NCBI GenBank assembly: GCA_964520505.1 | Contig: CAZFQP010000003.1 | Span: 16,738-80,737 of the forward strand | Direction of reading: 5' to 3' | Origin: an uncultured Candidatus Saccharibacteria bacterium | GTDB lineage: Bacteria > Patescibacteriota > Doudnabacteria > UBA920 | DNA: 64,000 bases | Shown here: piece by piece, positions 1 through 64,000 of the stretch | How positions within the stretch are numbered: the stretch's first letter is position 1 | Layout: every line of letters begins with the position of its first letter | The notes under the pieces: generated by a model | The model's database searches: none | What the model saw: the letters and a program-made list of their open reading frames with translations, nothing else | What the model was told of the DNA's origin: nothing | Translations under genes and position numbers: made by a program

Positions 1-1157
1 TTTTGTAAAAAATTTACAGAAAAATCTCTCTACACCCTAGGGGGTTTAGGAATAATGAGGCTAAGAATGATCGCAGATACGCAGATTGCGCGGATATCGC
101 TGTTTGATGTAGATTGATTGAAAGTCATAGTAAAGGTATTTTATCAAAGTATAGGAGATTGTCAAATGTTTAAAGGGGTAGGGGACGGCCGGTATATGGG
201 CCGTCCCCGGTGTTGTGGTTTACCCGCGCGAGCCGGGCAAGGGCGGTGGGTTGTGGTAAACCGTCCGTGCCGGCGGCGCAATTCCTTGCGGGTTTGCCGC
301 CTCAAGCTGCCTGTTGCAGTAGGAACACCTGTGGTTCATTTGAACCCAGTGCTCAGGAGTACTGTTCCCGCAGTCATGATGTGGGCACTTTACCATTGTC
401 TCTGTCTGAGACGTTTTGGTTGTCATTCTGGACCTCCTTTTGTCCTGATGGTTTGTGCGGTTTTGGCCGCTCTTTAGAATCGCGCGTCACGGAAACTATT
501 GCATCGCCGTAACGAAAGATTACCGTTATTGGTTTTTTTGAACCTTCTTCCATTTCCGCCCTCCGAATCAGTCAGGATTTTTCCTGAATAAATCGCAAAG
601 TAAAAATTTAGGGATTTAAAAAAACCTCCCGGCTTGGGAGGTTAGGTATAACTTTTAGGTTAACGCTAACATATATTCCCAAACCGAACTAAGGACTTCT
701 TGGTAGTCTTAATCATAACCTTAGTAATTTGGGAGGCAATGTATTGCATTTGTGTTAATATAATTGATTTCTTAAAAATTGTCAAAATAAAATGTGGAAA
801 AGTTTTGGCCGCGCGGAAGTTTTGTTGTCCTTCCGCGCGGGTCACTAATCGCCATCATAATTGTGCCTCGGAGGTCGAGGCTCAGTTGGGACGTCCCGGC
901 AAAATAGGTGAACGGCCGTGGGCCTTTCTGTTGGTTCCTTGATCGGATTTCCCAAACAGTCGAATTTGAGCTCAAACCATGAGCTCTCATCGCATACGCT
1001 TAGGACTTCCAAAAAAATGCCGTTTAGGTAGAAGTGTACTCTAACCACCTCATCCTCCTTTTCTGGTCAGAATTTTCGTTAAGTCTATTGGTTTTTAGGC
1101 TTTTTGTCAATTGGCCAAGGATGTAGTAAAATAGTGGAGCAAGTAATCTAACTTAAA

Positions 1158-1625
1158 ATGGAAAAACCAAGAAACAACAATATTTCCTGGGATGAGTGCC
1201 TTATGCGCATGGCCAGGCTAATTGCCCAGCGCTCCAAAGACCCTTCTACCCAAGCAGGAGCGGTTATTGTAGACGAAAATAACGTTATTTACGGGTTGGG
1301 GTATAATGGGTTTCCCCGCGGGATAGATTCGGAAAGTCTGCCGTGGGATCGCGAAGGGGATTTTTTAAATACCAAGTATGCGTATGTTTGCCACGCGGAA
1401 GAAAATGCCGTATATAATGCCAACGGACCCGTAAAAAATTGTAAAATTTATTGCACCTTGTTTCCCTGCAACGAATGCGCCAAAACTTTAATCCAAAATG
1501 GGGTAAAAGAAGTTATTTTTGAAAGTGATAAATATCATAACGTCCCTGCCTTTGAAGCTTCTCGCAAGTTATTAGATTTAGCCGGTGTAAAATATCGGCA
1601 GTACGTTTCAGAAGAAACAAAATAA
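1158..1625 (+). CDS. dCMP deaminase (deoxycytidylate deaminase; cytidine/deoxycytidylate deaminase zinc-binding fold)
   Basis: Translation has the CHAEENA and PCNECAK zinc-ligand motifs typical of dCMP deaminases/ComEB; ~155 aa. Confidence 0.85.
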   Translation: MEKPRNNNISWDECLMRMARLIAQRSKDPSTQAGAVIVDENNVIYGLGYNGFPRGIDSESLPWDREGDFLNTKYAYVCHAEENAVYNANGPVKNCKIYCTLFPCNECAKTLIQNGVKEVIFESDKYHNVPAFEASRKLLDLAGVKYRQYVSEETK

Positions 1626-1635
1626 TTCATATATT

Positions 1636-2187
1636 ATGAATGCAAAAATAATTTTAGCGGTAGTTGGTTTGGCCGGTGCCGGCAAAACCGAAACTACGGA
1701 ATATTTAATAAAACAAACCGGTTGGTCAAAGGTTTATTTTGGCCAAGTAGTTATGGACGAGGTGGCCAAGCGGGGACTGGAAGTCAACGAGGCAAATGAA
1801 AGATTAGTGCGGGAAGAATTGCGCGCAACGCACGGAATGGCGGCTATGGCCATTTTAAGCATTCCTAAAATTAAAGAACTTTTTGCCACGGGGAGCGTGA
1901 TATTGGAAAGTATGTATTCCTGGGAAGAATATCTGGCTTTAAAAGAAGCTTTTGGCGAAAGTTTTAAAGTTCTGGCAATTTTTTCTTCTCCGCAAACCAG
2001 AACCGCTCGGATGATTAATCGCCCCACTAGGCCCCTGACCCCCGAGCTTTTACAATCCAGGGACTATTCACAAATCGAAAATCTGCACCAGGCCGGACCA
2101 ATTGCCAGAGCAGATTGGACTATTGTTAACGAAGGAAGCAAAGAAGAACTATACAATAATCTCGAGGAGATTATTGGGAATTTATAA
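1636..2187 (+). CDS. P-loop nucleoside/nucleotide kinase-like protein (paralog 1); possible (d)NMP kinase
   Basis: Walker A GLAGAGKT near N-terminus; ~180 aa; C-terminus (EELYNNLEEIIGNL) homologous to the ORF at 2739; lies inside the dTTP cluster. Confidence 0.5.
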   Translation: MNAKIILAVVGLAGAGKTETTEYLIKQTGWSKVYFGQVVMDEVAKRGLEVNEANERLVREELRATHGMAAMAILSIPKIKELFATGSVILESMYSWEEYLALKEAFGESFKVLAIFSSPQTRTARMINRPTRPLTPELLQSRDYSQIENLHQAGPIARADWTIVNEGSKEELYNNLEEIIGNL

Positions 2188-2273
2188 GATTTAAAAGAAT
2201 GACATGATTGACAAGAATGGTTGCGAAAATCTTGCTCAATCTTTTAATTCATTTAAATCATGTCAATAAATTT
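2188..2273 (+). promoter_or_regulatory. Conserved ~85-bp intergenic module copy 1: TTGACAAGAAT..inverted repeat..TTTAATTCATTTAAAT..TTGTCAATAAATT (putative promoter plus operator)
   Basis: ~85% identical to 3310-3406; contains -35-like TTGACA/TTGTCA hexamers and a degenerate 11-bp inverted repeat. Confidence 0.5.
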
Positions 2274-2714
2274 ATGCTTGTAAAAATTAAACGCCTGGAT
2301 CCATCTATAGAATTGCCAAAATACCACACCTCAGAGTCGGCTGGTTTTGATATTGCCTCAAATGTTGATGTTGTAGTAGACCCTGGTCAGGTCGCCAAAA
2401 TACCCACCGGATTGGTAATTGCCGCTCCCAGCGGCCATTTTTTGCTCATATCAGCCCGCAGCAGCCTAGCTCTTAAAAAGGGTCTGAATATGGCCAATGG
2501 GGTTGGTATAATAGACCCAGACTATGCCGGTCCGAACGACCAGATCCACATTATAGTTCACAATTTTACCAACCAGCCGGTGGAGGTGAAAAAAGGCGAA
2601 CGTTTGGCGCAGGGAATATTTTTGCCGGCAGAGCAAGCTGTTTGGGAAGAAGTCGACCAACTGAGAGAGAATGACAGGGGAGGAGTGGGATCTACCGGAG
2701 GGTATAAGGATTGA
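2274..2714 (+). CDS. dut: dUTP diphosphatase (dUTPase)
   Basis: All dUTPase motifs present: SAGFDI, GLVIAAPSG, ARSSLA, GIIDPDY, RGGVGSTG. The ORF-track start at 2208 runs into the conserved intergenic repeat; ATG at 2274 (MLVKIKRL) preferred. Confidence 0.9.
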   Translation: MLVKIKRLDPSIELPKYHTSESAGFDIASNVDVVVDPGQVAKIPTGLVIAAPSGHFLLISARSSLALKKGLNMANGVGIIDPDYAGPNDQIHIIVHNFTNQPVEVKKGERLAQGIFLPAEQAVWEEVDQLRENDRGGVGSTGGYKD

Positions 2715-2738
2715 CCAAAAATGACCAAAATTTAAAAA

Positions 2739-3326
2739 TTGACCAAAAATAATATGCAGGAAACAGAACACAAAAAAAATATTATTGGTTTGGTGGGTGA
2801 AAAGCTTGCCGGTAAGGACACCGCTGCCAATTATCTGGTGAAAAAATACGGCGCCGGACATTTTCGGTTTACCCATATTTTGGACGCGATATTGGAAGAT
2901 TTAGATATGCCCATTTCCAGAAAGAACGAAATTGATTTAGGCTTGTCATTGCGCAAAATTTTTGGCGCTCATGTTTTGGTGGATGCTCTGGGGCATCGCG
3001 TAAGTAAATCTTGGGAAAACTTAATTGTGGTCAATGGCATTCGTATGGACGAGTTGGATGTAGTAAAAGGTTGGGAAGCAAAAATTATTTATATTACCGC
3101 GCCGGTTGAGCTGCGTTTTGAGCGATACAATATGCGCCATGAAAAAGACGACGACGGAGTTATGGATATAAATGCTTTTAAAGTTCAAGAAACCGGCCCG
3201 ACCGAAGCCGCCATTCCCGAGCTCGGCAAACAGGCGGATTTTAGAATCGATAATGTCGGCAGTTTAGAGGAGTTGTATAAGAAAGTTGATGGAATCATTG
3301 AAAATTTAAAAGATTTAAAAGAATGA
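2739..3326 (+). CDS. P-loop nucleoside/nucleotide kinase-like protein (paralog 2)
   Basis: P-loop GEKLAGKDT; C-terminus SLEELYKKVDGIIENL homologous to paralog 1; same position relative to the repeated intergenic module. Confidence 0.5.
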   Translation: MTKNNMQETEHKKNIIGLVGEKLAGKDTAANYLVKKYGAGHFRFTHILDAILEDLDMPISRKNEIDLGLSLRKIFGAHVLVDALGHRVSKSWENLIVVNGIRMDELDVVKGWEAKIIYITAPVELRFERYNMRHEKDDDGVMDINAFKVQETGPTEAAIPELGKQADFRIDNVGSLEELYKKVDGIIENLKDLKE

Positions 3327-3406
3327 CATGATTGACAAGAATAGCTGCAGAAATTCTTGTCAATTGTTTAATTCATTTAAATGTTGTCAATAAATTTATT
3401 ATTTTT
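3310..3406 (+). promoter_or_regulatory. Conserved intergenic module copy 2 with perfect 11-bp inverted repeat TTGACAAGAAT-N10-ATTCTTGTCAA
   Basis: Direct comparison with 2188-2273; palindrome with 11-bp arms typical of a dimeric HTH repressor operator overlapping -35-like hexamers. Confidence 0.5.
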
Positions 3407-4153
3407 ATGAGTTTATTAAAATTTGGAAAATCCAAAAAGAATAAGAACGAACAACAACCGTCCAAAGGTCGTTTTATTGTTATTGATGGTACGGATGGTA
3501 GCGGTAAGGCCACGCAAACTAATTTGCTCGTGGAAGAGTTAAAGTTGGGAGGCTATGAAGTGGAAATGACAGATTTTCCTCAGTATGGGACAAAATCCGC
3601 AGGGCTGATTGAAGAATATTTAAACGGCAAATACGGACAGGTTGGTCCGGAGGCGGCGTCAATTTTTTACGCAATTGACAGGTTTGATGCTTCATTTAAA
3701 ATTCGCGAGTGGTTGGCTGCCGGAAAGATTGTTATTTCCAATCGTTACGTTACCGCCAACGCCGGACATCAAGGCGGAAAAATTGCCGATGATATGGATC
3801 GGTTAAAGTACTTTAAATGGCTGGATAATTTGGAATACAACATTTTTAACATCCCCAAACCGGATTTAAATATTATTTTGCATATGCCCGCGGAAATGGC
3901 GCAGGAGCTGGTGGATAAAAAATCCGCGGACGTCAGGGGTTATGCCAATGGTAAAAAAAGAGACTTGCATGAAGCCGATTTGAATCATTTGAAAAATGCC
4001 GAAAAAGTTTACTTGGAAATTGCCAAGCTTTTCCCTAACACCAAGCTGGTGGAATGCGTAACCAACGGTAAACTGCAGTCGCCCGCCGAAGTCCATAATA
4101 AAGTTTGGGAACTGGTTCGGAGAATAGCGTTAAAAGATATTAAACCAAAATAA
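3407..4153 (+). CDS. tmk: thymidylate kinase (dTMP kinase)
   Basis: FIVIDGTDGSGKATQ P-loop and DRY/lid region typical of Tmk; start moved to ATG 3407 (MSLLKFGK) because the upstream part of the track ORF is the intergenic repeat. Confidence 0.85.
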   Translation: MSLLKFGKSKKNKNEQQPSKGRFIVIDGTDGSGKATQTNLLVEELKLGGYEVEMTDFPQYGTKSAGLIEEYLNGKYGQVGPEAASIFYAIDRFDASFKIREWLAAGKIVISNRYVTANAGHQGGKIADDMDRLKYFKWLDNLEYNIFNIPKPDLNIILHMPAEMAQELVDKKSADVRGYANGKKRDLHEADLNHLKNAEKVYLEIAKLFPNTKLVECVTNGKLQSPAEVHNKVWELVRRIALKDIKPK

Positions 4154-4226
4154 TTGTTATTATAAAAGAGTAATTAATGACACATCAGCGCATTCCGCGC
4201 AGTCTGTGTGTCCGTGAGAAAATTTT

Positions 4227-5156
4227 ATGAAAGTATACCATGATCTTCTACAAAAATTATTGGATGACGGCGTACAAAAAGACGACCGCACCGGTGTAGG
4301 CACGCGCAGTGTTTTTGGCTATCAAATGCGGGTAGATTTAGCCAAAGGCTTTCCGCTGCTCACAACCAAAAAAGTAAACCTTAAAGCGGTAATTATCGAA
4401 CTATTATGGTTTTTAAAAGGGGAGACTAATATTCGTTTTTTGGTGCAAAATGACGTAAAAATTTGGAATGAGTGGGCTTACCAAATTTATTTGGAACAGG
4501 AGTATTTGTTGGAAAAGTATCCGCGCTATTCGCCGGAGTGGAAGGCTCATATGCTGGAGTTTGTGGAAAAAATTAAGGCTGACGATGAATTTGCTAAAAA
4601 GTACGGCGAACTGGGCCCTATTTACGGCAAGCAGTGGCGCCGCTGGGCAGGCCCGAATGGCGAGGAAATCGACCAGGTACAAAACATTATAGATTTAATT
4701 AATCAAGACCCGACTTCCCGTCGCATCATCATCAGCGGTTGGAACGTTGGCGAGATTCAGGAATTAATCCGCAATCATCACCACGCCCCGCCGCCTTGCC
4801 ACACTTTATTTCAGTTTATGGTCATTGACGGCAAGTTGTCTTGCCAGCTATATCAACGCAGCGCCGACGCGTTTTTAGGAGTACCGTTTAACATCGCTTC
4901 TTATGCTTTGTTTACTATGATGCTGGCGCAGGTTACGGGTTTGCAGCCCGGCGAGTTTATTCATACTTTCGGCGACTTGCATATTTATAATAATCATAAA
5001 GAGCAGGTTAAAGAGCAATTGTCGCGCGAACCCAGAGCTTTGCCGACTATGAAGCTAAACCCTGCGGTTAAAAATATTTTTGACTTTAAATACGAAGATT
5101 TTACTTTGGAAGGCTACAATCCTTACCCGCCAATTAAAGCGCCGATTGCCGTCTAA
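4227..5156 (+). CDS. thyA: thymidylate synthase (ThyA type, long form)
   Basis: dUMP-binding and catalytic region ([11 protein letters not shown] with Cys nucleophile); N-terminal [11 protein letters not shown]; 309 aa. Confidence 0.92.
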
Positions 5157-5162
5157 ATACTA

Positions 5163-5236
5163 AAACACTAAATTACTAAATCTGCGGTTTTCGTATTTTC
5201 GATTATTTCGTATTTAGTAGAAATTGTTACAAACAA
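5163..5236. repeat. Nested-palindrome intergenic element (TACTAAAT...TTTCGTATTTAGTAGAA family) immediately upstream of folA start
   Basis: Arms TACTAAATCTG / CGTATTTAGTA; same terminal motif TTTCGTATTTAGTAGAA recurs at 26262-26288. Confidence 0.55.
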
Positions 5237-5237
5237 T

Positions 5238-5714
5238 ATGATTGCAATAATTGCCGCCGTGGCGGAAAATAATGTTATAGGCGTAAAAAACGGCTTGCCC
5301 TGGAATTTGCCCGAAGACTTAAAACATTTTAAGCAAATTACTATGGGTAAAACCGTGCTAATGGGACGAAATACTTTTTTGTCCATTATGGAGATTTTAA
5401 AAAAGCCCTTTCCCGGCCGGGTAAATGTAGTAATCAGTAACAACCCCGAAGACAAAGTTCCGGAAGGAGTTTTGCTGTATCACGATTTGGAGAAAGCCTT
5501 GCAGGATCTTTCCGGCAAGGAAGTGTTTGTGGCCGGCGGCGCGATGATTTTTTCACAAATGATTAACCGCGTGGATAAATTATATATTACTCATATTCAT
5601 AAAGCCTACGACGGCGACGTAAAATTTCCGGAAATTAGCCCAGCAGTGTGGAATAAAACCAAAGAAGAACCGCACGAAGGCTTCACCTTTACTGAGTACG
5701 AAAGGGTAAAATAA
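5238..5714 (+). CDS. folA: dihydrofolate reductase
   Basis: MIAIIAAVAENNVIGVKNGLPWNLPEDLKHFKQITMGKTVLMGRNTF matches the DHFR N-terminal signature; 158 aa. Confidence 0.9.
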   Translation: MIAIIAAVAENNVIGVKNGLPWNLPEDLKHFKQITMGKTVLMGRNTFLSIMEILKKPFPGRVNVVISNNPEDKVPEGVLLYHDLEKALQDLSGKEVFVAGGAMIFSQMINRVDKLYITHIHKAYDGDVKFPEISPAVWNKTKEEPHEGFTFTEYERVK

Positions 5715-5736
5715 TTTGATACAAAATAAATAGCAG

Positions 5737-5764
5737 GAGACCGGGAGGTCTCCTGCAGAGCGAG
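5737..5764. terminator. Bidirectional hairpin GCAGGAGACCGGGAGGTCTCCTGC between folA and the convergent small gene
   Basis: Perfect 9-bp GC-rich stem; located between convergent gene ends. Confidence 0.6.
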
Positions 5765-5774
5765 CGGTAAGTGC

Positions 5775-6032
5775 TTACCGCTTTTTGAAGTGTTTGGCGA
5801 CCCCCATCACCAGTACGGTGATGGCAATCAGCACTATTCCGATTGCAAACGGTCGGAGTATCATAACTCCGAGTGTGTTGGCTGCACATGCTTCGGCTCC
5901 TTTGCAAGCGCCGGTTACATTTCGTACCAGCAAAAGTTCAATCGCCGCAGCCAGCAGTAATAATGGTCCTACAATTTTCATAAACCCCCCTGTGATTTGT
6001 TCATCAAGAGCTACATCCTTACTCTTGACCAT
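5775..6032 (-). CDS. small integral membrane protein (2 TM), hypothetical
   Basis: 85-aa ORF with two hydrophobic helices and a charged C-terminus; function unknown. Confidence 0.45.
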   Translation of the reverse strand: MVKSKDVALDEQITGGFMKIVGPLLLLAAAIELLLVRNVTGACKGAEACAANTLGVMILRPFAIGIVLIAITVLVMGVAKHFKKR

Positions 6033-6084
6033 ACATTTTTACAAAAAATGACAACAATGTCCATACTTGTAAAAAAGCGGGGTA

Positions 6085-6113
6085 TTGACATTTGGTAAAA
6101 TGTAGTGTATAAT
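6085..6113 (+). promoter_or_regulatory. Consensus sigma70-type promoter TTGACA-17-TATAAT
   Basis: Exact TTGACA at 6085-6090, 17-bp spacer, exact TATAAT at 6108-6113. Confidence 0.7.
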
Positions 6114-6133
6114 ATTCATTTTTTCAGAGTTTC

Positions 6134-6170
6134 AGAGGGGCACCCTCTGGAAGAGGGTGCCCCTCTTTTC
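6134..6170 (+). terminator. Leader hairpin (15-bp perfect stem AGAGGGGCACCCTCT/AGAGGGTGCCCCTCT, 3-nt loop) + TTTT, ~20 nt after the predicted TSS: attenuator or ~40-nt sRNA
   Basis: Seen directly; intrinsic-terminator geometry inside a 5' leader. Confidence 0.55.
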
Positions 6171-6228
6171 ATAGAGCTGATTTTCTGATAAAATAGGTTA
6201 GCTCTGGCTTTCTTTTCGCCGGGTTCTT

Positions 6229-6636
6229 ATGGTGAAGAGTAAGCCGTATTCTCTTAAACTTGGGCAACAGCTTAACTTGCACCTCAAACAGCAAGCCAAG
6301 CTGGACAGCCGGCATCTTTCCGAGCAAATTCTGTATTTGCTGGAAGTGATGATTGCTGTTGCCAAACAGTCAAAAAATTTCCGGGTCAAACCGGAAAAAC
6401 AAGAGAGAATTGCGCAGAACTTAGGCGCAAAGTGTGATCTTCCGGAATGGCTGGATCTTGAAACGTTCAGCCTGGCGGGAGATTACGGCCTTACCCAGCA
6501 ACAGCTCATTCGAGCTCTTCTATGGATGGGTCTGGAGTTGGCCGAACAGCTCTGCCCTAAGGGGCAGACACTCAGAAAGGAGGAATTTGCCGGACTGATT
6601 TTGGAGCGGATCCATCAGCCGGCGCTTATCCAGTAA
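6229..6636 (+). CDS. hypothetical protein, N-terminus resembles a ribbon-helix-helix (CopG/Arc-like) DNA-binding fold; GC-richer than neighbours
   Basis: N-terminal pattern KPYSLKLGQQLNLHLKQQAKLDSRHLSEQILYLLE (beta-strand then two helices); own promoter and own terminator. Confidence 0.35.
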   Translation: MVKSKPYSLKLGQQLNLHLKQQAKLDSRHLSEQILYLLEVMIAVAKQSKNFRVKPEKQERIAQNLGAKCDLPEWLDLETFSLAGDYGLTQQQLIRALLWMGLELAEQLCPKGQTLRKEEFAGLILERIHQPALIQ

Positions 6637-6656
6637 AATAAAATGGAAACATCAAG

Positions 6657-6709
6657 TGGGGGCGACAGACGGACTTTCGCGGTTTAGCTGTCGCCCCTTA
6701 AATTTTTTT
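6657..6709 (+). terminator. Rho-independent terminator GGGGGCGACAG...CTGTCGCCCC + T-run
   Basis: 11-bp GC stem followed by TTAAATTTTTTT. Confidence 0.65.
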
Positions 6710-6727
6710 AATGCTATAATTACAGTA

Positions 6728-7822
6728 ATGAATGAACTTATAAAACGGCTGGAGAATCTTAAAACCTCCATTCTAAATTTACAATCCAGTTTAAATTTGC
6801 CGCAAAAAGAGCAGCGGATTTTGGAATTGGAAGATAAAATGCAAGCAGCGGATTTTTGGGCCGATAACCAGACAGCACAAAAAATTTCCCAGGAGCATAA
6901 TCAATTAAAAAAGTTTTATGATTTTTGGGTTAGCCTGGGCAAACAAACCGAAGAGGTTTTGGAATTAGTTAAACACAATCAGGACGAGTCGGACGAAACA
7001 AAAAGTTATTTGGAAAAACAAGCGGACGATTTGGAAGAGGAGTATAAAAAACACAGGTTTGTGGCTCTGTTGTCTAAAAAGTATGACGACCATAACGCGA
7101 TTTTTTCTTTGCATTCCGGCGCCGGAGGAGTAGACGCGCAAGACTGGGCGGATATGCTGCTGAGAATGTTTTTGCGCTACGCGGAAAAGCAGGGTTTTAG
7201 CACGGAAATTTTGGAACTGTCCCGCGGTGAGCAAGGAGGTTTGAAAACTTGTGTGGTGGAAGTACGCGGGCCTTATGCTTATGGGCTGTTTAAAAGTGAA
7301 GCCGGCGTGCATCGCTTAGTTCGTTTGTCGCCGTTTAATCCTGCCCACACGCGCGAGACTTCTTTTGCCCTGCTGGAGCTGCTGCCGCTTTTGGAAGAGC
7401 AGGAAGAAATGAAAATTGACCCGAAAGATTTGAAAATTGAAGCCAATACTGCTTCCGGCCACGGCGGGCAATCGGTTAATACCACTTATTCCGCCATTCG
7501 CATTACGCATATCCCGTCAGGAATAAAGGTGAGCATTCAAAACGAGCGTTCCCAGCACCAGAACCGGGAAATAGCAATGAAGATTTTAACCGCCAAACTA
7601 AAAACTCTGGAAGAAGAAAGATTGCAAAAAGAAAAACAGGACATTCGCGGCGAATTTAAGTCCGCGGAGTGGGGGAATCAGATCCGCTCTTATGTCCTAC
7701 ATCCTTACAAAATGGTTAAAGACCACCGGACTGGAATGGAAACTTCCGATCCCGAGAGCGTGCTGAACGGAGAACTTAGTGAATTTGTGGAAAGTTATTT
7801 GGAACACTTCGCCTCAAAATAA
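6728..7822 (+). CDS. prfB: peptide chain release factor 2
   Basis: SPF tripeptide motif (RF2-specific) and GGQ motif; start set at MNELIKRL (ATG 6728); continuous frame, no programmed +1 frameshift site. Confidence 0.9.
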   Translation: MNELIKRLENLKTSILNLQSSLNLPQKEQRILELEDKMQAADFWADNQTAQKISQEHNQLKKFYDFWVSLGKQTEEVLELVKHNQDESDETKSYLEKQADDLEEEYKKHRFVALLSKKYDDHNAIFSLHSGAGGVDAQDWADMLLRMFLRYAEKQGFSTEILELSRGEQGGLKTCVVEVRGPYAYGLFKSEAGVHRLVRLSPFNPAHTRETSFALLELLPLLEEQEEMKIDPKDLKIEANTASGHGGQSVNTTYSAIRITHIPSGIKVSIQNERSQHQNREIAMKILTAKLKTLEEERLQKEKQDIRGEFKSAEWGNQIRSYVLHPYKMVKDHRTGMETSDPESVLNGELSEFVESYLEHFASK

Positions 7823-7837
7823 AAAATCTGGTATAAT

Positions 7838-7912
7838 GATTTTACGAAGTACGAATGAAGCGAACTTACGAAACTAGCACGTGTGCAAATTCGTAAGTTG
7901 TAAATATTCGTA
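7838..7912. repeat. Palindromic intergenic element, TTTTACGAAGTACGAAT...CGAACTTACGAA...ATTCGTAAGTT family (copy 1, partly degenerate), preceded by TATAAT
   Basis: Shares arms with copies at 25553-25638 and 26857-26943; sits immediately upstream of ftsE start. Confidence 0.6.
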
Positions 7913-7924
7913 TTGGTAAAGATT

Positions 7925-8602
7925 ATGATAAAATTTGACAACGTCATAAAAAAATACAGCCATCAACGGGCTTTAGACGGTATAAATTTACAGGTTCACC
8001 GCGGTGAGTTTGTGTCTTTGGTCGGTCTTTCCGGAGCGGGAAAATCTACCTTACTTAAGCTGATTATTGGAGAAGAACAGATTGACGGTGGTAGGATTTT
8101 TATTGATGATGTTGACATTTCATTGGTTAAAAAAAGTGACCTGCCGTATTTAAGACGTAAAATTGGCATGGTGTTTCAGGATATAAAACTATTACCGAGA
8201 CGAACTGCCTATGAAAATGTGGCTTTTGCTATGGAAGTTTGCGGTCATCGTCTGGAAAAAATTCAAAAGGAAGTGCCAAAAATTTTGGAATTGGTTGGTT
8301 TGTTGCACAAAAAAGACAGTTTCCCAAACGAAATGTCCGGCGGAGAAAAACAAAGAGTGGCTATTGCCCGGGCGCTGTCACATCGGCCGGTTTTACTGCT
8401 AGCCGATGAACCAACCGGCAACTTGGACGAAGTTAATGCCGGCGAGGTGATTGACTTGTTAATGAAAATTAACCAGCTTGGCACCACTGTTATTTTGGCG
8501 ACTCACGCCGCGGATTTGGTTAATAAAATAAAAAAACGGGTTATAACAATTGAAGGCGGAAAAATTACTATTGAACAGCAAAAAGGAAAATACAAGTTGT
8601 AA
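7925..8602 (+). CDS. ftsE: cell division ATP-binding protein FtsE
   Basis: Walker A GLSGAGKST, ABC signature LSGGEKQRVAIARAL, Walker B LLADEPTGNLD; followed by ftsX; ATG 7925 preferred over TTG 7913. Confidence 0.9.
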   Translation: MIKFDNVIKKYSHQRALDGINLQVHRGEFVSLVGLSGAGKSTLLKLIIGEEQIDGGRIFIDDVDISLVKKSDLPYLRRKIGMVFQDIKLLPRRTAYENVAFAMEVCGHRLEKIQKEVPKILELVGLLHKKDSFPNEMSGGEKQRVAIARALSHRPVLLLADEPTGNLDEVNAGEVIDLLMKINQLGTTVILATHAADLVNKIKKRVITIEGGKITIEQQKGKYKL

Positions 8603-8636
8603 GCACGAACACACGAACGACACTAAAGATACGAAA

Positions 8637-9008
8637 ATGGCGGAAATCTTTTATAAAGATGAAAGTTATAAAATAACCGGTGCGGTAATGAATGTTTTTA
8701 AAGCCTTGGGTTATGGCTATCAAGAAAAGTATTATTATCGGGCAATAAAAGAAGCCATTTTAAGTTTAGGTTTTAAGATAAAAGAACAAGTATTTACCCC
8801 TTTGTTGTATAATGGTAAATCTATCGGCAATTATTATTTAGACTTTTTGATTAATGATTCAATTGTATTGGAAATAAAAGTCAGCAACGAAATTTATCCA
8901 AGGCATATTAAACAAGTATTGGGTTATTTAACAGCCCATAATCTGAAATTGGGGATAATCGCCGCATTTACTAAGAATGGTGTAATTTTCAAAAGAGTAG
9001 TAAATTAA
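8637..9008 (+). CDS. GxxExxY family protein (PD-(D/E)xK nuclease-like)
   Basis: GYGYQEKYYYRAI (GxxExxY) motif and LEIKV core; start at MAEIFYKD; inserted between ftsE and ftsX and flanked by imperfect inverted GTGTTCGTG-type repeats (8603-8625 / 9019-9056). Confidence 0.7.
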   Translation: MAEIFYKDESYKITGAVMNVFKALGYGYQEKYYYRAIKEAILSLGFKIKEQVFTPLLYNGKSIGNYYLDFLINDSIVLEIKVSNEIYPRHIKQVLGYLTAHNLKLGIIAAFTKNGVIFKRVVN

Positions 9009-9061
9009 TAAGTACAAGTAGTGTGGTTCGTGGTATTTGTGCTTTCGTGCTATAAATAATT

Positions 9062-9979
9062 ATGTTTGACTCCGTATCATTTTTAAGAGCTATAAAAACC
9101 GGACTGACCAATTTTGTCAGGAATTTGTGGTTGTCTATGGCAGCTACTATGGTCATGACAATTACCTTGGTAATTTTGTCTACCCTGTTTTTATTATTCG
9201 TTCTGACAAATTATTCCATTAAAACTATTCAGAATACGGTGGATATTAGCGTATATTTTAAAATTGGTTTAGCTGAAGACCAAATTAATAACATTAAAAA
9301 CCAAATTACCCAAGACCAAAAAGTTAAAGAGGTGTCTTATGTTTCAGCAGCGCAGGCTTTTCAGGATTTTAAAAGCAAGCACGAAAACGATCCATTAATT
9401 ACCCAGTCGTTAAATGAATTGACGGAAAATCCTCTGCCGGCCACTCTTCACATAAAGGCTAATGAGCTGCAGGATTATCCGGCAATTGCTGAACGCTTGC
9501 AAACCGACCAATATGCCAATTTTATCGACAAAGTAAATTTTGAAGACAATCGGTTGGTAATTGAGCGGCTAAACAAAATTTTAAAATTTATTGTCACCTT
9601 TGGAGTTGTTTTGGTTGTTATTTTTGCTTTAATTGCCATCTTGGTGATTTATAACACCATTACTCTGACCATTTATAACCGCAAAGAGGAGGTTGAAATT
9701 ATGCGCCTGGTTGGGGCAACTAATTGGTATATTCGAGCGCCATTTTTAACGGAAAGTATTTTATACAGCATTTTGTCAACGGTAATTACCGGAATCTTTC
9801 TGTCGCCGGTTTTTGCCAAAGTTATTCCGGTGGTAACGCAGTATGTTAACCCGCAAGTCGGGCTGTACAGCGGAAGAATTTTGAATTATTATTGGCTTCT
9901 TTTGGCTTTATTTGGATTAGCCTTAATTTTGTCTTTGGGGTCAACCTTATTCGCGATTCGGAAATATTTGAAAATTTAG
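9062..9979 (+). CDS. ftsX: cell division permease FtsX
   Basis: N-terminal FLRAIKTGLTNFVRNLWLS, periplasmic domain then 3 C-terminal TM helices; genomic pairing with ftsE. Confidence 0.85.
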   Translation: MFDSVSFLRAIKTGLTNFVRNLWLSMAATMVMTITLVILSTLFLLFVLTNYSIKTIQNTVDISVYFKIGLAEDQINNIKNQITQDQKVKEVSYVSAAQAFQDFKSKHENDPLITQSLNELTENPLPATLHIKANELQDYPAIAERLQTDQYANFIDKVNFEDNRLVIERLNKILKFIVTFGVVLVVIFALIAILVIYNTITLTIYNRKEEVEIMRLVGATNWYIRAPFLTESILYSILSTVITGIFLSPVFAKVIPVVTQYVNPQVGLYSGRILNYYWLLLALFGLALILSLGSTLFAIRKYLKI

Positions 9980-10213
9980 GCAAACCCAATACTCTTGCGC
10001 GATTTTATATACCGTGTATACTAAGAAAGAGCCCTTATAAGCTTATAGCTTTGCGCCATAAGTTTATGGGAAAACAGGATAGGGGACTCTCTCCATATTA
10101 GGGGAGTTTTTTTATTTAAAACGCAGATAATACGCGGATATTAACGCTGAATTCACGCAGAAAGTGATGGCGTTTAATCCGTGTTGCTGTCTGCGATAAC
10201 CATCTATTTTAGT

Positions 10214-10660
10214 ATGAAGGTAATTTTCTTAAAAGACACGCCTGGGCAGGGGAAAAAAGGTGAAATTAAGGAAGTTAACGAAGGCTACGCCAAGAATTTT
10301 TTAATCCCCAAAGGCATAGCTCAAATTGCCACGGCGCAAGTTCAGGCCAAAGTAGCCAAAGAGGGGAAAGAGGCTGAGGCAAAGAAGCAGAAGGAGATTG
10401 AGAAATTAAGAAATTTAAAGGCAGATGTTGAAAAACGGGTTTTTGTGGTAAAAATTAAAGTCGGCGACAAAGGGCAAATTTTTTCCGGAGTCCACGAAAA
10501 AGACATCGCCCAGGCGGTCAGCCAAAAGCTCGATATCCCCATAGAGAAGAATCAAATAGAATTAGACAAACCCTTTAAGGATTTAGGTGAGCACAAAACT
10601 GTTTTACGTTTGGGGCACAACACCAAAGCCATCATTAAAATAATGGTGGAGGCGGTTTAA
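10214..10660 (+). CDS. rplI: 50S ribosomal protein L9
   Basis: [36 protein letters not shown] is the canonical L9 N-domain; 148 aa. Confidence 0.92.
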
Positions 10661-10681
10661 CTAGTAAATTTTTAATTTTAT

Positions 10682-10855
10682 ATGCCGCCACCTTCAACTT
10701 TTTGGGAAGATAATCCAAAATTAAGAAGTTTACTGCTAGTGTTAATCTGTGTGTTTTTACTTTCCGGCCTAGTCCTAGTGATTTTGAGCCAAATTCAACA
10801 GAATTACCGGAATAAAATTTATTTGGAAACAGAACAATCTTTACCAAAACATTAA
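10682..10855 (+). CDS. possible small membrane protein (57 aa, single TM)
   Basis: Short ORF MPPPSTFWEDNPKLRSLLLVLICVFLLSGLVLVILSQ... not in the >=60-aa track; weak. Confidence 0.3.
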   Translation: MPPPSTFWEDNPKLRSLLLVLICVFLLSGLVLVILSQIQQNYRNKIYLETEQSLPKH

Positions 10856-10876
10856 AAAATAATTAAATACAAACGA

Positions 10877-11206
10877 ATGAAAAATAAAATAATAGCAGTA
10901 GTTATCTTATTAGTGTTAATCGGTGGTGGAATATGGCTATGGTCAAGTCGTAAAGCAAAACAGTCCAATACTAACTTGCCGGCTAGCGGGGATTATTATA
11001 CCAATTTATCCAAGGCTTGCGCGCCGGAGCAAGGCGGGGGTTCTAGTTGCTGTGAGCAGTCAGTGGCTTTTATGAAGAAAAACGGATTTAAAAAAGCCGA
11101 AGGCGGTAACTGTGGCGCTAATATGGACAAGAATCAAATGCTCTGCGCAGGCAGCTATGAATGGTGCGAGCCAGGTACCGGCGATTCCCAGGAAAATAAG
11201 GATTAG
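10877..11206 (+). CDS. small membrane-anchored Cys-rich protein, hypothetical
   Basis: N-terminal TM/signal anchor, 7 Cys in the exported part. Confidence 0.5.
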   Translation: MKNKIIAVVILLVLIGGGIWLWSSRKAKQSNTNLPASGDYYTNLSKACAPEQGGGSSCCEQSVAFMKKNGFKKAEGGNCGANMDKNQMLCAGSYEWCEPGTGDSQENKD

Positions 11207-11243
11207 ATTTTTCAAAACGATTATTAAACCATTAATGTAATTT

Positions 11244-12932
11244 ATGCCCAATCGCGCAAAAAATAAAAAAACCAAAACAGTTAAAACCAAATTTATTTTT
11301 GTTTCCGGAGGGGTTATTTCCGGTATTGGCAAGGGGATCACCTCGGCCTCTATTGGCGCGATTTTAAGAGCCAAGGGTTATAGCGTGAGCCCGGTAAAGG
11401 TAGATATGTATTTAAACCAGGACGCCGGAACTATTCGCCCTCAAGAGCACGGCGAGGTGTGGGTGACAAAAGACGGCATAGAAACCGACCAGGACTTGGG
11501 ACACTACGAGCGCTTTATTGGCGAAAACATAATGCGCGCCAATTATATTACCACCGGACAGATTTATGCGGAAGTTTTGCGTAAAGAACGAGCCTTTGAG
11601 TATGGTGGCGAAGATGTGGAAGCTATTCCGCATGTCACCGACGAAATTATCCGCCGCTGGCACGTTGCCGGCAAGGGGTATGATTTTTGTTTAATTGAAT
11701 TGGGTGGTACCGTTGGTGAATATCAAAACGCCATATTTTTTGAGGCTACTCGTATTATGAAGCTGCGTGATCCCAAAACCGTTCTCCATATTCACGTGGC
11801 TTATTTGCCCATTCCGTCATATTTGGGAGAAATGAAATCTAAACCGGTTCAACAGTCAGTCCGGGTGCTAAACAGTATGGGGATAGAGCCGGATATTATA
11901 GTTGGCCGCAGTGAAGTGCCGCTGGATGACCGCCGCAAGGAACGCGTTGCCCTCTTTTGCAATGTGGGTAAAGATCACGTGTTGTCCAACCCCGATGTTT
12001 CCAGCATATATGAAGTGCCGGTAATTTTGGAGCAACAGCATGCCGGCGAATTGATTTTGAAAAAATTTGAAATTTCCACCAAAAAGTACGATATGCACCA
12101 GTGGAAAAACTTGGTTCACACAATTAAAACTGTAAAAAAAGAAGTTCATATTGCTGTTGTGGGAAAATATTTCGGCGTTGGCAAATTCCAATTGTCCGAC
12201 TCATATGTTTCAGTAATTGAATCCATTAAGCACGCAGCCTGGGGGGAAAAAGTTAAGCCGGTAATGCATTGGATAGACTCTGTTAAAGTGGAAAAACAGG
12301 GTGCAAAGGCAGTTTTGTCCGAATATGACGGGATTGTTGTCCCGGGAGGTTTTGGCAGCAGGGGAACCGAAGGTATGATTCAAACTATTCAATTTGCGCG
12401 AGAAAACAAAGTCCCGTATTTGGGTTTATGTTATGGTATGCAAATGGCAACAATAGAGTTTGCGCGTAATGTCGCTAAACTAAAAAATGCCAATACTACG
12501 GAAGTTGACGACAGCACCACGCATCCCGTCATACACATTATGCCTGACCAAGAAAAAAAGTTGTTGAATCGTGAATACGGAGCGACTATGCGCCTGGGCG
12601 GTTGGGATTGCGTAATTACCCGTGGCACGAAAACAGAAAAAGTTTATTTAGCGGCCGAGTTAATTAAAAAGACAGGACAGGCGAAAATAAATGAACGCCA
12701 TCGTCATCGCTATGAATTTAATAACGCTTACCGGGAGCAGTTGGAACAGGCCGGCTTGGTAATTTCCGGCACTACGCCTGACGGCAAGCTGGTAGAAATA
12801 ATCGAACTTAAAGACCATCCTTATTTTGTGGGAAGCCAGTTTCATCCGGAATTTCAATCCCGCCCATTTGGTCCTCACCCGTTATTTGCCGGCTTTATGA
12901 AAGCGGCGGTCAAATTACATACGAATGGATAA
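11244..12932 (+). CDS. pyrG: CTP synthase
   Basis: N-terminal VSGGVISGIGKG synthetase motif and C-terminal GLCYGMQ glutamine amidotransferase triad region. Confidence 0.95.
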   Translation: MPNRAKNKKTKTVKTKFIFVSGGVISGIGKGITSASIGAILRAKGYSVSPVKVDMYLNQDAGTIRPQEHGEVWVTKDGIETDQDLGHYERFIGENIMRANYITTGQIYAEVLRKERAFEYGGEDVEAIPHVTDEIIRRWHVAGKGYDFCLIELGGTVGEYQNAIFFEATRIMKLRDPKTVLHIHVAYLPIPSYLGEMKSKPVQQSVRVLNSMGIEPDIIVGRSEVPLDDRRKERVALFCNVGKDHVLSNPDVSSIYEVPVILEQQHAGELILKKFEISTKKYDMHQWKNLVHTIKTVKKEVHIAVVGKYFGVGKFQLSDSYVSVIESIKHAAWGEKVKPVMHWIDSVKVEKQGAKAVLSEYDGIVVPGGFGSRGTEGMIQTIQFARENKVPYLGLCYGMQMATIEFARNVAKLKNANTTEVDDSTTHPVIHIMPDQEKKLLNREYGATMRLGGWDCVITRGTKTEKVYLAAELIKKTGQAKINERHRHRYEFNNAYREQLEQAGLVISGTTPDGKLVEIIELKDHPYFVGSQFHPEFQSRPFGPHPLFAGFMKAAVKLHTNG

Positions 12933-13027
12933 TGTAATAGCCTTGAATCGAAGTCATCTATCAAATAGCCGGCGTTTACTAAATTAAATATTTTTTTATT
13001 AAATTTTAACAAATAATTTTTATAAAA

Positions 13028-13576
13028 ATGCCTAAACGTTTATACAAAATTGTTTATATTGCCGGTGTTTTGTTGATTGCGGCTGGCTGTAATCAAAACA
13101 CATCGGTAATTAATCCAGTTCAAAATACCCCCGCTATAAAACAAAAACCCATAGTCCAGCCGTCAATCGTAAACAGCCAAAGCAGCGAATCTCAGTCATT
13201 GGCAAAAGAATGCATTGATTCGCCAACGGTGACTGAAATTGGAAGGGATGTGTACCCCATAGCTGATAAATATAAACAACTACAATTTTTAGGTCAGCTT
13301 TTTACTGCTTCTGATTGTGGAACAGAAAGACTGAGCAAAATTTTTGGGGTAAAAAACGGCCAATATACTCAGGGCGCTACCATAACTTTAAATGCCCCGC
13401 CTTCCGTCCAATTTTTAGCCACCTTAAAAGTGGTGGGGTTTATTTGTTCCGAACAAAAAATAGAAAGCCAGTGCAGTCAATGGCAATTAGAAAAATCAGT
13501 GAATGTGAAGGACATCTTAAAATTAAAACCCTTCGCGGATAAGATTAAGCAGGACGACTGCTATATTTGCGGCTAA
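13028..13576 (+). CDS. hypothetical lipoprotein
   Basis: Signal peptide with lipobox LIAAGC. Confidence 0.5.
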   Translation: MPKRLYKIVYIAGVLLIAAGCNQNTSVINPVQNTPAIKQKPIVQPSIVNSQSSESQSLAKECIDSPTVTEIGRDVYPIADKYKQLQFLGQLFTASDCGTERLSKIFGVKNGQYTQGATITLNAPPSVQFLATLKVVGFICSEQKIESQCSQWQLEKSVNVKDILKLKPFADKIKQDDCYICG

Positions 13577-13636
13577 AAATATGGAGCAAGTTCACAACCA
13601 ACAACTACAATAATTGCTCGTGTAGCCACTTATTTT

Positions 13637-13873
13637 ATGGCGTTAATCAATGCTTTAGTAGCTGGCTACTTTTTGTTTGATACCATAACCAACAATCGAT
13701 TCCCTGGTACTGGTTATATCCGTTTGTTGTTTGGCTTGTGGTTTGCCTCAGTCTTGGTATTCAGTATATACAGTTTTACAAAACCAATTTGGGCGAAGTT
13801 CATTACCATGCTTGTGGTCATATTGTTGGAAGCAGGTTTCCTATTTTATTCACTGATGGGAGCTATTTATTAA
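13637..13873 (+). CDS. small membrane protein, hypothetical
   Basis: 78 aa, three hydrophobic segments. Confidence 0.4.
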   Translation: MALINALVAGYFLFDTITNNRFPGTGYIRLLFGLWFASVLVFSIYSFTKPIWAKFITMLVVILLEAGFLFYSLMGAIY

Positions 13874-13984
13874 ATCAAAATGGAAACCAAAAAATGCAAT
13901 AAAGACTGGTAACTTACGCTTTGAGTGGTGAACAGCCGAAAATATTATCAGTTACCAATTAGAAATGTTAGCAGTCCTAAAAAA

Positions 13985-14017
13985 CCCTCGCCGATACCGG
14001 CGAGGGTTTTTAAATAG
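13985..14017. terminator. Bidirectional terminator AAAACCCTCGCCGATACCGGCGAGGGTTTTT
   Basis: 11-bp stem flanked by A/T runs between convergent genes. Confidence 0.7.
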
Positions 14018-14022
14018 AGGAG

Positions 14023-14307
14023 TTACTTTTTGTGCGGTACTACGTTGACGATTCTGGTTTTCTTTAAGTTGCCGTGGAATTTTCTAACCTGCTTGTTTTG
14101 GAATTTAACCAAACCATCGGTTAGGGCATAGAGTGTGGAATCGCCGCCCATGCTAACGTTTTTTCCCGGGTGATATTTGGTGCCGTGCTGGCGAACCACA
14201 ACCTGACCTTTTTTAATAACTTGGGCGCCAAAAATTTTAACGCCTAATCTTTTGGATACTGAATCGCGGCCTAAACTGGTACTGCCGCCTGCTTTTTTAT
14301 GAGCCAT
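14023..14307 (-). CDS. rpmA: 50S ribosomal protein L27
   Basis: [27 protein letters not shown] canonical L27 N-terminus. Confidence 0.92.
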
Positions 14308-14472
14308 ATATGAAAATTAACAGATTAATTTTAAATTACAAAAATCAAATTCCAAATTTCAAATAAAATCCAAATAATCAAGTATCTAAATTTCCAAACA
14401 ATCACAGTGATTTTGAACCTTGTAATTTATTTGGTGTTTGGATTTTGGGATTTGATATTTTTTTGAAAAGGC

Positions 14473-15831
14473 TTAAGCCTTTTCAAAAATAACTATTTCC
14501 CTTGCTACTATTTGGTCTTTGCGGTCATAAATCGCAGTTTTGCGGTCTGTGAGCTTCAAAAACTTCATATTTTTCGCTAATTTCGAGGAAATAATATCCA
14601 CTAAATTATATCCCAAAGGTGCAATAAAGTCAAGACTGGGCAGCATTTCGTAAGCTTCGCGGGTCTTTTTGTAGGCCGGAATACACATAACTACTCGGCC
14701 TTTTGCAGGTAGGAATTTGGCAAATTCTGCCAGGCAAGCCTGGTAGAGTTCGGTTAATTCCTGAAAATTTTTGGTAATTTCTTTGTTTTCCGGGTATTTT
14801 CCGTAAATAGGTCCTAAGGTTGATTCCGTAACCACAGCGGCGATTTTTTGGCTCACGAGCAACTTTGCCACGTCTCTGGCGTCGGCTGCTTCCACATGGT
14901 ATTTTCCCGGTGATATTTTGTAGCGATTTCTAAACCACTCCAAGTTTTGTTCACTACCCTTAATAGCTTTTTTATTAATGTCGCTTCCGAGCATTTTATA
15001 GCCGAGTAAAATTCCTTCCTGAATGATTGTGCCAATGCCACAGAATGGATCTAAAATAGACTCTCCGGTTTTGGCCCCGGAAAGGTTTAGCATAATTTGT
15101 GCGACTTTGGGCGGAATCATTCCTTGTTTCTCGTCGCGAGCCGGCCGCTGGTAGTCGCGCCGGCCGTAGTCTTCAAAATCTTGCACGGCAATTGTTTTGG
15201 CGGTATATACGCCGTCTTTGCCGGCCAAAATGCAAATTTCAGCACCTTTTTGCAAAAGCAAATTTTTTGTTACCACCACGGAAGCCAGAGCGAGAGAGTT
15301 AAATTCCGGTAACACCAAACGCACGCTGGCGCCGGTTTCAGTTAATCCTTTTTTAATCATCATGCCAATGCGCTTTGGTTCGCTAAAAATATTATTGGTT
15401 CGCTCAAATTGACCAAAGTTATCCTTACCATTTTGAGGCCTGGAGTTTGCAGGAGGTCTTTGCAATAAAGACATATCTAAAATATAGATGCTAACGCCAA
15501 ATTGCACCTTACCTTTGTAATCTTTAAAAAACTGCTTTTTTAAAACGCCTGGCTTAAAGTAATGTTTGAGCGCGAAGTTAATGGAATCATTTTCCCTTTT
15601 TTTTATGGTATCTACGACTTCTAAAATTTTAACCACGCCTCCTAATTTTCTTTGCATTTTTTCCGCGTTCAGCGGCGCCTCGGTTTCTATTAGTAAAATT
15701 TCCGGGGAACTCTCCAAAATCTTTAACGGTTGGCCGGTTAAATTTAAAGCCGGATCCGGACGTTCTAAAATAGCAACTAGTTCGGCAATGGACAAGCTAT
15801 AAACCCTGCCTAATACAAATGCGTATTTCAT
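14473..15831 (-). CDS. putative RNA (guanine-N2) methyltransferase with N-terminal THUMP-like domain (Trm11/RlmL/UPF0020-like)
   Basis: SAM-binding motif DPFCGIGTI and a DNA/RNA amino-methyltransferase fold; N-terminus MKYAFVLGR..SLSIAEL typical of this family; palindromic terminator overlaps the stop codon. Confidence 0.55.
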   Translation of the reverse strand: MKYAFVLGRVYSLSIAELVAILERPDPALNLTGQPLKILESSPEILLIETEAPLNAEKMQRKLGGVVKILEVVDTIKKRENDSINFALKHYFKPGVLKKQFFKDYKGKVQFGVSIYILDMSLLQRPPANSRPQNGKDNFGQFERTNNIFSEPKRIGMMIKKGLTETGASVRLVLPEFNSLALASVVVTKNLLLQKGAEICILAGKDGVYTAKTIAVQDFEDYGRRDYQRPARDEKQGMIPPKVAQIMLNLSGAKTGESILDPFCGIGTIIQEGILLGYKMLGSDINKKAIKGSEQNLEWFRNRYKISPGKYHVEAADARDVAKLLVSQKIAAVVTESTLGPIYGKYPENKEITKNFQELTELYQACLAEFAKFLPAKGRVVMCIPAYKKTREAYEMLPSLDFIAPLGYNLVDIISSKLAKNMKFLKLTDRKTAIYDRKDQIVAREIVIFEKA

Positions 15832-15865
15832 TTTAGATTTAAGATTATGTTATAATTAATCTGCA

Positions 15866-16267
15866 ATGATTAGCTACGAACAAGCAAAAGTTTGGGTAAA
15901 AGAAAATAAGCAACAAATTGTGCTTGCCGTATGTTTCGTATTGGTGTTTATTGTTGGTTTCGGAAGCGGTAGATACGAGCGGGAATTCCGCAGGCAAAAA
16001 ATAAAACCACAAAATAATTATACCACAAATTCAACAAAAACCCCAATTATCCCGCCGGATAATAAACAGAGGACTGAGGGGGCGGTCTTGGGGGCTAAGA
16101 CAGCATCGAGCACAGGGGATTGTATAATAAAAGGAAACATTGCTTCCACAGGTAAAAAAATATTTCATGTGCCCACCGGAGCTTTTTATAAAACTGTTAA
16201 ACCCGAACAATGTTTTAAAACCGAAAGTGAAGCTTTGGCCGCCGGGTTTATTAAATCCTCCAGATAA
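15866..16267 (+). CDS. hypothetical membrane-anchored protein with C-terminal Cys-bracketed domain
   Basis: N-terminal TM anchor; C-terminus C..IKGNIASTGKKIFHVPTGAFYKTVKPEQCFKTESEALAAGFIKS. Confidence 0.45.
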   Translation: MISYEQAKVWVKENKQQIVLAVCFVLVFIVGFGSGRYEREFRRQKIKPQNNYTTNSTKTPIIPPDNKQRTEGAVLGAKTASSTGDCIIKGNIASTGKKIFHVPTGAFYKTVKPEQCFKTESEALAAGFIKSSR

Positions 16268-16304
16268 TTTGTTTAAAAGTCAGCTTTTATAAAAAGGTTG
16301 ACTT

Positions 16305-16339
16305 TTTTGTTTGTATATTGTATAGTATGAACACTTTGG
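16305..16339 (+). promoter_or_regulatory. Promoter TTGACT-17-TATAGT
   Basis: Near-consensus hexamers at correct spacing preceding the structured RNA. Confidence 0.55.
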
Positions 16340-16344
16340 GTTCC

Positions 16345-16900
16345 GATTCTGAGCTTCGGGACCTTGGGTCTTTATAGACAAAGTACATCAGCTTTGCCGG
16401 ATTAAGTTTCGGTTGCTCTCTTATGTCAATCGCGTTCCGTAAGAGAGTTGCTCTATAAAGACCCAAAAGTTTAGGTGGTATGCTGCCTAGAGTGGAGAGT
16501 TTAGTTAAATGCCAAGAGAGTGGTAGTGGGTGGCCTCGTATCCAACCGAGGTGACGGCAAATGACAAGACTTAAAGCTTTCAAGAGCGGCATGCTGCCGA
16601 GGCCTTAGCCTAGGGGCCAAATTCATTAGTGATAGGCGCTTTCCTTGCGTGAGGTGGTAGATTGCGCACTTTCGTCTCCCCGAAAGTCTTCGGTGAAGAA
16701 TTGTCTAACCGAAAAGGAGAGGTCGCGGCAGAAGGAGGAATAAGTGGTTGGGGTGGAAACCGGCGGAGTAATTTTTCTGCCCGCCCGCCAAATTTGGAGA
16801 AAGCATGTTTAGCTCCTCCAGGCCTTTGTTTAGGCATGCTTTCGGCAACCACCATTGCTCCTTCTGCCGCCGGGAAAATATTTTCCGGCGGCTATTCATT
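16345..16900 (+). ncRNA. ~550-nt GC-rich, hairpin-dense noncoding RNA / long leader of unknown class ending in a perfect palindromic terminator (GCCGCCGGGAAAATATTTTCCGGCGGC) immediately before the cysteine desulfurase start
   Basis: GC clearly above flanks; multiple long-range stems (e.g. GGGTCTTTATAGA...TCTATAAAGACCC); contains a T-box-like string GGGGTGGAAACCGGCGG; ORFs overlapping it on both strands translate to low-complexity nonsense. Confidence 0.4.
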
Positions 16901-16910
16901 TTCATTTAAT

Positions 16911-18155
16911 ATGTCTTTAACTCATCATAAAAAAAATATTTATCTGGATTACGCCGCGGCTACGCCTGTGGATTTAAGAGTGCAAAAAGTTATGCAGCCT
17001 TTTTTGTCGCAAGCTTTCGGCAATCCGTCGTCTTTACACCAAAAGGGGAAAGAAACCTCTCTGGCTATTGCCCGGGCGCGGCAAACGGTTGCCAAGCTTG
17101 TTGGCAGTAAACCGGAAGAAATTATTTTTACCGCCGGCGGCAGTGAAAGTGTTAGCTTGGCGATTTTTGGCGTAGCGCGCCATCATCAGCAAATAAAAAA
17201 AGATCAGCGGTTGCATTTAATTACTTCTGTTATTGAGCACCACTGCGTGCTAAATTCTTTTTCGGCCTTGGCAGGGGAGGGGCTGAAAACAAGTTATATC
17301 AATGTCGACAAAACCGGAGTGGTGGATATTAAGCAACTTAAGTCTAGCGTCAGACCTGAAACGATTTTAATTTCTATTATGTTGGCCAACAATGAAATTG
17401 GCACGGTTGAACCTGTGGCCGAAATAGGGAAGTGGCTGAAAGGGTTAAATATTCAGAGAGCAGCTCAAGGCCTGCCAAAGATTATTTTCCATACCGACGC
17501 TTGCCAGGCCGCCGGGTTTTTAAATTTGGATGTTAACAAGTTGGGTGTAGATTTAATGTCAGTTAATGGCGGAAAAATTTATGGCCCAAAACAAACCGGG
17601 TTTTTATATGTCAGGTCGGGGACTGAGCTCAAGCCAATAATCTATGGTGGCGGTCAGGAGAAGGGCCTAAGAGGCGGAACCGAGAATGCTGCCGGCGTGG
17701 TAGGTTTAGCCAAGGCTTTGGAGTTGGTGAGTCTTGAACGAAATAAGGAAAATGACAGGCTAACAAAACTGAGGGATTATTTGATAAGTCGAGTTCTTAA
17801 AGAGAATAAAGGAATACTTTTAAATGGTGTCGATAATATAAATTTAAAAGTAAATAAAGAAAGTTTGTTAAGATTGCCAAATAACGCCAACTTTACCATA
17901 AAAGGAGTTGAGGGTGAAGCTTTAATGTTATATCTGGATGCTTATGGCATTTTTGCTTCTACTTCCAGTGCCTGCAGTACCGGCAGTACCGAGGCTTCAC
18001 ATGTCTTATTGGCAATCGGCAGAAATGAACAGGAAGCGAGAAGTTCAATTCGGATGACCTTAGGCAAACAGACGACCAAGGACGATATAGACTACGTCTT
18101 AAGAGTCCTTAAAAAACTAATCAGCGAGCTTAGGAAGGTTAAACAGCTGTCTTAA
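16911..18155 (+). CDS. cysteine desulfurase (IscS/NifS family class V aminotransferase)
   Basis: PLP-lysine region SVNGGKIYGPK and active-site loop SSACSTGS; start moved to MSLTHHKKNIYLDYAAATPVD (ATG 16911); the track ORF 5' extension is noncoding RNA. Confidence 0.85.
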   Translation: MSLTHHKKNIYLDYAAATPVDLRVQKVMQPFLSQAFGNPSSLHQKGKETSLAIARARQTVAKLVGSKPEEIIFTAGGSESVSLAIFGVARHHQQIKKDQRLHLITSVIEHHCVLNSFSALAGEGLKTSYINVDKTGVVDIKQLKSSVRPETILISIMLANNEIGTVEPVAEIGKWLKGLNIQRAAQGLPKIIFHTDACQAAGFLNLDVNKLGVDLMSVNGGKIYGPKQTGFLYVRSGTELKPIIYGGGQEKGLRGGTENAAGVVGLAKALELVSLERNKENDRLTKLRDYLISRVLKENKGILLNGVDNINLKVNKESLLRLPNNANFTIKGVEGEALMLYLDAYGIFASTSSACSTGSTEASHVLLAIGRNEQEARSSIRMTLGKQTTKDDIDYVLRVLKKLISELRKVKQLS

Positions 18156-18176
18156 GGGTAAAAATTAGCGGATCCG

Positions 18177-18602
18177 GGGGAGAGCTACTTTTAAAATTTT
18201 ATTTAAAATAATCAACATAAAATAATATTTCAATTTGAATTAGAAAATATTACCGGATTAGAAATAAAAAAATATTTAAAAGATTAAAAGCCACAATTAA
18301 AAGTGGCTTTTAATTAACCCTAGGGAACTGTGGAAAACTAAATATCAACAATGTCGCACAATGTATCTTATGCGACAACGATAGTATTGAAAAGACCTTT
18401 TGCTTGTGCTTTTGTCTGTTTGAACCAGAGTTCTAATTATAATTTAAATTGATTAAAATATTTTATATTTACATTTATATTAAATATATATTTTACAATA
18501 CTCTGCTAAGGTTTGATTGTATGAATTTATTTTAAATAATATTTTCGATTGAAATAAAAAGTATATATGTCCTCAAACGCTAATTATGCAGTAGCTCTCC
18601 CC
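18177..18602. mobile_element. MITE-like nonautonomous element: ~426-bp AT-rich ORF-less segment bounded by perfect 13-bp terminal inverted repeats GGGGAGAGCTACT / AGTAGCTCTCCCC
   Basis: TIRs read directly; interior has several hairpins and no ORF. Confidence 0.5.
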
Positions 18603-18639
18603 TGCCGGCTTAAAACCAAGTAGAGGACTCATCTATACA

Positions 18640-18673
18640 AAAAAACCGCCTCAATGAGGCGGTTTTGAAAAAA
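18640..18673. terminator. Terminator AAAACCGCCTCAATGAGGCGGTTTT
   Basis: 8-bp stem with flanking A/T runs. Confidence 0.7.
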
Positions 18674-18682
18674 GTCGGACAA

Positions 18683-19675
18683 CTAAAAATTTACATGGAT
18701 ATTTCCACCTGTAGTTGTGGGAGCGACGCAGGCAGATTCATATTCATTTAGAAATGAGACAACAGATCCAGAATCTTTTGATGCCTGGTAAAATGCCTGG
18801 CGACAAGTATCGTTATATGGCAGTAGGTTAAAATCAACACAGGTGCCGTTTTGGTGGCATGCAGAGACGCTTGGACCATTGTTATTTTGAATTGCACTTG
18901 AAATTTTTAAACTACACCCATTTTTAGAACCCAGTTGATTGAATTTTGTGATAAATGTTTTTACTCTTCCCGAAGCTTGTGTTGATAGTAAACAAGTGCC
19001 GTTATTGCTCTCACATCCATGAGTTGAGGTATAATTTGAAACATCGACACAGTTATTATTTGAAATCAGACAGCCTACGGACGAAGACACCGAGAAAGTC
19101 TGTTTGCAGCTTGTTGATGTTGTTCCATCTCCGGTGTCGGTTGGAGTGCCGCCTGTGTCCGAAGGTGTGGTTGTAGAAATTTTTACACTGGGCGGCTGGA
19201 TGGATTTGAATTGTATAAGATCCGGGTTAATGGCTTTAAGCAGTAGGAAACCTGACATTAAGATTACCAGGCTGGCTATGGTGCTGGTTAAAATACTTTT
19301 GGCCTTGTCTACCGATTCCTGGTTACCCTCGGCTGACATGTAAACGTAACCGGCAATAACCACAAAGAACACGCCAATAACTCCGGCCAGAATAATGGCG
19401 AATTTGTAAAGTTGGTTAATACACTTATATAAGTCGCCACTGTTGTTATTTTTAAAGGCAGCGGAGTTTTGGTCTACACCAAGAGCCGCGTTATCCCGGC
19501 TGGAGGAATTAACCTCGCTAGGGGCACAGAGATATTCTCTAATCTGGCTGGAAATAGGATTTTTCCCGCCTTGGGAATAATCGTAAGACGTGGTTTGCGC
19601 GTAAGCCGGCAAGTAAGCCGTAAAAATTTGCAATAAAGCTAAAATAAAAAAGTATTTTTTAAATTGATTAGCCAT
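18683..19675 (-). CDS. secreted/membrane protein: signal peptide, TrbC/VirB2-like double-TM segment, Thr/Ser-rich linker, C-terminal Cys-rich domain
   Basis: Hydrophobicity pattern (SP, then two adjacent TM helices), TTTPSDTGGTPTDTGDGTT linker, >12 Cys in C-terminal 150 aa. Confidence 0.45.
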   Translation of the reverse strand: MANQFKKYFFILALLQIFTAYLPAYAQTTSYDYSQGGKNPISSQIREYLCAPSEVNSSSRDNAALGVDQNSAAFKNNNSGDLYKCINQLYKFAIILAGVIGVFFVVIAGYVYMSAEGNQESVDKAKSILTSTIASLVILMSGFLLLKAINPDLIQFKSIQPPSVKISTTTPSDTGGTPTDTGDGTTSTSCKQTFSVSSSVGCLISNNNCVDVSNYTSTHGCESNNGTCLLSTQASGRVKTFITKFNQLGSKNGCSLKISSAIQNNNGPSVSACHQNGTCVDFNLLPYNDTCRQAFYQASKDSGSVVSFLNEYESACVAPTTTGGNIHVNF

Positions 19676-19694
19676 ATTTTTTTAAATAATAATT

Positions 19695-21011
19695 TTAATT
19701 ATTGCCCAAAAAATCTTTGGGATTATAAGTATAGCCATAAGGCACTTTATAAGCGCCATAAATTTTGGTATAGGCTCCGGGGTTTACGCCAAAGCCCTCG
19801 GCGTCATAAACGCCAAAGTGAATGTGGTATCCCCTTTCCGGCCCGTATAATTTTTTAGTAGTATTTCCCGTGTTGCCTTCATAGCCGATAACGTCTCCTT
19901 GTTTGACTTGCTGGCCAGGAGAAACTTTAAAACTTCTAAAGTGTCCGTATAAAGTAATAATTTGACTGCTGCCGTTTTTGGTGGAAATATTATGTTTAAT
20001 CGCAACCCAATTGCCGTAAGAGGCATCGCTTTTATCGGTATAAATAACTTCGCCGTCGGCAGCGGCGTAAATTGCCTGGCCTGCAGGGGCGGCAATATCT
20101 ATGCCATTATGAAAATTATAACCTAGCGCGGTAAAGCCGGTATTACCATAACCTTGAGTTAAAATCCCGTCCATTGGCCAGGCCAAAACGCCTTTAGCCG
20201 CCGGGATGGATTTGTTACCTAGCTTGGCGCGGATTTTTGCGTCTAAGTCCTGAATTTCTTTTTGCAGGTTGGCTTCATCTTCTTTGCTGGAAGCCAGAAG
20301 TTTTTGGAAGTTTTTTTCCAAGCCCTTGGTCTGGCTAAGCAAAGCTTGTTTTTGCCCCCGGATGCCGGATAAAGAACTTTTAGTAATTTCCAATTGATTT
20401 TTTAGTTCTTCCAGTTTTTTAACCTGAATTTCCAAATCCCGTTTTTGTCCTTCCAACTTGGCTTTTAACTCTTTAATTTTTTGCACCAGCTGGTATATTT
20501 TACCCTGTAAATTTTGAGTGAATTGCACTTGATCCAAAAAGTCAGACAGGCTATTGCTTCCAACCGTGGTTTTTAAGGCGTATTGGTCATCATATTGGTT
20601 AAGCTCGACAATTAATTGCCCCAAAACTTTTTTATTATCTTCTATCTCTTTAATTTTTTGTTCAATTAAATCTTGGAGTTGTTTAATTTGGAGGTTGGAA
20701 TCTTCAATTTGCGTTTGCTTGCCCTGGATTTGCAGTTCAGTTGAGGCAATTTGTTTGTCGTAAATGAAAATTTCGTTTTTTAAACTGTTGGATTTAGCTT
20801 GGGTCGTGGAAATTTGCTGCTGGTAGCTTTTAATTTGTTGATTGATTTCCTGAAGTTTTTTTTCATTAGCGGTTTTGGCCGCGGCTAGTTCGTCGGCGGT
20901 TTGTTCGGCAAAAACCGCATTAAAACCGCTCAAGCAAAAAATTAAGGCAACAATAAGCCCGCTAGCAAATTTTCTTTTTATTTTGGTATCAGTTTGTAAA
21001 AACATTAACAT
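19695..21011 (-). CDS. M23 family peptidoglycan endopeptidase with N-terminal coiled coil (EnvC-like)
   Basis: Long heptad-rich N-terminal half; C-terminal HxxxD...H.H M23 motifs (GIDIAAPAGQAIYAAADGEV ... GYHIHFGVYD). Confidence 0.8.
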   Translation of the reverse strand: MLMFLQTDTKIKRKFASGLIVALIFCLSGFNAVFAEQTADELAAAKTANEKKLQEINQQIKSYQQQISTTQAKSNSLKNEIFIYDKQIASTELQIQGKQTQIEDSNLQIKQLQDLIEQKIKEIEDNKKVLGQLIVELNQYDDQYALKTTVGSNSLSDFLDQVQFTQNLQGKIYQLVQKIKELKAKLEGQKRDLEIQVKKLEELKNQLEITKSSLSGIRGQKQALLSQTKGLEKNFQKLLASSKEDEANLQKEIQDLDAKIRAKLGNKSIPAAKGVLAWPMDGILTQGYGNTGFTALGYNFHNGIDIAAPAGQAIYAAADGEVIYTDKSDASYGNWVAIKHNISTKNGSSQIITLYGHFRSFKVSPGQQVKQGDVIGYEGNTGNTTKKLYGPERGYHIHFGVYDAEGFGVNPGAYTKIYGAYKVPYGYTYNPKDFLGNN

Positions 21012-21044
21012 TATTATACCAAAAAAATAGGTAAAAAGCTAATT

Positions 21045-21078
21045 TGAAACAATCGCCGTTCTCCCTAAAGGAGAACGG
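21045..21078. terminator. Terminator AATCGCCGTTCTCCCTAAAGGAGAACGGCGATT
   Basis: 14-bp perfect stem downstream of gltX. Confidence 0.7.
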
Positions 21079-21100
21079 CGATTGTCGAGATTGAAAAAAA

Positions 21101-22636
21101 TTAAGCCAGAGAGTTTATGGCGTTTTCCAGTCTGGCAATAATTTCTTTTTTGCCGTGGCCTAAAAATAAAATAGCCGAAACCTCAAACGGGCCGGGGCTT
21201 TTTTCCTGGCCGGTAAGCGCCACGCGCAGCGGCCACAATACCGAACCATTGTCGTAATTTTTGGAGGAAATGAAATTTTTAATTTCAGTTTCCAAATCCG
21301 TCTTGGCAAATTTGTCATCCGGCAAAGCCGTAAAAAAATCTTTTAAATCTGTTAATTTGGTTTTAGCGTCGGCTGCGTCGGCTTTTTTCCAAACTAAAAT
21401 TTTTGGGTCATATTGCGGGGCAGTAAAATAGTAAGCCGTCCCCTCCCCTATTTGGGATAGCTTTTTTAAGCGTTCTTTTTCCAAGTCTAAAATTGCCAGT
21501 AAAAAATTTTCCGGAAAATTTTCGGGGTTTATACCGGCAGCGGTCCAGAATTTTTTGGCTTCCGCCAATAGTTTGTCGGTAGACATCTGGCGAATATACA
21601 AGCCGTTAATCCAGTCGAGCTTGTTAACATCAAAAATTGGCGCGGACTTGTTAATTTTTTTAAGGTCGAACTGGGCAATTAATTCTTCCAGAGAAAATAT
21701 TTCCTGTTCGGTTTTCGGATTCCAACCTAAAAAGGCTACAAAGTTAATTAATGCTTGCGGTAAATAACCTTTAGCCAAAAAATCTTCCACTGCCACATCG
21801 CCCTGGCGTTTAGAAAGTTTGGATTTGTCGGTGTTTAAAGCTAGAGGCAAATGTGCGAATAGAGGCGCGGTCCAGCCGAAGGCTTTGTAAAGTAAAATGT
21901 GCTTTGGAGTAGAAGGGATCCATTCTTCGCCTCGGATGACGTGAGAAATTTCCATAAAATGGTCGTCGACTACCACAGCTAAATGGTAAGTGGGAAAGCC
22001 GTCGGATTTAAGCAATACCTGATCGTCTAGAATTTTATTTTCGTAAACAATCCGGCCATAAATTAAATCTTCAATTACCGTCTGTCCTTCTTGTGGCATG
22101 GCAAAACGTACCACCGGCCTTTTTCCATTAGCTGCAAATTCGGTCTGCTGTTTGGCAGTTTCTTCAGCCGAAAGGTTGCGGCAATGGCGGTCATACATCG
22201 GCGGTTTTTTTAAAGCTGTTTGTTCTTTGCGCAAGTCATCTAACCGTTGTTCGCTGCAAAAGCAGTAATAGGCCTTATTTTCTTTAATAAGCTGGTCGAT
22301 GTGTTTATGATAAATATCTAATCTTTCCGATTGCAAGTAAGGGCCAAGCGCTCCCTTTTGTGTTGCCTTGCCATGTTTGTCCAGTACAAAACCTTCGTCA
22401 AATTCTATGCCCACAGTTTTCATTACTGTAAGTAAATTCTCCACCGCGCCTTCTACTTTGCGGTTTTGGTCGGTGTCTTCCACGCGCAGGACAATTTGCC
22501 CGTGGTTGTGGCGCGCGAATAAAAAGGCGAACAGCGCGGTGCGTAGGCTGCCAATGTGAACGAAGCCGGTTGGTGATGGTGCGAATCTGGTTCTAATAGT
22601 GTTCATGGTGTAAAAATTTTGGTCAATTCTGATCAA
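21101..22636 (-). CDS. gltX: glutamyl-tRNA synthetase
   Basis: HIGH motif (PSPTGFVHIGSLRTAL) and KLSKRQG (KMSKS); 511 aa. Confidence 0.92.
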   Translation of the reverse strand: MIRIDQNFYTMNTIRTRFAPSPTGFVHIGSLRTALFAFLFARHNHGQIVLRVEDTDQNRKVEGAVENLLTVMKTVGIEFDEGFVLDKHGKATQKGALGPYLQSERLDIYHKHIDQLIKENKAYYCFCSEQRLDDLRKEQTALKKPPMYDRHCRNLSAEETAKQQTEFAANGKRPVVRFAMPQEGQTVIEDLIYGRIVYENKILDDQVLLKSDGFPTYHLAVVVDDHFMEISHVIRGEEWIPSTPKHILLYKAFGWTAPLFAHLPLALNTDKSKLSKRQGDVAVEDFLAKGYLPQALINFVAFLGWNPKTEQEIFSLEELIAQFDLKKINKSAPIFDVNKLDWINGLYIRQMSTDKLLAEAKKFWTAAGINPENFPENFLLAILDLEKERLKKLSQIGEGTAYYFTAPQYDPKILVWKKADAADAKTKLTDLKDFFTALPDDKFAKTDLETEIKNFISSKNYDNGSVLWPLRVALTGQEKSPGPFEVSAILFLGHGKKEIIARLENAINSLA

Positions 22637-24027
22637 TTTTGGTCAATCTTGTCAATGTCTATTATACCTTTTTCCGCCATTTCTTTCAAATCCGCCATAG
22701 CCAGGCGTGCTAGATTTTTTCTTTCTGCGGCTAACTCTTTTTCTATCATATTTGCGGGAATAAAGCGGTGCGTTAATAGTTCTCTTTTGTCCGGAAAATC
22801 TATGTCGGCTTCATTGCCGAGAAATTTGAAATAAACCACATTCTGTTTTTGCCCCTTGTAAAGGAAATGTTTATTGACCCAAAACTTTCTGCCCGAGTCA
22901 TTCCAAAAATAAATATTTTGATGCGGCGAGGTGTATAAATATTCCACGGCGGTAATGCCGGTTTCTTCCATGAGCTCCCTGGCTGCAGCGTCAATCAAAT
23001 TTTCATTTTGATCAATTCCACCCTGGGGAAACTGCCAGTAGTTTTCATGGTCAAAAGCAAAGGCCTCGCCAATTAAATCCACACGAAAATCTTTGGGGTT
23101 GCGCTGGCAAATCATTACTTGGTTTTGGCGGTTGAGCAGAACAATTACCACATTTGGTCTTAGCCCATAGGTATCAAAAACTTTATAGTGCCAGAGGGCA
23201 GAAGCTAAACCCCAAGTGGCGTTAATTATGCGTTTTAAGCGGTTTTTTTGGGTAAACAACCGCCACAGCCACTCTAAGCCCATAGAACGCAAGAATTTGG
23301 GCGGAATTGGCCTTTTTCCGGCCAAATAATCAAAGCTGCCACCTAAGCCAATAAGCAGTTTACAGGGTAATTTTTCCTTTACCGAGGCTAGCCAAAGCTC
23401 TTGCTCTATGGCCTTTAGTCCTGCGAAAAGCAGGTCTGGCGAGGCGGTTTTTATGTCCTCGATAATTGTTGGATCAGCAATATTTTTGTTGGAATAACCG
23501 GCGATTTTTAGTTTGGGAAATTTGGCAGTTAATTTTTCGGCGGCAAGTTTTGGCGTGTCGCTCGCCCCGCCGAATAAATACACGGAGAGATTATTTTTTT
23601 CCGCCAGCGCGGCCAAGTCCCAAATTAAATCCGCGCCGACAATTTTTTCCGGCAAGGCGCGTTTGATCCATGAAGGATAAAAAATAATCGACGCCAGGCT
23701 GTAGGCAATTTGCCAGGCGCTTTGGAAAATTTTTAGCCAATAATTTTTTGCGCTAAGCGGAAGTTCCAAATATTTTTTCGCCCAGAAAATTCCGATGCCG
23801 TCGGCCAAAGAAAAATCCGCCTGGTTATAAATATCCATAAGTTTGCGGCTTTGCAAAGCATGAAAAAGAAATTCGGAATACGGGGTAATGACCCAGGTTT
23901 TTTGCCCGCGCAAAAGCCGCTCCTTGAGCTGGCCAAGAAAAGCGGTTTTGGTTATGGCATCTATTTGTAAACCCGCGACATTAACTTTAGACATATCTTC
24001 TGTATTATACCCGCTTTTTATTGACAT
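22633..24027 (-). CDS. fusion protein: WecB/TagA/CpsF-family glycosyltransferase domain + C-terminal NUDIX hydrolase domain
   Basis: N-terminal VNVAGLQIDAI...ADGIGIFWA and GLEWLWRL (WecG/TagA family); C-terminal Nudix box GGIDQNENLIDAAARELMEETGI; 4-bp overlap with gltX. Confidence 0.7.
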   Translation of the reverse strand: MSIKSGYNTEDMSKVNVAGLQIDAITKTAFLGQLKERLLRGQKTWVITPYSEFLFHALQSRKLMDIYNQADFSLADGIGIFWAKKYLELPLSAKNYWLKIFQSAWQIAYSLASIIFYPSWIKRALPEKIVGADLIWDLAALAEKNNLSVYLFGGASDTPKLAAEKLTAKFPKLKIAGYSNKNIADPTIIEDIKTASPDLLFAGLKAIEQELWLASVKEKLPCKLLIGLGGSFDYLAGKRPIPPKFLRSMGLEWLWRLFTQKNRLKRIINATWGLASALWHYKVFDTYGLRPNVVIVLLNRQNQVMICQRNPKDFRVDLIGEAFAFDHENYWQFPQGGIDQNENLIDAAARELMEETGITAVEYLYTSPHQNIYFWNDSGRKFWVNKHFLYKGQKQNVVYFKFLGNEADIDFPDKRELLTHRFIPANMIEKELAAERKNLARLAMADLKEMAEKGIIDIDKIDQN

Positions 24028-24089
24028 ATCAACCGTTTTAAGGTAGAATAAGTGGTTCGATATTAAAATTCAAAAGAGGAGGAATTGGA

Positions 24090-24593
24090 GTGAAAGACTT
24101 AACCCCAATTCAGCGATGCATTTTGGAGTTTTTGCTCCGGCGCCGCTCAGCTCAGGCTGAGGAGATTGCCGCGATGCTAAAGCTTGGGCTCGATGTTGTT
24201 AGGCACGAGATTCAAGCTCTGCGCAAAGACGGCTGGATTCAAGACAGAATTAGAGTCCAGGATGATCGCTTGCGCGGGCTTGGGTACAATCACAAGTTTC
24301 GTTTTAACTTGTTTTTGAACACGGCGGCTCAGGGCCGCAGCAAAGAATTTCCAAATGCCAAAGACCCGGAAAGTTTGGCTGTGGCTGTTGTCTCCAGGCT
24401 GAAGAACCATCCGGAGATGGGGCCGGAGATTCTGGTCGGGCGGCTCTATCTTACTTTGGGAGGGCGGCTCGACGCCAACTTTAGTATGAGGTGTAAAGAC
24501 GCCAAAACTAAGGATTTGGCAAAGGAGCTGCTGCAGAGCTTGCCGGGGGTGGAATCTGTGTCGGTTTACACAGAGCTTCTCATCGGCCTGTGA
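24090..24593 (+). CDS. Lrp/AsnC-family transcriptional regulator (GTG start), GC-rich gene
   Basis: N-terminal HTH LTPIQRCILEFLLRRRSAQAEEIAAMLKLGLDVVRHEIQALRKDGWIQ and C-terminal RAM-like domain; strong SD AAGAGGAGG 8 nt upstream; GC ~55% versus ~40% flanks. Confidence 0.6.
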   Translation: MKDLTPIQRCILEFLLRRRSAQAEEIAAMLKLGLDVVRHEIQALRKDGWIQDRIRVQDDRLRGLGYNHKFRFNLFLNTAAQGRSKEFPNAKDPESLAVAVVSRLKNHPEMGPEILVGRLYLTLGGRLDANFSMRCKDAKTKDLAKELLQSLPGVESVSVYTELLIGL

Positions 24594-24616
24594 TCATCGG
24601 GGAGAAATAAGCTTAA

Positions 24617-24655
24617 CCGGCGGCGGACACATTGTGTGTCTGCCGCCGGTATTAA
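24617..24655 (+). terminator. GC-rich hairpin ACCGGCGGCGGACACATTGTGTGTCTGCCGCCGGT
   Basis: 15-bp stem after the regulator gene. Confidence 0.6.
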
Positions 24656-24693
24656 TTTTCCAAAAATTCCAAAAATAAGCTATAATATACTAT

Positions 24694-25002
24694 ATGGAAG
24701 CACTGAAAAACATTGTTAAATCTACCGGAAAGAATATAAGGCCGAAGAAAAATGTGCATTTGCACTCCCCTGCCCATTTGCTGGCTGACGAGCTGTGCCA
24801 AAGGTTAAATGACAAAAAGCATTTTGCCTTTTATTTAAAAATGGCGGTTTTGTATAATCATGATTACCTGCGCGGTTTGGCCGGACAAATTTTGGAAAAT
24901 AAAAATGCCAAAACCCCCGGACGCTTATTTGCCTATTTAATTAAAAAAAATAATCTTGAGAAAAAATCTCCCCCAGCGGTTTCAGGCGGAGTATCTGTTT
25001 AA
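24694..25002 (+). CDS. hypothetical protein
   Basis: 102-aa ORF preceded by a TATAAT box; no recognisable motif. Confidence 0.35.
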   Translation: MEALKNIVKSTGKNIRPKKNVHLHSPAHLLADELCQRLNDKKHFAFYLKMAVLYNHDYLRGLAGQILENKNAKTPGRLFAYLIKKNNLEKKSPPAVSGGVSV

Positions 25003-25049
25003 AGAAATGATCGTGGCCGCATTTAAAATTTGTAATTTAGAATTGAATT

Positions 25050-25553
25050 ATGGTTTTGCCAATATTAACTTATCCGAATGAAATTTTAAGAAAACCGACC
25101 CAGCCGGTTAGTTTTCCCTTGTCCCCGGAAATAAAAAAGTTGACCAAGGATATGATAGACACCGTGCGCAATGCCGACGGGATTGGTTTGGCGGCGCCGC
25201 AGGTGGGTAAATCTGTTAAATTAATTGTTATTAATTTAGAAAAAAGCGGCATTCCGCTGATGGTTTTGTATAATGCTAAAGTAATTAGCCGCGGTTTTAA
25301 GAAAGTTGATATTGAAGAAGGCTGTTTGTCTATCCCAGGGATTTATGGCAATGTTCGCCGGCCAAAAAAGGTGACCGTAGAAGCTTATACAGCGGATGGA
25401 AAGAAAATAAAGTTTATAGATGACGGTTGGATTGCCCGAGTAGCTCAGCACGAAATTGACCATACAAATGGAATACTGATTATCGACCTGATTAAGAAGT
25501 ACACACAAGGAGAAGAGAAAGTAAAAGAGTGGAAGGAAAAGAAATTAATTTGA
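25050..25553 (+). CDS. def: peptide deformylase
   Basis: Three PDF motifs: GIGLAAPQVG, EGCLSIPG, HEIDHTNG. Confidence 0.92.
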   Translation: MVLPILTYPNEILRKPTQPVSFPLSPEIKKLTKDMIDTVRNADGIGLAAPQVGKSVKLIVINLEKSGIPLMVLYNAKVISRGFKKVDIEEGCLSIPGIYGNVRRPKKVTVEAYTADGKKIKFIDDGWIARVAQHEIDHTNGILIIDLIKKYTQGEEKVKEWKEKKLI

Positions 25554-25638
25554 TTTTACGAAGTACGAATACCTACGAACTTACGAAGTGAGCTCGGGTG
25601 GAAATTCGTAAGTTCGTAAAGGTTAGTACTTCGTAAAA
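25553..25638. repeat. Palindromic intergenic element copy 2 (TTTTACGAAGTACGAAT..CGAACTTACGAAG..ATTCGTAAGTTCGTAAAG..GTACTTCGTAAAAT), nested hairpins; ends 1 nt before the next start codon
   Basis: Outer arms TTTTACGAAGTAC / GTACTTCGTAAAA and inner arms CGAACTTACGAA / TTCGTAAGTTCG are exact reverse complements. Confidence 0.65.
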
Positions 25639-25639
25639 T

Positions 25640-26176
25640 ATGAAGTTTATTAAAGACCTGCTTTTTTTTGAAATTCAGACTACGGGGCAAAATGCCGACA
25701 AGGATTCTATTGTCCAATTGTCGGCGGTTTTGTTGGATAAGGATAATTTGCTGGAAAAAAATAATTTTAACAGCTATATTAAAGTTAGTTATTTAGATAG
25801 CGTGATTGCAGACCATGCGCGCCTACTGAACGTAGACCAAAATATGTTGCGTAAGAGCCCGAAGGTTTATGATTGTATTAAACAGTTTAATCACAAATTC
25901 GGCAACGATTTACTTTTGGCCAGTTATAGTTTTGACAATTTATTGTTCTTGAAAAACGCATTTAAAAAAGCTGTTGTCCCTTTTAATTATGATCCTCATA
26001 TTGTGCAGTTGTGGACTTTGGGATATATATATACTTTGAATTACGGCTTGAAAAAAATGCCAACGCTCAATACTTTTTTGGATTATTTTCGTTTAAAGTT
26101 AAAAAATCCGTTTGACTCAATGGAGCGAGCTCGCTTGGAAGCCGAGGTATTTAGAAAGATAATTAAAGAAGTATAG
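25640..26176 (+). CDS. DnaQ-like 3'-5' exonuclease paralog with degenerate catalytic motifs (likely inactive)
   Basis: Homologous to 26290 ORF (KDLLFFEIQTTG vs KDILLIDTEFTG; shared VQLSAVLLDK). Exo I D-x-E becomes E-x-Q; Exo III H...D replaced by F...R. Confidence 0.55.
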   Translation: MKFIKDLLFFEIQTTGQNADKDSIVQLSAVLLDKDNLLEKNNFNSYIKVSYLDSVIADHARLLNVDQNMLRKSPKVYDCIKQFNHKFGNDLLLASYSFDNLLFLKNAFKKAVVPFNYDPHIVQLWTLGYIYTLNYGLKKMPTLNTFLDYFRLKLKNPFDSMERARLEAEVFRKIIKEV

Positions 26177-26288
26177 GCTCTACTAAATACTAAAAAATAC
26201 AAAAAAGTACTAAATCAGAATTAATTACCGCTTTCGTCAGTACGGTTTAGTATCTTTAGTAGCATTTCGTATTTAGTAGAAGGAAATC
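26177..26288. repeat. Nested-palindrome element of the TACTAAATAC family (terminal 11-bp inverted repeats CTACTAAATAC / GTATTTAGTAG) between the two exonuclease paralogs
   Basis: Ends TTTCGTATTTAGTAGAAGG just upstream of the start codon, as at 5205-5236. Confidence 0.55.
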
Positions 26289-26289
26289 T

Positions 26290-26853
26290 ATGGATTTCAA
26301 CAAAGACATTTTATTGATTGACACTGAGTTTACTGGTTTTGATATTGATAAGCACGAAATTGTGCAGTTGGCCGCAGTGTTGCTGGATAAAAAAACCTTA
26401 AAGGAAAAAAAGTTTTTTTCTTCTTATATTAAGCCTCGGCGCTGGAAAACGCGCAATCGGGAATCGATGAAAGTGAATAACATTACTCTAGAAATGTTGC
26501 AAGGCGCGCCGGACTTAAAAGAGGTTTTAAAAAAATTTGACCGAACGTTTGGCCACAACGTCATTCAGGCTTTTTATGTCGGCTATAATGACAAACGTTT
26601 TTTACTGGAAAGCTATAGGCGCGCGGGACTAAAATGGCGGTTTGACTATCACTATTTTGAGCTTTGGGGTTTGTTTTATCCCTTTTTAGCCGTTAAAAAT
26701 AAACTTAAGACCATAAAAGATTTTGCCGGGTTTGGGATTGAATCGATGTTAAAAATTTTTAAAATTGAACAACCGGACAATTTGCATGATGCTTTAACTG
26801 ACTGCCGGGTGGAAGCGGAAATTTTAAGAAAAGTAATTAAACAAATAATTTAA
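26290..26853 (+). CDS. DEDDh-family 3'-5' exonuclease (DnaQ/oligoribonuclease-like), intact motifs
   Basis: Exo I IDTEFTG, Exo II YNDKRFL, Exo III HDALTDCRVEAE. Confidence 0.7.
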   Translation: MDFNKDILLIDTEFTGFDIDKHEIVQLAAVLLDKKTLKEKKFFSSYIKPRRWKTRNRESMKVNNITLEMLQGAPDLKEVLKKFDRTFGHNVIQAFYVGYNDKRFLLESYRRAGLKWRFDYHYFELWGLFYPFLAVKNKLKTIKDFAGFGIESMLKIFKIEQPDNLHDALTDCRVEAEILRKVIKQII

Positions 26854-26856
26854 CAG

Positions 26857-26943
26857 ACTTTACGAAGTACGAATTTATACTAACTTACGAAGAAAACTCG
26901 TAGGGGAATTCGTAAGTTCGTAAAGATTGGTACTTCGTAAAAT
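26857..26943. repeat. Palindromic intergenic element copy 3 (same family as 25553-25638), ends 2 nt before fmt start
   Basis: CTTTACGAAGTACGAAT...AACTTACGAAG...ATTCGTAAGTTCGTAAAG...GTACTTCGTAAAAT. Confidence 0.65.
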
Positions 26944-26945
26944 TT

Positions 26946-27872
26946 ATGAGGATTATTTTTTTTGGCACTGCTAACGTGGCCTTGCCCATTTTGGAAGAAT
27001 TAAGGTTGGAACATGACATTGTGGCCGTGGTTACCACGCCCGATGTTAAGGTTGGTCGCAAGCAAATTTTGCAGGAAAGTCCGGTGTCGGCTTTGGCTAA
27101 GGATTTAAATTTAACTACCTACAAACCAGAAAAGATAAAAAATAACCCTGAATTTTTAAAAATTTTGACCGATTTAGCCGCTGATATTTTTGTGGTGGTG
27201 GCTTACGGCAAAATTTTGCCTATGGAAGTTATTAACCTGCCGCCACATAAAACTGTTAATGTCCATTTTTCCCTGCTGCCAAAATATCGCGGTCCGTCCC
27301 CAATTCAGGCCGCCCTACTTGCCGGTGACACCCATACAGGCTCAAGTATTTTTGTGCTGGACGAAGGTGTGGATACAGGACCATTAATTGCCCAGGAAAT
27401 TTTAGCTGTTGAGCCGGACGACAACTTTTTTACTCTCTCAGATAAGTTGGCAAGGTTTTCTGCAAAATTAATTTTACCAACTTTGGAAGACTACACAGGA
27501 GGTAAAATTACTCCCCTACCCCAAGTAGAAGAAGGCATCAGTCAAACTAAAATTATTTCCAAAGTTGACGGTAAAGCCGATTGGAACCAGTCGGCTGCGG
27601 AAATTTATAACCGATTCCGGGCATTTTATATTTGGCCCGGACTATGGTCTACCTGGCAAGGTAAAACTTTAAAAATCACCGATTGTCGGCCGGTGGATTC
27701 CCAAGCACTAAAAGATGTTGCCGTCGGATCAATTTTGGATGGTGGAATTGTTGTGTGTGGTCAAAATACCGCCTTACAAATTAGTAGCCTGCAGCTTGAG
27801 GGAAAAACCGAAGTGGCAATTATGGATTTTTTGAACGGTTATAAAAATTTCGTGGGCAGCAGGCTCGAATAG
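26946..27872 (+). CDS. fmt: methionyl-tRNA formyltransferase
   Basis: N-terminal formyltransferase domain MRIIFFGT...VVTTPD, SLLPKYRGPSPIQ motif, C-terminal Fmt domain; def-fmt linkage. Confidence 0.9.
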   Translation: MRIIFFGTANVALPILEELRLEHDIVAVVTTPDVKVGRKQILQESPVSALAKDLNLTTYKPEKIKNNPEFLKILTDLAADIFVVVAYGKILPMEVINLPPHKTVNVHFSLLPKYRGPSPIQAALLAGDTHTGSSIFVLDEGVDTGPLIAQEILAVEPDDNFFTLSDKLARFSAKLILPTLEDYTGGKITPLPQVEEGISQTKIISKVDGKADWNQSAAEIYNRFRAFYIWPGLWSTWQGKTLKITDCRPVDSQALKDVAVGSILDGGIVVCGQNTALQISSLQLEGKTEVAIMDFLNGYKNFVGSRLE

Positions 27873-27889
27873 TTATAAGTACAAATTTA

Positions 27890-27932
27890 AAACTGGCCAA
27901 ACCGGGAGATTGTCCTAGTTTGGCCAGTTTTA
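27890..27932. terminator. Bidirectional terminator AACTGGCCAAAC...GTTTGGCCAGTTTT
   Basis: 12-bp stem between convergent fmt and mltG. Confidence 0.65.
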
Positions 27933-27946
27933 TTTTATTGAAAGCT

Positions 27947-28804
27947 TTACTTTAAATATTTTTGTTTATTTATTAAATGTTGTTCGTAAGTGCTGGCGTA
28001 GAATACTTGTCCGGTTTTTTGGTCGTGTAAAAAATAAAGGTAATCGGAATTCGTAGGATTCAGGGCGGCTAAAATAGAACTAAGTGACGGGTTGCAGATT
28101 GGTCCTGGAGGGAGCCCCGGGTATTTGTAAGTATTATAGGGTGAATTAATTTTCGTGTCAGCCTCGGACGGGCTAGGCGTATTTTTTTTCGTTACAAAAT
28201 TAACCGTGGCATCGCTTTGTAGCGGCATTTTTATATTTAATCGATTATAAAAAATTCCGGCTATGGTTTTTCTTTCCGCATCCAAATTTTGTTTTTGCTC
28301 CGAGCTTACGGCTTCTCTGCCCGTTTCTTTTTCAATTATAGAAGCCAAAGTTAAAATTTGATGCAAAGTCATTCCCCGGTTTTGTGCTTGGCTTAACATC
28401 TCACCGGTAATTTTTTTGGAAAAATTATCCAGAGATTTTTTTATTACTGTTTGAGCAGCTTCGTCCGGCGAGGGGGAATTTTTGGGAATAAAATAGGTGT
28501 CCGGGAAAATATAACCAAGCAAGCTGCTTCCACTTGGTTTGCTAGCTAAATCAGGATAGTCGGTTAAGGGGAAATTTTTTAAATTTTGAGTAAAAATGGC
28601 AGCAGAAACCACACCTTTTTTTTCCAAGTAAGCGCCAATCTCTTCATTAGTCCAACCCTCAACCAATGTAATGCTAATTTCCGGTGCTTTGGCCTGCTGG
28701 CGCACCAAAGCGGCCTGCTGACGGGCTTTTTTGGCGTAATAAAAGCCTCCGGCAGCTGTGGCCAGAACAATTAATACGCAGACAATAAGGAGTTTTTTAA
28801 TCAT
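27947..28804 (-). CDS. mltG: endolytic murein transglycosylase MltG (YceG family)
   Basis: N-terminal TM anchor and the YceG signature SPYNTYKYPGLPPGPICNP. Confidence 0.85.
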   Translation of the reverse strand: MIKKLLIVCVLIVLATAAGGFYYAKKARQQAALVRQQAKAPEISITLVEGWTNEEIGAYLEKKGVVSAAIFTQNLKNFPLTDYPDLASKPSGSSLLGYIFPDTYFIPKNSPSPDEAAQTVIKKSLDNFSKKITGEMLSQAQNRGMTLHQILTLASIIEKETGREAVSSEQKQNLDAERKTIAGIFYNRLNIKMPLQSDATVNFVTKKNTPSPSEADTKINSPYNTYKYPGLPPGPICNPSLSSILAALNPTNSDYLYFLHDQKTGQVFYASTYEQHLINKQKYLK

Positions 28805-28905
28805 TGAATTTCAGGGATTTTAGTAAAACCACCTAAGTTGATTAATAAAAAGCAACATTCAGGTGGTTTTACCCTTAACTAGTATACAATATTTTCTATC
28901 TGCAG

Positions 28906-29589
28906 TTAAGACTTGAGGCCGTTTTCTATTCCGTCTAAAACTTTTTTGGCGTGAGCTTGTCCGCCTAAGCCAAAGGCCAAGCCTCCGGCGATGGCTAACA
29001 TAGCAACTACAGCTCTGAATAAGTCTTGCAAAAATGCCGTGGCAATTTGCAGTTGCGACAGGGCTGCAATGACGCTAAAAATTACAATAGCCCATTTGGT
29101 TAAGCTTCCTAAAGTTTCGCCCTTGTGCAAGCCACTGGCTTTTACCGTGCTGTTGACAATGCCGGCAAAAAAATTCGCCGCCAAAATCCCTAGCAGTAAA
29201 ATGGCCATTGCCACGATTACTTGTCCGGCATAAGCCAAAACATCTTGGTATAAGAATGTGGAAACCGCTTGTAGGCCTAATATATCAGCGGCGGCAATAA
29301 AGCTGCCTAAGAAAAAGAACCATTTAACTAGCCAGCCGCCCAGCGCGGCCAGACTAAGTTTCTTTTCCACTTTTTCCGACAAACTCTGTAGGCCAAGTTG
29401 GTTGGCCAAATGATCAATTTTAATTAGCTCTAAAAGTTTGATAATAATCTTGCTTAAGAACATAGCCAAAAGCCAGCCGACAATTAATATAATTATGGCC
29501 GCCAGCAAATTTGGCAGCGAAGTTAACACTTTGCTATATAAATCTTGCAAAGCCTTAACTACAGTCATTTGATATGTTGGATAATCCAT
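28906..29589 (-). CDS. polytopic membrane protein with repeated conserved-TM-helix units (mechanosensitive-channel-like N-terminal region), hypothetical
   Basis: Three similar hydrophobic helices separated by amphipathic segments; no soluble domain. Confidence 0.4.
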   Translation of the reverse strand: MDYPTYQMTVVKALQDLYSKVLTSLPNLLAAIIILIVGWLLAMFLSKIIIKLLELIKIDHLANQLGLQSLSEKVEKKLSLAALGGWLVKWFFFLGSFIAAADILGLQAVSTFLYQDVLAYAGQVIVAMAILLLGILAANFFAGIVNSTVKASGLHKGETLGSLTKWAIVIFSVIAALSQLQIATAFLQDLFRAVVAMLAIAGGLAFGLGGQAHAKKVLDGIENGLKS

Positions 29590-29712
29590 TATTTTTTGTT
29601 TCCTTTTTTGATCTAGTCTGTTTAATTTTAATGAACTAAATCACTTTTATATATTTGAGTAATGTTGCTTAAGACCGACCCGCCTTTAAAAGCGACTTAA
29701 GCTTGATTTAAA

Positions 29713-30147
29713 TTATTCGCCGATAATTTGAATTTTAAGTTCCCTGCTTCGTCCGCCGTCGAACTCCACAAAAAATACGCTTTGTTTGGCGCCTATGGCC
29801 AAGTCCCCTTTTTCCACCGGTAAAGTTTCCGAAGCTCCTGACAAAAAAGCTTTTACGTGGGCGTGGCCGTTGCTGCGTTCATTGGGACTGATATTTTGTC
29901 TGACTTCAAACAGGTCGTGGCTGTAGCTCATGTCAATTGGGATCAGGCGATAAAGCGTCTTCATAATATCTTGAACCAGTAACGGCTCATTGTGGTTTAA
30001 TTTGACGCTAGCTGTGGTATGAGGGCAAAAAACTAAAGCAATGCCGTTTTTTATTTTTGATTCAATCACGGCCGTGCGAATGTATGTGGTAACATCTACC
30101 AATTCAAATTGTTTTTTTGTCTCAAGTGTAATTTTTTTAGAAAACAT
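29713..30147 (-). CDS. YjbQ/UPF0047 family protein (secondary thiamine-phosphate synthase-like)
   Basis: Conserved HTTASV, NGHAH and DGGRSRE motifs of UPF0047. Confidence 0.75.
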   Translation of the reverse strand: MFSKKITLETKKQFELVDVTTYIRTAVIESKIKNGIALVFCPHTTASVKLNHNEPLLVQDIMKTLYRLIPIDMSYSHDLFEVRQNISPNERSNGHAHVKAFLSGASETLPVEKGDLAIGAKQSVFFVEFDGGRSRELKIQIIGE

Positions 30148-30256
30148 TTTTTTATTTCAATAAGTTTACTAAGGCCCTCTTATTATACCATAATTTTGCC
30201 AAAAATAAAAAATACCCCGCCCTTTAATTTAAAAGGCGGGGTAAATTTATTGAGAA

Positions 30257-30529
30257 TTATAGGATAGCATCCTTGGCAGCTTTGGCTACGCGGAATTTTA
30301 GTACAGTTTTAGCAGGGATGGATATGCTTTCGCCGGTGGCTGGGTTGCGGCCCATTCTGGCATCGCGATGCTTCTTTTGCAGCTTGCCCATACCTGGAAT
30401 TACGAATTCGCCTTCTTTTTTGGTAACGGCGTAAGCCATTTCTACCATGGCATCCATAAATTCGCTAACTTCTTTGCGGGTTTTACCGAGCTTGTCGGCT
30501 AAGGCCTGCAGGATTTCTGACTTTGTCAT
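30257..30529 (-). CDS. hup: DNA-binding protein HU
   Basis: MTKSEI...GFGKF-like arm; RNPATGE and KAAKDA motifs; 90 aa. Confidence 0.92.
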   Translation of the reverse strand: MTKSEILQALADKLGKTRKEVSEFMDAMVEMAYAVTKKEGEFVIPGMGKLQKKHRDARMGRNPATGESISIPAKTVLKFRVAKAAKDAIL

Positions 30530-30804
30530 TGTTTTGTGTCTCCCTGCCCCTCTATTCCCTCGCCTTCCTAAAAAGGGAGGGTTTTGGGAGGGGGCTATTT
30601 ATTTAATATACGTTTAAATTTTAACCAAAAAACCCAATAAAATCAAGGATTTTTAAAATATGTCAAGACAATAACCCTTTAAAAACAATGTTGGCGGAGA
30701 AAAATTTGAAATTAGTCCTTATTTAAGCCAGATTTTATAATCATCAATGAATGGCTAAAATTTTGTTATTCTGTTTAACTAACAATATCCACAGGTCACA
30801 TTTA

Positions 30805-31851
30805 TTAAAGTATCAGCATTCCATCACCAAAAGAAAAAAAGCGAAAGCGTTTTTTTATGGCGGCTTGATACAATTTTAGCAGGGTTGGCCTCCCGGTAAT
30901 CGCTGAAACTAACATAAGCAAGCTGGATTTAGGCACGTGGAAATTAGTAATCAGGGAGTCAACAAATAAAAATTTATACCCGGGACGAATGAACATTGCA
31001 GTGGAGCCGGAAAGTTTTTTTAAGCCATGAGTGGACGCGGCCGACTCTAAGGTGCGAACTACCGTGGTTCCTACTGCAATAATCGGACGCCTTTGGGCTT
31101 TGGCTTGGTTTAAGAATTTGGCTGTGGTCTTGTCTATGTCATAAGTCTCGGTATGCAGCTTACCGGAGGTTAACTGCTCCTCTTTGAGCGGGGCAAAAGT
31201 TCCTAAATTGACATTAAGCGTAACAAATTTTACGTCTATCCCCTGCTTTTTTAAATTATTGATCAACGTTTTGGTAAAATGCAGACTGGCGGTGGGAGCG
31301 GCCACGGAAAGTCCGGCTCTGGCGAATACGGTTTGATATTGTTCCCGCTTTTGTTTTTCTGACAGAGGTGAATGTTTAATGTATGGCGGCAGCGGCGTGT
31401 AGCCAAATTTATTTAAGACAGTTTTTATTTGGGCAATGGGGAAGTTTGGTTTGAGAAAATAAAATTGGTCAGTTTTTTTGACAACCAAAAATTGCTTCTC
31501 GCTTGGTTTGCGGCCAAAAACCAAGTGAGTAGTGGAATTTATCGGCAAAGACCGATTGCTTAAAACCTTAACAAACTGACGGTCGTGGCTAATATATAAA
31601 ATTTCGGCTTTGCCCCCGGTGGCTTTTTGCACTTTGAGTCTGGCCGGGACAACCTTAGTTTGGTTAAAAACCAAGATGGCATTTTTGGGCAGATATTTTG
31701 ATATGTTTTTAAAAATATCAAATGTGCTGGTTTTGGTTTTCCGGTTATATACTAAAAGCCGCGCCGAGTCTCTTGGGCGGGCGGGCTTTTGGGCTATTAA
31801 CTCCTCGGGCAAATAATAATTGTAAGGTTTTAAAATAGTTTCAAGCGACAT
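30805..31851 (-). CDS. queA: S-adenosylmethionine:tRNA ribosyltransferase-isomerase
   Basis: N-terminal YNYYLPEELIAQKPARPRDSARLLV and central HFT...GTFAPL motifs. Confidence 0.9.
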   Translation of the reverse strand: MSLETILKPYNYYLPEELIAQKPARPRDSARLLVYNRKTKTSTFDIFKNISKYLPKNAILVFNQTKVVPARLKVQKATGGKAEILYISHDRQFVKVLSNRSLPINSTTHLVFGRKPSEKQFLVVKKTDQFYFLKPNFPIAQIKTVLNKFGYTPLPPYIKHSPLSEKQKREQYQTVFARAGLSVAAPTASLHFTKTLINNLKKQGIDVKFVTLNVNLGTFAPLKEEQLTSGKLHTETYDIDKTTAKFLNQAKAQRRPIIAVGTTVVRTLESAASTHGLKKLSGSTAMFIRPGYKFLFVDSLITNFHVPKSSLLMLVSAITGRPTLLKLYQAAIKKRFRFFSFGDGMLIL

Positions 31852-32764
31852 TTAGTTTGTTGTATTTTAAAGATTTCCAGAAGAAGAAGCCGACTACCAC
31901 AAAAGTGGTGAGCGGCGAAACGTAAGAAGGAATATGAAAACCGAAAGCATCTACCAGCATGATGCCGCCTAAAAATAAAATGGAATACATCGCGCCGTTT
32001 TTGATAAACAGGTATTTTTTAATCCGGTCAATATTTTTTACGGTAAATTCTCTTACTACAAACGCGCCGAGTGAGTTGCCAAGCAAAATTAACGGAACCG
32101 ATAAAGTAAAGGCAAACGCGCCAAGCACGCCGTCGATGCTGAATGTGGTATCGATTACTTCCAAATACAAAATTTTGCTAATGTCGGAAAGTCCGCTGCC
32201 GGAAAGTAGTTCGGTTTCTTTTTTGGCCGCGTTTTCTTTAAACCCATGGGTAATAAAGAAAGCGGTGGAGCCGACCACGGCGGCAAAGCCTAAAAACGGA
32301 TTAATCTTTAAAGCCTGCCAGACAATTACAGAAAGTAGAATCGAAACCACGGCATAAAACCACACGCCCTGAGAGTGGAAGAATTTTTCGCCTTTAAGTC
32401 CGTAGTTTTTTGGTTCCAAAAATAACCAGTGGAAGAATAAGAAAACTAAAAATACACCGCCGGCCATTAGCAGCAGAGGCGCGGATTGTTCAACTGCGGC
32501 CATTACCCGGGGGTCTGAGGAAAAAGCTGCGGTTACTGCCTGCCAGGGGCCTAAGCCCGGGGTTGCCAGCCAAACAATCAGCCAAGGCAGGAGTCCGCGG
32601 ACAATAAATACGGCAAACAGCATTCCCCACAACAAAAACCACCGCCTGGCCTTTTGGCCCATAGTGGAAAGAACTTCGGCATTAATAATGGCATTGTCGA
32701 TTGAGGAGATGGTTTCAAACAGACACAGCCCAAGAACAATTAAGATGATTGAAAAAAAGTCCAC
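31841..32764 (-). CDS. TerC/DUF475-family integral membrane protein
   Basis: Polytopic; conserved ETISSIDNAI segment characteristic of TerC-like proteins. Confidence 0.55.
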   Translation of the reverse strand: MDFFSIILIVLGLCLFETISSIDNAIINAEVLSTMGQKARRWFLLWGMLFAVFIVRGLLPWLIVWLATPGLGPWQAVTAAFSSDPRVMAAVEQSAPLLLMAGGVFLVFLFFHWLFLEPKNYGLKGEKFFHSQGVWFYAVVSILLSVIVWQALKINPFLGFAAVVGSTAFFITHGFKENAAKKETELLSGSGLSDISKILYLEVIDTTFSIDGVLGAFAFTLSVPLILLGNSLGAFVVREFTVKNIDRIKKYLFIKNGAMYSILFLGGIMLVDAFGFHIPSYVSPLTTFVVVGFFFWKSLKYNKLNVA

Positions 32765-32814
32765 GAGAGTAATTTAAAGATTTAAGAATTAAATGATTTA
32801 AGAATTGGTTAGAA

Positions 32815-33942
32815 TTAGAAATATTTTTTTCCTTTTAATTCTTCCGGGAGGTAATCATCCGCGTCATATTTTTCATAATTCTGCCCATAGCCCAAATCTT
32901 TCATTAGTTTAGTGGATGCGTTGCGAATTTTCAAGGGTATAGGCAGGTTGCCTAAAGCCTTAACGTCTTCCTGGGCGGCGCGCAGGGCGTTGTAGGCGCT
33001 GCGGTCTTTTTTGCAGTTGGCTAAATAGGCTACCCCGTGCGCTAAGTTTATGGCGCATTCCGGGTAGCCAATGGTTTCGCAAGCGTGGAAAACTTCATTA
33101 GCTACTACCAGCGCGGTGGGCTGAGCCAGGCCAACATCTTCGCTGGCAAAAATAACCATCCTTCTTGCAATAAATTTGGGATCCTCCCCTGCTTCCACCA
33201 TTCGCGCCAAATAGTAAATGGCGGCATTGGCCTGGCCGGCGCGCATAGATTTAATAAACGCGGAAATTATATTATAGTGCTCTTCGCCTTTTTTATCGTA
33301 GCGCAGGAATTTTGACTGAAGAGTGTTTTTTAAATTTTCAATGGTTAGTTTGTCGTAAAGGCTTAGACAGTTGTCTATTATAGTTAAGGCTTGTCTGGCA
33401 TCGCCATTGGCAACGGAAATTAGCCAACTTTTTGCTTCTTTGCTAATTTTAACTTTGGATTGTGAAATAATTTTATCTACTTCGTCTTCCTTGAGTTCGT
33501 TTAACACAAACACTCGACAGCGGGAAAGCAGAGCCGGGATAATTTCAAAAGATGGATTTTCCGTGGTAGCGCCAATTAAAGTTAATTTGCCCGATTCGAC
33601 ATGGGGCAGTAAAAAATCTTGTTGAGCTTTGTTAAAGCGGTGGATCTCGTCCAAAAATAAAATTTTGGGTTGTCCCATCATGGTTGGTTTTTCTACAATT
33701 TGCCGAATGTCATCTTTGCCCGCGGAAACTGCGGAAAGTTCGTGATATTCAGCGTTGACTGCCTTTGCATAAATTCTGGCTAATGTGGTCTTCCCTACCC
33801 CGGGCGGACCCCACAAGACAAAACTAAACAGATGGCGATTTTCTATTGCCTGCCTTAAGGGTTTATTTGGCCCCACTAAATGTTGCTGTCCGACGTAATC
33901 AGTCAAGCCCGTGGGTCTAATTTTATTTGCCAGAGGTTCCAT
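32815..33942 (-). CDS. rarA: replication-associated recombination protein A (AAA+ ATPase)
   Basis: Walker [12 protein letters not shown], Walker [17 protein letters not shown], sensor/arginine finger region; MgsA/RarA C-terminal domain. Confidence 0.88.
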
Positions 33943-34050
33943 TAACTAAGTATAAAGTATTTGCCGGCAAGTATAAAGCGGTTGACCTTGCGGCCTTTTG
34001 AGCGTAAAATATTGCTTAAGCAGATTTTTCGGCTTGGATGAACAATATCA

Positions 34051-34257
34051 TTGAGGCCGTGGTGTAAAAAAATGTATGGAGGATTTATGGTAGAGGAACA
34101 ACCTGTCACCGATATTATGCAGGCCGCCGCGGACGAAGTGTCGATCGCCTTCGCTAACGGTAGTTTGAGTCAAGAAGTCGCCGACGGATTCTCTAAGGCA
34201 TTTCAGCGGCAGTTCGAGCAGACCGCCAAAGCGGCCCAGCCGCCGGCAGAGGCGTAA
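34051..34257 (+). CDS. small GC-rich hypothetical protein (probably starts at MVEEQP, ATG 34087)
   Basis: ~56-68 aa acidic protein; GC ~55%; followed by hairpin terminator CCCCCGGAGGTTCGCTTCTGGGGG. Confidence 0.35.
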   Translation: MRPWCKKMYGGFMVEEQPVTDIMQAAADEVSIAFANGSLSQEVADGFSKAFQRQFEQTAKAAQPPAEA

Positions 34258-34308
34258 AGTTAGATCGTATTTTCAAAAACCCCCGGAGGTTCGCTTCTGG
34301 GGGTTCGA

Positions 34309-35097
34309 TTATTTTAAGTTTAAGTAATATCTTCTTTGTTTTTCCGGCAGGCGTTCAATGCTGTAGCGCAAGGCGGTACGTGGCATTTTTTTAGCATTGG
34401 CGTCCAAAAAGGCAGTTAAATATTTTTCCCCACAACGCTTGCCCATTTCCCGCAGCATCCACCCGGTGGCTTTATGTATGAGGTCGTGTTTATCGGTTAA
34501 TAAACTTTTTGCTATAGCAATAGCGTCTTTTGTTTCCCCATTTTTTAAAAAAGTAAAAGTCGCGAGTATGGCAATGCGCCTCTCCCACAAGTTTTTGGAT
34601 TTGGCGAGTTTGTTTAGTGTTTTGTTTTTTACCCTCACCCCTGCCCCTCTCCCGTCAAGGGAGAGGGAATAAAGATAAGACCCAACTATATTCGGTGCGG
34701 ATAAATCTACCAAGTCCCAGTTGTTTATGTACTTAGTATGCCCTAAATAAAATTGATAGACATCTTTTGGTGTTATTTTCAAATGAGATCCTTCTCCGCC
34801 CGCCGGCGAATCAGGATGACGCTTTATAAGATTAGAATATTTTTTTACTAATATAAGCAAGGCGATAAGTCGTTCTTCGTGGATTTTAGATTTGATTAAT
34901 TTATCCAAATCGGCCAGGGATAACTTATCCCAGTATTTGTTTTCCAAGACGCGTTGCTGCGGCACCATAAGTCCTAAAAAAATATCCCCTGCCCCATACT
35001 GGCCGGGCGCAGTTTTAAAAAACCGCTGCAAAATTTTTGCTTTAGCGGGGCTGGCTAACTTTTTGATATCTGATTTTAGGAGGTTTAAGTTTGACAT
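34309..35097 (-). CDS. DNA alkylation repair enzyme (AlkC/AlkD-like HEAT-repeat glycosylase family)
   Basis: Family signature region WDLVDLSAPNIVGSYL...ATGWMLREMGKR; carries an in-frame GC-rich hairpin/G4-type insertion (SLSLDGRGAGVRV). Confidence 0.75.
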   Translation of the reverse strand: MSNLNLLKSDIKKLASPAKAKILQRFFKTAPGQYGAGDIFLGLMVPQQRVLENKYWDKLSLADLDKLIKSKIHEERLIALLILVKKYSNLIKRHPDSPAGGEGSHLKITPKDVYQFYLGHTKYINNWDLVDLSAPNIVGSYLYSLSLDGRGAGVRVKNKTLNKLAKSKNLWERRIAILATFTFLKNGETKDAIAIAKSLLTDKHDLIHKATGWMLREMGKRCGEKYLTAFLDANAKKMPRTALRYSIERLPEKQRRYYLNLK

Positions 35098-35157
35098 AGG
35101 TTAATTATAACAAAAAATCCCTGCCTTGAATAAACTCAAGGCAGGGCTTTTGTTTGC

Positions 35158-35778
35158 TTAAAACCCTAAAACTTCATTTACTAAGATTACAGTTATTCTT
35201 TCCGGAGTCACTTCTCTTTGAATTTTTAATACTTTGCTGTCGTAGGTATTAAAGCTTTCAGGCAAGCCATAGGCTTTGCGGGCACGAGCGCTTTCCAGCG
35301 GGAAAATGTGCTCGTGAATTCTGTCTAAGCCGGTTTGCTCGTCTTTTACTATTTTTTGTGTTCCGGCTACAAAAATTACTTTGTCCGCTCCATAAACGTA
35401 AGCCGGCAACTGGCTTCCGGTGTTGGAGGCGATAATTAATTTGCCGTCTTCGGTAATGGCATGGACGCTGCCGGTTGCATATTCCGGAGCTGCGCCCAAA
35501 CGCTTCATTTCGCGGGAGTTGGATTTATCGGCTGACATTTCGTTTAGTTTTGCCCTGGCGGAATTGTAATTGCCGGACTCGTTTAGTTCTTTGGCCAGGC
35601 CAATAGTTTCCAAAGTTATGGAGGTCATGGTTAGAACTTCGGCTTGCTGCGGAATTAACTCCAGAGCCATTTTTTTAGCCTCTTCCCCGTTTTCCGCGAG
35701 CAGAACTTTAAATCCGTTTTTTTCTAAAGCGGTTTTGGTCGCCGCAACCGTTTCTCTATTCGCTACTTGATTAAACAT
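35158..35778 (-). CDS. LUD-domain (DUF162, LutC-like) protein
   Basis: LUD-domain-like architecture; weak. Confidence 0.5.
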   Translation of the reverse strand: MFNQVANRETVAATKTALEKNGFKVLLAENGEEAKKMALELIPQQAEVLTMTSITLETIGLAKELNESGNYNSARAKLNEMSADKSNSREMKRLGAAPEYATGSVHAITEDGKLIIASNTGSQLPAYVYGADKVIFVAGTQKIVKDEQTGLDRIHEHIFPLESARARKAYGLPESFNTYDSKVLKIQREVTPERITVILVNEVLGF

Positions 35779-35898
35779 TGGCTTTCTGATATATTAATTA
35801 TACTAAGTATATAATATATACCTTTATTATGTTTGACAAGTAGGTACTAAAATCATTTATACTATATATTAGGAAACTATAAATTAAACTCTTTATAT

Positions 35899-36228
35899 AT
35901 GAATGCAGAACCAAAGAATTGTGACAGCGTCCAAGTGACCTTAAAAGTATTAGGCGGCAAATGGAAGCCGATTATTCTTTATTTATTAAGCGGCGGGACT
36001 TTTCGCTTTGGCCAATTAAAGCGCAATGTTACCGGCATTACCCAAAAAATGCTTACTCAGGAATTGCGGGAAATGGAAAATGACCGGCTGGTGTCGCGCA
36101 AGGTCTATGCCGAAGTGCCGCCAAAGGTTGAATATTCCATTACCGCTTACGGCAGAACTTTAGAACCGATATTAAAGCAAATGTCTGTTTGGGGTAAAGC
36201 CCATAAAGGGAAAGTCGCGCTAAAATAA
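35899..36228 (+). CDS. HxlR-family transcriptional regulator
   Basis: Winged-helix HxlR signature CDSVQVTLKVLGGKWKPIILYLL...FGQLKR...ITQKMLTQELREMENDRLV. Confidence 0.8.
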   Translation: MNAEPKNCDSVQVTLKVLGGKWKPIILYLLSGGTFRFGQLKRNVTGITQKMLTQELREMENDRLVSRKVYAEVPPKVEYSITAYGRTLEPILKQMSVWGKAHKGKVALK

Positions 36229-36299
36229 TATATTAGAAAATTAAAATCCCCGTCTGTTTTCGCAGGCGGGGATTTTTTTACCGTTTATTAATTAATTGC

Positions 36300-36791
36300 T
36301 TATTCAACCCCTTCGGGGGTTGCTGTGTGTGGGCCCGGAGCTAAATCGCCAACACTTTTGCCGATGCAGTATACAAGTGCGTAAGAAGTTCCGTCATCGG
36401 CAGAAGAATACCAATAATCATTTCCCCCTGAACCTGAAGTGTTACCGCAGTCGCCGTCTGCTGGTTTTGGGGCTGACGGTATAAACGGAACATAGCCCGG
36501 CACAAATGGTTCCGGTCCTCCATCCATAGCGGTTGGGTCATTTAAAGCTGTGCCGCTGCCGGCGGTGGTAATCGAGCCTGTTCCTGTGGGATAAATTCCG
36601 TGGGCAATATGATACTGTTCCATGGCAGTGACAATCTGTCTGACATCCGCTGCTCTTTTGGTGTCGCGCGCTTTTGCTCTGGCAGACTGTAATGCCAATG
36701 TCACCACCCCGGCCAAGAGGCCGATAATAGCTATAACTACTAATAACTCAAGTAAAGTAAAACCCGATTGATTGTTTATTTTTGATTTCAC
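36300..36791 (-). CDS. type IV pilin / pseudopilin (prepilin N-terminal cleavage-methylation domain)
   Basis: GFTLLELLVVIAIIGLLAGV class III signal peptide. Confidence 0.85.
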   Translation of the reverse strand: MKSKINNQSGFTLLELLVVIAIIGLLAGVVTLALQSARAKARDTKRAADVRQIVTAMEQYHIAHGIYPTGTGSITTAGSGTALNDPTAMDGGPEPFVPGYVPFIPSAPKPADGDCGNTSGSGGNDYWYSSADDGTSYALVYCIGKSVGDLAPGPHTATPEGVE

Positions 36792-36829
36792 AGCGTGGTA
36801 AATTATTTAATATATTATAGCATATATTT

Positions 36830-38602
36830 TTATAGCTTATCACCAGAGTTATTAAATCCGCCGGCCTGAATTTCCCAGAGTTTTTGATAGGTTCCCTGTT
36901 TGGCCTTGAGCAGTTCTTCGTGTTTGCCTTGTTCGGTAATTTGTCCGTTCTCCAGCACGACAATTCTGTCCATTTGCATAATGGTCGATAACCTATGAGC
37001 GATAACTATTACCGTTTTATTTTTCATTAAGTTTTTTAAGGCATCTTTAATCAGCATTTCGCTTTCGCTGTCTAAGGAAGATGTGGCTTCGTCCAAAACC
37101 AAAATCGGAGCGTTCTTAAGAATTGCTCTGGCAATAGCTACGCGCTGGCGTTGTCCGCCGGAAAGCTTGATTCCCCTCTCCCCGACCAGGGTGTTGTATT
37201 TGTCTGGAAAACTTTCTATAAATTCATGAGCGTTGGCTAATTGCGCGGCATTAAGCACTTCGACGTCGGTTGCTTCGGGTTTTGCGTAGCGGATATTTTC
37301 GGCTAGACTGCGGTGAAATAGAATCGGTTCTTGCGGCACCAGGGAAATATTTACTCTCAAGGAATCTTGAGTTACCAAGGAAATATTTTGTCCGTCGATG
37401 TTAATTGTCCCGGAATCGATGTCTAAAAATCTTAGTAACAATTTGACGATGGTGGATTTACCTCCGCCGGACGGGCCGATTAAAGCTATTTTTTCTTTTG
37501 GCGCAATGGTTAAATTAAAATTGCTTAGGACTTCCACCCCTTTATGATACTGGAAAGTGGTGTTGTTAAATTCAATTAAGCCGCTTTTAACTTTTAATAT
37601 TTTTGCTTCGGGCGCGTCTTTTATTTCGTGCGGAGTGTTTAATATTTCCGTCATTTCGTTGGCATCGGCTAAGGCCTCGTAAGTGGAGCGCATGTTTTTG
37701 CCCGTGTTCCAGAGTTTGTCAAAAATTCGAAACAGGTAAGCTTGAATTAAAATAACATCACCAACCAGCAAGTGGCCTTGAGACCATTGGTTAATGGCCC
37801 AGTAGATGCCAAAAAATTCTAATCCTATGGAAAGGAAGCTTTGCCACAAATCTCCCCAGGTACCTAAATCCCAGCTTTTTTTGCGCAAAGAAAATTGGCG
37901 GTCAGTGACATATGTAAATCGATCATTTTCTCGGCTATAACCGGTAAATAATTTAATATTAATGTTGTTGGTAATGCTGTCGGCTAATTGGGCGGTGGTT
38001 TGTGTGTCGGCGGCCGCGCGTTTTATGTCGTACGGCAGTTTATAGCGGGAGTAAAAAAACGAAAACATTAAATAAACAACACACCAGGCAATTACCACAA
38101 TTCCGAAAGTATAATATTGCCAGGTTAAGACCGAAACCACCAAGGCGGTATCTATTAAAGAACGGCCCAAGTCGTAATAAATTTGGTCGGCAATTACCTC
38201 AAATGATTTTTCATAACGTTTAACCTTGGTGACTAAGCTGCCCACAAAACTGTTATTAAAAAAACTGTAAGAGTGTTTTTGCAGGTACTGATAGCAAGTG
38301 TTGGTTAGATCTGCCATTACTCGAGGCTGAAAGTAGTTGTTAATAAAATTATGGACTCGCCATAAAACAATTCTTAGCAGGTTTAGCGCCAGAATAATTA
38401 CAATCAATTTTGTAGCCTGGCTAACAACCTGTCCGCCTTTTGGCGCGGCCAGGAGATTAAAAAGGTCACGGTAAACCAGCGGAATGTAAATTTGCATTCC
38501 TTCTACGAATAAAATTCCGAGCACAATTAAAATCACCTGCCATTTGTAGCGCCAGGCGTGTTGCCAAAAAATCAGTAAGGTTTTTTTGCTCCAGCTTTGC
38601 AT
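36830..38602 (-). CDS. ABC exporter, fused permease/ATPase (MsbA/multidrug-type)
   Basis: 6-TM domain then Walker A GPSGGGKST, signature LSGGQRQRVAIARAIL, Walker B ILVLDEATSSLD; start moved to MQSWSKK (38602); the upstream in-frame extension is GC-rich leader. Confidence 0.85.
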   Translation of the reverse strand: MQSWSKKTLLIFWQHAWRYKWQVILIVLGILFVEGMQIYIPLVYRDLFNLLAAPKGGQVVSQATKLIVIILALNLLRIVLWRVHNFINNYFQPRVMADLTNTCYQYLQKHSYSFFNNSFVGSLVTKVKRYEKSFEVIADQIYYDLGRSLIDTALVVSVLTWQYYTFGIVVIAWCVVYLMFSFFYSRYKLPYDIKRAAADTQTTAQLADSITNNINIKLFTGYSRENDRFTYVTDRQFSLRKKSWDLGTWGDLWQSFLSIGLEFFGIYWAINQWSQGHLLVGDVILIQAYLFRIFDKLWNTGKNMRSTYEALADANEMTEILNTPHEIKDAPEAKILKVKSGLIEFNNTTFQYHKGVEVLSNFNLTIAPKEKIALIGPSGGGKSTIVKLLLRFLDIDSGTINIDGQNISLVTQDSLRVNISLVPQEPILFHRSLAENIRYAKPEATDVEVLNAAQLANAHEFIESFPDKYNTLVGERGIKLSGGQRQRVAIARAILKNAPILVLDEATSSLDSESEMLIKDALKNLMKNKTVIVIAHRLSTIMQMDRIVVLENGQITEQGKHEELLKAKQGTYQKLWEIQAGGFNNSGDKL

Positions 38603-38912
38603 AAAAATCCCAAAATTAAGGGATTTTATTATAACATAGTAATTACTGTCTTGACAGTGGTTATAATTCGGAATAAAATATTTGCACCATGCCACAGGAA
38701 AAAGAGGGACCAGTTCTCCGTAAAAAATCCGGGGAAACACCACCGACCCCAGTGATGGGGCCAAAACCGGAATCGACAGAGCCAACACAGGAACCAAAGC
38801 TCCGCCACTCGGTTCCGGGTAGTCTGGAATAACAGCGTCCGCCGCGCCTTTGGGTTAGTTCTTTCCTTAGGGACAGAAACCTAATCCAGAGTGCGCGGCG
38901 GTTTTAATTTGT

Positions 38913-39284
38913 TTAGAAGCGAAAAATAATCGTGAAAATAACTGCGGCGAGACCGACGGCTGAAGAGTTAAATATCGCTAAGGCGGGAAAAGAGTTTTCG
39001 GTGTTGCGCCGCATTTGATAGAACAAAATTCCTTCTACAATCGCAACACTAAGCACATAAAAAGCAATTTTTCCGCAAAAGGCAAGGATGGATGTTTGGT
39101 TAAGGCTTAGCCAGGTTAAGGCTGAGCCGCTTAACAGCTGAAACCCAAAGTTATAGCCAATAGCTTTGGCGTAAGAAGTGTATCTGCCCCCCTGTTTTTT
39201 ATAAATGGCAAACAAAGAAGCGGCCATAAGCCCAAAAACGCTTAAAGCGCCAAGAATGTGGAGAAATAAAATTGTTTTAAACAT
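38913..39284 (-). CDS. hypothetical membrane protein (4 TM)
   Basis: Hydrophobicity only. Confidence 0.4.
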   Translation of the reverse strand: MFKTILFLHILGALSVFGLMAASLFAIYKKQGGRYTSYAKAIGYNFGFQLLSGSALTWLSLNQTSILAFCGKIAFYVLSVAIVEGILFYQMRRNTENSFPALAIFNSSAVGLAAVIFTIIFRF

Positions 39285-39347
39285 ATGCTAAGTCCTTCCA
39301 GAGTTAAAGTTAGTTAATGGTTTTAAATTATAGCAGAAAATTTTTAA

Positions 39348-40319
39348 CTAATGAATAGCCAATTCTACCAGTGCCGTAGTTTGCACAACCAAAAAAGCTA
39401 AATATACATAGAGCAAAATAAAGCCTTCTTTTTTAGAAATGGTGTTTTTTGAACCGGCGAAAAAATAAAACAAAATTAAACCCGCCCCCATTAAAAAACA
39501 AGTAGCTAAAAATTCATTTGGTTCAACCGTAAACTTGCCGTTATATAATGCCAGTAGCCCAAAAATCGGAGTATTGGCAACGGCCGAGCCAAGGTAGTCG
39601 CCAAAGGCAATGTCCGTGTGCTTTTTCAAAATAGAGCGCACGGCAATCACCAGCTCCGGAACGTTGGTTCCAATGGACAGCGCTACCAGCCCGATTAACG
39701 AACTTGGTACGCCCAAAATTTGTGAGAAGAATATTCCCTCGTTAACCAAAATGTGTCCGGCGCCAAAAATTAGTGCAGCGCCAAAAATAATTTTTAGCGA
39801 GTCTGTGGTGTTAGTGTGTTTTTTGTGGACAAGGTTTTCGTCAACCAGTTCAATAGTTTTAATAGCCGAAGTTTTGTGGCGGATGGAATAAATTAAAATC
39901 GTATAAAACATTAAAATAATTACGCCCTCGGTTCTGGTAACTGTACCGTCGAGAACAAATAGAGCCGGCAGCATTATTATGCCTAAAGCCAAGGCCAGAT
40001 TGTTGCGCGAAATGGTATGCCTTAGAGAAATGCCGTTGCCTGCTATGGCCAGCAGCGGCACAATGAGCATTAAAATTACCAATGAAGCGCCTATAAGATT
40101 GCCGGCGGAAATTTGCGGTTGATGTTCCAGGCTGGAATTTACAGCAACGGAAATTTCGCTAATTGAAGTTAAAAATCCCAAAACAAAAAAAGCCACAGTA
40201 AAACCTGTTTGGTTAAAGCGCTTGGCCACGCGGTCAACGGAATCTATAAGCAATCCGGAAAAAAACCAGATAACCGCCGAAGAAAACAAAAAAAGAAATA
40301 AATGATTTAAAATCGCCAT
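39348..40319 (-). CDS. CaCA-family cation:Ca2+ antiporter (YrbG-like Na+/Ca2+ exchanger)
   Basis: Two alpha-repeats with GNLIGAS and GTNVPELV signatures. Confidence 0.8.
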   Translation of the reverse strand: MAILNHLFLFLFSSAVIWFFSGLLIDSVDRVAKRFNQTGFTVAFFVLGFLTSISEISVAVNSSLEHQPQISAGNLIGASLVILMLIVPLLAIAGNGISLRHTISRNNLALALGIIMLPALFVLDGTVTRTEGVIILMFYTILIYSIRHKTSAIKTIELVDENLVHKKHTNTTDSLKIIFGAALIFGAGHILVNEGIFFSQILGVPSSLIGLVALSIGTNVPELVIAVRSILKKHTDIAFGDYLGSAVANTPIFGLLALYNGKFTVEPNEFLATCFLMGAGLILFYFFAGSKNTISKKEGFILLYVYLAFLVVQTTALVELAIH

Positions 40320-40396
40320 TTTATTTTGGTTTTAAGATAACTGTCTTTTAAGAAGTATATCAGATGCAATTCAAAATACTCAACTCAAACCAAAAT

Positions 40397-40427
40397 ATAT
40401 TCTGGTATTCTGCAGAATATCAGAATG
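40397..40427. promoter_or_regulatory. 31-bp element ATATTCTGGTATTCTGCAGAATATCAGAATG containing a 26-bp near-perfect palindrome; candidate ArsR-family operator upstream of the antiporter gene
   Basis: Direct repeat of 40706-40736 (one mismatch); central ATTCTGCAGAAT is a perfect palindrome. Confidence 0.55.
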
Positions 40428-40689
40428 ATTTAGTGAAGGCAAAAAACTTTTTTCCGTAGGGCGAGAGGGAATGTAAAACCTCCCTGTCTCGATATTTTTT
40501 GTTGAGCAGTCCGGCTTGAACCAGTTTTCTGGTATGTTCAGAAATAGTTTTAATATTGCATTTTAACTGGGTTGAAATTTGATTCAGTGTAATTCCTGAG
40601 GATTTTTCGACCAAAAATAAAATCTCAATGCGCCGATGGTTGGCGGCTCCTTTAAAGTATCTCTCTAGTTGTTTGCAAGTCTTTTGCAC
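40420..40689 (-). CDS. ArsR/SmtB-family transcriptional regulator
   Basis: HTH region ANHRRIEILFLV...ITLNQISTQLKCNIKTISEHTRKLVQAGLL. Confidence 0.8.
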   Translation of the reverse strand: MQKTCKQLERYFKGAANHRRIEILFLVEKSSGITLNQISTQLKCNIKTISEHTRKLVQAGLLNKKYRDREVLHSLSPYGKKFFAFTKSF

Positions 40690-40705
40690 AAAATTCCCAT
40701 TATTA

Positions 40706-40736
40706 TATTCTGGTATTCTGCAGAATGTCAGAATGT
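40706..40736. promoter_or_regulatory. Second copy of the 31-bp palindromic operator-like element, upstream of the arsR-family gene (autoregulation site candidate)
   Basis: See 40397-40427. Confidence 0.55.
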
Positions 40737-40744
40737 TTTTAGGG

Positions 40745-42007
40745 TTAAATTTTCATTTCGTCAAAGGCCCAGGAAATTATTTCCAGCATTTGCGGATAGT
40801 TGGCCGCTCCCCTGTCTTGCGTGTAAAAATACAAAGTGTTGCCGACCAGTTCAATGTTTAGCTCAAACGGCAAATTGTAGATTTTTTCCATAAAATTCGG
40901 TGTGAGCAGCTCAAGAGAATTTATTTGGTCGCGCTCATCCGCCCAAAGCGAGAATTTATTATTAAAGTCCGCGCTTTCCAAAGACATTTTTTTAAGTCCC
41001 CATACCGGCAGCTGGAAAAACTTTTTCTTTTTTATAAGAATGTCATAGTATGTTTTTGGCAAGATGGCCTGGGCTATAACATAATTTTCCGGATTTTTGC
41101 TTTGGGTGTTTGGAATGTAAGTGTAAAATTCCACAATTTTACCCCTAAAGTAGCCAATGACGTGGTTGTTGATGTCGCTGCGGCCAAAGTTGGTTTGTTT
41201 AAATAGCACGCCCTTGTCGGGCATCATTAGCCAGCCAAAATCAGCGTCGTAATAAAAGTTATTTTGTTTGGCAAACTCAACTATATCCCCTTCTGTCATT
41301 GCGGCGTCTTCGGTTTCTTGGGTAATAAAATCCAAAATCCATTTTTTATCCGGTTTTTGCACTAAATGCCAGTATTCGGTAAAGCTGCTGTTGTCGGTAT
41401 AAAGCGGTTTGTTATTTTCCGTGTCCATTAAGACATCGTGAGCCGAGGCGGAAATTTGCAAAGTAAGTTTTTGCGTAGTTTCTCCGGGCTGTTCTTCCCC
41501 AACTACAAACATTTCGTAAACTGTCACATCGCTCATCGGGTTGGCGCGTTTTTCATTTTGCAACACAGACAATTCCAAAACCATGCGTTTGTAGTATTCG
41601 GGCGTAACCAGCTGCTCCATTGTTTTTAAATCAAACTCGCCCCAGGCTTTCTGGAAACTTTTAAAAAGATTTTCCACTTCCAACCGCAGCTGCGGCCAGT
41701 TTAAGTTGTTGCCGGAAATTATCTCCGCCTGCTTTTTCGCCATCATCTCTTTTCGTTTTTTGTTGGCAAAATATGCAATTACAGAGCCGACCACAAAAAT
41801 ACTCAAGGGGAAAAGCAGGAACCAAGGATCAAATTTACCACCCCCGCCGGATGAGTGGGAAGAATAAGAACCTCCGCTAAAACCACCGCCTCCCCCACCG
41901 CCTCCCCCACCGCCAGAACCACCACCCCCACCCCGCGCCAAAGCATACTGGGTAAAACTAATAAAACTAACAAGCAGTAAGGCAAAAACAAATTTTATTT
42001 TTTTCAT
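40745..42007 (-). CDS. membrane protein with signal peptide, poly-Gly/Ser stretch, TM helix and large C-terminal domain (possibly Tim44-like/NTF2-like), hypothetical
   Basis: GGGGGSGGGGGGGGGGGFSGGSYSSHSSGGGG run followed by a TM helix; start moved to MKKIKFVFALLL (42007). Confidence 0.4.
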   Translation of the reverse strand: MKKIKFVFALLLVSFISFTQYALARGGGGGSGGGGGGGGGGGFSGGSYSSHSSGGGGKFDPWFLLFPLSIFVVGSVIAYFANKKRKEMMAKKQAEIISGNNLNWPQLRLEVENLFKSFQKAWGEFDLKTMEQLVTPEYYKRMVLELSVLQNEKRANPMSDVTVYEMFVVGEEQPGETTQKLTLQISASAHDVLMDTENNKPLYTDNSSFTEYWHLVQKPDKKWILDFITQETEDAAMTEGDIVEFAKQNNFYYDADFGWLMMPDKGVLFKQTNFGRSDINNHVIGYFRGKIVEFYTYIPNTQSKNPENYVIAQAILPKTYYDILIKKKKFFQLPVWGLKKMSLESADFNNKFSLWADERDQINSLELLTPNFMEKIYNLPFELNIELVGNTLYFYTQDRGAANYPQMLEIISWAFDEMKI

Positions 42008-42201
42008 ATATCTACTTAGTTTATATTTGAAGTATATCAAAAAACATCCTAAGAATATAGGATGTTTTTTGAGCATATGCAAATAGATTAAAATTATCGA
42101 TAAAGGTGATTAATATTTACCCATTCAAAATTTATCAAATCGTTGACAAACTTTGAATGGGTGGGCAGAGTCGAATTTAACCCTGCCCGCCGTTGTTGTG
42201 T

Positions 42202-42705
42202 CTAGATGTCCAGGCTCGTGAGGCCTGATGGTTCCTGATCCCGGGTGGTTTCGGTTTTTTGCTTTACCACCGAAAACCAAACCCAGAGAATCAGTCCCAG
42301 CACAGCGCCCAATACGGAACCTTCGAAGGTGTTCACTATTCCATCCGGAGGCTGTCGGACAAGCCGTCGGAACTCGAAAATCTTGCTCTGATCCGACAAG
42401 CCCGGTTGGTTGAAGACCTCGGCCGCCTTCTTTTGGTTCCTGAACCAGAGGCCTATGTCTTTTTCCGGCGTGTTAGGCAGGAAATACACGGTGACGCCAC
42501 GGGTATACCCGCCCCTTTCCAAAAACTTGAGTGCTGCCTCGAAGCTTTCCGAGGCTTCTTTGGGATCGCCTGATCCCAAAGCCCTGCTGGTTGGGATGGT
42601 GTATCCCTCCCAGAAGTTGTAGGCCGGTATGGCGAACCAAAGAGCTAGGAGGGCACCCAACAGAACAGGTGCCAGAAGGGTTGATACCATTTTAATTCGC
42701 TTCAT
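42202..42705 (-). CDS. GC-rich hypothetical membrane protein (N- and C-terminal TM helices)
   Basis: GC ~52-55%; no recognisable motif. Confidence 0.4.
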   Translation of the reverse strand: MKRIKMVSTLLAPVLLGALLALWFAIPAYNFWEGYTIPTSRALGSGDPKEASESFEAALKFLERGGYTRGVTVYFLPNTPEKDIGLWFRNQKKAAEVFNQPGLSDQSKIFEFRRLVRQPPDGIVNTFEGSVLGAVLGLILWVWFSVVKQKTETTRDQEPSGLTSLDI

Positions 42706-42836
42706 TTAAATTTTTCCTCCACTTTTTCATGTGAGTCGAACATAATAAAATACCACATTTAGTGGTATTTTGTCAATCGCTTAGAACCTTTAAAATATTT
42801 TGGTTTATTAGTTTTTATGCTGGTGTAAAAAATTGG

Positions 42837-42880
42837 CAACATAAAAACCGCAGCTAATAGCTACGGTTTTTATGGCAGGG
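42837..42880. repeat. Left imperfect direct repeat (att-like) of the tRNA-Trp 3'-flank: AACATAAAAACC-[hairpin]-GGTTTTTATGGCAGGG
   Basis: Matches 44303-44348 with compensatory changes in the hairpin stem; includes a copy of the TGGCAGGG tRNA 3'-end complement. Confidence 0.55.
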
Positions 42881-42967
42881 AATAGTAAAGGATGTTAGAA
42901 CTATAATACAGCAATCCCAAAAGTATTTTTACATACCAACAATGATTTAAACAAAAATCCGATTTCT

Positions 42968-43552
42968 TTAAACTACTGGGCTATTTGTCATTTTAGGCTT
43001 TGCTTTATCAAGTACTTCCTCTATCTCCCTTTCGGATTCTGAAGTATTAAAATAATCTTCGCTGTAAGGATTCTGATTTGTTGCCATAACATCTCTAAAA
43101 AGAGCAACTAATTCTTGATGAAGTTCATCAAGTTTTTTTATCAAAAATTTGTTTACAATTCCTTGTTTTCGGCTAAAAGGGTAATTATTAGTTTCATTAG
43201 CGGTATCGGCATGACCAACTATTTGGTCACGAATCGTTTTTAAACCTGATTTTTCTAATAGCTCTGTAATTTCAGTTAACTTTTCACCTCTAGTATTTAC
43301 AAAATCTTTTCTATTCCAAAAGCTTATAACCCTTGGGTCTTTATCCAAAAGGGTGGCTGTAATAAGCAAACTGTCATGAAAACACACATTACAAATGGAC
43401 TTATAAAAAGCATCAATATTAGTTGATGTATCAAAATGTTTAAATCCATTTTTTTCTGGGTAGTCAGTAATACTTTTGCAATACGAAAGGTCGTATTTGG
43501 CTACAACTAACAAATCTGCAAGTTGATGATTATTGATTTGTGGTATATTCAT
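42968..43552 (-). CDS. hypothetical protein with Rx5H (HEPN-like) motif, third gene of AT-rich islet operon
   Basis: GC ~32%; motif KTIRDQIVGHADT fits the HEPN Rx4-6H signature; 23-bp overlap with upstream gene. Confidence 0.4.
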   Translation of the reverse strand: MNIPQINNHQLADLLVVAKYDLSYCKSITDYPEKNGFKHFDTSTNIDAFYKSICNVCFHDSLLITATLLDKDPRVISFWNRKDFVNTRGEKLTEITELLEKSGLKTIRDQIVGHADTANETNNYPFSRKQGIVNKFLIKKLDELHQELVALFRDVMATNQNPYSEDYFNTSESEREIEEVLDKAKPKMTNSPVV

Positions 43553-43949
43553 ATTTTTTGTTACACTCTTTCACATATTGATTCATTTCAGCCATATCGG
43601 ATAATGGCAGTATAGACATATTCTCTGTCATAAAAACTTTGAGTTTTTCAGGTATCTCGCCCTGTGTAGTCTTTTTAAAAATATCGTTAATTAGTTGTGC
43701 TTCTTGGTCATCGACGAAATGGCTTATATATGAATATGCTGTAACTAAATCATTATAATCTTTTTCTTTAAAATGCTTTATCTTTATAAGTTCATCAATA
43801 TAAACAATAAAAGCTTGTCTAATTTTGATTTTTGAGCAGGGCAATAATGATTCGCTTCTTGCAATACCGTCAACTCCTTTTCCTAGTGCTGCACCAAAGG
43901 CATTTATTATTTTTTCAGCTTCTTTTCCAGTCATAATATTATTCGACAA
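43530..43949 (-). CDS. hypothetical protein (139 aa), second gene of AT-rich islet operon
   Basis: No recognisable motif; translationally coupled to 42968 gene. Confidence 0.4.
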   Translation of the reverse strand: MSNNIMTGKEAEKIINAFGAALGKGVDGIARSESLLPCSKIKIRQAFIVYIDELIKIKHFKEKDYNDLVTAYSYISHFVDDQEAQLINDIFKKTTQGEIPEKLKVFMTENMSILPLSDMAEMNQYVKECNKKYEYTTNQ

Positions 43950-43954
43950 TTATT

Positions 43955-44221
43955 TTAGAAAATGAACCACCAAACAATTAAGCTAATACAAATTACCTGC
44001 CCAATCAGCGCATAAAATCCTATCAATGAAAAAAGAAATTTTAAAATTATACTTATATTTCTAGAGCTTCCTAATCTATCCGAGAAAACCCAACCGCGAG
44101 TAAATAAATCAATAAATCCTGCTACTAAAATTGTTATTGGAATCCACAGATAAAGTTGATTAAATATTAAGCCAACAATTAAGACAATAGCAGAAATGAT
44201 GATTGAAAGGTTGATTTTCAT
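43955..44221 (-). CDS. small 3-TM membrane protein (88 aa), first gene of AT-rich islet operon
   Basis: Three hydrophobic helices; 5-bp gap to next gene. Confidence 0.45.
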   Translation of the reverse strand: MKINLSIIISAIVLIVGLIFNQLYLWIPITILVAGFIDLFTRGWVFSDRLGSSRNISIILKFLFSLIGFYALIGQVICISLIVWWFIF

Positions 44222-44302
44222 TGTAATTTTATGCCTATTTTAGACTAAAATTATTATACCCCCGTTTACCCCACCCCGCAACTTTCACTTTTTCAATTCC
44301 GT

Positions 44303-44348
44303 AACATAAAAAACCATAACATCAGTTATGGTTTTTTATGGCAGGGGC
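44303..44348. repeat. Right direct repeat: terminator hairpin CCATAACATCAGTTATGG + T-run downstream of tRNA-Trp, overlapping the tRNA 3' end
   Basis: See 42837-42880. Confidence 0.55.
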
Positions 44349-44413
44349 GGTAGGAATCGAACCCACGCAAGCGGTTTTGGAGACCGCTGTACTACCATTA
44401 TACGACGCCCCCA
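44341..44413 (-). tRNA. tRNA-Trp (anticodon CCA)
   Basis: Cloverleaf: acceptor GGGGGCG/CGCCCCT, D-arm with TAATGGTAG, anticodon loop CTCCAAA, T-arm GTGGGTTCGATTCCTAC; CCA not fully encoded. Confidence 0.85.
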
Positions 44414-44439
44414 GGTAACCGCCTGTGGCGGTTAGATGT

Positions 44440-44595
44440 TATTTAGTTTCTTTATGCAAAGTTTTCTTTTTGCAGAATTTGCAGAACTTCTGAAGCTCTA
44501 AGCGCTTCTGGGTGTTCTTTTTATTCTTCTTGGTTTGGTAATTCAAGTTATGGCAAACTGTGCATTCCATATTAATCAAGTGGTCTTGAGACATA
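44440..44595 (-). CDS. rpmG: 50S ribosomal protein L33
   Basis: 51-aa [54 protein letters not shown] with the L33 C4 zinc-ribbon pattern; below the 60-aa track cutoff; tRNA-Trp/rpmG adjacency is common. Confidence 0.8.
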
Positions 44596-44701
44596 AGAAA
44601 TTTAGAATTTAAGAATTAAGATATAAGATTTATTGATTCAATGGCGTTTGAATCAACATTAGCATTGTACTTGATCCAATTACAATGCATTCCATTTTAA
44701 T

Positions 44702-44803
44702 GGAGCCGGCTGTCCCGACCTGTCGGGACCACCTACGGTTTATCCCCCGTCGCTAAAGCTATGGAGGGACTTATGCAAAACCGTTGCTCCCTGCCTGCCG
44801 GCA
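44702..44803 (-). pseudogene. Degenerate tRNA-Thr-like duplicate (acceptor and anticodon stems retained, D-arm shortened, T-loop replaced, ~33-nt insertion in anticodon loop)
   Basis: Aligns to the adjacent tRNA-Thr(TGT): shared TGGAGCCGGCTGTC...CCACCTACGGTTTA...AACCGTTGCTC; preceded by the same CCGTCCGCCTNAGGCGGATCATCCGG hairpin. Confidence 0.45.
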
Positions 44804-44853
44804 GGCAGGTACCGGATGATCCGCCTGAGGCGGACGGCCTATATAATTTTAAT

Positions 44854-44929
44854 GGAGCCGGCTGTCGGACTTGAACCGACCACCTACGGTTTACAAAACC
44901 GTTGCTCTACCGGATGAGCTAAGCCGGCG
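44854..44929 (-). tRNA. tRNA-Thr (anticodon TGT)
   Basis: GCCGGCTTAGCTCATCCGGTAGAGCAACGGTTTTGTAAACCGTAGGTGGTCGGTTCAAGTCCGACAGCCGGCTCCA; CCA encoded. Confidence 0.88.
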
Positions 44930-45144
44930 GGTTAACGCTGTGCCGGATGATCCGCCTAAGGCGGACGGCATAGGCTCTTAAATTATATAGGCTCCGGTAA
45001 TTGCTTAATAAAAAGCAAACTCAATATATTTTGACATAAAATTTAAAAAATGTCCAGCAGTTAAATTTTGCCTTCAGGGCAGGTTTCGAGGCCAAATTTT
45101 ATGCTATAATATATCGGTATAAATTAATTATTTTAAGGAAACAA

Positions 45145-46395
45145 ATGTCTAAAGTAAAAGATATGAAGTTAGCCAAACAGGGGCACATTAATATTGCTCT
45201 GGCTGAACGCGAAATGCCGGTATTGCGTAAAATTACCGAAGAATTCAAAAAGAACAAGCCGTTTAAAAATATGACTGTTGCAATGTGCTTGCACGTCACC
45301 AAGGAAACCGCAGTGCTGGCCAAGGCTGTGGCCGCCGGCGGCGCGGAAGTGGTTTTGTGCTGCAGTAATCCCCTTTCCACTCAGGACGACGTAGCCGCCG
45401 CCTTAGTGGAAGATGGCATAAATGTTTTTGCCTGGAAAGGAATTTCCAATAAAGATTATTACCAGTGTTTAAATAAAACTTTGGATTTTAAACCGCACAT
45501 TACCATAGACGACGGCGCGGATTTAATATCTTTAATCCACAGCGAAAGAAAAGAATTATTAAAAACCGTGCTAGCCGGACAGGAAGAAACCACCACCGGT
45601 GTTATTCGCCTTAAAGCTATGGCCAATGACGGCGCGCTTAAGTATCCGATTGTTGCCGTTAACGATACCCCAACCAAGCATATGTTCGACAACTACTATG
45701 GCACCGGCCAGAGCACTATGGACGGATTGCTCCGCGCAACCAATGTTTTGCTTTCCGGTAAAATTGTTGTTGTTGCCGGTTATGGCTATTGCGGCAGCGG
45801 TATGGCTTTGCGCGCTAAGGGTTTAGGCGCAAGAGTTGTGGTAACAGAAGTTGATCCTCTTCCTGCCTTAAAAGCTGCCATGGATGGTTTTGAAGTTATG
45901 AAAATGGCTGATGCTGTTAAAATTGGCGATGTCTTTTTAACAGCTACCGGCGACAAGGACGTAATTACCGCCGCTCATATGAAATTAATGAAAGACGGAA
46001 GCATAATGGGCAACAGCGGGCACTTTAATGTGGAAATCAATTTGAAAGATTTGCAAAAATTAGCCAAAAGCCACCGTACCGTGCGCGACCAGGTAGAAGA
46101 ATATACTTTACCGAATGGCCGCAGAGTTTTCTTAATTGCCGAAGGCCGCCTGATGAATTTAGCTGCTGCCGAAGGCCATCCGTCTGCGGTTATGGATATG
46201 TCTTTTGCCGACCAGGCCTTAACCTGCTTGTGGCTGTCCAAGAATTATAAAAATATGCGCGCTCAAGTTTACGATGTACCAAAAGAAATTGACGAACGTG
46301 TTTCCAAATTAAAATTAGAATCCTTGGGAGTAAAAATAGATACCTTAACTCCCGTACAAAAGAAATACTTGGCCAGCTGGCAAGAAGGAACCTAG
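45145..46395 (+). CDS. ahcY: adenosylhomocysteinase (S-adenosyl-L-homocysteine hydrolase)
   Basis: NAD-binding GYGYCGSG and conserved substrate-domain motifs; 416 aa short form; extended -10 promoter TGCTATAAT upstream. Confidence 0.92.
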   Translation: MSKVKDMKLAKQGHINIALAEREMPVLRKITEEFKKNKPFKNMTVAMCLHVTKETAVLAKAVAAGGAEVVLCCSNPLSTQDDVAAALVEDGINVFAWKGISNKDYYQCLNKTLDFKPHITIDDGADLISLIHSERKELLKTVLAGQEETTTGVIRLKAMANDGALKYPIVAVNDTPTKHMFDNYYGTGQSTMDGLLRATNVLLSGKIVVVAGYGYCGSGMALRAKGLGARVVVTEVDPLPALKAAMDGFEVMKMADAVKIGDVFLTATGDKDVITAAHMKLMKDGSIMGNSGHFNVEINLKDLQKLAKSHRTVRDQVEEYTLPNGRRVFLIAEGRLMNLAAAEGHPSAVMDMSFADQALTCLWLSKNYKNMRAQVYDVPKEIDERVSKLKLESLGVKIDTLTPVQKKYLASWQEGT

Positions 46396-46465
46396 GAATA
46401 TAAGATTTAGGATATAAGATATAAGAATTTAATGCAAACAGGATCCCAATTTCAAATACAACGCA

Positions 46466-46903
46466 ATGGCTTATAAAGCTTTATTAATTAATTGTATGGA
46501 TCCCCGCTTAGACGGGGAAAATGAAATAGAAATTGCCGCCGCCGCAGGTTTAAAGTCTTGCGAGTACGAAATGCTAAATTATGCCGGCCCTTCCTTATGG
46601 ATGACTGAGCCTCACGAACCCGAGCACGCGAAAAATTTTTGGTGGACTTTAGAACATGTTTCCCTAAATGTCCATAAAATTTCTAAAGTGGTAGTTATTG
46701 GCCATTCTTCTTGCGGAGGATTTGCTTTAAAAGGAGCGCCTCAGGAGCCCGCGGAAGAAAAGAATGCTATTGTAAAATCTTTACAGGATGCCCGTTCGGC
46801 AATTTTGGCAAGGCATCCTGAACTGGAAGTTGTACTGCTTTTTGTGGAAATTAAACCCAGCCCCCCGGAAACTTTACCGAAAATTGAAATTGAAAAAATT
46901 TAA
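46466..46903 (+). CDS. beta-carbonic-anhydrase-like protein (short)
   Basis: Zinc-ligand motifs CMDPR and GHSSCGG in the spacing of beta-CAs; only 145 aa. Confidence 0.4.
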   Translation: MAYKALLINCMDPRLDGENEIEIAAAAGLKSCEYEMLNYAGPSLWMTEPHEPEHAKNFWWTLEHVSLNVHKISKVVVIGHSSCGGFALKGAPQEPAEEKNAIVKSLQDARSAILARHPELEVVLLFVEIKPSPPETLPKIEIEKI

Positions 46904-46928
46904 AAATAATCCCGGTACTAATCCGGGA

Positions 46929-47696
46929 TTATTTTTTTAACCTGATTGCGTTTTTAGCTTTAAATTTCCCTACGCTACTCCTTTTTAAGTTAAATAGCAA
47001 GCCTCCGCAGTTAAGCTGTTTTCCTAGCTGCTGCGCGATTGAGCGAATGTAAGTGCCGCTGGCGCAGGATATCACAACATCAACAACCAAAAATTTAGCA
47101 ACCATAGCCTTTAGTTTTTTATTCCAAAGTTTTAAAATTTCTTTTTGCCGAAAGTCGCCGCTGACTTTAGAAATTTTTTCTTGTGCCGATTTTAAAACTT
47201 TATCAGCAGATATTTTTTTACAAGTACTTAGAGTGATTTTTGTAATATTCATTTCCCTGCTGTTGATATTATCCAAACCCAACTCCCCTGCTCGGGCATA
47301 CATAAAACTTGGACGTCCATTAATTGGTACCGAAGAATAAGGTGGAATGGGTAATACCGTCCTGCCAACTAGTTTCTTAATTTCTTTCTTAATTTCGTGA
47401 ATTTCCGGCAATCTATAATCAACTTTTGTAATTTTTCCCATCAAATCAAACGTATCCGTTGCCGCGCCAAAAAGAATTTGTGCCCTGTATGTTTTATTAA
47501 ACTTTAAAAATTTATCCTTCTCTTTCAACTTTTTTCCGGATAGTAAAATCAGCACGCCCTCGGCCAGAGGGTCAAGCCGCCCGGCGTAAGTCATTTTATA
47601 CTCCTTTGGCAATCCAGCCTGTTTTTTAAATTTTTCCAAAGCCTGCAGGGGCGTAAGCCCAAGGGGTTTATAGATATTGAAAATATTTTTTAGCAT
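46929..47696 (-). CDS. truB: tRNA pseudouridine(55) synthase
   Basis: Catalytic motif YAGRLDPLAEGVL and TruB N-terminal fold; 255 aa. Confidence 0.88.
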   Translation of the reverse strand: MLKNIFNIYKPLGLTPLQALEKFKKQAGLPKEYKMTYAGRLDPLAEGVLILLSGKKLKEKDKFLKFNKTYRAQILFGAATDTFDLMGKITKVDYRLPEIHEIKKEIKKLVGRTVLPIPPYSSVPINGRPSFMYARAGELGLDNINSREMNITKITLSTCKKISADKVLKSAQEKISKVSGDFRQKEILKLWNKKLKAMVAKFLVVDVVISCASGTYIRSIAQQLGKQLNCGGLLFNLKRSSVGKFKAKNAIRLKK

Positions 47697-47751
47697 AATT
47701 TAAGTATATCCCAGCTATACGTTTTTGCATAAAAATAAATAGTGCTACAAT

Positions 47752-48243
47752 ATGGTTATGCGAACCAATCAAATTTTTTGCGAACTACTCAAAGATGCCA
47801 GGGAATTTTATCAGAAAGTCGGGCAAGTGTATTGCCCAGCGCTTAAGGCTGATGTGATTTTTAATTCGGATGGATTCCATCATTTGCGGTATAATAGTTC
47901 GCGTGTTAACCGCACCAAACCGGAACAAAGAAACAAACTTGCTCATATTCCACAAGCCGTAGATATTTTAAAGCTTACAACTACAGTACAGGAATATAGG
48001 GAAACAATGGAACCGCTGGGTACGCCTGACAGTAAGGGCTTCAGGCCCATGATTCGGGTCGGCTATTTTGGTTTTTGGTCGGTAATGAATTTAAAAACTA
48101 AAATCCGGGTTAAGTGCATAGTTAAGTATGTTGAGAATAGTAAAAAATATAGCTTCTGGAGTGTTATGCCTTATTGGACAGAAAAAATTGTGAATGGCCA
48201 AACTGTAAGATATGTTGCCAGTAGAAATATTGCAGATGAATAA
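47752..48243 (+). CDS. hypothetical protein
   Basis: 163-aa basic protein; no recognisable motif. Confidence 0.4.
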   Translation: MVMRTNQIFCELLKDAREFYQKVGQVYCPALKADVIFNSDGFHHLRYNSSRVNRTKPEQRNKLAHIPQAVDILKLTTTVQEYRETMEPLGTPDSKGFRPMIRVGYFGFWSVMNLKTKIRVKCIVKYVENSKKYSFWSVMPYWTEKIVNGQTVRYVASRNIADE

Positions 48244-48397
48244 AAAATACGCCTCATTGGGAGGTGTATTTTTTAGTGTGCTTGGCTTCAGCTTAACTAT
48301 AAGTTTAGCTGAACGGGGCCGAAGCCCACAAGCACATTTAGAGTTTATATAATATTTTAATTATTGTCAATATTCGCCCCCCAAGCCCTTATTGACC

Positions 48398-48427
48398 AAA
48401 TGGCCAAAAAAATGATAAAATAGTTAA
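48398..48427 (+). promoter_or_regulatory. Promoter TTGACC-17-GATAAAAT for the tRNA-Tyr gene
   Basis: Hexamers 6-7 nt upstream of the tRNA 5' end. Confidence 0.5.
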
Positions 48428-48433
48428 GCGTTT

Positions 48434-48728
48434 GGGCAGGTAGCGAAGCGGTCAAACGCGACTGACTGTGAAAGATTGCAGCTCTTAAAAGAAATTTTAA
48501 GATGTCCTCTCTGGGATAACGGTGAAAGCTAAATCAAATCAAACTGACAAGCTAATACCGTGGGAACCCTGATAATTTATCGGGGAGCGCCGTAGAGACT
48601 AGATACCAGAGTACCTAAAATCTTAAACGATTATGGTAAAGATATAGTCCACCCCTTTTGGAAACATTTGGATAAGTGAAATCAGTTGGCTTATGCCTTC
48701 ATAGGTTCGAATCCTATCCTGCCCACCA
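48434..48728 (+). tRNA. tRNA-Tyr (anticodon GTA) interrupted by a ~209-nt group I intron in the anticodon loop (exon 1 48434-48469, intron 48470-48678, exon 2 48679-48728)
   Basis: Exons reconstruct a class-II tRNA closely matching bacterial tRNA-Tyr (D-loop AGCGGTCAAA, long variable arm, T-arm AUAGGUUCGAAUCCUAU, CCA encoded). Exon 1 ends in U pairing with intron IGS GCAG (U-G), intron ends in G, and the intron contains GTAGAGACTAGA matching the P7/J8-7 core of bacterial tRNA group I introns (e.g. Azoarcus tRNA-Ile intron). Confidence 0.7.
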
Positions 48729-48763
48729 TAAAAAAACTTTCAGAAATCTGAAAGTTTTTTTAT
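48729..48763 (+). terminator. Terminator AAAAAAACTTTCAGAAATCTGAAAGTTTTTTT
   Basis: Perfect 9-bp stem between A- and T-runs. Confidence 0.75.
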
Positions 48764-48963
48764 TAGCGACGTAGAGCGAATCCGTCCCGATTTTATCGGG
48801 ACGAGTGAGCCGAGGAGCTAATATAGGTTAAATACCTCGTAGCTTTGCTACGAAATGCAGTTAACTCCTTGGTGTTAATACCTCGGAGTTCTACTCCGAG
48901 GAACCTTTATTTGTGACAAAAAATAACGACATGACATCAAAGAGATATTGTGAGTCTTGATTT

Positions 48964-48995
48964 AAAACACCGCACAAATTTGTGCGGTGTTTTAA
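48964..48995. terminator. Bidirectional terminator AAAACACCGCACAAATTTGTGCGGTGTTTT
   Basis: 10-bp stem; downstream of the minus-strand tRNA-Thr(GGT). Confidence 0.7.
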
Positions 48996-48997
48996 TC

Positions 48998-49073
48998 TGG
49001 AGCCCACTATCAGATTCGAACTGATCACCTGCTCCTTACCATGGAGCTGCTCTGCCAAATGAGCTAAGTGGGC
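48998..49073 (-). tRNA. tRNA-Thr (anticodon GGT)
   Basis: GCCCACTTAGCTCATTTGGCAGAGCAGCTCCATGGTAAGGAGCAGGTGATCAGTTCGAATCTGATAGTGGGCTCCA; CCA encoded. Confidence 0.88.
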
Positions 49074-49173
49074 ATATTGTAGAATAGTATAGAATATCTG
49101 AATTATTTTTTCAAGAGACTTTTAGGCCATTCGTCCGTCGAATGCGGAGAAATGGCCTAAAACAAAAATTGAT

Positions 49174-50028
49174 TTATGAAATTGTAAGTTTTTCCAGTTT
49201 GGCTATAACAGTCGGATTTTCCGGGTCAATTGCTTTGGCTGACATTAGAGCCGCCTTGGCTTTTTCTTTGTCGCCTGCTTTTAAGCTGGCCTGGCTCAAA
49301 CTAATAAAATACTTAATATTTTTATTCTCCAGGCTAATGGCATGTTCAAAGCTGGTAATTGCTTCCGTCCATTGACCGGCTGCTTCCAAACTTAAGCCCA
49401 GATTATAATAACGGTTTGGTTGAGTAGAATCAAGGGCAATGGATTTTCTGTAATGCTCAGCCGCTTTGGAGTATTGTTTGTTGCGAAATAGACAGTAAGC
49501 CAAACGGGCGTGAAAGTCGGGGTTGGCAGGCTCATGATTTGCTAAATACTGGAAAATATCGGCTGCATCAACAAAGTTTTCCCGCTCCATATAAAATTTT
49601 CCCAAGGCATCGTAATTGGTGAGATTTTTTGGCTGCAGCTTTATCATGTCCAGATAGTAGCGTTCATCTTTGACTTCGTGAGTGGTAATTGGTTGGACAA
49701 TTGGCTTTTTTTCCGGCGGCTGCGTGCGGCTGAATAGTTGTTTAATTCGGTAACCGGCGGCTGCGTGCGGCTTTAAATCCTTAGCTTCCAACATAAAATT
49801 CCAAGTTTTTTTAATCCATAATTTTATAGTTACTCGAATTTTAGAAAAAGCTTCGGCCGGCAACCCCTTGGCCAACAATTTTTCGCTGGCATTAGGCTCT
49901 TTTTCTTCTATCTCATGCAAAACCGCCGCTTGGGGCAGGTGCCTGAGAATAATTAGCAGAATGCCCAAGACCGAAAAAATAAATATGATGTTGGGGATAA
50001 TTTGATAGGACAAGGGAGTGAATGCCAA
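49174..50028 (-). CDS. TPR-repeat protein with N-terminal TM anchor
   Basis: TPR-like Y/A/L periodicity (YYNLGLSLEAAGQWTEAITSFEHAISL); contains a 19-bp direct repeat CCGGCGGCTGCGTGCGGCT x2. Confidence 0.6.
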   Translation of the reverse strand: MAFTPLSYQIIPNIIFIFSVLGILLIILRHLPQAAVLHEIEEKEPNASEKLLAKGLPAEAFSKIRVTIKLWIKKTWNFMLEAKDLKPHAAAGYRIKQLFSRTQPPEKKPIVQPITTHEVKDERYYLDMIKLQPKNLTNYDALGKFYMERENFVDAADIFQYLANHEPANPDFHARLAYCLFRNKQYSKAAEHYRKSIALDSTQPNRYYNLGLSLEAAGQWTEAITSFEHAISLENKNIKYFISLSQASLKAGDKEKAKAALMSAKAIDPENPTVIAKLEKLTIS

Positions 50029-50109
50029 ATATCAAATTCTAAATTTTAAATTCAGAATCAGTATTCGGTAATTAAATGTCAGCTTAATTTATTGTAGCAA
50101 ACATTTTCA

Positions 50110-50691
50110 CTAATTGCCTAATACAAAACGAGCAAAGCGCTTAATTACAATGTTCTCCCCCATTTTGCCGACAGCTTGTCCGATTAAATCTTTAACTTTT
50201 GTATCCGGATTCTTTACAAACGGCTGTTCCATTAAGCAGGCTTCTTCGTAGTATTTGGCGATTTTACCTTCCAGAATTTTGTTTACCACGTCTTCCGGCT
50301 TGCCTTTTACCTGTTCTTTGTAAATTTCTTTTTCTTTTTCCACAACCTCTACCGGAACGTCGGCAATATTTACATAAAGCGGATTAGCGGCGGCAATGTG
50401 CAGGGCTAGCTCTTTGGCAAGATTTTTAAAATCGTCAGTGCGAGAAACAAAGTCCGTTTCGCAGTTGACTTCAATTAAAACGCCAACGCGGCTACCGGGG
50501 TGGATATAAGTTTCAATTAATCCTTCGTTGGCAACGCGGTCGGCTTTTTTTCCAACTTTTAGCGCGCCTTTTTTACGAAGTAATTCAATAGCCTTGTCTT
50601 TGTCGTTTCCTGTTTCTGTTAAGGCCTGTTTAATTTCCAGGATGCCGGCTCCGGTAATTTCTCGGAGTTCTTTTAGTACGTCGTTTGACAT
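50110..50691 (-). CDS. tsf: translation elongation factor Ts (short form)
   Basis: N-terminal UBA-like LKELREITGAGILEIKQAL and dimerisation core. Confidence 0.9.
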   Translation of the reverse strand: MSNDVLKELREITGAGILEIKQALTETGNDKDKAIELLRKKGALKVGKKADRVANEGLIETYIHPGSRVGVLIEVNCETDFVSRTDDFKNLAKELALHIAAANPLYVNIADVPVEVVEKEKEIYKEQVKGKPEDVVNKILEGKIAKYYEEACLMEQPFVKNPDTKVKDLIGQAVGKMGENIVIKRFARFVLGN

Positions 50692-50798
50692 AAATTTTTC
50701 AATTTAGATATTATTTAGATTTTTGTAATGAATTTCTAAAATTTCTTTATTTCCTAATTTCGTTCGGATAGAAATTGAGAAACTTTGAAATTGAGAAA

Positions 50799-51521
50799 TT
50801 ATTTAGTTATTGTGGCGTCTTTGTTTACCACAGCCTGAGTTTGTTTTCCTTCATTAATAGCTTGGGCGACGGAAGCGCAAATAAGCTCAATGGCTTTGGT
50901 GGCGTCGTCGTTGCAAGGGATCATATAGTCTATGCCGCTCGGGTCACAGTTTGTGTCCACCAGGCCAATGATTTTTACTTTGCTTTTTTGAGCTTCTTTC
51001 ACGGCAATGGCATCGTGCTTAACGTCGGTGACAAAAATTGCATCCGGCAATTTTTTCATATTTTGGATTCCTTCAAACAACTTTTTTAACTTTTCGATTT
51101 CGCGTTCTACCATTAAGCGTTCTTTCTTAGTATAGTGGCTTGCTAATTCGCCGGTCTGCTTCATACTTTCCAATTTTTCCATTTTGCGGATAGTGCGCTG
51201 GATGGTCTTGGTGTTGGTAAAGGTTCCGCCTAGCCAGCGGACGTTAACATACGGCATACCGCAGGAGATGGCGGCATCTTTTACTATGTTTTTACTTTGG
51301 CGTTTAGTTGCCACAAACAAAATTGTGCCACCGCGGCTGGACAGCTCGCCGGCGAACTTGGCCGCTCGGGCTAAGCTTTTTTGCGTTTTTTCCAAATCCA
51401 AAATGTGGATGTTGTTGCGAACCGTGAAAATATACGGTTTCATTTTTGGGTTCCACCGTGAGGTGGTGTGGCCAAAATGCGCCCCGCTTTTGAGCAGGTC
51501 TAAAAGACTCACTTCTTTCAT
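50799..51521 (-). CDS. rpsB: 30S ribosomal protein S2
   Basis: LLKSGAHFGHTTSRWNPKMKPYIF canonical S2 N-terminus; rpsB-tsf operon. Confidence 0.93.
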   Translation of the reverse strand: MKEVSLLDLLKSGAHFGHTTSRWNPKMKPYIFTVRNNIHILDLEKTQKSLARAAKFAGELSSRGGTILFVATKRQSKNIVKDAAISCGMPYVNVRWLGGTFTNTKTIQRTIRKMEKLESMKQTGELASHYTKKERLMVEREIEKLKKLFEGIQNMKKLPDAIFVTDVKHDAIAVKEAQKSKVKIIGLVDTNCDPSGIDYMIPCNDDATKAIELICASVAQAINEGKQTQAVVNKDATITK

Positions 51522-51791
51522 AAATCCTTTCTTGTTCGGCGTTTAAAATAACCGAACCTTCTATTTCGCTTATCCCTATAATTAAGCCCGCGGGCCTATA
51601 GGGCAGAAAGTGGCGCGAAATATGCTTATAAATTAGTAGCGATATTATAACAGGCCTTGACAATTTTGGCAAGGATTGATAGAATATCTGAAGTCGCTTA
51701 AGTTTCTTAATTTCCTCTAAATTTCACAATATCAGTGGAAATTAGCAGAAATTACGGAATTAAGTAATAATGAAATTAACCTTAAATAATC

Positions 51792-52055
51792 ATGAAACCG
51801 AACATTCATCCTCAATTTAACACTCAGGTCACTGTTAGCTGTGCCTGCGGCAATACTTTTGTCACCGGTTCAACTGCCAAAGAAATTTATACAGAAATTT
51901 GCAGCGCTTGCCACCCTTTTTATACCGGCAAGCAGAAATTAATCGACACCCAGGGACGCGTGGATAAGTTTAAAAAGCGCAATGCCACCGCGGTGCAGAT
52001 TAAGTCTACTGTTAAGGAAAAGAAACCGAGAAAAGCCCGCAGTCCGAAGAAATAA
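51792..52055 (+). CDS. rpmE: 50S ribosomal protein L31 (with C-terminal basic extension)
   Basis: MKPNIHPQF...C.C zinc-ribbon CxxC...CxxC pattern. Confidence 0.85.
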
Positions 52056-52179
52056 CCCAAATCAACTTTTTTATAAAGCCATCCTGACGTTTTGTTTGGG
52101 GTGGTTTTATGTTAGAATTAATTATCCACTAACGCACAAAACACACTAAAGGCACAAAATCTAAATTTCGTGTTGATTT

Positions 52180-53280
52180 GTGAAGTTAGTGAGTTCGTGG
52201 ACAAAATTTATGGAACCAGGTTTTCAAAAAATATTAGACGAGTATAACAAAATCACCGAAGATATGTCTGCCGGTGGCAGTGTTGATATTGCCAAACTGG
52301 GCCGCAGGCACGCGGAGCTGTCCCCTGTTGCGGAGAAAATAAAGAATTATGAATTAAGAATTAAGGAACTGGAAGAAAATAAAAATTTACTGACCGATGC
52401 GGATCCGGAAATTAAGTCTATGGCTTTGGACGAATCAAAACGTTTGGAGGTGGAAATAATTAATCTAAAATCTGAAATAGAAGAAGCCTTGCTGCCTAAA
52501 GATGCCAATGACGACAAAGATGTGATTGTGGAAATCCGCGCCGGAGCCGGCGGTGACGAGTCCACCTTGTTTGCTTCGGAAATGTTCCGCGCCTTGGGCA
52601 AGTTTGCCGAAGAATTGGGATTTAAGACAAATATTGTTTCTTCTTCCCGCAGTGAGGCCGGCGGTTTTAAGGAAGTCGTTTTTGAAATCCACGGCCGAGC
52701 CAGCGCGGCTAAGCATCCATATCAGGTTTTTAAATATGAAAGCGGCGTGCACAGAGTTCAGCGCGTGCCGGAAACAGAAAAAAGCGGACGTGTCCACACC
52801 TCCACCATTACCGTGGCAGTGTTGCCAATTTTAGAAGAAAAAGATTATGCCATTGCCGACAAGGATTTAAAAATGGAAGCCACAACTTCTTCCGGACATG
52901 GCGGGCAATCGGTTAATACCACTTATTCAGCTATTCGCATTGTCCACATCCCAACCGGCATTACCGCGCAGTGTCAGGACGAGCGCAGCTTTGCCCAAAA
53001 TAAAGAAAAAGCCTTAGAAGTTATTCGCGCCCGCGTTGCCGCGCATTATGAAGAAATAGAAAATAAAAAAGTGCGCGATTTAACTAAAAGCCAAATCGGC
53101 ACCGGCGACCGTTCCGAAAAAATTCGCACCTACAACTTCCCGCAAGACCGCGTTACCGACCATCGTATTAACCAGAACTTCAACCAAATTAACTTGATTA
53201 TGGAAGGCAAGTTTGCCCCCATAACCGAAGCCTTGCAGCGCGCGGACTTAGAAGCAAAAAAAGAAGCGCTGAAACATTGA
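52180..53280 (+). CDS. prfA: peptide chain release factor 1
   Basis: PET (PxT) tripeptide motif, GGQSVNTT; followed by prmC. Confidence 0.9.
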   Translation: MKLVSSWTKFMEPGFQKILDEYNKITEDMSAGGSVDIAKLGRRHAELSPVAEKIKNYELRIKELEENKNLLTDADPEIKSMALDESKRLEVEIINLKSEIEEALLPKDANDDKDVIVEIRAGAGGDESTLFASEMFRALGKFAEELGFKTNIVSSSRSEAGGFKEVVFEIHGRASAAKHPYQVFKYESGVHRVQRVPETEKSGRVHTSTITVAVLPILEEKDYAIADKDLKMEATTSSGHGGQSVNTTYSAIRIVHIPTGITAQCQDERSFAQNKEKALEVIRARVAAHYEEIENKKVRDLTKSQIGTGDRSEKIRTYNFPQDRVTDHRINQNFNQINLIMEGKFAPITEALQRADLEAKKEALKH

Positions 53281-53376
53281 AAGATTTAAGGATTTGATGA
53301 TTGAAAGATTTGGAACCTAACAAAATCGAAAGGGCGGCACGCGAGGCGGCCGCCCTTGTTGCTTGTTTGTTGATGG

Positions 53377-53625
53377 TTACCCCGTCAGGGCAAGTTGGTA
53401 GCCCTTCAGGAAGGCAATCACTTGCTCGGTTCCCTGAGCTAGGTTAAACCCGGATTCTCGCTGAATCACGGCAACGCCATCTGGTCTTGGTGCCTTCATG
53501 CAGATTGATACGCCGTCATTGAGTGTGAGTGCCAGGCGAAAAATCTCTTTGTTTTTCTGAGCATCAGTGCTGGCAAAAACTACCAAAATTGGTTTCATAT
53601 GTCCCCTCTTTTTTGATTCAAACAT
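53377..53625 (-). CDS. small DsrE/DsrF-like (YchN-fold) protein, hypothetical
   Basis: MKPILVVFASTDAQKNKEIFRLALTL resembles the N-terminus of DsrE/TusD-like proteins; short, GC-richer. Confidence 0.3.
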   Translation of the reverse strand: MFESKKRGHMKPILVVFASTDAQKNKEIFRLALTLNDGVSICMKAPRPDGVAVIQRESGFNLAQGTEQVIAFLKGYQLALTG

Positions 53626-53651
53626 TATATATTATCACGCAAAAATAATAT

Positions 53652-54572
53652 TTGCAAATACAGTTTATGATAAAAGTTCTCAAAATTTCAGATATTATTA
53701 AAAAGAATTCTAATATCGAAATAGATATCCTTTTAGCTTTTGTGTTAAAAAAGCCTAAGGAATTTTTGTTTATGAATGGGGAAAATAGATTAACACGGAT
53801 TCAGGCGGACAAATTAACACGGATGGTGCGACGCAGGGAAAAGGGCGAACCTGTGGCTTATATTTTGGGTTATAAAGATTTTTATGGCTTGCGGTTTAAA
53901 GTAAATAAAAATGTGCTTATCCCCCGTCCGGAAACGGAAGGGATGGTTGAGACTGTCATTGCGAGTGTCGTAAAGATCTTTATGACATCCGAAGTAATCC
54001 CAATGGGCAAGAGATTGCCACGCCCCTCGCAAAGCCTCGGGGCTCGCAATGACAACTTAACAATTTTGGACATTGGAACGGGTAGCGGCTGCATAGCCAT
54101 AACTTTAGCCAAACAATTTAAAATTTCAAATTTCAAATTTCAAATTACTGCATCGGACATTTCCGCAAAAGCTTTGGCGGTGGCCAAGCAAAATGCCAAA
54201 GCCCATCACGTTAAAATAATTTTTGTTAAGTCTGATTTGCTTAAAAATATAAAAGTCACCCCGGATATAATTATTGCGAATTTGCCGTATGGGTGGAATC
54301 AGTGGAAAAACAATACATCTGCAGCCACGATTGGTTTAAAGTTTGAACCGAAAGAAGCATTGTTTACAAAAGAAAACGGGCTTTATGAAATTCATCGTTT
54401 ACTAAAACAAATTGCTCTACTCCCCTCTTTGCCGAAATATGTTTATTTGGAATTCGACCCCCGCCAAAAGACTGGGCTGTCTAAGCTTGTAAAAAAATAC
54501 CTCCCGAAGGGAGATATAAAATTTTACAAAGACTTTAACAACCTGTGGCGCTTTGCGGAAATAACTATTTAA
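53652..54572 (+). CDS. prmC: release factor glutamine methyltransferase PrmC/HemK (variant NLPY catalytic motif)
   Basis: N-terminal HemK domain (GEPVAYILGYKDFYGLRFKVNKNVLIPRPETE), SAM motif ILDIGTGSGCIAI, catalytic NLPY instead of canonical NPPY. Confidence 0.8.
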   Translation: MQIQFMIKVLKISDIIKKNSNIEIDILLAFVLKKPKEFLFMNGENRLTRIQADKLTRMVRRREKGEPVAYILGYKDFYGLRFKVNKNVLIPRPETEGMVETVIASVVKIFMTSEVIPMGKRLPRPSQSLGARNDNLTILDIGTGSGCIAITLAKQFKISNFKFQITASDISAKALAVAKQNAKAHHVKIIFVKSDLLKNIKVTPDIIIANLPYGWNQWKNNTSAATIGLKFEPKEALFTKENGLYEIHRLLKQIALLPSLPKYVYLEFDPRQKTGLSKLVKKYLPKGDIKFYKDFNNLWRFAEITI

Positions 54573-54612
54573 AATACCACTCTATTACTACAGTGTAATA
54601 GAGTGGTATTTT
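54573..54612. terminator. Bidirectional terminator AATACCACTCTATTACTACAGTGTAATAGAGTGGTATTTTTT
   Basis: 15-bp stem. Confidence 0.7.
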
Positions 54613-55500
54613 TTATTCTGTTATTAACCGTTTAAATTTTTCAAAATCTTGGCGGCCGTGGACGCGGATGCGCGGAATTTCCATTAGGTTTTCCAAATTA
54701 ACCCGGTTGCCTTCGTGAACCGTAACCCCTAAGTCAAAGCCGCATGCTTTGGCTTGTTTAATATAATTGGCAGTATAGTGGCCGTAGGGATATATTAAAA
54801 TATTTGTGTTAAAACCCAGGTGGTCGCTTATATCTTTTTTCGATTCGCACAAATTCTTGTATATAAACTCATTGGAAAATTTAGGATTTTTGCCATCAAA
54901 ATGGTCTTGGGTGTGGGAAACTATCTCGTTGCCAGCGTCATAAGCCTTGGCAATTTCATTCCACGAAGCGTAAAAATTGTCGCCGTTTTGAGTACCGGGA
55001 AATTGAGTAATAATCGCAAAGCTTCCGCTAAATCCGTTTTGCTTTAGAATTGGCGCAGCGTATAAAAAGACATTTTCATAGCCGTCATCAAAAGTAAAAA
55101 TAACTGGATTTTTTGGCATAGTAAATTTACCGGCGGCAAAATCCCGCAAGTCAGACAGGTGGATGCTGGTATAGCCGTTATCTTTAAGCCACTTAACCTG
55201 GGTGGTAAATTCTTCTACGGACACGGTTAAATCACGCCTTAGATCTGTAGGTTTTTCAGGTAAGGGACCTATGTGGTGATACATTAATATGGGCAATTTT
55301 ATGCTGCGACCAACCGGCGCCTTTGGCAGGGCCTCGGTGTCTTTATTGGTAATTAGCCGGGCATAAGCGGTGTCCCCTGTTTTATCGCTCTCAATTTTTT
55401 TTAAGGTTTGCCAGTTGTTATAAAATCGAAAAACCATCGCGGACAATAAAATCACGACAACAGTAACGGCGAGAGAAAAGTTTTTATTCTTTTTAGTCAT
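54613..55500 (-). CDS. polysaccharide deacetylase (NodB-homology, PgdA/CDA1 family), membrane-anchored
   Basis: TFDDGY motif 1 and histidine motifs of NodB domain; N-terminal TM. Confidence 0.8.
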   Translation of the reverse strand: MTKKNKNFSLAVTVVVILLSAMVFRFYNNWQTLKKIESDKTGDTAYARLITNKDTEALPKAPVGRSIKLPILMYHHIGPLPEKPTDLRRDLTVSVEEFTTQVKWLKDNGYTSIHLSDLRDFAAGKFTMPKNPVIFTFDDGYENVFLYAAPILKQNGFSGSFAIITQFPGTQNGDNFYASWNEIAKAYDAGNEIVSHTQDHFDGKNPKFSNEFIYKNLCESKKDISDHLGFNTNILIYPYGHYTANYIKQAKACGFDLGVTVHEGNRVNLENLMEIPRIRVHGRQDFEKFKRLITE

Positions 55501-55567
55501 AGCATAAATTGATTATATCAAAGAAAAACCCTTCCGCCTAAATGGCGGAAGGGTTTTAAAAACAAAA

Positions 55568-56260
55568 TTATTTTTTTTCTTCGGCTTTTGCTTCAGTTTT
55601 GCCCGGCTTGGCATCTGTAGCGGCGGCAGCCGGTTTGTCTTCGGCGGCGCCTTCAACTTTGCTAACATCTTCCACAACCGGAGCGGCTAATTCAGCCTCA
55701 ACGTCGCGAGGAGGCTGAACTTTAACAATCAGCTCTTCGGCCGGAGTAATAATTTTTACTTTAGCCGTAGCCGGTAAATCTTTAATGTGGATTGTATTTT
55801 GTAAAGTTTTTAAGACAGACAAATCAACAGTAATGCTGTGTGGCAAGTCTGCCGGCAAACATTCTACTTCTACTTCGTTTAAAACCTTGACCAAAACACC
55901 GCCAAGAGTTTTTACCGCAGGCGCTTCGCCAATAAATTCCAAAGCTACAGCGGCTTTGAGTTTTTCGGTTAAGCTGACTTCGTAGAAATCTACGTGTGTC
56001 GGGGCGGTGGTTAAATAATGATGTTGAACATCATGAATTAGCACCGGGTGAGTTTTGCCGTCTTCGGTTTGAAGTTCAACAATGGTGCTTTCACCGGCTT
56101 TCTTTAAAATTTTATCAAACTCTCTGGCATCAACTGTTAGGCTAACATTCTGCACTTTGTGTCCGTAAAGCACGGCCGGCAGTTTGCCAATTCTTCTTAA
56201 TTTTTCCGGCTTAGTGGTTTTTAAGTCACGAATCGCCGCTTTTAACTGAAGCTTGTCCAT
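55568..56260 (-). CDS. rplY: 50S ribosomal protein L25 / general stress protein Ctc (long form)
   Basis: N-terminal L25 domain (RRIGKLPAVLYGH) plus Ctc-type C-terminal Ala/Lys/Glu-rich extension; start set at MDKLQL. Confidence 0.85.
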   Translation of the reverse strand: MDKLQLKAAIRDLKTTKPEKLRRIGKLPAVLYGHKVQNVSLTVDAREFDKILKKAGESTIVELQTEDGKTHPVLIHDVQHHYLTTAPTHVDFYEVSLTEKLKAAVALEFIGEAPAVKTLGGVLVKVLNEVEVECLPADLPHSITVDLSVLKTLQNTIHIKDLPATAKVKIITPAEELIVKVQPPRDVEAELAAPVVEDVSKVEGAAEDKPAAAATDAKPGKTEAKAEEKK

Positions 56261-56454
56261 ATTGTTCCTTGTTGATTTCCCCATCTCCTTCGTCCGCCGA
56301 AGGCGGATCGGGATACTCAGAAATCTTAATGTTCAAACATTATAACAAAAACCCTAGTTTTTGGCAAGAGAAGAATTTTCACTAATGCCTTTAATTACCA
56401 ACAAAAAAAGACCTATTGATAATTAATAGGTCTTTGTATATTTATAAAAAGGGC

Positions 56455-56847
56455 TTATTTTTTTGCTACCAGTTCGGAAATAAAGTCGCCTTTAAAGGTT
56501 TTTAGGGCTTGGTGCAGGCCGATAATTTCGTTAACGTGAATCGGTCCGAGTTTTTTAAATTTGTTGCTGTCTTTGCCGGTTAGGTCGGTAACCATTCCAA
56601 CGGAAAAAACTTCCGGGCCGCGAATCTCGACGTTAAACATAACCGAACTTTTGCATTTGGCGCAATCGGAATGTATAAGTATGCGGGCTTCCGCGCCAAA
56701 TTCATTTTGTTCGCTGTCTATTACCTGGGTTTTTTCCAAATTATATTTGGCACCGCAAATCGGGCATTTCAAAAACACGCCCAGCCATTCAATAATCTTT
56801 TTAAAGTCATAATTTTTTCCGCCCTGAGGCGATTGTGGAATTTTCAT
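56455..56847 (-). CDS. hypothetical zinc-ribbon protein
   Basis: CPICG...CAKC four-Cys pattern; otherwise unknown. Confidence 0.4.
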   Translation of the reverse strand: MKIPQSPQGGKNYDFKKIIEWLGVFLKCPICGAKYNLEKTQVIDSEQNEFGAEARILIHSDCAKCKSSVMFNVEIRGPEVFSVGMVTDLTGKDSNKFKKLGPIHVNEIIGLHQALKTFKGDFISELVAKK

Positions 56848-56872
56848 GTAATACTATTTTATCAGATGTAGC

Positions 56873-57973
56873 TTAAAACCGCAAAGCCTTGGATTGGATG
56901 GCAATATTTTGCACAATCCCTAAAGCCATTAAGCTGACAATGAGTGAGCTGCCCCCGGCGCTAACAAACGGCAAAGGTATGCCGGTTACCGGTAGCAGGC
57001 CAATGTTCATACCAACATTAATAACCACGTGGAAAAGGATTAAAAACATTACCCCGCCGGCAATATACATACCTAGGTCGTCCTTGGCTTGGCTCATAAT
57101 TTTTTGAATGCGGAAAAATAAAAAGAAATACAAGCCAAGCAGGCTAAAGGAGCCTAAAAAGCCGATCTCTTCGCCGCTGGCTGCAAAAATAAAGTCGGTC
57201 TGCCGTTCAGGTAAAAATTTATGCTGACTTTGCACGCCCTTGCCCAAGCCCCGTCCGGTAAGCTGACCGCTGCCGACGGCAATGGTCGCCTGCTTAACAT
57301 TGTAGCCGCGGCCCCTTGGGTCAAGTTCGGGGTTAATAAAAACTAAAATACGGTCTTTTTGAAAATCTTTTAAGAAAAATTTCCAGCTGATGCCGGAAGC
57401 CAAAACAAAAATTAAAAATAGCGCGGCCAAATATTTTTTCTTTATCGGACTTAAAATAATTATTCCCAGCCACATACTTAAAATAATTATAGCCGAACCT
57501 AAGTCCGGTTCCAGTATTACCAAACCGGCCGGCACTGCGGCATAAGCCAAAGACCAGAGCATGGTACTAAAAGAGTTAATCTCCCCTCTTTTTAAATAAA
57601 TTAATCTTGCCAGGCCTAAAATAACCACCAATTTTACAAATTCCGCCGGTTGAAACCTAAAAAACCCCAAGTCTATCCAGCGTTTTCCGCCGCGGATAAT
57701 TGAGCCGAAAATTTCCAAATAAAGTAGCAAAAAAATGAACACTACATAAACTACGCGGTTGGTTTTTGCCAGCGTGTGGTAGTCAAAAAAGCTTAAAAAT
57801 AAAAAAGCTCCCAGTCCGGCGGCGAAGAAAAACAATTGCCGATAGAAAATAGATTTGCTTTCTTCCGAAAGGCTGGTGCTGTATAAGATGGCTAAACCCG
57901 CTAGTCCTAGCAGTAAAGTCGCTGCGAACAGTGGGATATCAAAATATTTAAAACGGTTGAAAAATCTGAACAT
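56873..57973 (-). CDS. SEDS-family peptidoglycan glycosyltransferase (RodA/FtsW)
   Basis: 10-TM protein with conserved SEDS loop GSGQLTGRGLGKG...QTDFIFAASGEEIGFLGS. Confidence 0.88.
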   Translation of the reverse strand: MFRFFNRFKYFDIPLFAATLLLGLAGLAILYSTSLSEESKSIFYRQLFFFAAGLGAFLFLSFFDYHTLAKTNRVVYVVFIFLLLYLEIFGSIIRGGKRWIDLGFFRFQPAEFVKLVVILGLARLIYLKRGEINSFSTMLWSLAYAAVPAGLVILEPDLGSAIIILSMWLGIIILSPIKKKYLAALFLIFVLASGISWKFFLKDFQKDRILVFINPELDPRGRGYNVKQATIAVGSGQLTGRGLGKGVQSQHKFLPERQTDFIFAASGEEIGFLGSFSLLGLYFFLFFRIQKIMSQAKDDLGMYIAGGVMFLILFHVVINVGMNIGLLPVTGIPLPFVSAGGSSLIVSLMALGIVQNIAIQSKALRF

Positions 57974-58018
57974 GAAAGGTCTTTTAATTCTGGAGTGGGT
58001 AGATGTGGGTTTTTGTAG

Positions 58019-58885
58019 TTACTTTGGACGGCCAAGATCCGACGAGCTGCCCGTGGGCTGGTTTATGACGGTAATGTTGTTTGGATCCAAAGTGTTTGTG
58101 TCGGTTAAAATTTCTACATGATTTAAGCTGGAAGCAGCAACCCCCGGCCAGAGTTGTTTATAAGCGCGGCGTTCAAAAGGTTTTAAGGTAAACTCGTCTC
58201 GCTGGCTTATACCGATAATTTTATTTTCGCCATCGTAAAGTAAAAAGGTTAAGCGAACTTTTCCCAACTGATACGGGCTTTGGTTGGTAAATTCCCCTTC
58301 CACCACAAAAGCTGAAGGATTTGTTTGCTGATAAGTTTGCGGAACAGTGGTTGGTAATTTGACTTGGGGAATTTGTAGGCGTTTTTGCCAGACGATTTTG
58401 TCGTCAATTTGCAGGTCGGTGTAAGCCACCGGCTGGTTGGCGGTAAAACGCGGAACTGTTAAATACTTGGTTTGGTTGGGAAGGATATAAAAAGTATCGT
58501 CGGGAGAGGTAAACACTGCTTCTTTGGCTGAGTTATAAAAAACAAACCGATATGAAATGTTGCTGGCCGAAAGGTCTAAATTTTGATTGCTAATTTTAGC
58601 TGTGGCGGCATAAATATTTTCTCCCATAGTACTTACGCTGACTTTGGAGGCAACTAAGGGTTTAGGGTCGGTAAAACTGGGTTTGGCCATTACCGCTCCG
58701 GCCGCGTATTTTTTGGCCCAGATTTTTTGTGAGATGTTTTTGGTGACGAAATAGGTAGGAATAATAGCCAGAGCCGAAATAATAAAAAACCATTTGAAAA
58801 AAGGCGGCAGGGTGCTTAAAACAATTTGGGTATTAAGCTCGGCTTCTTCCAAACCAATTTCCACTCGTTCTTTAAAAAAGGACAT
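58019..58885 (-). CDS. hypothetical membrane-anchored protein
   Basis: N-terminal TM then ~250-aa beta-rich extracytoplasmic region; no motif. Confidence 0.45.
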   Translation of the reverse strand: MSFFKERVEIGLEEAELNTQIVLSTLPPFFKWFFIISALAIIPTYFVTKNISQKIWAKKYAAGAVMAKPSFTDPKPLVASKVSVSTMGENIYAATAKISNQNLDLSASNISYRFVFYNSAKEAVFTSPDDTFYILPNQTKYLTVPRFTANQPVAYTDLQIDDKIVWQKRLQIPQVKLPTTVPQTYQQTNPSAFVVEGEFTNQSPYQLGKVRLTFLLYDGENKIIGISQRDEFTLKPFERRAYKQLWPGVAASSLNHVEILTDTNTLDPNNITVINQPTGSSSDLGRPK

Positions 58886-59036
58886 ATTTTTTGTTTTTTA
58901 AGTAAATCTATTATAGCAAAACTTGGCGATTTTTGGTAATATAAAGGATGTGAATCATTAATCCTTTATCAATTTATCCTTTACCAAACTGCAAACACAA
59001 CAAGTTAAGGATAAAAGATTAAAGTTCAAGGATATA

Positions 59037-62000
59037 ATGCGTTTTACGCATTTACATTGCCATAGCCACTATTCTCTACTGGACGGATTGTCTAAAATCG
59101 ACCCGTTAGTTGAGCGTGTCAAAGAGCTGGGAATGGATTCCTTGGCTCTTACCGACCATGGCGTAATGTATGGTGCGGTGGAATTTTATAATAAGTGCAA
59201 GGATTTAAAAATAAAACCGATTATCGGACTGGAAGCTTATATTGCCCCACGCGGGATGGAAGACAAAGATGGCCGCAGCGATGCCGATTACTTTCATTTA
59301 ACCCTGCTCGCGCAAAATGAAATCGGTTACAAAAATTTAATCCAGCTTACTACGGCCGGGCACTTACAGGGATTTTATTATAAGCCGCGGGTGGATTTGG
59401 AATTTTTAGCCGGGCATGCCGAAGGGTTAATATGTTTGTCCGGTTGTATGCGCGGTGAAATTGCCCGCGCGGTTATGAATAAATCGGAGCAGGAAGCTCA
59501 AAATGTTTTGGAAAAGTATCTGACAATTTTTTCCTCCAGCCGACTATTTATTGAGATTCAACGCAATAGCCGGAACTCGGATCCCAAAGAAGAAGAGTTA
59601 AACAATAAACTCATTGCCCTGGCGAAAAAAAATAGTTTACCTCTGGTTGCCACGGCCGACTGCCACTATATATATCCCGAAGATGTTGAGGCGCAGGATG
59701 TGATGGTTTGTATTGGCACCGGCCGCACGGTTGGCGATACCGACCGTTTGGATATGCGCGCATACGATTTGTCTTTAAAGTCCCCGGAGAAAATGGAAGA
59801 GTTGTTTTACGACTTGCCGGAAGCCTTGGCTAACACCCAAAAAATTGCCGAGATGTGCGAGCTGGAAATAAAAACCGATCAACGTTATTTTCCGCAAGTG
59901 GAAATTCCGGAAGGCCTGACCACGGAAGAATATATAAAAAAAATCACTTATGAAAAAGCTTTGCCGCTTTATGGCCAAGGCGGCCCCGACGGCGAAAAAA
60001 TTATTTCCGAAGAGATTAAGCAACGAATAGATTACGAATTAAATATTATTTGCAAAAAGGGTTTTGATACTTATTTTTTAATGGTGGCCGACGTCGTGGA
60101 AGGCGCACACAGTATTGGGGCAATTACCAACACCAGAGGTTCTGCGGCCGGCAGCATAGTCGGACGGATTTTGGGAATTACTAATGTCGACCCGCTTTAT
60201 TACGAATTGCCCTTTGAGCGTTTTTTAACAATGCATCGCCCTACCCCGCCGGATATCGATTTAGACATTGCCGACAATCGCCGGGACGAAGCGATTGAAT
60301 ATATAACCAGAAAATACGGTAAGGAAAAAGTCGCGCAAATTATAACTTTTGGAACAATGATGGCGCGCGCCGCGGTGCGTGATGTCGGCCGAGCTTTGGG
60401 CGTGGCTTATTCCAAATGCGACCAGATTGCCAAAATGATCCCTTTGGGCAAGCAAGGTTTTCATATGACTTTAGACAAAGCTATTGAAATGAATGCCGAG
60501 CTAAAGGAAATTGTGCAGCACGATCCGGAAACCAACAGAATTTTAACCATAGCCAAAAAACTTGAAGGCTGCGCCCGCCACGCTTCCGTGCACGCGGCCG
60601 GCATTGTTATTACCCCGACCGACTTGACCGATTACACCCCTTTGCAAAAAGAACCGGACGGCGAAAGAATTATTACCCAGTATGATATGTATTCGCTGGA
60701 CGTTAACGCGTCGTCTCACGCTATTGGTGTGGTTAAGTTGGATTTGCTTGGGATTCGCAACTTATCTATTTTGGAAGACGCGGTGAACATTGTGCAAAAG
60801 CGGCACAATATTGCCATTGATATTTACAATCTCCCCCACCCTGACCCTAAGACTTTTAAGTTGTTGTCCGAAGGTTTAACCTTTGGCGTGTTTCAGCTTG
60901 GGTCTTCCGGTATGACCAGGCACTTAAAAGAACTTCAGCCGTCCAGTATTTTTGACATTATGGCTATGATAGCTTTGTACCGCCCGGGCCCGATGCAATT
61001 TATAGAAGATTATATTAAGCGCAAGCACAATCCGTCATTAATTAGTTATTTTGATCCGGCGTTTGAAAAAATCCTGCGGCGCACATATGGGATTTTGGTT
61101 TATCAGGATGATTTGCTGACCATCGCTCACGACTTAGCCGGGTATTCCTGGGAAGAAGTAGACAAGTTCCGCAAAGCGGTCGGTAAAAAAATTCCGGAAG
61201 AAATGGCCAAACAGAAAATTAAATTTATTCAGGGCTGTCAGGAAACTTCCAAATGGAGCCACCAGAAAGCGGAAAGCGTTTGGGCGTGGATAGAACCGTT
61301 TGCCGCTTATGGATTTAACAAGGCGCACTCGGCTTCCTATTCCGTTGTCTCTTATCAGACCGCCTATATGAAAGCTAACTACCCGGTGGAATTTATGGCC
61401 GCGCTTATGACCGCGGAATCCGGCGATGAAGATAAAATTTATGAAGCGGTGGAAGACTGCAAGGCTTTGGGAATAGAAGTGCTGCCGCCGGATGTGAACG
61501 AATCGCTGGGTGATTTTACTGTGGTCAATGAAAAAACTATCCGTTTTGGATTTAATGCCATAAAAAATTTGGGCAGCGACGTGATTGCCAAAATAATTGA
61601 AGCTCGGGAAACCGCATCGACAGATCCAAATTTTGGTTCGGAAACTCCTTCTGGTGATTTCCGGTCCTTGGAAGATTTTTTAACCCGCGCCTATACAAAA
61701 AATTTCAACAAGCGATCCTGGGAAGCCTTGGTTAAGGCCGGCGCTTTGGACAAGTTTGGCGAGCGCGGCCAGCTGCTGGCTAACACCGAAGAGGTTTTGC
61801 TGTTTGTACGCGAATCATTCCGTGACGAAAATAGTAAACAGAGTTCCCTATTTGGCAGCGGTTTGAAGGTCGGCCGGCTTACCCTAAAGCCCGCCCCCGT
61901 TTCCACTAAAGAAGAACGTTTGCTGTGGGAAAAAGAGCACTTGGGTATGTATGTATCGGCGCATCCTTTAGATGTCCATCGTAAAGTTTTGGGGAATATG

Positions 62001-62546
62001 AGAAGCGTAAAAAGTTTAAGCCTGGACGAGCTTGGCGCGAATGTGGTGATGGGCGGAATTATTTCCCGGCTTAAGCGTACTATGACAAAGAAAAATGACC
62101 CGATGGCCTTTTTTACTTTGTCCGACATTACCGGAAGCGTGGAAGTGTTGGTGTTTCCTAAAGTGATGGAAAAAGCTTTGCCGTTTTTGGCGGACGATAA
62201 AATTGTCCAGGTTTCAGGCAGGCTTTCCGACAAAGATGAAGAATTTAAACTAATTGCCGACAGTATTACTGAACTGCCAAACGACGAGCTGTATGGTATG
62301 GCATTAACCGAAATGGAAAAAAACAAGCAGGTGGTGCTGCATATGGCCAGTTTGGCCGGAGCACCCGCTCTAAATAAAATTAAAAGCGTTTTGGAAAAGC
62401 ATCCGGGAAATGTTCAAGTCTTTTTGTCGGTTGGCACGGGAGCTAACGCCAAAAAAATAAAAACTCAAACGCAAGTGGGAATGAGCAATGAACTGATGGC
62501 CGAATTACACAGCATTGGCGAGATTGTGATGATAGATGTTAACTAA
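59037..62546 (+). CDS. dnaE: DNA polymerase III alpha subunit (DnaE type)
   Basis: N-terminal PHP domain HLHCHSHYSLLDG, palm/fingers catalytic core and OB-fold C-terminus; 1169 aa, no intein. Confidence 0.95.
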   Translation: MRFTHLHCHSHYSLLDGLSKIDPLVERVKELGMDSLALTDHGVMYGAVEFYNKCKDLKIKPIIGLEAYIAPRGMEDKDGRSDADYFHLTLLAQNEIGYKNLIQLTTAGHLQGFYYKPRVDLEFLAGHAEGLICLSGCMRGEIARAVMNKSEQEAQNVLEKYLTIFSSSRLFIEIQRNSRNSDPKEEELNNKLIALAKKNSLPLVATADCHYIYPEDVEAQDVMVCIGTGRTVGDTDRLDMRAYDLSLKSPEKMEELFYDLPEALANTQKIAEMCELEIKTDQRYFPQVEIPEGLTTEEYIKKITYEKALPLYGQGGPDGEKIISEEIKQRIDYELNIICKKGFDTYFLMVADVVEGAHSIGAITNTRGSAAGSIVGRILGITNVDPLYYELPFERFLTMHRPTPPDIDLDIADNRRDEAIEYITRKYGKEKVAQIITFGTMMARAAVRDVGRALGVAYSKCDQIAKMIPLGKQGFHMTLDKAIEMNAELKEIVQHDPETNRILTIAKKLEGCARHASVHAAGIVITPTDLTDYTPLQKEPDGERIITQYDMYSLDVNASSHAIGVVKLDLLGIRNLSILEDAVNIVQKRHNIAIDIYNLPHPDPKTFKLLSEGLTFGVFQLGSSGMTRHLKELQPSSIFDIMAMIALYRPGPMQFIEDYIKRKHNPSLISYFDPAFEKILRRTYGILVYQDDLLTIAHDLAGYSWEEVDKFRKAVGKKIPEEMAKQKIKFIQGCQETSKWSHQKAESVWAWIEPFAAYGFNKAHSASYSVVSYQTAYMKANYPVEFMAALMTAESGDEDKIYEAVEDCKALGIEVLPPDVNESLGDFTVVNEKTIRFGFNAIKNLGSDVIAKIIEARETASTDPNFGSETPSGDFRSLEDFLTRAYTKNFNKRSWEALVKAGALDKFGERGQLLANTEEVLLFVRESFRDENSKQSSLFGSGLKVGRLTLKPAPVSTKEERLLWEKEHLGMYVSAHPLDVHRKVLGNMRSVKSLSLDELGANVVMGGIISRLKRTMTKKNDPMAFFTLSDITGSVEVLVFPKVMEKALPFLADDKIVQVSGRLSDKDEEFKLIADSITELPNDELYGMALTEMEKNKQVVLHMASLAGAPALNKIKSVLEKHPGNVQVFLSVGTGANAKKIKTQTQVGMSNELMAELHSIGEIVMIDVN

Positions 62547-62656
62547 CCGCGGATACGCGGATAAAATTCAGATAACACAGATTAACGTCCCGTGGTATTT
62601 TGCTGGGTCAAATGCATCCGAGGATAAAGAACCGGTAGTGTTTAGTTTTTAAAGTC

Positions 62657-62760
62657 TTGTTCATAAAACTCACAAATGTGAGAGTTATGAACAAGAAAGT
62701 TTTGTAGAAATGATTGCGCCGCGGTCTGAGTTTGAACTCAGACCGCGGCGTTGTTTTAGT
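62657..62760 (+). terminator. Two tandem hairpins after dnaE: nested palindrome CTTGTTCATAAAACTCACAAATGTGAGAGTTATGAACAAG and a strong terminator CGCCGCGGTCTGAGTTTGAACTCAGACCGCGGCG + T-run
   Basis: Perfect 11-bp and 14-bp stems. Confidence 0.75.
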
Positions 62761-62872
62761 TTCCTGACCTGCCCCACTTGCGGCCTTTGCGGCCGTTAGC
62801 GATGGAGCATATTGCGACTGCCAGCCCTCCTAGGAGGGAAAGAGCAATCATTAGGATGGTTGTCTTGTTCAT
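62756..62872 (-). CDS. possible 38-aa hydrophobic peptide (MNKTTILMIALSLLGGLAVAICSIANGRKGRKWGRSGN)
   Basis: Short ORF directly downstream of the 76-aa membrane protein gene on the minus strand; GC-rich; below track cutoff. Confidence 0.3.
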   Translation of the reverse strand: MNKTTILMIALSLLGGLAVAICSIANGRKGRKWGRSGN

Positions 62873-62895
62873 CACACCCCCAGGAGGTATACGCG

Positions 62896-63126
62896 CTACA
62901 GGCCGAAAGTGCTACCCAGGGGCAGCTCCTTCTTTTCCTTGTTCTCGGCGCGGCTCTCTACGATATGAGTTATCAGGAGCGTGATGCCGCCAACGGCAGC
63001 CGTTACACCCATAGGAACCAGCCAGTCGGACAGATGCAGGTTCATCAAATCCTGGAAGGCGATGATGCAAAGGCCGAGAAGGCCGACAACAATCATCATC
63101 CAGCCAATAATCTTCCAAATAATCAT
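62896..63126 (-). CDS. small 2-TM membrane protein (76 aa), GC-rich gene with SD AAGGAG
   Basis: Hydrophobic helices; overlapping plus-strand track ORFs translate to Arg/Pro-rich nonsense. Confidence 0.45.
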   Translation of the reverse strand: MIIWKIIGWMMIVVGLLGLCIIAFQDLMNLHLSDWLVPMGVTAAVGGITLLITHIVESRAENKEKKELPLGSTFGL

Positions 63127-63235
63127 AACAGAACTCCTTACGTGGGATTTCGGACTTTGCAGGAAAGCGAAAAGACATTCGCCCTCCTTAATCTATCGCG
63201 ATTAAAATAGCACTGGGGCGCTAATTTGTCAAAGG

Positions 63236-63290
63236 TAAAAAAATGCCAGCGCAAGGCCCCTCCGAGGAAGGGTCTTGCACTGGCAAGGAG
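63236..63290 (-). terminator. Minus-strand Rho-independent terminator GCCAGTGCAAG...CTTGCGCTGGC + 7 Ts, followed by promoter TTGACA-17-TATTTT for the small-membrane-protein genes
   Basis: Read on the minus strand; 11-bp stem then U-run. Confidence 0.55.
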
Positions 63291-63783
63291 TAGCGTGACC
63301 AACACTACTTGAAATGTCCCCCTTAAAATAACTAGTAATTATACTCCTTTTTTAGATGATTGTCAACCGTCGGTAAATAATTAACTCATAAATAAGCCAA
63401 AATAATTGTGGAAAAGTGGTATTGCCAAAGGATTAGGCTTGTATTATAATTTATTTAGTTCTTCAAGCGCTGAACTGGCATACCAAGTCAGGGAGCTTGA
63501 AACAATTGAATCAATAAATCTAAAACTGGTTCTAGAGACTGTTTTTAGATTAAAAGTCCGGTCTTTTGGTAAAAGGCCGGAAAACTGGGACGGAAACGTC
63601 TTGGAAAAAACCAAGGCCCCGGGATTTACTTATTATTTTTTATAATAAGTGGATCTCGGGGTTTTGTTATTAGCAATCCGAATTTACGAATGCATCCGAA
63701 TTCTCCGAATGTCAGAATTAGGGTCATTCGGATAAAATTCGTTGTATTCGGATTAAGAATTTAATATTAATAGAGCAACACTA

Positions 63784-64000
63784 TGAATGAGATTGATAAA
63801 CTACATAACATCCGCCATTCTTTGGCGCACTTGCTGGCTTCGGCTGTTTTGGAAATGTTTCCTAAAGCTCAGTTAGGCGTGGGGCCGGTAATTGAAAACG
63901 GATTCTTTTATGATTTCCTGCTCCCCCGCCCCCTGACGCCGGAAGATTTGTCCAAGCTGGAAAAAAGAATGCGCACGCTGGCGCAATCTAAATTACCGTT
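63784..64000 (+). CDS. thrS: threonyl-tRNA synthetase (5' partial, runs off window), begins with the editing/second additional domain without a TGS domain
   Basis: [36 protein letters not shown] matches the ThrRS N2 domain HxxxH region. Confidence 0.7.

Follow-up and report, generated by a model that had tools for sequence, protein, structure and literature searches.

The DEDDh exonuclease fold is common to DNA polymerase III (Pol III) epsilon, the PolC exonuclease, RNase T, the N-terminal exonuclease of DinG, and Cas2-DnaQ. Catalytically dead DEDD-fold binding domains are found in Drosophila Exuperantia and Egalitarian; those of eukaryotic Pol alpha and Pol zeta are exonuclease-like. Among intergenic repeats, ERIC/IRU and the Correia (NEMIS) elements of Neisseria are imperfect palindromes of ~100-150 nt in transcribed intercistronic regions. 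Their presence varies between relatives, and they are expected to fold in the mRNA and to affect its stability or processing. TIGR arrays consist of short tandem guide units. REP and REPIN sequences are short extragenic palindromes that lie mostly between co-directional genes, downstream of open reading frames; they occur as several families per genome, form hairpins of ~80-110 nt, and are long conserved in some lineages (PMC3733652, PMC3116915).

ExoA and ExoB are DnaQ-fold proteins encoded between def and fmt in Doudnabacteria. Both share the common fold of the DEDDh enzymes above (TMq 0.71-0.81) but differ from them in being stand-alone proteins of ~180 aa with no polymerase- or clamp-binding tail, and the def-fmt placement is peculiar to their lineage. 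ExoB carries all five catalytic residues of these enzymes, whereas ExoA is without four or five of them. ExoA is thus more like the domains of Exuperantia, Egalitarian, Pol alpha, and Pol zeta, in which a conserved sequence keeps the fold but other residues occupy the catalytic positions. However, those are eukaryotic domains within larger proteins, while ExoA is bacterial, stand-alone, and encoded beside a predicted active paralogue, and its binding is a prediction. The locus is likely to hold a conserved, dead exoA beside an active exoB in a Doudnabacteria operon, with hairpins that are secondary REP/ERIC/MITE-like repeats.

Operon organization and conservation

The window, which is the whole 64-kb stretch of DNA analyzed, carries the five genes of the locus on the + strand. 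The first, orf102 (24694..25002), encodes a conserved 102-aa protein with no assigned family and neither a Pfam nor a PADLOC match, and it lies immediately 5' of def in nearly all of 74 related loci. It is followed by def (peptide deformylase; 25050..25553; Pfam PF01327, 158 bits), exoA (25640..26176), exoB (26290..26853), and fmt (methionyl-tRNA formyltransferase; 26946..27872; Pfam PF00551 and PF02911). The first-pass annotation had placed two DnaQ-fold paralogues between def and fmt; they lie where it put them, and both pass Pfam PF00929.

Upstream, a G+C-rich terminator-like hairpin on the + strand (24616..24650), identified as a consensus match, would end the preceding transcription unit. 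Its 16-bp stem leads into a T-rich tail, and as RNA it folds at -36.7 kcal/mol (z -6.3). A promoter-like site, TTTCCA-18-TATAAT (24657..24686, + strand; 10/12 matches in a consensus scan), has a -10 box that ends 7 nt 5' of the orf102 ATG. Transcription of the operon may start at this site, in which case the transcript would be nearly leaderless. Between the convergent genes fmt and yceG lies a second terminator-like consensus match (27888..27932, no strand assigned) with 20-nt arms that are 90% complementary and a 5-nt loop (gap fold z -8.9), and this hairpin is the putative operon end. The five genes are probably transcribed together from the promoter at ~24657-24686 to the terminator at ~27888-27932. 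Inside the operon, the promoter scan gave weak matches only (9-10/12), against 9.4 sites expected by chance. Shine-Dalgarno motifs are scarce in the genome (11 of 63 genes). Many of its genes appear to be leaderless.

The order orf102-def-exoA-exoB-fmt is present in ~63 of 74 species-level Doudnabacteria loci, and a further eight species have an exoA-type gene alone between def and fmt. In a neighbor-joining tree, exoA and the single-copy genes are monophyletic (74/74), and exoA and exoB each form a deep clade across all species. Other Patescibacteria encode related active exonucleases in other gene contexts. As judged from these comparisons, orf102-def-exoA-exoB-fmt is a Doudnabacteria-specific operon. 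Literature searches returned nothing on a def-exoA-exoB-fmt operon or on such repeats in Patescibacteria.

ExoB and its relationship to DEDDh families

ExoB is a 187-aa protein that matches Pfam PF00929 with 84 bits and contains the Exo I, Exo II, and Exo III motifs (DTEFTG, ND, and HDALTD). Its catalytic set, Asp-11, Glu-13, Asp-101, His-166, and Asp-171, is kept in 119-121 of 121 orthologues, in agreement with the earlier statement that the second copy retains all three motifs. The AF2 model has a pLDDT of 90.5, and Foldseek aligns it with RNase T (TMq 0.78) and the DinG exonuclease domain (TMq 0.81). ExoB is a predicted DEDDh 3'-5' exonuclease of the ordinary kind.

Profile searches place both proteins in the PF00929 superfamily but in none of the DnaQ, RNase T, or oligoribonuclease families that the first-pass annotation had suggested for comparison. 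The DnaQ equivalog TIGR00573 was not matched (35-43 bits against a cut-off of 71.5), and ExoB reached 39.6 bits with TIGR01406, whose cut-off is 222.7. In the models, both proteins end at the Exo III helix and have no C-terminal polymerase- or clamp-binding tail. With equivalog scores under cut-off and the alpha- and clamp-binding C-terminus missing, an identity as Pol III epsilon, or DnaQ proper, was rejected. An RNase T or oligoribonuclease identity was rejected as well, as these equivalog models are matched by neither protein: ExoB scored 12 bits with TIGR01298 (cut-off 246) and 16.6 bits with PRK05359 (cut-off 106), and ExoA had no match to them. The modeled likeness of ExoB to RNase T (TMq 0.78) is at the superfamily level only. 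All NCBIfam equivalog scores of the two proteins were far under their cut-offs, and PADLOC assigned the exo genes to a generic DEDDh model only.

ExoA, a conserved pseudo-exonuclease

ExoA is a 178-aa protein that has E-Q-N-F-R at the DEDDh positions. It matches Pfam RNase_T (PF00929; cut-off 24 bits) with 33.1 bits, compared with 83.8 bits for ExoB, and the two proteins are 33% identical (BLASTP E 1e-29; profile-profile probability 99.8%). The aligned ExoB/ExoA catalytic positions are D11/E11, E13/Q13, D101/N99, H166/F158, and D171/R163, so four or five of the five residues are replaced in ExoA. The E/Q and F/R substitutions had been reported before and are confirmed here, and the loss of the Exo II Asp comes in addition. 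The AF2 model of ExoA has a pLDDT of 88.7 and aligns with the DinG exonuclease domain, Cas2-DnaQ, RNase T, the PolC exonuclease, and epsilon at TMq 0.71-0.77; for the ExoA and ExoB models together, Foldseek gives a probability of 1.00 to solved DEDDh structures at TMq 0.71-0.81.

The degenerate state of the catalytic columns extends across 121 orthologues, which bears out the earlier view that the first copy is non-catalytic. The first Exo I column is Glu in 110 and Asp in 10, and the second is Gln in 70, Thr in 18, Asn in 11, Ser in 7, and Glu in 5. The Exo II column contains Asn (72), Ser (20), His (10), Gln (9), and Lys (7) and is without Asp. At the Exo III His position, Phe (41), Trp (28), and Tyr (21) outnumber His (7), and the Exo III Asp position, also without Asp, is Lys in 102 and Arg in 14. 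Searching 1.84 billion representatives yielded only ~10 ExoA-like clusters, each with its own degenerate motif set, and every weaker match was DEDHD.

ExoA is nevertheless well preserved. Nearly all orthologues are 178 aa in length, and mean pairwise identity is 59% for ExoA compared with 51% for ExoB, with ExoA higher in 91% of species pairs. These values indicate that exoA is under stronger purifying selection than exoB. Because it belongs to an old pseudo-exonuclease clade that is better conserved than exoB, the gene is not decaying. ExoA is an ancient paralogue that has the superfamily fold but is without the metal-binding and general-base residues, and on its residues it should not be classed as an enzyme.

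In ExoA, Lys or Arg stands in for the Exo III Asp, and the His gives way to an aromatic residue; the protein may still bind a nucleic-acid 3' end and could work as a binding or regulatory protein, by itself or with ExoB. Because of the def/fmt context, its substrate may, speculatively, be an RNA of the translation apparatus. That ExoA remains an exonuclease through shifted or alternative catalytic residues, for example Glu-11 together with the Asp at position 98, is very improbable. Glu-11 is indeed acidic and conserved, and in the window protein an Asp immediately precedes the Exo II position, but orthologues show no conservation of this Asp, with Ser, Asn, Gln, Thr, or His in that column. 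The remaining four positions hold non-acidic residues that vary among orthologues and representative clusters; the one that corresponds to the Exo III Asp is Lys or Arg in 116 of 121. A different alternative is an ExoA-ExoB heterodimer with ExoA as its obligatory non-catalytic member; one subunit would bind the substrate and the other catalyze, as in an RNase T-type dimer. In 63 species the two genes lie side by side in the same orientation, ExoA is strongly conserved, and the homodimeric RNase T is among the best structural matches of ExoB (TMq 0.78). However, several of the closest folds are monomeric (the DinG exonuclease domain, the PolC exonuclease, and Cas2-DnaQ), and an obligatory partnership is doubtful because eight species have exoA in the operon without exoB. 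These eight also weaken the non-catalytic partner role that the first-pass annotation had considered.

Palindromic elements in the window

The elements form families of ~85-nt palindromes whose arms are built from three to four direct copies of a 6-8-nt word; none was assigned a strand. The TACGAA-word element of gap 1 (def/exoA; 25553..25639) begins on the final base of the def stop codon and runs up to the nucleotide adjoining the exoA ATG. It has 35-nt arms that are 86% complementary and a 17-nt loop, and scores 98 bits with the model R1. The TACGAA-word element of gap 3 (exoB/fmt; 26857..26943) has 33-nt arms that are 88% complementary, scores 96 bits, and ends 2-4 nt before the fmt ATG. 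These two elements are 81% identical over 97 nt and contain four TACGAA-type words in each arm. The TACTAAA-word element of gap 2 (exoA/exoB; 26177..26282) has 26-nt arms that are 81% complementary and an R1 score of 46-48 bits, and a Shine-Dalgarno-like AAGGAAA motif lies between it and the exoB ATG. The presence of long hairpins in all three gaps, noted previously, stands against dinucleotide shuffles, with RNA folds of -40.7 kcal/mol (z -8.2) in gap 1, -24.9 kcal/mol (z -3.2) in gap 2, and -37.1 kcal/mol (z -7.8) in gap 3. The accompanying claim that they end 1-3 nt before the start codons is about right for fmt but not for exoA (0 nt) or exoB (7-9 nt).

Model R1 detects five copies in the window, three of them in the def-fmt operon. 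A TACGAA-type copy (7839..7922; R1 67.6 bits; fold -28.2 kcal/mol, z -3.9) lies just 3' of TGGTATAAT, with a release-factor-like gene on one side and an ftsE-like ATPase gene on the other (names assigned by eye). A decayed copy (5150..5223; R1 26-28 bits) is found at the thyA/folA junction, with genes again named by eye. Because its left arm carries ACTAAA words and its right arm TTCGTA words, it forms no stable hairpin (fold z -1.3). All R1-positive window copies adjoin + strand genes; R1 is biased to the orientation of its training sequences, and its non-training matches score roughly equally on both strands.

Distribution and turnover in relatives

Across the 74 loci, R1 gives 18 matches, all at def-fmt operon junctions. 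One word family is found at different junctions in different species, and different families occupy one junction; elements differ in presence, type, and site among species and even among strains. In strains L003 and L004, the TACTAAA element of gap 2 is replaced by a 90-nt TACGAA-type element, while the flanking coding DNA is nearly identical. L003 and L029 carry a distinct true MITE, with a TGAA duplication, where exoA begins. In contrast to this turnover, some copies at orthologous sites are better conserved than the neighboring genes. The gap 1 element is 97% identical to the same-site copy in locus L009, compared with 76% for def DNA and 72% for exoA DNA, and values for such copies reach 97% against 73% and 100% against 72%. 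Compensatory changes are present in 10 of 27 stem pairs. Stem mismatches comprise 37 G.U and 39 A.C pairs; this lack of RNA wobble bias suggests that the symmetry is one of DNA.

All three junctions measure -8 to +13 nt and contain no palindrome in at least 11 two-exo species; other species have hairpin-filled junctions of 55-145 nt. The ungapped palindrome finder used across the loci misses asymmetric copies. A loose criterion, a 20-bp hairpin after the stop codon, marked 31% of operon junctions and 18% of others, with too high a false-positive rate. A metagenome scan with the 14-mer TACGAACTTACGAA gave, among the matches listed, chance single matches only. By inspection, no consistent target-site duplication surrounds the five window copies or the related copies, where a TA duplication is indistinguishable from the element palindrome itself, and no transposase or RAYT was found in the 64-kb window or in 7.5-kb pieces of relatives. 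Mobility is for these reasons inferred from distribution alone.

Relationship of the elements to known repeats

The elements most resemble REP/ERIC/MITE-type repeats that colonize tight gene junctions. With REP and REPIN sequences they share the form of short extragenic palindromes, a location mostly 3' of open reading frames and between co-directional genes, the hairpin size, the presence of several families, and long conservation in some lineages. A REP unit, however, is a 20-40-bp palindrome with an unpaired GTAG or CGTC tag, whereas the arms of the TACGAA type are direct word repeats that are not self-complementary and bear neither tag. An assignment to REP/REPIN proper was rejected on these grounds; in the TACTAAA type alone, the outer ends read CTAC...GTAG. 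Like ERIC/IRU and Correia elements, they are intercistronic imperfect palindromes whose presence varies among relatives. They differ in that the sequences are unrelated, the host is a Patescibacteria lineage, and a TA target duplication is not demonstrable here. To our knowledge, the word-repeat arm architecture is not described for ERIC/IRU or Correia elements. Of the MITE features, inverted arms are clear, while inspection shows no consistent flanking duplication.

Several other identities were rejected. The element ends, ATTTTAC and GTAAAAT, each have one mismatch to the integron attC cores RYYYAAC and GTTRRRY, but the elements are flanked by housekeeping genes, not by mobile cassettes, and these genes keep a fixed order across 74 species. 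Intrinsic terminators are excluded by A+T-rich stems (GC 0.29-0.38) that are followed by ATG instead of a T-run, and the terminator scan was silent on all three elements. Internal promoters within the hairpins are disfavored by weak scan matches (9-10/12), against a chance expectation of 9.4 sites. TIGR arrays have no likeness to these single hairpins between housekeeping genes. At Rfam gathering thresholds, the 64-kb window contains tRNAs only, and in E-value mode the elements matched microRNA-precursor models only, at 26-36 bits against thresholds of 83-211, which is noise.

Origin and function of the hairpins

The first-pass annotation proposed that the palindromes brought about the entry of the exo genes into the def-fmt interval or their duplication in tandem. 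Elements do flank both exo copies in the window, and those of gaps 1 and 3 are 81% identical, yet the proposal has next to no likelihood. The gene order is lineage-wide and identical without any palindrome in at least 11 two-exo species, and same-junction elements are unrelated between species. An arrangement shared by the lineage without repeats is the outcome that the first-pass annotation itself had named as refuting, and for this part of its claim it is what the loci show. Because ExoA and ExoB are just 33% identical and each form a deep clade across all species, the duplication is long older than the nearly intact repeats. On present comparisons, the palindromes had no part in the exo duplication and the gaps were filled later, when elements settled secondarily in junctions whose stop and start codons overlap or abut in relatives. 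Insertion into such a junction explains why each hairpin fills the gap from stop to start. These elements would be DNA palindromes of a REP/ERIC/MITE-like kind, with turnover through transposition or short recombination patches.

Once in polycistronic mRNA, the hairpins would form stems of -25 to -41 kcal/mol. Such stems would mask the sequence just 5' of the start codons of exoA and fmt, would block 3'-5' decay, and would make a downstream cistron dependent for its expression on ribosomes coming from the upstream cistron. Beyond such effects, the hairpins could be selected cis-acting RNA elements of the operon instead of selfish or mobile DNA. They might bridge stop and start codons to couple translation, be processed by RNases, or stabilize 3' ends. 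The near-identity of orthologous-site copies, loops included (97-100%, beside genes at ~72-76%), looks like functional constraint rather than selfish turnover. The scarcity of Shine-Dalgarno motifs, the compensatory stem changes, and the concentration of copies in this operon (3/5 in the window and 18/18 matches in the 74 loci) argue in the same direction, as does the coincidence of the hairpin base with stop and start codons. The last, however, is a trivial outcome of insertion into a zero-length junction. The same operon is also free of hairpins in at least 11 species, a junction may receive different families and a family different junctions, and the element of the exoA/exoB gap has been swapped at the strain level. 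In addition, G.U mismatches on the sense strand are not in excess of A.C, and a decayed copy is tolerated at thyA/folA. Selected RNA function is thus tentative and the less probable reading. A bolder form of it, which we regard as quite unlikely, holds that a stem from stop to start keeps the codons adjacent once the mRNA is folded, so that an 85-nt insertion is "transparent" to termination-reinitiation, and that the active/dead exonuclease pair might bind or trim hairpin-ended RNAs of this kind in autoregulation. If true, such transparent hairpins would be a bacterial counterpart of ribosome shunting, and the 97-100% conservation of copies beside ~72% flanks would reflect a stop-start hairpin function.

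Significance

What is new at this locus is a lineage-wide pseudo-exonuclease subfamily and a repeat family, both of known kinds. Public records label ExoA as "exonuclease" or "Pol III epsilon-like," names that would lead reconstructions of metabolism and replication astray in this uncultured lineage. The link between a DnaQ-fold pair and the def/fmt translation-start operon provides a concrete hypothesis. The word-built palindromes are previously undescribed repeat families in Patescibacteria. They colonize the junctions of stop and start codons, at times exceed essential genes in conservation, and offer a tractable case of mobile hairpins alongside translational coupling in very small genomes.

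Operon Genes and Protein Family

The exoA and exoB genes encode DnaQ-fold paralogues located between def (25050-25553; PF01327 by ORF listing and Pfam scan) and fmt (26946-27872; PF00551 and PF02911 by Pfam scan). ExoA (25640-26176, 178 aa) and ExoB (26290-26853, 187 aa) score 33.1 and 83.8 bits against the RNase_T/DnaQ-like Pfam family, both above its 24-bit threshold, and share 33% identity (E 1e-29; profile-profile probability 99.8%). Orthologue alignments gave confident AlphaFold models (pLDDT 88.7 for ExoA and 90.5 for ExoB), which superpose on solved DEDDh exonucleases with TMq 0.71-0.81, including the S. aureus DinG exonuclease domain, Cas2-DnaQ, RNase T, the PolC exonuclease domain, epsilon, and CRN-4. 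Both proteins score far under the cut-offs of the NCBIfam equivalogs epsilon, RNase T, Orn, ExoX, and KapD. ExoA and ExoB are therefore stand-alone members of the DEDDh superfamily and none of the named enzymes.

The operon apparently starts with orf102 (24694-25002, 102 aa), which lies directly 5' of def in nearly all of 74 related loci and has neither a Pfam nor a PADLOC match.

Loss of the Catalytic Residues

Profile alignment places the catalytic residues of ExoB at D11, E13, D101, H166, and D171, and ExoA carries E11, Q13, N99, F158, and R163 at the corresponding positions. Residues were counted per column in 121 orthologues of each protein. The Exo I Asp column holds E110 and D10 in the exoA family versus D119 in the exoB family, and the Exo I Glu column holds Q70, T18, N11, S7, and E5 versus E119. 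The Exo II Asp column contains N72, S20, H10, Q9, K7, and no Asp versus D121. In Exo III, the His column reads F41, W28, Y21, and H7 versus H120, and the Asp column K102, R14, and no Asp versus D120. In the window ExoA, the residue just ahead of the Exo II position is an Asp, one that is unconserved among orthologues.

The first-pass annotation had described these motifs correctly for both proteins, including the replacements in ExoA, but understated how complete the loss is. Its proposal that ExoA is a pseudo-enzyme is supported and extended. The steady Lys/Arg at the metal-binding Asp and the aromatic residue at the His suggest that ExoA may keep 3'-end binding.

Conservation and Origin of exoA

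Nearly all ExoA orthologues are exactly 178 aa long, with 66-93% identity to the window protein; ExoB orthologues have 58-81%. Across the 63 species that carry both genes, exoA averages 59% pairwise identity and exoB 51%, and in 91% of species pairs exoA is the better conserved. Only about ten exoA-like clusters emerge from a profile search against 1.84 billion cluster representatives, all with different degenerate motif sets (EQNFR, EATGD, DVNYR, DQNNN, ENNRR, DINNR, DTTKR, EISKY, DEKHR, and DEPFR); the weaker matches below them are all canonical DEDHD proteins. In a rough NJ tree, exoA and the single-copy exo genes of 8 species form one clade, and exoB clusters with active exonucleases from other Patescibacteria. 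Judged from sequence, exoA is not a decaying gene; its near-constant length, conservation, few clusters, and place in the tree mark it as an old, narrow clade of pseudo-exonucleases.

Scanning one genome per species yielded the 74 loci, all from Doudnabacteria-type Patescibacteria, several of whose TPA records bear the generic label 'Saccharibacteria'. The order orf102-def-exoA-exoB-fmt holds throughout, bar the single-exo species, and yceG is usually convergent. Related active exonucleases of 175-180 aa (Nomurabacteria, Campbellbacteria, and others) lie beside tyrS/trpS, recR/cysS, or ychF rather than between def and fmt. Placement of exo between def and fmt is a synapomorphy of the Doudnabacteria lineage.

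A heterodimer in which ExoA would be the non-catalytic partner of ExoB is a weakened and less likely reading of the pair. Eight species (L067-L070 and L073-L076 among the related loci) have a lone exo gene between def and fmt, which belongs to the exoA type: its motif is DQNRN, DENHN, or SENHN, with the Asp of Exo II and that of Exo III both missing. The constant occupant of the slot is thus the dead copy rather than the active one, which counts against exoA as a mere accessory of exoB.

Palindromic Elements at the Junctions

The def|exoA, exoA|exoB, and exoB|fmt gaps fold as RNA at -40.7 kcal/mol (z -8.2), -24.9 kcal/mol (z -3.2), and -37.1 kcal/mol (z -7.8), respectively. The first and third elements are 81% identical; four TACGAA words make up each arm, and the arms pair into an outer stem (~13 bp) and an inner stem (~14 bp) separated by an internal loop and capped by a loop of 17 nt. 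The exoA|exoB element has the same architecture with TACTAAA words. ORF and Pfam assignments, motif columns, and RNA folds together confirm the initial observation of two exo paralogues, a degenerate first copy, and palindrome-filled gaps.

A covariance model of these repeats (13 copies; 27 pairs, 10 with compensatory double changes) matches exactly five sites in the 64-kb window, three of them within the def-fmt operon. The others, beside genes named by reading their translations, lie ahead of an ftsE-like gene (7839-7922) and, decayed, between thyA and folA (5150-5223). The latter has ACTAAA words in its left arm and TTCGTA words in its right; pairing between the arms is lost (z -1.3), which makes it a chimeric or decaying copy. 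Immediately 5' of the ftsE-like copy is an extended -10-like TGGTATAAT (7823-7838), and a transcript starting there would open with the repeat hairpin. Applied to the 74 related loci, the model gives 18 copies, each of which lies in the def|exoA or exoA|exoB junction or just 5' of fmt. A second, unrelated palindromic family (AATGACATGATTGACAAGAAT...) occurs at 2180-2267 and 3313-3382, between short + strand ORFs (1636-4153), with TTGACA-like motifs inside.

The 36 operon palindromes have 37 G.U and 39 A.C stem mismatches on the sense strand, counts that give no indication of selection on the fold of the sense RNA; their symmetry appears to be kept at the DNA level. An Rfam search matched no family. 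A terminator scan rejects a terminator reading, promoter-like sites within the operon match the consensus only weakly and are about as frequent as chance predicts, and the elements do not fit attC cores. They also fail as REP units, as their arms are not themselves palindromic and lack a GTAG or CGTC tag (PMC3733652). No consistent target duplication is seen around them. Their closest likeness in distribution and position is to intercistronic palindromes of the REP/REPIN, ERIC, or Correia type.

Two divergent genomes (L003:1540-1768 and L029:3355-3502) carry a true MITE of a single family, with inverted ends CCCRGTAATACAAC...GTTGATATACYGGG, at an identical site within the exoA start (ATGAA|MITE|TGAAGTTTAT). 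The insertion is accompanied by a TGAA duplication, and at the end of the MITE a new GTG start arises.

Age and Turnover of the Elements

In at least 11 two-exo species, all three junctions span -8 to +13 nt, with frequent ATGA overlaps and no palindrome; in other species, gaps of 55-145 nt are each filled by one hairpin. The words vary by species and junction (TACGAA, TACGGA, TACTAA, ATACAAAT, CGCAGAT, CCGAAT, CAGTG, CGCTGA, AAACAT, and others), and the junction that a given word family occupies can shift from species to species, as with the CCGAAT elements located at exoB|fmt in L008 and L009, at the def|exoA junction of L021, and at the exoA|exoB junction of L015, L040, and L047. Strains with an ExoA protein identical to the window's carry a 90-nt TACGAA-type exoA|exoB element in place of the 113-nt TACTAAA type, and the coding DNA on both sides is nearly identical.

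The proposal that the repeats mediated the exo duplication is refuted by species with both exo genes and no elements and by the deep exoA and exoB clades. With only 33% identity between the paralogues, and elements that are variable or absent, the duplication long preceded these nearly intact repeats. Each hairpin spans from stop codon to start codon because the element was inserted into a junction formerly without a spacer; the gap exists only through the insertion.

Some elements at orthologous sites are conserved far above the genes on either side. The def|exoA element is 97% identical between the window and L009 (coding DNA of def 76%, exoA 72%), and the exoA|exoB element is 100% identical over 86 nt between L024 and L037 (exoA 72%). 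The identity blocks (97% for window:25527-25660 versus L009:3388-3521; 100% for L024:1051-1181 versus L037:4014-4144) cover the junction element and reach ~20-27 nt into each flanking gene, then fall sharply to the ~72% of surrounding coding DNA. Strong constraint that includes the loops could account for this pattern, as could short recombination patches moving the element between related species.

Expression of the Operon

The apparent limits of the operon are a TATAAT box, whose end lies 7 nt 5' of the orf102 ATG, and a terminator-like hairpin 3' of fmt. Of the 63 window ORFs with 100 aa or more, only 11 carry a Shine-Dalgarno-like motif, and many window genes show a TATAAT-like box 6-10 nt 5' of the ATG (examples: 19695-21011 (-), 24694, 34309-35097 (-), 15866, and 54613-55500 (-)), which suggests that leaderless or nearly leaderless mRNAs may be widespread. 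A nearby 464-aa ORF (22633-24027 (-)) has, by eye only, an apparent WecB/TagA-type glycosyltransferase region and a C-terminal Nudix box (GGIDQNENLIDAAARELMEETG).

Stems of ~-40 kcal/mol border the start codons of exoA and fmt, both of which lack a Shine-Dalgarno motif. Translation of the two genes probably relies on ribosomes that, on completing the preceding cistron, melt the outer stem, and the hairpins may hinder 3'-5' decay of upstream mRNA segments. A stronger reading, in which the hairpins would be selected as stop-start bridges and would possibly be targets of ExoA and ExoB, is quite improbable. What is new is a pseudoenzyme subfamily within a known superfamily, together with repeat families within a known repeat class.

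Follow-up and report, generated by a model that had tools for sequence, protein, structure and literature searches.

Between a tRNA-Trp gene and a displaced copy of that gene's final 8 nt with a terminator, the 64-kb stretch of DNA analysed here (the window) carries a small segment that departs sharply in composition from its surroundings. GC content is 30.7% at positions 42881-44302, against a window mean of 41.3% (sd 2.8%, 1422-bp windows). Just 0.24% of 1422-bp windows are equally low, with the minimum at 42901; this islet is the lowest-GC 1.42-kb stretch in 64 kb. The first reading of the DNA, hereafter the original prediction, had described an AT-rich segment at these limits. Its coding content consists of three tightly packed minus-strand genes, all intact. 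The gene calls made at the outset hold, with products of 88, 139 and 194 amino acids and a 23-nt overlap between genes 2 and 3 (Table 1).

A putative promoter precedes the genes. It offers a perfect TATAAT at -10 (44258-44253), lies within a G-rich tract and is 31 nt upstream of gene 1; its -35 box matches at only three of six positions, which is why a consensus scan did not list it. None of the three ORFs encodes an integrase, and tblastn of four recombinases from related loci against the window returned nothing credible, in line with the integrase-free islet first described. Rfam searches of the islet, and of an odd segment at a related locus (L007), returned tRNAs only.

Table 1 Features of the islet and its borders in the window
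Feature	Coordinates	Strand	Details
tRNA-Trp (CCA)	44339-44412	minus	ARAGORN; Rfam tRNA 62.1 bits; putative integration target
Proximal repeat copy	44304-44346	minus	tRNA 3' end, CATAAAAAACC, stem CATAAC/GTTATG, GGTTTTTTATG
Putative islet promoter	44253-44281	minus	TTGCGG, 17 nt, TATAAT; read by eye, inferred
Gene 1, 88-aa membrane protein	43955-44221	minus	Basic, very hydrophobic; orphan
Gene 2	43530-43949	minus	139 aa from TTG; public gene calls start at ATG 43934 (134 aa)
Gene 3, 194-aa HEPN-superfamily protein	42968-43552	minus	Predicted RNase motif R108-x5-H114; distant AbiU2 relative
Conserved non-coding islet end	42884-42967	minus	Includes ATAGTTCTAACATCC at 42904-42890; candidate recombination arm
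Distal repeat copy	42837-42883	minus	8-nt pseudo tRNA 3' end CCCTGCCA (42880-42873) and terminator hairpin 42874-42840

Duplicated tRNA end and the tRNA-Trp slot in related genomes

The islet is bordered by a 14-nt exact direct repeat, TTTTTATGGCAGGG (42867-42880 and 44333-44346), the last 8 nt of tRNA-Trp forming part of the proximal copy. Chance would not be expected to supply a second exact copy; shuffling, done for matches with <=2 mismatches only, gave 1.66 matches by chance against three found, two of them exact. Both copies sit in strong hairpins of 16-18 bp that share flanks of the form CATAAAAA(A)CC...GGTTTTT(T)ATG and differ in their stems, a description already given in the original prediction. 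The distal hairpin (I7, 42840-42874) has a dG of -22.6 kcal/mol (z -7.7) and the proximal hairpin (I8, 44305-44340) a dG of -19.2 kcal/mol (z -7.2). Within the 64-kb window, the complete flank-hairpin-flank pattern has no further occurrence.

Related loci were reached through the exact rpmG product, and a DNA pattern scan of species-representative genomes assigned two of them to MAGs. The closest genome found is Candidatus Doudnabacteria MAG JACRDK01 (loci L006 and L015); L006 is collinear with the window, with 82-92% DNA identity in the flanking genes. The same tRNA-Trp gene occurs in L006, in L007 and in the more distant Patescibacteria MAG JAGWQI01 (L014), at equal coordinates relative to rpmG and with the same Rfam score of 62.1 bits. 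In L006 the tRNA-Trp is directly followed by CCATAAAAACCGTAGCTAATTAGCTACGGTTTTTATG. The terminator there matches the distal (left) copy in the window at 95.6% identity over 45 nt; the proximal copy, whose stem is unlike it, is not matched in this way. It follows that the left copy is the ancestral terminator and that the right copy arrived with the islet. The distal repeat copy is accordingly the former tRNA-Trp terminator, now ending the islet operon at an attR-like junction, and the proximal copy is an incoming, islet-borne terminator that now serves tRNA-Trp at an attL-like junction. The displacement amounts to 1.46 kb and takes with it 8 nt of the tRNA 3' end. The pattern of integration at a tRNA 3' end, as originally proposed, stands, with the correction that the left copy is ancestral and the right copy the newcomer.

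We rejected the view that the repeats are no more than a pair of ordinary terminators, since the distal one bears a tRNA 3' end and is the orthologue of the only terminator that the relative has after its tRNA-Trp. The hairpin form after tRNA-Trp is indeed typical of the lineage, yet its duplication, together with an 8-nt tRNA end, is specific to this genome among the genomes compared.

The contents of the slot vary. At L014 it is empty, with tRNA-Trp, a third stem variant of the terminator and a DUF3137/Tim44-like gene all within 160 bp. L006 carries different cargo at 30.4% GC, namely a 143-aa membrane protein and a 229-aa protein matching HEPN_Cthe2314 at 27.6 bits, above the gathering score. 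L007 holds yet other genes, along with two more degenerate tRNA-Trp 3' ends that each precede a terminator. The differing cargo of L006 and L007 and the empty L014 slot indicate that the tRNA-Trp interval is a recurrent insertion site. Comparison of the locus across relatives establishes the islet as an insertion of foreign AT-rich DNA at tRNA-Trp: the three genes are not conserved there, with other cargo in one relative and none in another.

As expected of a genomic island, repeats that include the tRNA 3' end flank DNA of deviant GC, and the site is unoccupied by the islet in relatives (L006 and L014). An element-encoded integrase is lacking in the islet; elements that carry homologues of its HEPN gene elsewhere have them. 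Tiny as it is, the islet recalls the 3'-end sublocation class of tRNA-targeted islands reportedly set out by Williams in 2002. With such islands, and with integrase-less, att-flanked, cis-mobilisable elements, it shares a repeat with the tRNA 3' end and a tRNA restored by element sequence; as in those islands, too, its GC deviates, relatives have the site empty and the content of the slot varies. It differs from the islands in its very small size (1.4 kb), in duplicating 8 tRNA nt and in having a repeat that is mostly terminator. With just 8 nt of tRNA in the repeat and no integrase in the islet, the recombination mechanism is one that we infer.

The distal end of the islet is non-coding and conserved. 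It aligns (42884-42967) with the region downstream of a 59%-identical homologue of the HEPN gene at L003, which also ends in a tRNA-like manner, ...GTCCCGCCA, and a similar motif stands before the third terminator of L007, 1.4 kb downstream of tRNA-Trp. By its sequence this end may be an element-borne recombination arm. A scan of viral contigs with the end motif found nothing.

The HEPN-type protein and the company it keeps

The original prediction recognised a HEPN signature in KTIRDQIVGH, residues 105-114 of the 194-aa protein. Against PF18734 (HEPN_AbiU2) the protein scores 16.7 bits (E 0.005), below the Pfam gathering threshold of 26.8 bits, in a match that spans positions 40-168 of 193 and so most of the model. 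Sub-threshold matches to PF18734 recur in 11 of the 18 close and 24 of the 40 diverse relatives, other families accounting for <=2 each. No member of the family reaches the gathering score, the best relative standing at E 4.5e-5. PADLOC (v2), NCBIfam and PHROGs gave nothing consistent for the islet proteins, and the PADLOC v2 system models no consistent match for the three of them or for 40 relatives.

A word-indexed search of 5.8 billion proteins returned 17 other relatives (18 with the protein itself), and an exhaustive HMM search of 1.84 billion representatives returned 80 representative clusters at E<=1e-3, clustered at 50% identity. Scanning metagenomes with a four-sequence profile of the family yielded a single truncated locus; a scan of viral contigs with the profile of the 194-aa protein found no relatives. 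When 40 proteins sharing 15-47% identity with the query were aligned, no column apart from R108 and H114 was invariant, and position 60, in helix 2, was D or E in 36 of the 40. The window protein keeps every family-invariant residue.

The AlphaFold2 model (pLDDT 87, pTM 0.84) is a helical bundle with the four-helix up-down core of the HEPN superfamily. R-x5-H falls in the kinked or distorted C-terminal part of helix 3, before a low-confidence, floppy loop to helix 4; in HEPN proteins the Rx4-6H motif lies at the end of helix 3 or where the loop to helix 4 starts, with local distortion (Anantharaman et al. 2013, PMC3710099). Because PF18734 matches recur, R108 and H114 are invariant and the motif takes this helix-3 position in the model, we assign the protein to the HEPN superfamily, in an unannotated clade nearest AbiU2, not as a formal PF18734 member. 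The HEPN claim is therefore sound, with R-x5-H in 40 of 40 relatives and a HEPN-compatible structure prediction, whereas the novelty first attached to it was overstated: the protein lies distantly in the already described AbiU2 branch. By analogy, R108-x5-H114 would confer RNase activity, which in the HEPN superfamily is metal-independent. Foldseek of the model against the PDB gave no match below E 0.3, and a sequence-profile search of the PDB gave noise only.

HEPN_AbiU2, the family of Lactococcus lactis AbiUii, and the 194-aa family are both single-domain, all-alpha and ~190 aa long, both conserve Rx4-6H, and both are found in restriction-modification and Abi neighbourhoods. In contrast to HEPN_AbiU2, the islet clade forms a separate group with sub-threshold scores, has no AbiUi-like partner and, among its closest members, conserves ISFWN and C-terminal KPxMT motifs of its own. 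In lactococcal AbiU, protection did not come from the prototype AbiUii, which even lowered resistance and AbiUi activity, so a defence role cannot be transferred from the family name.

Homologues recur near tRNAs, recombinases, restriction-modification genes and other Abi or HEPN genes. At L001 a tyrosine integrase, an excisionase-like HTH protein and an AIPR protein precede the homologue and an HNH-like protein. At L009/L010 the homologue lies 370 nt from tRNA-Gln, followed by an AbiV HEPN protein (29.4 bits), a large serine recombinase and a DNA methylase. A serine recombinase abuts tRNA-Met at L011/L012, with the homologue at the far end, and L013 reads tRNA-Ser, a 1366-aa protein with weak, sub-threshold matches to AAA/NACHT-type ATPases, an 83-aa ORF, the homologue and a serine recombinase. 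The L017/L018 homologue closes an operon that opens with an Eco57I-type methylase/restriction enzyme; tRNA-Arg adjoins it, and a stretch of 19 nt from the 3' part of this tRNA is repeated.

L019 offers an almost perfect sister of the islet. There, tRNA-Thr(GGT) and its terminator are followed by 2.9 kb at 41-46% GC (genome 53-64%) that carries a DUF4209 HEPN protein and the homologue, no integrase, and ends in a 41-nt copy of the tRNA-Thr 3' half, with two mismatches, before a different terminator. A 50-aa ORF beside this tRNA-Thr was considered as the N-terminal remnant of an integrase and dropped, as it had no Pfam support. Across these loci, integrated elements repeatedly carry the HEPN gene as cargo beside conflict genes. 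Guilt by association with such neighbours only (AIPR, AbiV, restriction-modification and DUF4209 HEPN) suggests that the 194-aa protein may have an Abi role.

Two orphan partners

The 88-aa protein has a GRAVY of 1.54 and hydrophobic blocks at residues 1-41 and 55-88, compatible with the three transmembrane segments ascribed to it in the original prediction. It matches no family in Pfam, PADLOC, NCBIfam or PHROGs, and its 90%-identity cluster has a single member. The gene 2 protein is mildly acidic (pI 5.7), is predicted to be all-alpha with seven helices (pLDDT 63) and is unrelated to the HEPN family. The impression that it resembles nothing recognisable was accurate: it has no family match in Pfam, PADLOC, NCBIfam or PHROGs, DNA-binding and antitoxin families included, and finds only itself among 5.8 billion sequences. 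tblastn of both proteins against all loci compared hit same-strain contigs only (L004, L005). In two other sequencing runs, contigs carry 100% identical 88-aa and 194-aa proteins, with one difference in the 139-aa frame.

Gene 2 has a counterpart only at the closest relative, L003, where a truncated ORF upstream of the 59%-identical HEPN homologue overlaps the HEPN start likewise and has a similar C-terminus (E 4e-4); nine other loci with the homologue lack it. The gene 2 protein is a candidate regulator or antitoxin of the HEPN protein. Co-occurrence did not bear out the proposal that the three genes form a module, as only the HEPN gene recurs, among ever-changing neighbours. Since it stands alone or variably flanked elsewhere, the three-gene unit is not a conserved system; the grouping may be an accident of neighbourhood, with partners that are not conserved across the family, and a strict toxin-antitoxin dependency for the HEPN family as a whole is unlikely.

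These contexts bear on a rather unlikely alternative, in which the islet is an addiction module: the HEPN protein would act constitutively as a toxin, with the 134-aa protein of the overlapping gene as its proteinaceous antitoxin, and the two would mainly stabilise the islet rather than defend against phage. Gene order and overlap are typical of toxin-antitoxin pairs, the overlapping ORF with a related C-terminus at L003 fits the same scheme, and the structurally closest solved proteins include the HEPN toxins of HEPN-MNT pairs. However, family members occur alone or with unrelated neighbours (L002, L009, L016/L020 and L019), and because an antitoxin-dependent toxin could not stand alone, these solitary homologues count against an addiction module. 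The partner also argues against it, being all-alpha, no MNT nucleotidyltransferase and no match to DNA-binding or antitoxin families. Set beside the HEPN-MNT pairs (Shewanella SO_3166/SO_3165, PDB 5yep; 7ae2), the islet pair has an all-alpha orphan in place of the nucleotidyltransferase, shows no sequence similarity, and has a partner that is not conserved across the family. Toxin-antitoxin systems are recognised by the same partner across homologues (in type VII, the MNT nucleotidyltransferase), which the islet pair does not display.

Membrane-coupled HEPN defence is exemplified by Cas13b with Csx28. Another case is the HEPN-TM of PICIs (mentioned in PMC12948488). The islet likewise encodes a small membrane protein near a HEPN effector, and the L006 slot holds the same pairing (143-aa TM protein and HEPN_Cthe2314 protein). 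The islet differs from these systems in having no sequence relationship to them and in encoding the two as separate genes with a third between; any functional coupling of the two would be putative.

Proposed history, function and meaning

Our preferred reading, which we consider probable, is that the tRNA-Trp islet has decayed or is mobilised in trans, and that an Abi- or toxin-type HEPN RNase is its functional cargo. It starts from the observed insertion, repeats, HEPN features and mobile or defence-type neighbourhoods of the homologues, and adds a predicted RNase activity, a putative defence role and putative roles for the two partners. In this proposal, a Doudnabacteria-related (Patescibacteria) bacterium would have gained a small integrase-less islet through site-specific recombination at the very 3' end of its tRNA-Trp, and the islet would have brought its own copy of the tRNA end and terminator and pushed the original terminator 1.46 kb downstream. 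Its own promoter would drive one three-gene mRNA, probably ending at the old terminator. The single-domain 194-aa HEPN protein would dimerise and, by analogy with characterised HEPN enzymes, its R108-x5-H114 motifs would form an RNase site that may cut cellular or phage RNA and halt growth when triggered, in the manner of an abortive-infection system or a toxin. The 134-aa helical protein, which is translationally coupled to it, would most simply be a local inhibitor or sensor, locally co-evolved, and the 88-aa membrane protein an accessory.

That the islet is instead a functionless, decaying remnant, the leftover cargo end of a larger tRNA-integrated element minus its recombinase, with drifting genes, seems to us doubtful. 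Its lack of an integrase, its mere 1.4 kb, its two orphans among three genes and the sister islet L019, also without an integrase, are compatible with decay, but three intact packed ORFs, a perfect -10 box, a strong terminator, the retention of all family-invariant residues in the window protein and the recovery of the 88-aa and 194-aa proteins, unchanged, from two other sequencing runs speak against it. Highly improbable is a regulatory HEPN protein that is no suicidal RNase: AbiUii reduced resistance instead of conferring it and homologues often stand as the final small gene in larger defence operons (L017, L013), as would fit an accessory or regulator, but R and H are absolutely conserved and helix 2 keeps its acidic residue, as in HEPN families that are catalytically active (PMC3710099).

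A more far-reaching proposal, to which we give little credence, is that the tRNA-Trp interval of Doudnabacteria-like Patescibacteria is a cassette-exchange hotspot for tiny integrase-less islets that share ATAGTTCTAACATCC...CCCTGCCA plus a terminator and are moved in trans by a recombinase, with an undescribed three-component, membrane-coupled abortive-infection system as the cargo of this islet. If true, it would mean a new Abi system in organisms thought poor in defence systems, made up of the membrane protein, the 134-aa protein as a helical adaptor and the AbiU2-like HEPN protein.

HEPN conflict genes on tRNA-integrated islands are well known, and our preferred reading, of an islet with an Abi- or toxin-type HEPN RNase as cargo, introduces no new principle; a fairly ordinary mobile defence or toxin cassette is a credible description. 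What is new is modest: an unannotated HEPN clade, its orphan partners, a series of occupied, alternatively occupied and empty sites in Patescibacteria and, possibly, a shared end motif for integrase-less mini-islets. That series documents that an ultra-small Patescibacteria genome gained genes horizontally at a tRNA site, and the genes acquired at the tRNA-Trp slot are HEPN-type conflict genes. The rare HEPN clade, marked by R-x5-H, ISFWN and KPxMT, travels with restriction-modification, AIPR, AbiV and DUF4209 genes on tRNA-integrating elements and is therefore a reasonable candidate for defence-gene screens.

Further occupants of the slot beside tRNA-Trp

Between the AT-rich islet and the DUF3137/Tim44-like membrane protein gene, a conserved neighbour of the slot, lies a 167-aa gene with a GC content of 53.8%, compared with 41% for the window. 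Its product is an orphan protein with hydrophobic segments at the N- and C-terminus. The gene has no counterpart in either of the two related genomes compared, L006 (the closest relative, Candidatus Doudnabacteria JACRDK01) and L014 (a more distant Patescibacteria MAG with an empty slot), and is therefore probably a second, independent acquisition into the slot after tRNA-Trp. The 66 nt upstream carry a promoter-like TTGACA-18-TATTTT and a hairpin; this segment shares 86% identity with one in L006 that precedes a non-homologous 164-aa gene. In the DUF3137/Tim44-like protein, a long glycine run (GGGGGSGGGGGGGGGGG) follows a signal or transmembrane segment; the L014 orthologue shares this run.

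In L006, the slot equivalent (30.4% GC) holds a 143-aa membrane protein and a 229-aa protein matching HEPN_Cthe2314 at 27.6 bits, with the motif RKLISH. It repeats the membrane-plus-HEPN theme of the window islet with unrelated genes.

The related locus L007 has a GC-rich segment of roughly 165 nt downstream of tRNA-Trp. At the start of this segment the T-arm of the tRNA recurs in inverted form (GTAGGAATCGAAC); at its end the tRNA 3' end recurs as a near-copy of 22 nt, together with a second terminator. Folding of this segment gave a z of -3.2, and an Rfam search with it returned no match. Further along, 1.4 kb downstream, a GGTTCTAACATC motif and a terminator accompany a third pseudo 3' end (GTCCCTGTCA). 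Together, the two L007 sites look like tandem att scars.

Positions of the features described, by locus
Feature	Locus	Positions	Strand
tRNA-Trp terminator	window	44304-44346
tRNA-Trp terminator	L006	6306-6346
tRNA-Trp terminator	L014	3468-3512
tRNA-Trp terminator	L007	3262-3310
DUF3137/Tim44-like gene	window	40745-42082
167-aa gene	window	42202-42705
Promoter-like segment	window	42711-42776
Segment upstream of 164-aa gene	L006	9414-9477
G-rich tract	window	44261-44279	minus
Slot equivalent	L006	6474-7694
GC-rich segment	L007	3300-3480
Third pseudo 3' end	L007	4640-4720
Sister islet	L019	2244-5220
Operon with homologue	L017	2-7539

The tRNA-proximal boundary

The outer palindromic flanks of the tRNA-Trp terminator (CATAAAAA...TTTTTATG) are kept in all four genomes; the inner stems are unrelated in sequence, each fully compensated. 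At the tRNA-proximal end of the islet, which elsewhere has ~30% GC, a G-rich tract (GCGGGGTGGGGTAAACGGGGG) overlaps the spacer of the putative islet promoter and could be a recombinase site or structure.

HEPN homologues at other loci

L019 contains a sister islet. Downstream of its tRNA-Thr(GGT), 2.9 kb of low-GC DNA encode a DUF4209 HEPN protein and an AbiU2-like homologue of the 194-aa HEPN protein, with no integrase in the islet. At its distal end, a 41-nt copy of the tRNA-Thr 3' half with two mismatches precedes a different terminator. A 500-aa DHO_dh gene call overlaps this repeat, its start probably over-extended.

Operons at L017 and L018 end in a gene for the homologue, which has a 4-nt overlap. 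Other products of the L017 operon are a type IIG methylase/restriction enzyme resembling Eco57I and two proteins of 219 and 1016 aa, the latter without a Pfam match, and the arrangement at both loci may represent an uncharacterised multi-gene defence system.

Follow-up and report, generated by a model that had tools for sequence, protein, structure and literature searches.

The window, the whole stretch of 64,000 nucleotides that was analysed, contains between positions 48434 and 48728 of the forward strand a tRNA-Tyr gene that appears to be interrupted in its anticodon loop, and the locus raises the question of what the interrupting sequence is and whether a functional tRNA can still be made from the gene. 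The neighbouring genes are housekeeping genes (rpsB, tsf, prfA, truB, ahcY and a gene for a TPR protein). The best named homologues of the S2 protein came from 'Candidatus Doudnabacteria' (82-85% identity) and the following ones from other Patescibacteria, and the organism was placed by the Doudnabacteria-labelled S2 homologues together with the conserved synteny.

The split gene escaped standard annotation. ARAGORN in default mode detected nothing at the locus and yielded only a tRNA-Trp and two tRNA-Thr genes in the window, and the same result was obtained with Rfam at gathering thresholds. In intron mode, ARAGORN located the gene with the junction misplaced and labelled it tRNA-Ser(tga) i(35,209). 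Because standard pipelines miss the split gene, genomes of this kind look as if they were without tRNA-Tyr, and estimates of completeness and codon usage in Patescibacteria can be skewed by this apparent absence.

The gene consists of the following parts.

48434 to 48469, + strand: 5' exon of tRNA-Tyr, 36 nt, with the acceptor 5' strand, the D arm, the anticodon stem 5' strand and C32 U33 G34 U35.
48470 to 48678, + strand: group I intron, 209 nt, recognized by the RF00028 match and covariation, with no ORF.
48679 to 48728, + strand: 3' exon of tRNA-Tyr, 50 nt, with A36 A37 A38, the anticodon stem 3' strand, a long variable arm, the T arm, the acceptor 3' strand and A73.

The 5' exon in the window closes with ...GACUGACUGU, and the 3' exon opens with AAAUCAGU (AAAUC) and ends with a CCA encoded in the gene (48726-48728). 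The joined exons form a molecule of 86 nt, which was identified by ARAGORN as tRNA-Tyr(gta). It shows the properties of a bacterial class-II tRNA-Tyr, namely GUA within the anticodon loop CUGUAAA, a long variable arm, A73 and a cloverleaf, and is 79% identical to a natural intron-less tRNA-Tyr of Patescibacteria. The intron is inserted between anticodon positions 35 and 36 (CUGU/AAA), and an ORF scan of 48470-48678 found no ORF of 20 amino acids or more inside it. A preliminary description of this DNA had proposed a tRNA-Tyr(GUA) of class II with an insert of about 209 nt in the anticodon loop; its exon coordinates (48434-48469 and 48679-48728) proved to be exact, the insert measures 209 nt, and the observation at this locus was confirmed. 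No other tRNA-Tyr was found within the 64-kb window by ARAGORN or Rfam, and it is plausible that the split gene is the sole tRNA-Tyr of the genome. In the closest named relative (L001), no tRNA-Tyr was found in the 400 bp left past tRNA-Thr, where the contig ends.

The covariance-model check with Intron_gpI (RF00028), which had been suggested for the insert, was performed with permissive filters. The model matched 48459-48671 on the + strand over model positions 1-253, that is, in full length, and no second group I match was found in the window. The E-value was 5e-11 locally and 6.2e-9 when calculated for the window as a whole, but the score of 47.4 bits fell 2.6 bits short of the gathering score of 50. 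The core pattern occurred once in the window and in none of 100 shuffles.

The pairing of the window sequence could be drawn from P1 to P9, including the P3/P7 pseudoknot and a candidate guanosine-binding pair. The elements of the fold are as follows.

48466 to 48481, + strand: P1, in which exon CUGU and intron GA (48466-48471) pair with UUGCAG (48476-48481).
48483 to 48502, + strand: P2 hairpin of 8 bp, with a GAAA tetraloop (L2) at 48491-48494.
48509 to 48514, + strand: P3 5' strand CUCUGG, the partner of 48606-48611.
48519 to 48561, + strand: P4-P5 domain, with P4 formed by ACGGU (48519-48523) and ACCGU (48557-48561).
48527 to 48529 and 48551 to 48553, + strand: P5, AGC paired with GCU, together with a distal hairpin, assigned by pairing and covariation.
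48563 to 48591, + strand: P6/P6a hairpin with a GG...CC base and the stem CCCUGAUA/UAUCGGGG, differing in length among relatives.
48592 to 48605, + strand: J6/7 (GUA), P7 5' strand G-(A bulge)-GACUA (48595-48601) and J7/3 (GAUA).
48606 to 48611, + strand: P3 3' strand CCAGAG, which closes the P3/P7 pseudoknot.
48612 to 48638, + strand: P8 hairpin of 27 nt, the only helix between P3' and J8/7.
48639 to 48650, + strand: J8/7 AAGAUA and P7 3' strand UAGUCC, in agreement with the Rfam consensus AAGAUAUAGUC.
48651 to 48677, + strand: P9.0 and P9, in which AC (48651-48652) and GU (48676-48677) enclose P9 (48654-48671), with a GAAA tetraloop at 48661-48664.
48678, + strand: terminal guanosine (omega-G) and 3' splice site, directly 3' of P9.0.

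The internal guide sequence (IGS) GCAG lies at intron positions 9-12 (48478-48481), where the preliminary description had placed it, and the intron ends in the expected G at 48678; the wobble between U35 (48469) and G48478 marks the 5' splice site. The P7 5' strand pairs with UAGUCC and thereby crosses P3 as a pseudoknot, and J8/7 with the P7 3' strand reads AAGAUAUAGUCC. The motif GTAGAGACTAGA, which had been described as a P7/J8-7 core, is indeed present at 48592-48603, but it represents J6/7, the P7 5' strand and J7/3. By analogy, G48597-C48649 is a candidate for the guanosine-binding pair; it stands beside the bulged A and presumably corresponds to G264-C311 of Tetrahymena. P7.1 and P7.2 are absent between P3' (48611) and J8/7 (48639), and P2.1 and P5abc are absent from the intron architecture. 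In this copy, one of the eight P2 pairs is G-C, and P9 contains three consecutive U·U mismatches.

Homologues were collected from a species-representative genome collection. Since the general core pattern GTAGAGACTAGA...GATATAGTCC was unspecific and matched 54 viral contigs of various hosts, the Tyr 3' exon start was added, and the genome scan used the P7 core tied to a 3' exon starting with AAATC. Ninety stretches matched, and 80 of them were examined as 8-kb loci, in which the 3' splice site was fixed, upstream 5' sites ending in U were enumerated and the joined products were judged by ARAGORN. As a result, at least 59 further loci among the 80 examined matches were tRNA-Tyr(GTA) genes interrupted behind the second anticodon nucleotide (35/36), with introns of 182-237 nt. 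The records of the split genes carry the labels Doudna-, Yanofsky-, Moran-, Magasanik-, Lipton-, Peregrini-/Peri-, Gracili-, Sacchari- and Parcubacteria, and at least 10 named Patescibacteria lineages are represented. Nine third-party co-assembly MAGs were labelled Gammaproteobacteria or Bdellovibrionales, and these labels are distrusted. A further relative, L003 (JGI Ga0376277_0000498), shows conserved synteny with the window and the same split tRNA-Tyr, with an intron of 219 nt that scored 44.9 bits on Rfam.

The 59 loci, the window and L003 were aligned using MAFFT (61 sequences). RNAalifold, which was blind to the manual drawing, recovered the exon anticodon stem, P1, P2, P3, P4, P5/P5a, P6, P8, P9.0 and P9, with compensatory double changes at 36 of the 55 predicted pairs. 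In the manual P1-P9 model, including the P7 pseudoknot, 96.3% of the cells were paired, compared with 33.6-42.2% when the 3' partners were slid by 1-3 columns; double changes were seen at 32 pairs (424 cells) in the model and at 13-19 pairs (57-93 cells) after sliding, and none of 500 shuffles reached any of the observed measures. Since the search pattern fixed P7, the terminal G and the five opening bases of exon 2, their invariance in the homologues is no evidence. An assembly artefact was considered separately as the origin of the interrupted gene and was ruled out by the occurrence of the same architecture in 61 independent assemblies.

Compensatory changes were found in P2, P3, P5, P6, P8 and P9. 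All 8 pairs of P2 showed them, and 59 of the 61 sequences have a GNRA loop at L2. P3 was paired in 100% of the cells with double changes at 5 of 6 pairs, whereas P4 (99.7% paired) was almost invariant, and a G-C/C-G pair in P5 covaried at 49:11. In many of the relatives, P5 contains GCUAAG/UAUGC, a motif that we take to resemble the 11-nt tetraloop receptor; the P5 strand of the window copy, CAAGC, departs from this commonest receptor-like motif. The base pairs of P6 were invariant, and the proximal pairs of P6a were 92% paired with compensatory changes. The four proximal pairs of P8 were 100% paired, three of them with double changes (e.g. UA 35 / CG 24), and P9 showed double changes at 6 of 7 pairs, with L9 being GAAA in 57 of 61. 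The conserved core, consisting of the P4-P6 stack and the P3-P8/P7 pseudoknot, is present, and the P1-P9.0 structure of the Tyr lineage is supported by covariation except for P7. Covariation in the 61 homologues and the RF00028 match thus agree with the original reading of the insert as a group I intron. The alignment provides a covariation-supported secondary structure for the Tyr lineage, for which no published structure was found in the literature searched.

Signals that could serve the expression of the gene were found on both sides of it.

48392 to 48421, + strand: promoter-like site, with -35 TTGACC (48392-48397), an 18-nt spacer and an extended -10 TGaTAAAAT (hexamer 48416-48421).
48728 to 48763, no strand assigned: palindrome with perfect 17-nt arms, AUAAAAAAACUUUCAGA/UCUGAAAGUUUUUUUAU, followed by U's on both strands, -16.5 kcal/mol.

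The promoter-like site matches the consensus at 10 of 12 positions, has the TG and ends 12 nt upstream of the tRNA 5' end, and its sequence suggests that it may function as a promoter. The palindrome with its U tracts begins directly after CCA and is, from its sequence, probably a bidirectional intrinsic terminator; it was missed by a terminator scan because its stem is A/U-rich. The same promoter-like upstream sequence is kept in L003, and a similar hairpin lies behind the L003 gene.

These results strongly suggest, and we hold it with high confidence, that the locus is an expressed Doudnabacteria-type tRNA-Tyr(GUA) gene split at U35/A36 by a 209-nt ORF-less self-splicing group I ribozyme; judged by its sequence, the intron is very probably functional. 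The precursor would be transcribed from its own promoter, and the intron would fold into P1-P9 with the P3/P7 pseudoknot. The IGS GCAG would pair with C32-U35 of the 5' exon and place U35 in a U·G wobble, and exogenous guanosine, bound at the P7 G-C pair, would attack after U35. P9.0 would then position the terminal G (48678) at this site, and the 3'-OH of U35 would attack after G48678, so that U35 is joined to A36 and the anticodon loop CUGUAAA is restored. The exons would be held together by the tRNA anticodon stem rather than by a P10 helix; in the window copy, only two U-A pairs are possible for P10 and the bases concerned are not conserved. RNase P would trim the short leader, and with the encoded CCA the mature tRNA would be obtained. 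The analysis demonstrates the exons, the fold with its conservation and covariation, and the splice-site register, whereas both catalysis and protein-independent splicing in vivo are what we infer for this intron. A survey of complete genomes, 95 from Patescibacteria and 4,934 from bacteria at large (Nakagawa et al. 2026, mSystems, PMC13011429; preprint 2025), reported precise in-vitro self-splicing of one Asn and one Asp 35/36 intron, and of no Tyr intron, which by analogy may serve as a precedent for the Tyr intron.

There is a small chance that the intron is a genuine group I intron that relies on a protein cofactor or an RNA chaperone to splice efficiently in the cell. The intron is A/U-rich and its helices are weak (one G-C pair in the eight of P2, U·U mismatches in P9), and a dependence on proteins in vivo is known for many group I introns in nature. 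However, no protein is encoded in the intron, the conserved GNRA tetraloops L2 and L9 and the receptor-like motifs suggest a self-stabilised tertiary folding, and comparable 35/36 introns of 196 nt and 234 nt self-splice without protein (PMC13011429).

It is improbable, and somewhat more so, that the locus is a decaying pseudogene in which the intron no longer splices, with decoding performed by an intron-less tRNA-Tyr elsewhere. Such decay would be in keeping with the Rfam score under the gathering threshold and the three U·U mismatches in P9, and only 64 kb of the genome are in view; moreover, in one homologous locus (L122) a split and an intron-less tRNA-Tyr coexist and the split copy is disrupted. 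On the other hand, the helices of the window copy are as intact as is usual in the family, as 3 of its 51 cells are unpaired, all of them in P9, which equals the family median. In the L003 orthologue, substitutions relative to the window leave the pairing intact in P1 (G·U to A-U), P2 (U-A to C-G) and P8 (A-U to G-C); its P9 is the same as that of the window, and its P6 is wholly replaced. The promoter, the terminator and CCA are intact in the window, and an intron-less tRNA-Tyr was seen only in L122 among the 80 examined 8-kb loci (of 90 matches). In the published survey, intron-bearing and intron-less copies of one anticodon seldom coexist, and by our reading of its Table S2 and Table 1 the one tRNA-Tyr given for the only complete Doudnabacteria genome is the split one (PMC13011429). 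A functional self-splicing intron is therefore preferred to a decaying one.

The position of the splice sites was validated in the alignment. The 5' exon ends with CUGU in 61 of 61 homologues, and none of the 61 departs from the four pairs between exon and IGS, the U·G wobble among them; these pairs were not imposed by the search pattern. The next P1 pair, at intron +1, covaries (AU 24, GU 13, CG 5, GC 2), and this covariation sets the register of the 5' splice site. Likewise, covariation of the P9.0 pair that lies two bases ahead of the terminal G (CG 28, UA 22, UG 9, AU 2) fixes this G as the 3' splice site, and the anticodon stem formed between the two exons covaries as AU 45 / UA 16. The intron-less tRNA-Tyr that lies beside the split copy in L122 provides a natural junction: its anticodon arm, GGGGCAGACUGU·AAAUCUGCUGGC, equals the predicted ligation product across the junction, and it matches the ligated exons at 57 of 62 positions, with the nearest mismatch nine bases 3' of the junction. 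A junction elsewhere in the anticodon loop, with Ser(UGA) as the product, or Leu(UAA) if the 5' splice site lay two bases upstream, is highly improbable: the intron-mode label of ARAGORN for the window gene, the tRNA-Leu(taa) that ARAGORN returns for many homologues when they are joined two bases upstream and the boundary ambiguity documented for such tools (PMC13011429) speak for it, but the wobble at U35 in 61 of 61 sequences and the covarying pair next to it hold in the register given above, P9.0 covariation fixes the terminal G, the Tyr junction gives the CUGUAAA of natural intron-less tRNA-Tyr, and the accessible part of the survey of Nakagawa et al. (PMC13011429) also arrives at Tyr 35/36 for a homologue.

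The divergence of the exons and that of the introns were correlated (Spearman 0.38, reached by 0 of 2000 Mantel permutations). Together with the lack of an endonuclease ORF, this correlation points to a mostly vertical inheritance of the intron. In Paceibacteria, the 35/36 introns of tRNA-Asp and tRNA-Asn lie within the diversity of the Tyr introns, with mean distances of 0.32 and 0.36 compared with a Tyr-Tyr 5-95% range of 0.18-0.38, which suggests that one intron lineage occupies Tyr, Asn and Asp tRNAs at 35/36. In all three hosts, the 5' exon ends with CUGU, the complement of the invariant IGS GCAG, and the confinement of the 35/36 site to tRNAs with GUN anticodons is likely due to the CUGU target that all of them present to the guide. 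The paper of Nakagawa et al. (PMC13011429) makes no mention of the guide sequence, reverse splicing, queuosine or a host-range logic.

A wider proposal can be put forward tentatively, with slightly less than even confidence: the Tyr 35/36 intron may be an old and mostly vertically inherited element in many Patescibacteria classes, usually residing in the only tRNA-Tyr, and may belong to a single GCAG-guided lineage. If this is true, self-splicing by the ribozyme would be obligatory for the decoding of every tyrosine codon, and the pairing of the GCAG guide with C32-U33-G34-U35 would explain the restriction to the GUN-anticodon (queuosine-family) tRNAs Tyr, Asn and Asp. Spread among GUN-anticodon tRNAs by reverse splicing would also be predicted, possibly also into tRNA-His.

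With regard to known systems, the preliminary description knew of no group I intron in tRNA-Tyr or at this position, which has been overtaken by the literature. One Tyr(GUA) 35/36 intron, of the Doudnabacteria genome GCA_016699995.1, stands in Table 1 and Table S3 of Nakagawa et al. (PMC13011429), where the accessible part of the paper bases the assignment on BLAST to intron-less tRNAs (88% identity). That intron appears in the paper as a table entry only, without structure, splicing test or distribution. It resembles the window intron in host tRNA, insertion site, bacterial class, the IGS GCAG and the blocks GGGAUAACGGUGAA, AAUACCGUGGGAAC, GCGCCGUAGAGACUAGAUACC and GAAGAUAUAGUCCAC, with 78% identity over aligned columns, identical junctions and near-identical exons; however, it is 192 nt long compared with 209 nt here, and P2, P5, P6 and P8 differ in length and sequence. 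In addition, the Tyr 35/36 intron proves to be far commoner across Patescibacteria than this single published case in 95 complete genomes would indicate.

Position 35/36 is enriched in Patescibacteria (PMC13011429). The Asn(GUU) and Asp(GUC) 35/36 introns of this group share with the window intron the site after CUGU, U-1, the terminal G and, mostly, the lack of a homing endonuclease, but their host tRNAs differ. The window intron is 83% identical over aligned columns to one published Asp intron, compared with 78% for the published Tyr intron. The Asp intron validated in vitro (196 nt) has the same minimal P7-P3'-P8-P7' layout, but its distance of about 0.49 from the Tyr set over conserved columns is nearly that of the cyanobacterial (Anabaena) tRNA-Leu intron (0.52), and its support for the Tyr lineage is therefore by analogy only. 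The validated Asn intron is likewise distant and has extra helices between P3' and P7' (61 nt compared with 44 nt here). On site and homology to the published members alike, the window intron belongs to the Patescibacteria tRNA 35/36 class.

Subgroup IA, as Michel and Westhof reportedly defined it in 1990, has the extra helices P7.1/P7.2 between P3' and P8. The window intron lacks these helices, and its P7 5'-to-P7 3' spacing is 44 nt; the IA1-type Asn introns have 61-77 nt there, and introns labelled IC3 have 27-42 nt. In the accessible part of the survey, 25 of the 28 published 35/36 introns are labelled IA, and no Patescibacteria tRNA intron was classed as IC (PMC13011429). When the intron was compared with introns labelled IC3, IA1, IA3 and IB3 by crude pairwise scores, the subgroups could not be told apart.

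The classical bacterial tRNA introns of subgroup IC3 are those of cyanobacterial tRNA-Leu(UAA) at 34/35, tRNA-fMet at 33/34, Azoarcus tRNA-Ile and Agrobacterium tRNA-Arg. Like them, the window intron is a small ORF-less ribozyme of the anticodon loop with U·G at the 5' splice site, a J6/7-P7 of the GUAGAGACU type, one P8 helix separating P3' from P7', and P2 and P9 capped by GNRA loops; it differs in the insertion site and the host tRNA, and the distance of the classical introns to the Tyr set is 0.52-0.54. The sequences labelled IC3 also differ in J3/4-P4 (GAUAACGG vs CAAAUUCGG) and in the start of P6 (GGGAAC vs GCCAAGC). The Azoarcus intron has a tetraloop-receptor layout, which the window intron may share. 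The likeness to Azoarcus noticed at the outset holds for the architecture only; in view of the differing J3/4-P4 and P6 signatures and the absence of subgroup IC among the Patescibacteria tRNA introns classed by Nakagawa et al. (PMC13011429), the window intron may belong to either IA or IC3.

The number of known tRNA-intron classes had already been raised from 4 to 21, according to the accessible part of a preprint (Williams 2020, bioRxiv 10.1101/2020.01.27.920355), and the class treated here was catalogued in 2025-26. The window intron is one more example of it and leaves the current picture of group I introns unchanged, while the split tRNA-Tyr adds to the evidence that ultra-small genomes keep catalytic introns in essential tRNA genes.

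A search pattern built on the two strands of P7, the core helix of group I introns, (GTAGAGACTAGA...GATATAGTCC) matched 54 viral contigs in IMG/VR (L005-L058). ARAGORN in intron mode predicted a split tRNA gene in 26 of them, with putative junctions and introns of 178-720 nt, and the predictions, likewise at putative junctions, comprised Leu(taa), 'SeC'(tca), Cys(gca), Gln(ttg), Trp(cca) and a tta 'stop' anticodon. Related group I introns may be common in the tRNA genes of phages, possibly also in suppressor-like ones.

Among genome contigs outside Patescibacteria, the pattern scan yielded introns of 230-240 nt that ARAGORN assigned to tRNA-Arg(tct) in six loci of Desulfobulbales or Desulfovibrionaceae (L083, L093, L104, L110, L115 and L133). 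An Arg(UCU) 34/35 intron class is already given for Desulfobacterota in Table S5 of Nakagawa et al. (2026, mSystems, PMC13011429). For L116 (Desulfovibrionaceae), a 'SeC'(tca) gene with a 204-nt intron was predicted by ARAGORN instead of Arg. The pattern also matched four Streptococcus suis assemblies, Pseudomonas oryzihabitans, Paenibacillus hunanensis, Parachlamydia, Intestinibacter and Omnitrophota.

Patescibacteria-type tRNA-Tyr introns were found in ten further genome contigs (L064, L066, L074, L098, L106, L118, L120, L121, L128 and L134), all from third-party co-assembly MAGs whose records are labeled 'uncultured Gammaproteobacteria', 'Bdellovibrionales' or 'Saccharibacteria'. Some of these introns were near-identical to those of Magasanikbacteria, Moranbacteria or Doudnabacteria; the L066 intron, for example, lay at a distance of 0.10 from the published Doudnabacteria intron (GCA_016699995.1). 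The taxonomic labels of these MAGs look unreliable.

At another locus from the scans, L122, one tRNA-Tyr gene was located inside another:
JAQTYG010000007.1, approximately 1258 down to 825, minus strand: split tRNA-Tyr gene with an insert that holds a second tRNA-Tyr gene
The outer gene carries a 35/36 intron of 200 nt, and its T-loop is broken by a second insert of approximately 170 nt, which is bounded by 14-nt inverted repeats (CCCCTCACTTGCCC / GGGCAAGTGAGGGG) and contains a whole intron-less tRNA-Tyr(GTA) with an acceptor stem unlike that of the outer gene; the remainder of the outer 3' exon resumes past the insert. Three origins of this arrangement are possible: the insertion may be nested or mobile, an intron-bearing gene may have been replaced, or the MAG may be misassembled.

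The following features were detected around the split tRNA-Tyr gene and elsewhere in the window:
48277-48336: branched hairpin of very high stability (-27.2 kcal/mol, z = -4.2)
48783-48803, 48837-48853 and 48881-48901: spacer hairpins (fold z-scores -3.0 and -4.7)
48962-48995: perfect 34-nt palindrome, directly 3' of tRNA-Thr
48998-49073, minus strand: tRNA-Thr(GGU)
55514-55662, minus strand: ribosomal protein L10 leader match (Rfam, 39.5 bits, below the gathering threshold of 44; E = 0.007)

The branched hairpin, whose fold stability was equaled by no shuffled sequence, is positioned after the terminator (48250-48266) of the upstream 163-aa ORF and before the tRNA-Tyr promoter. The L10 match may be a true but divergent rplJ leader of this Patescibacterium.

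The tRNA-Tyr (plus strand) and tRNA-Thr genes are convergent and 270 nt apart, and the spacer between them is crowded, from 48765 to 48995, with these strong hairpins and the palindrome, which are probably terminators. Their number exceeds the need of two genes. The tRNA-Thr(GGU) gene of the window is intron-less, whereas tRNA-Thr(GGU) of some Patescibacteria contains divergent group I introns at 36/37, as reported by Nakagawa et al. (PMC13011429).
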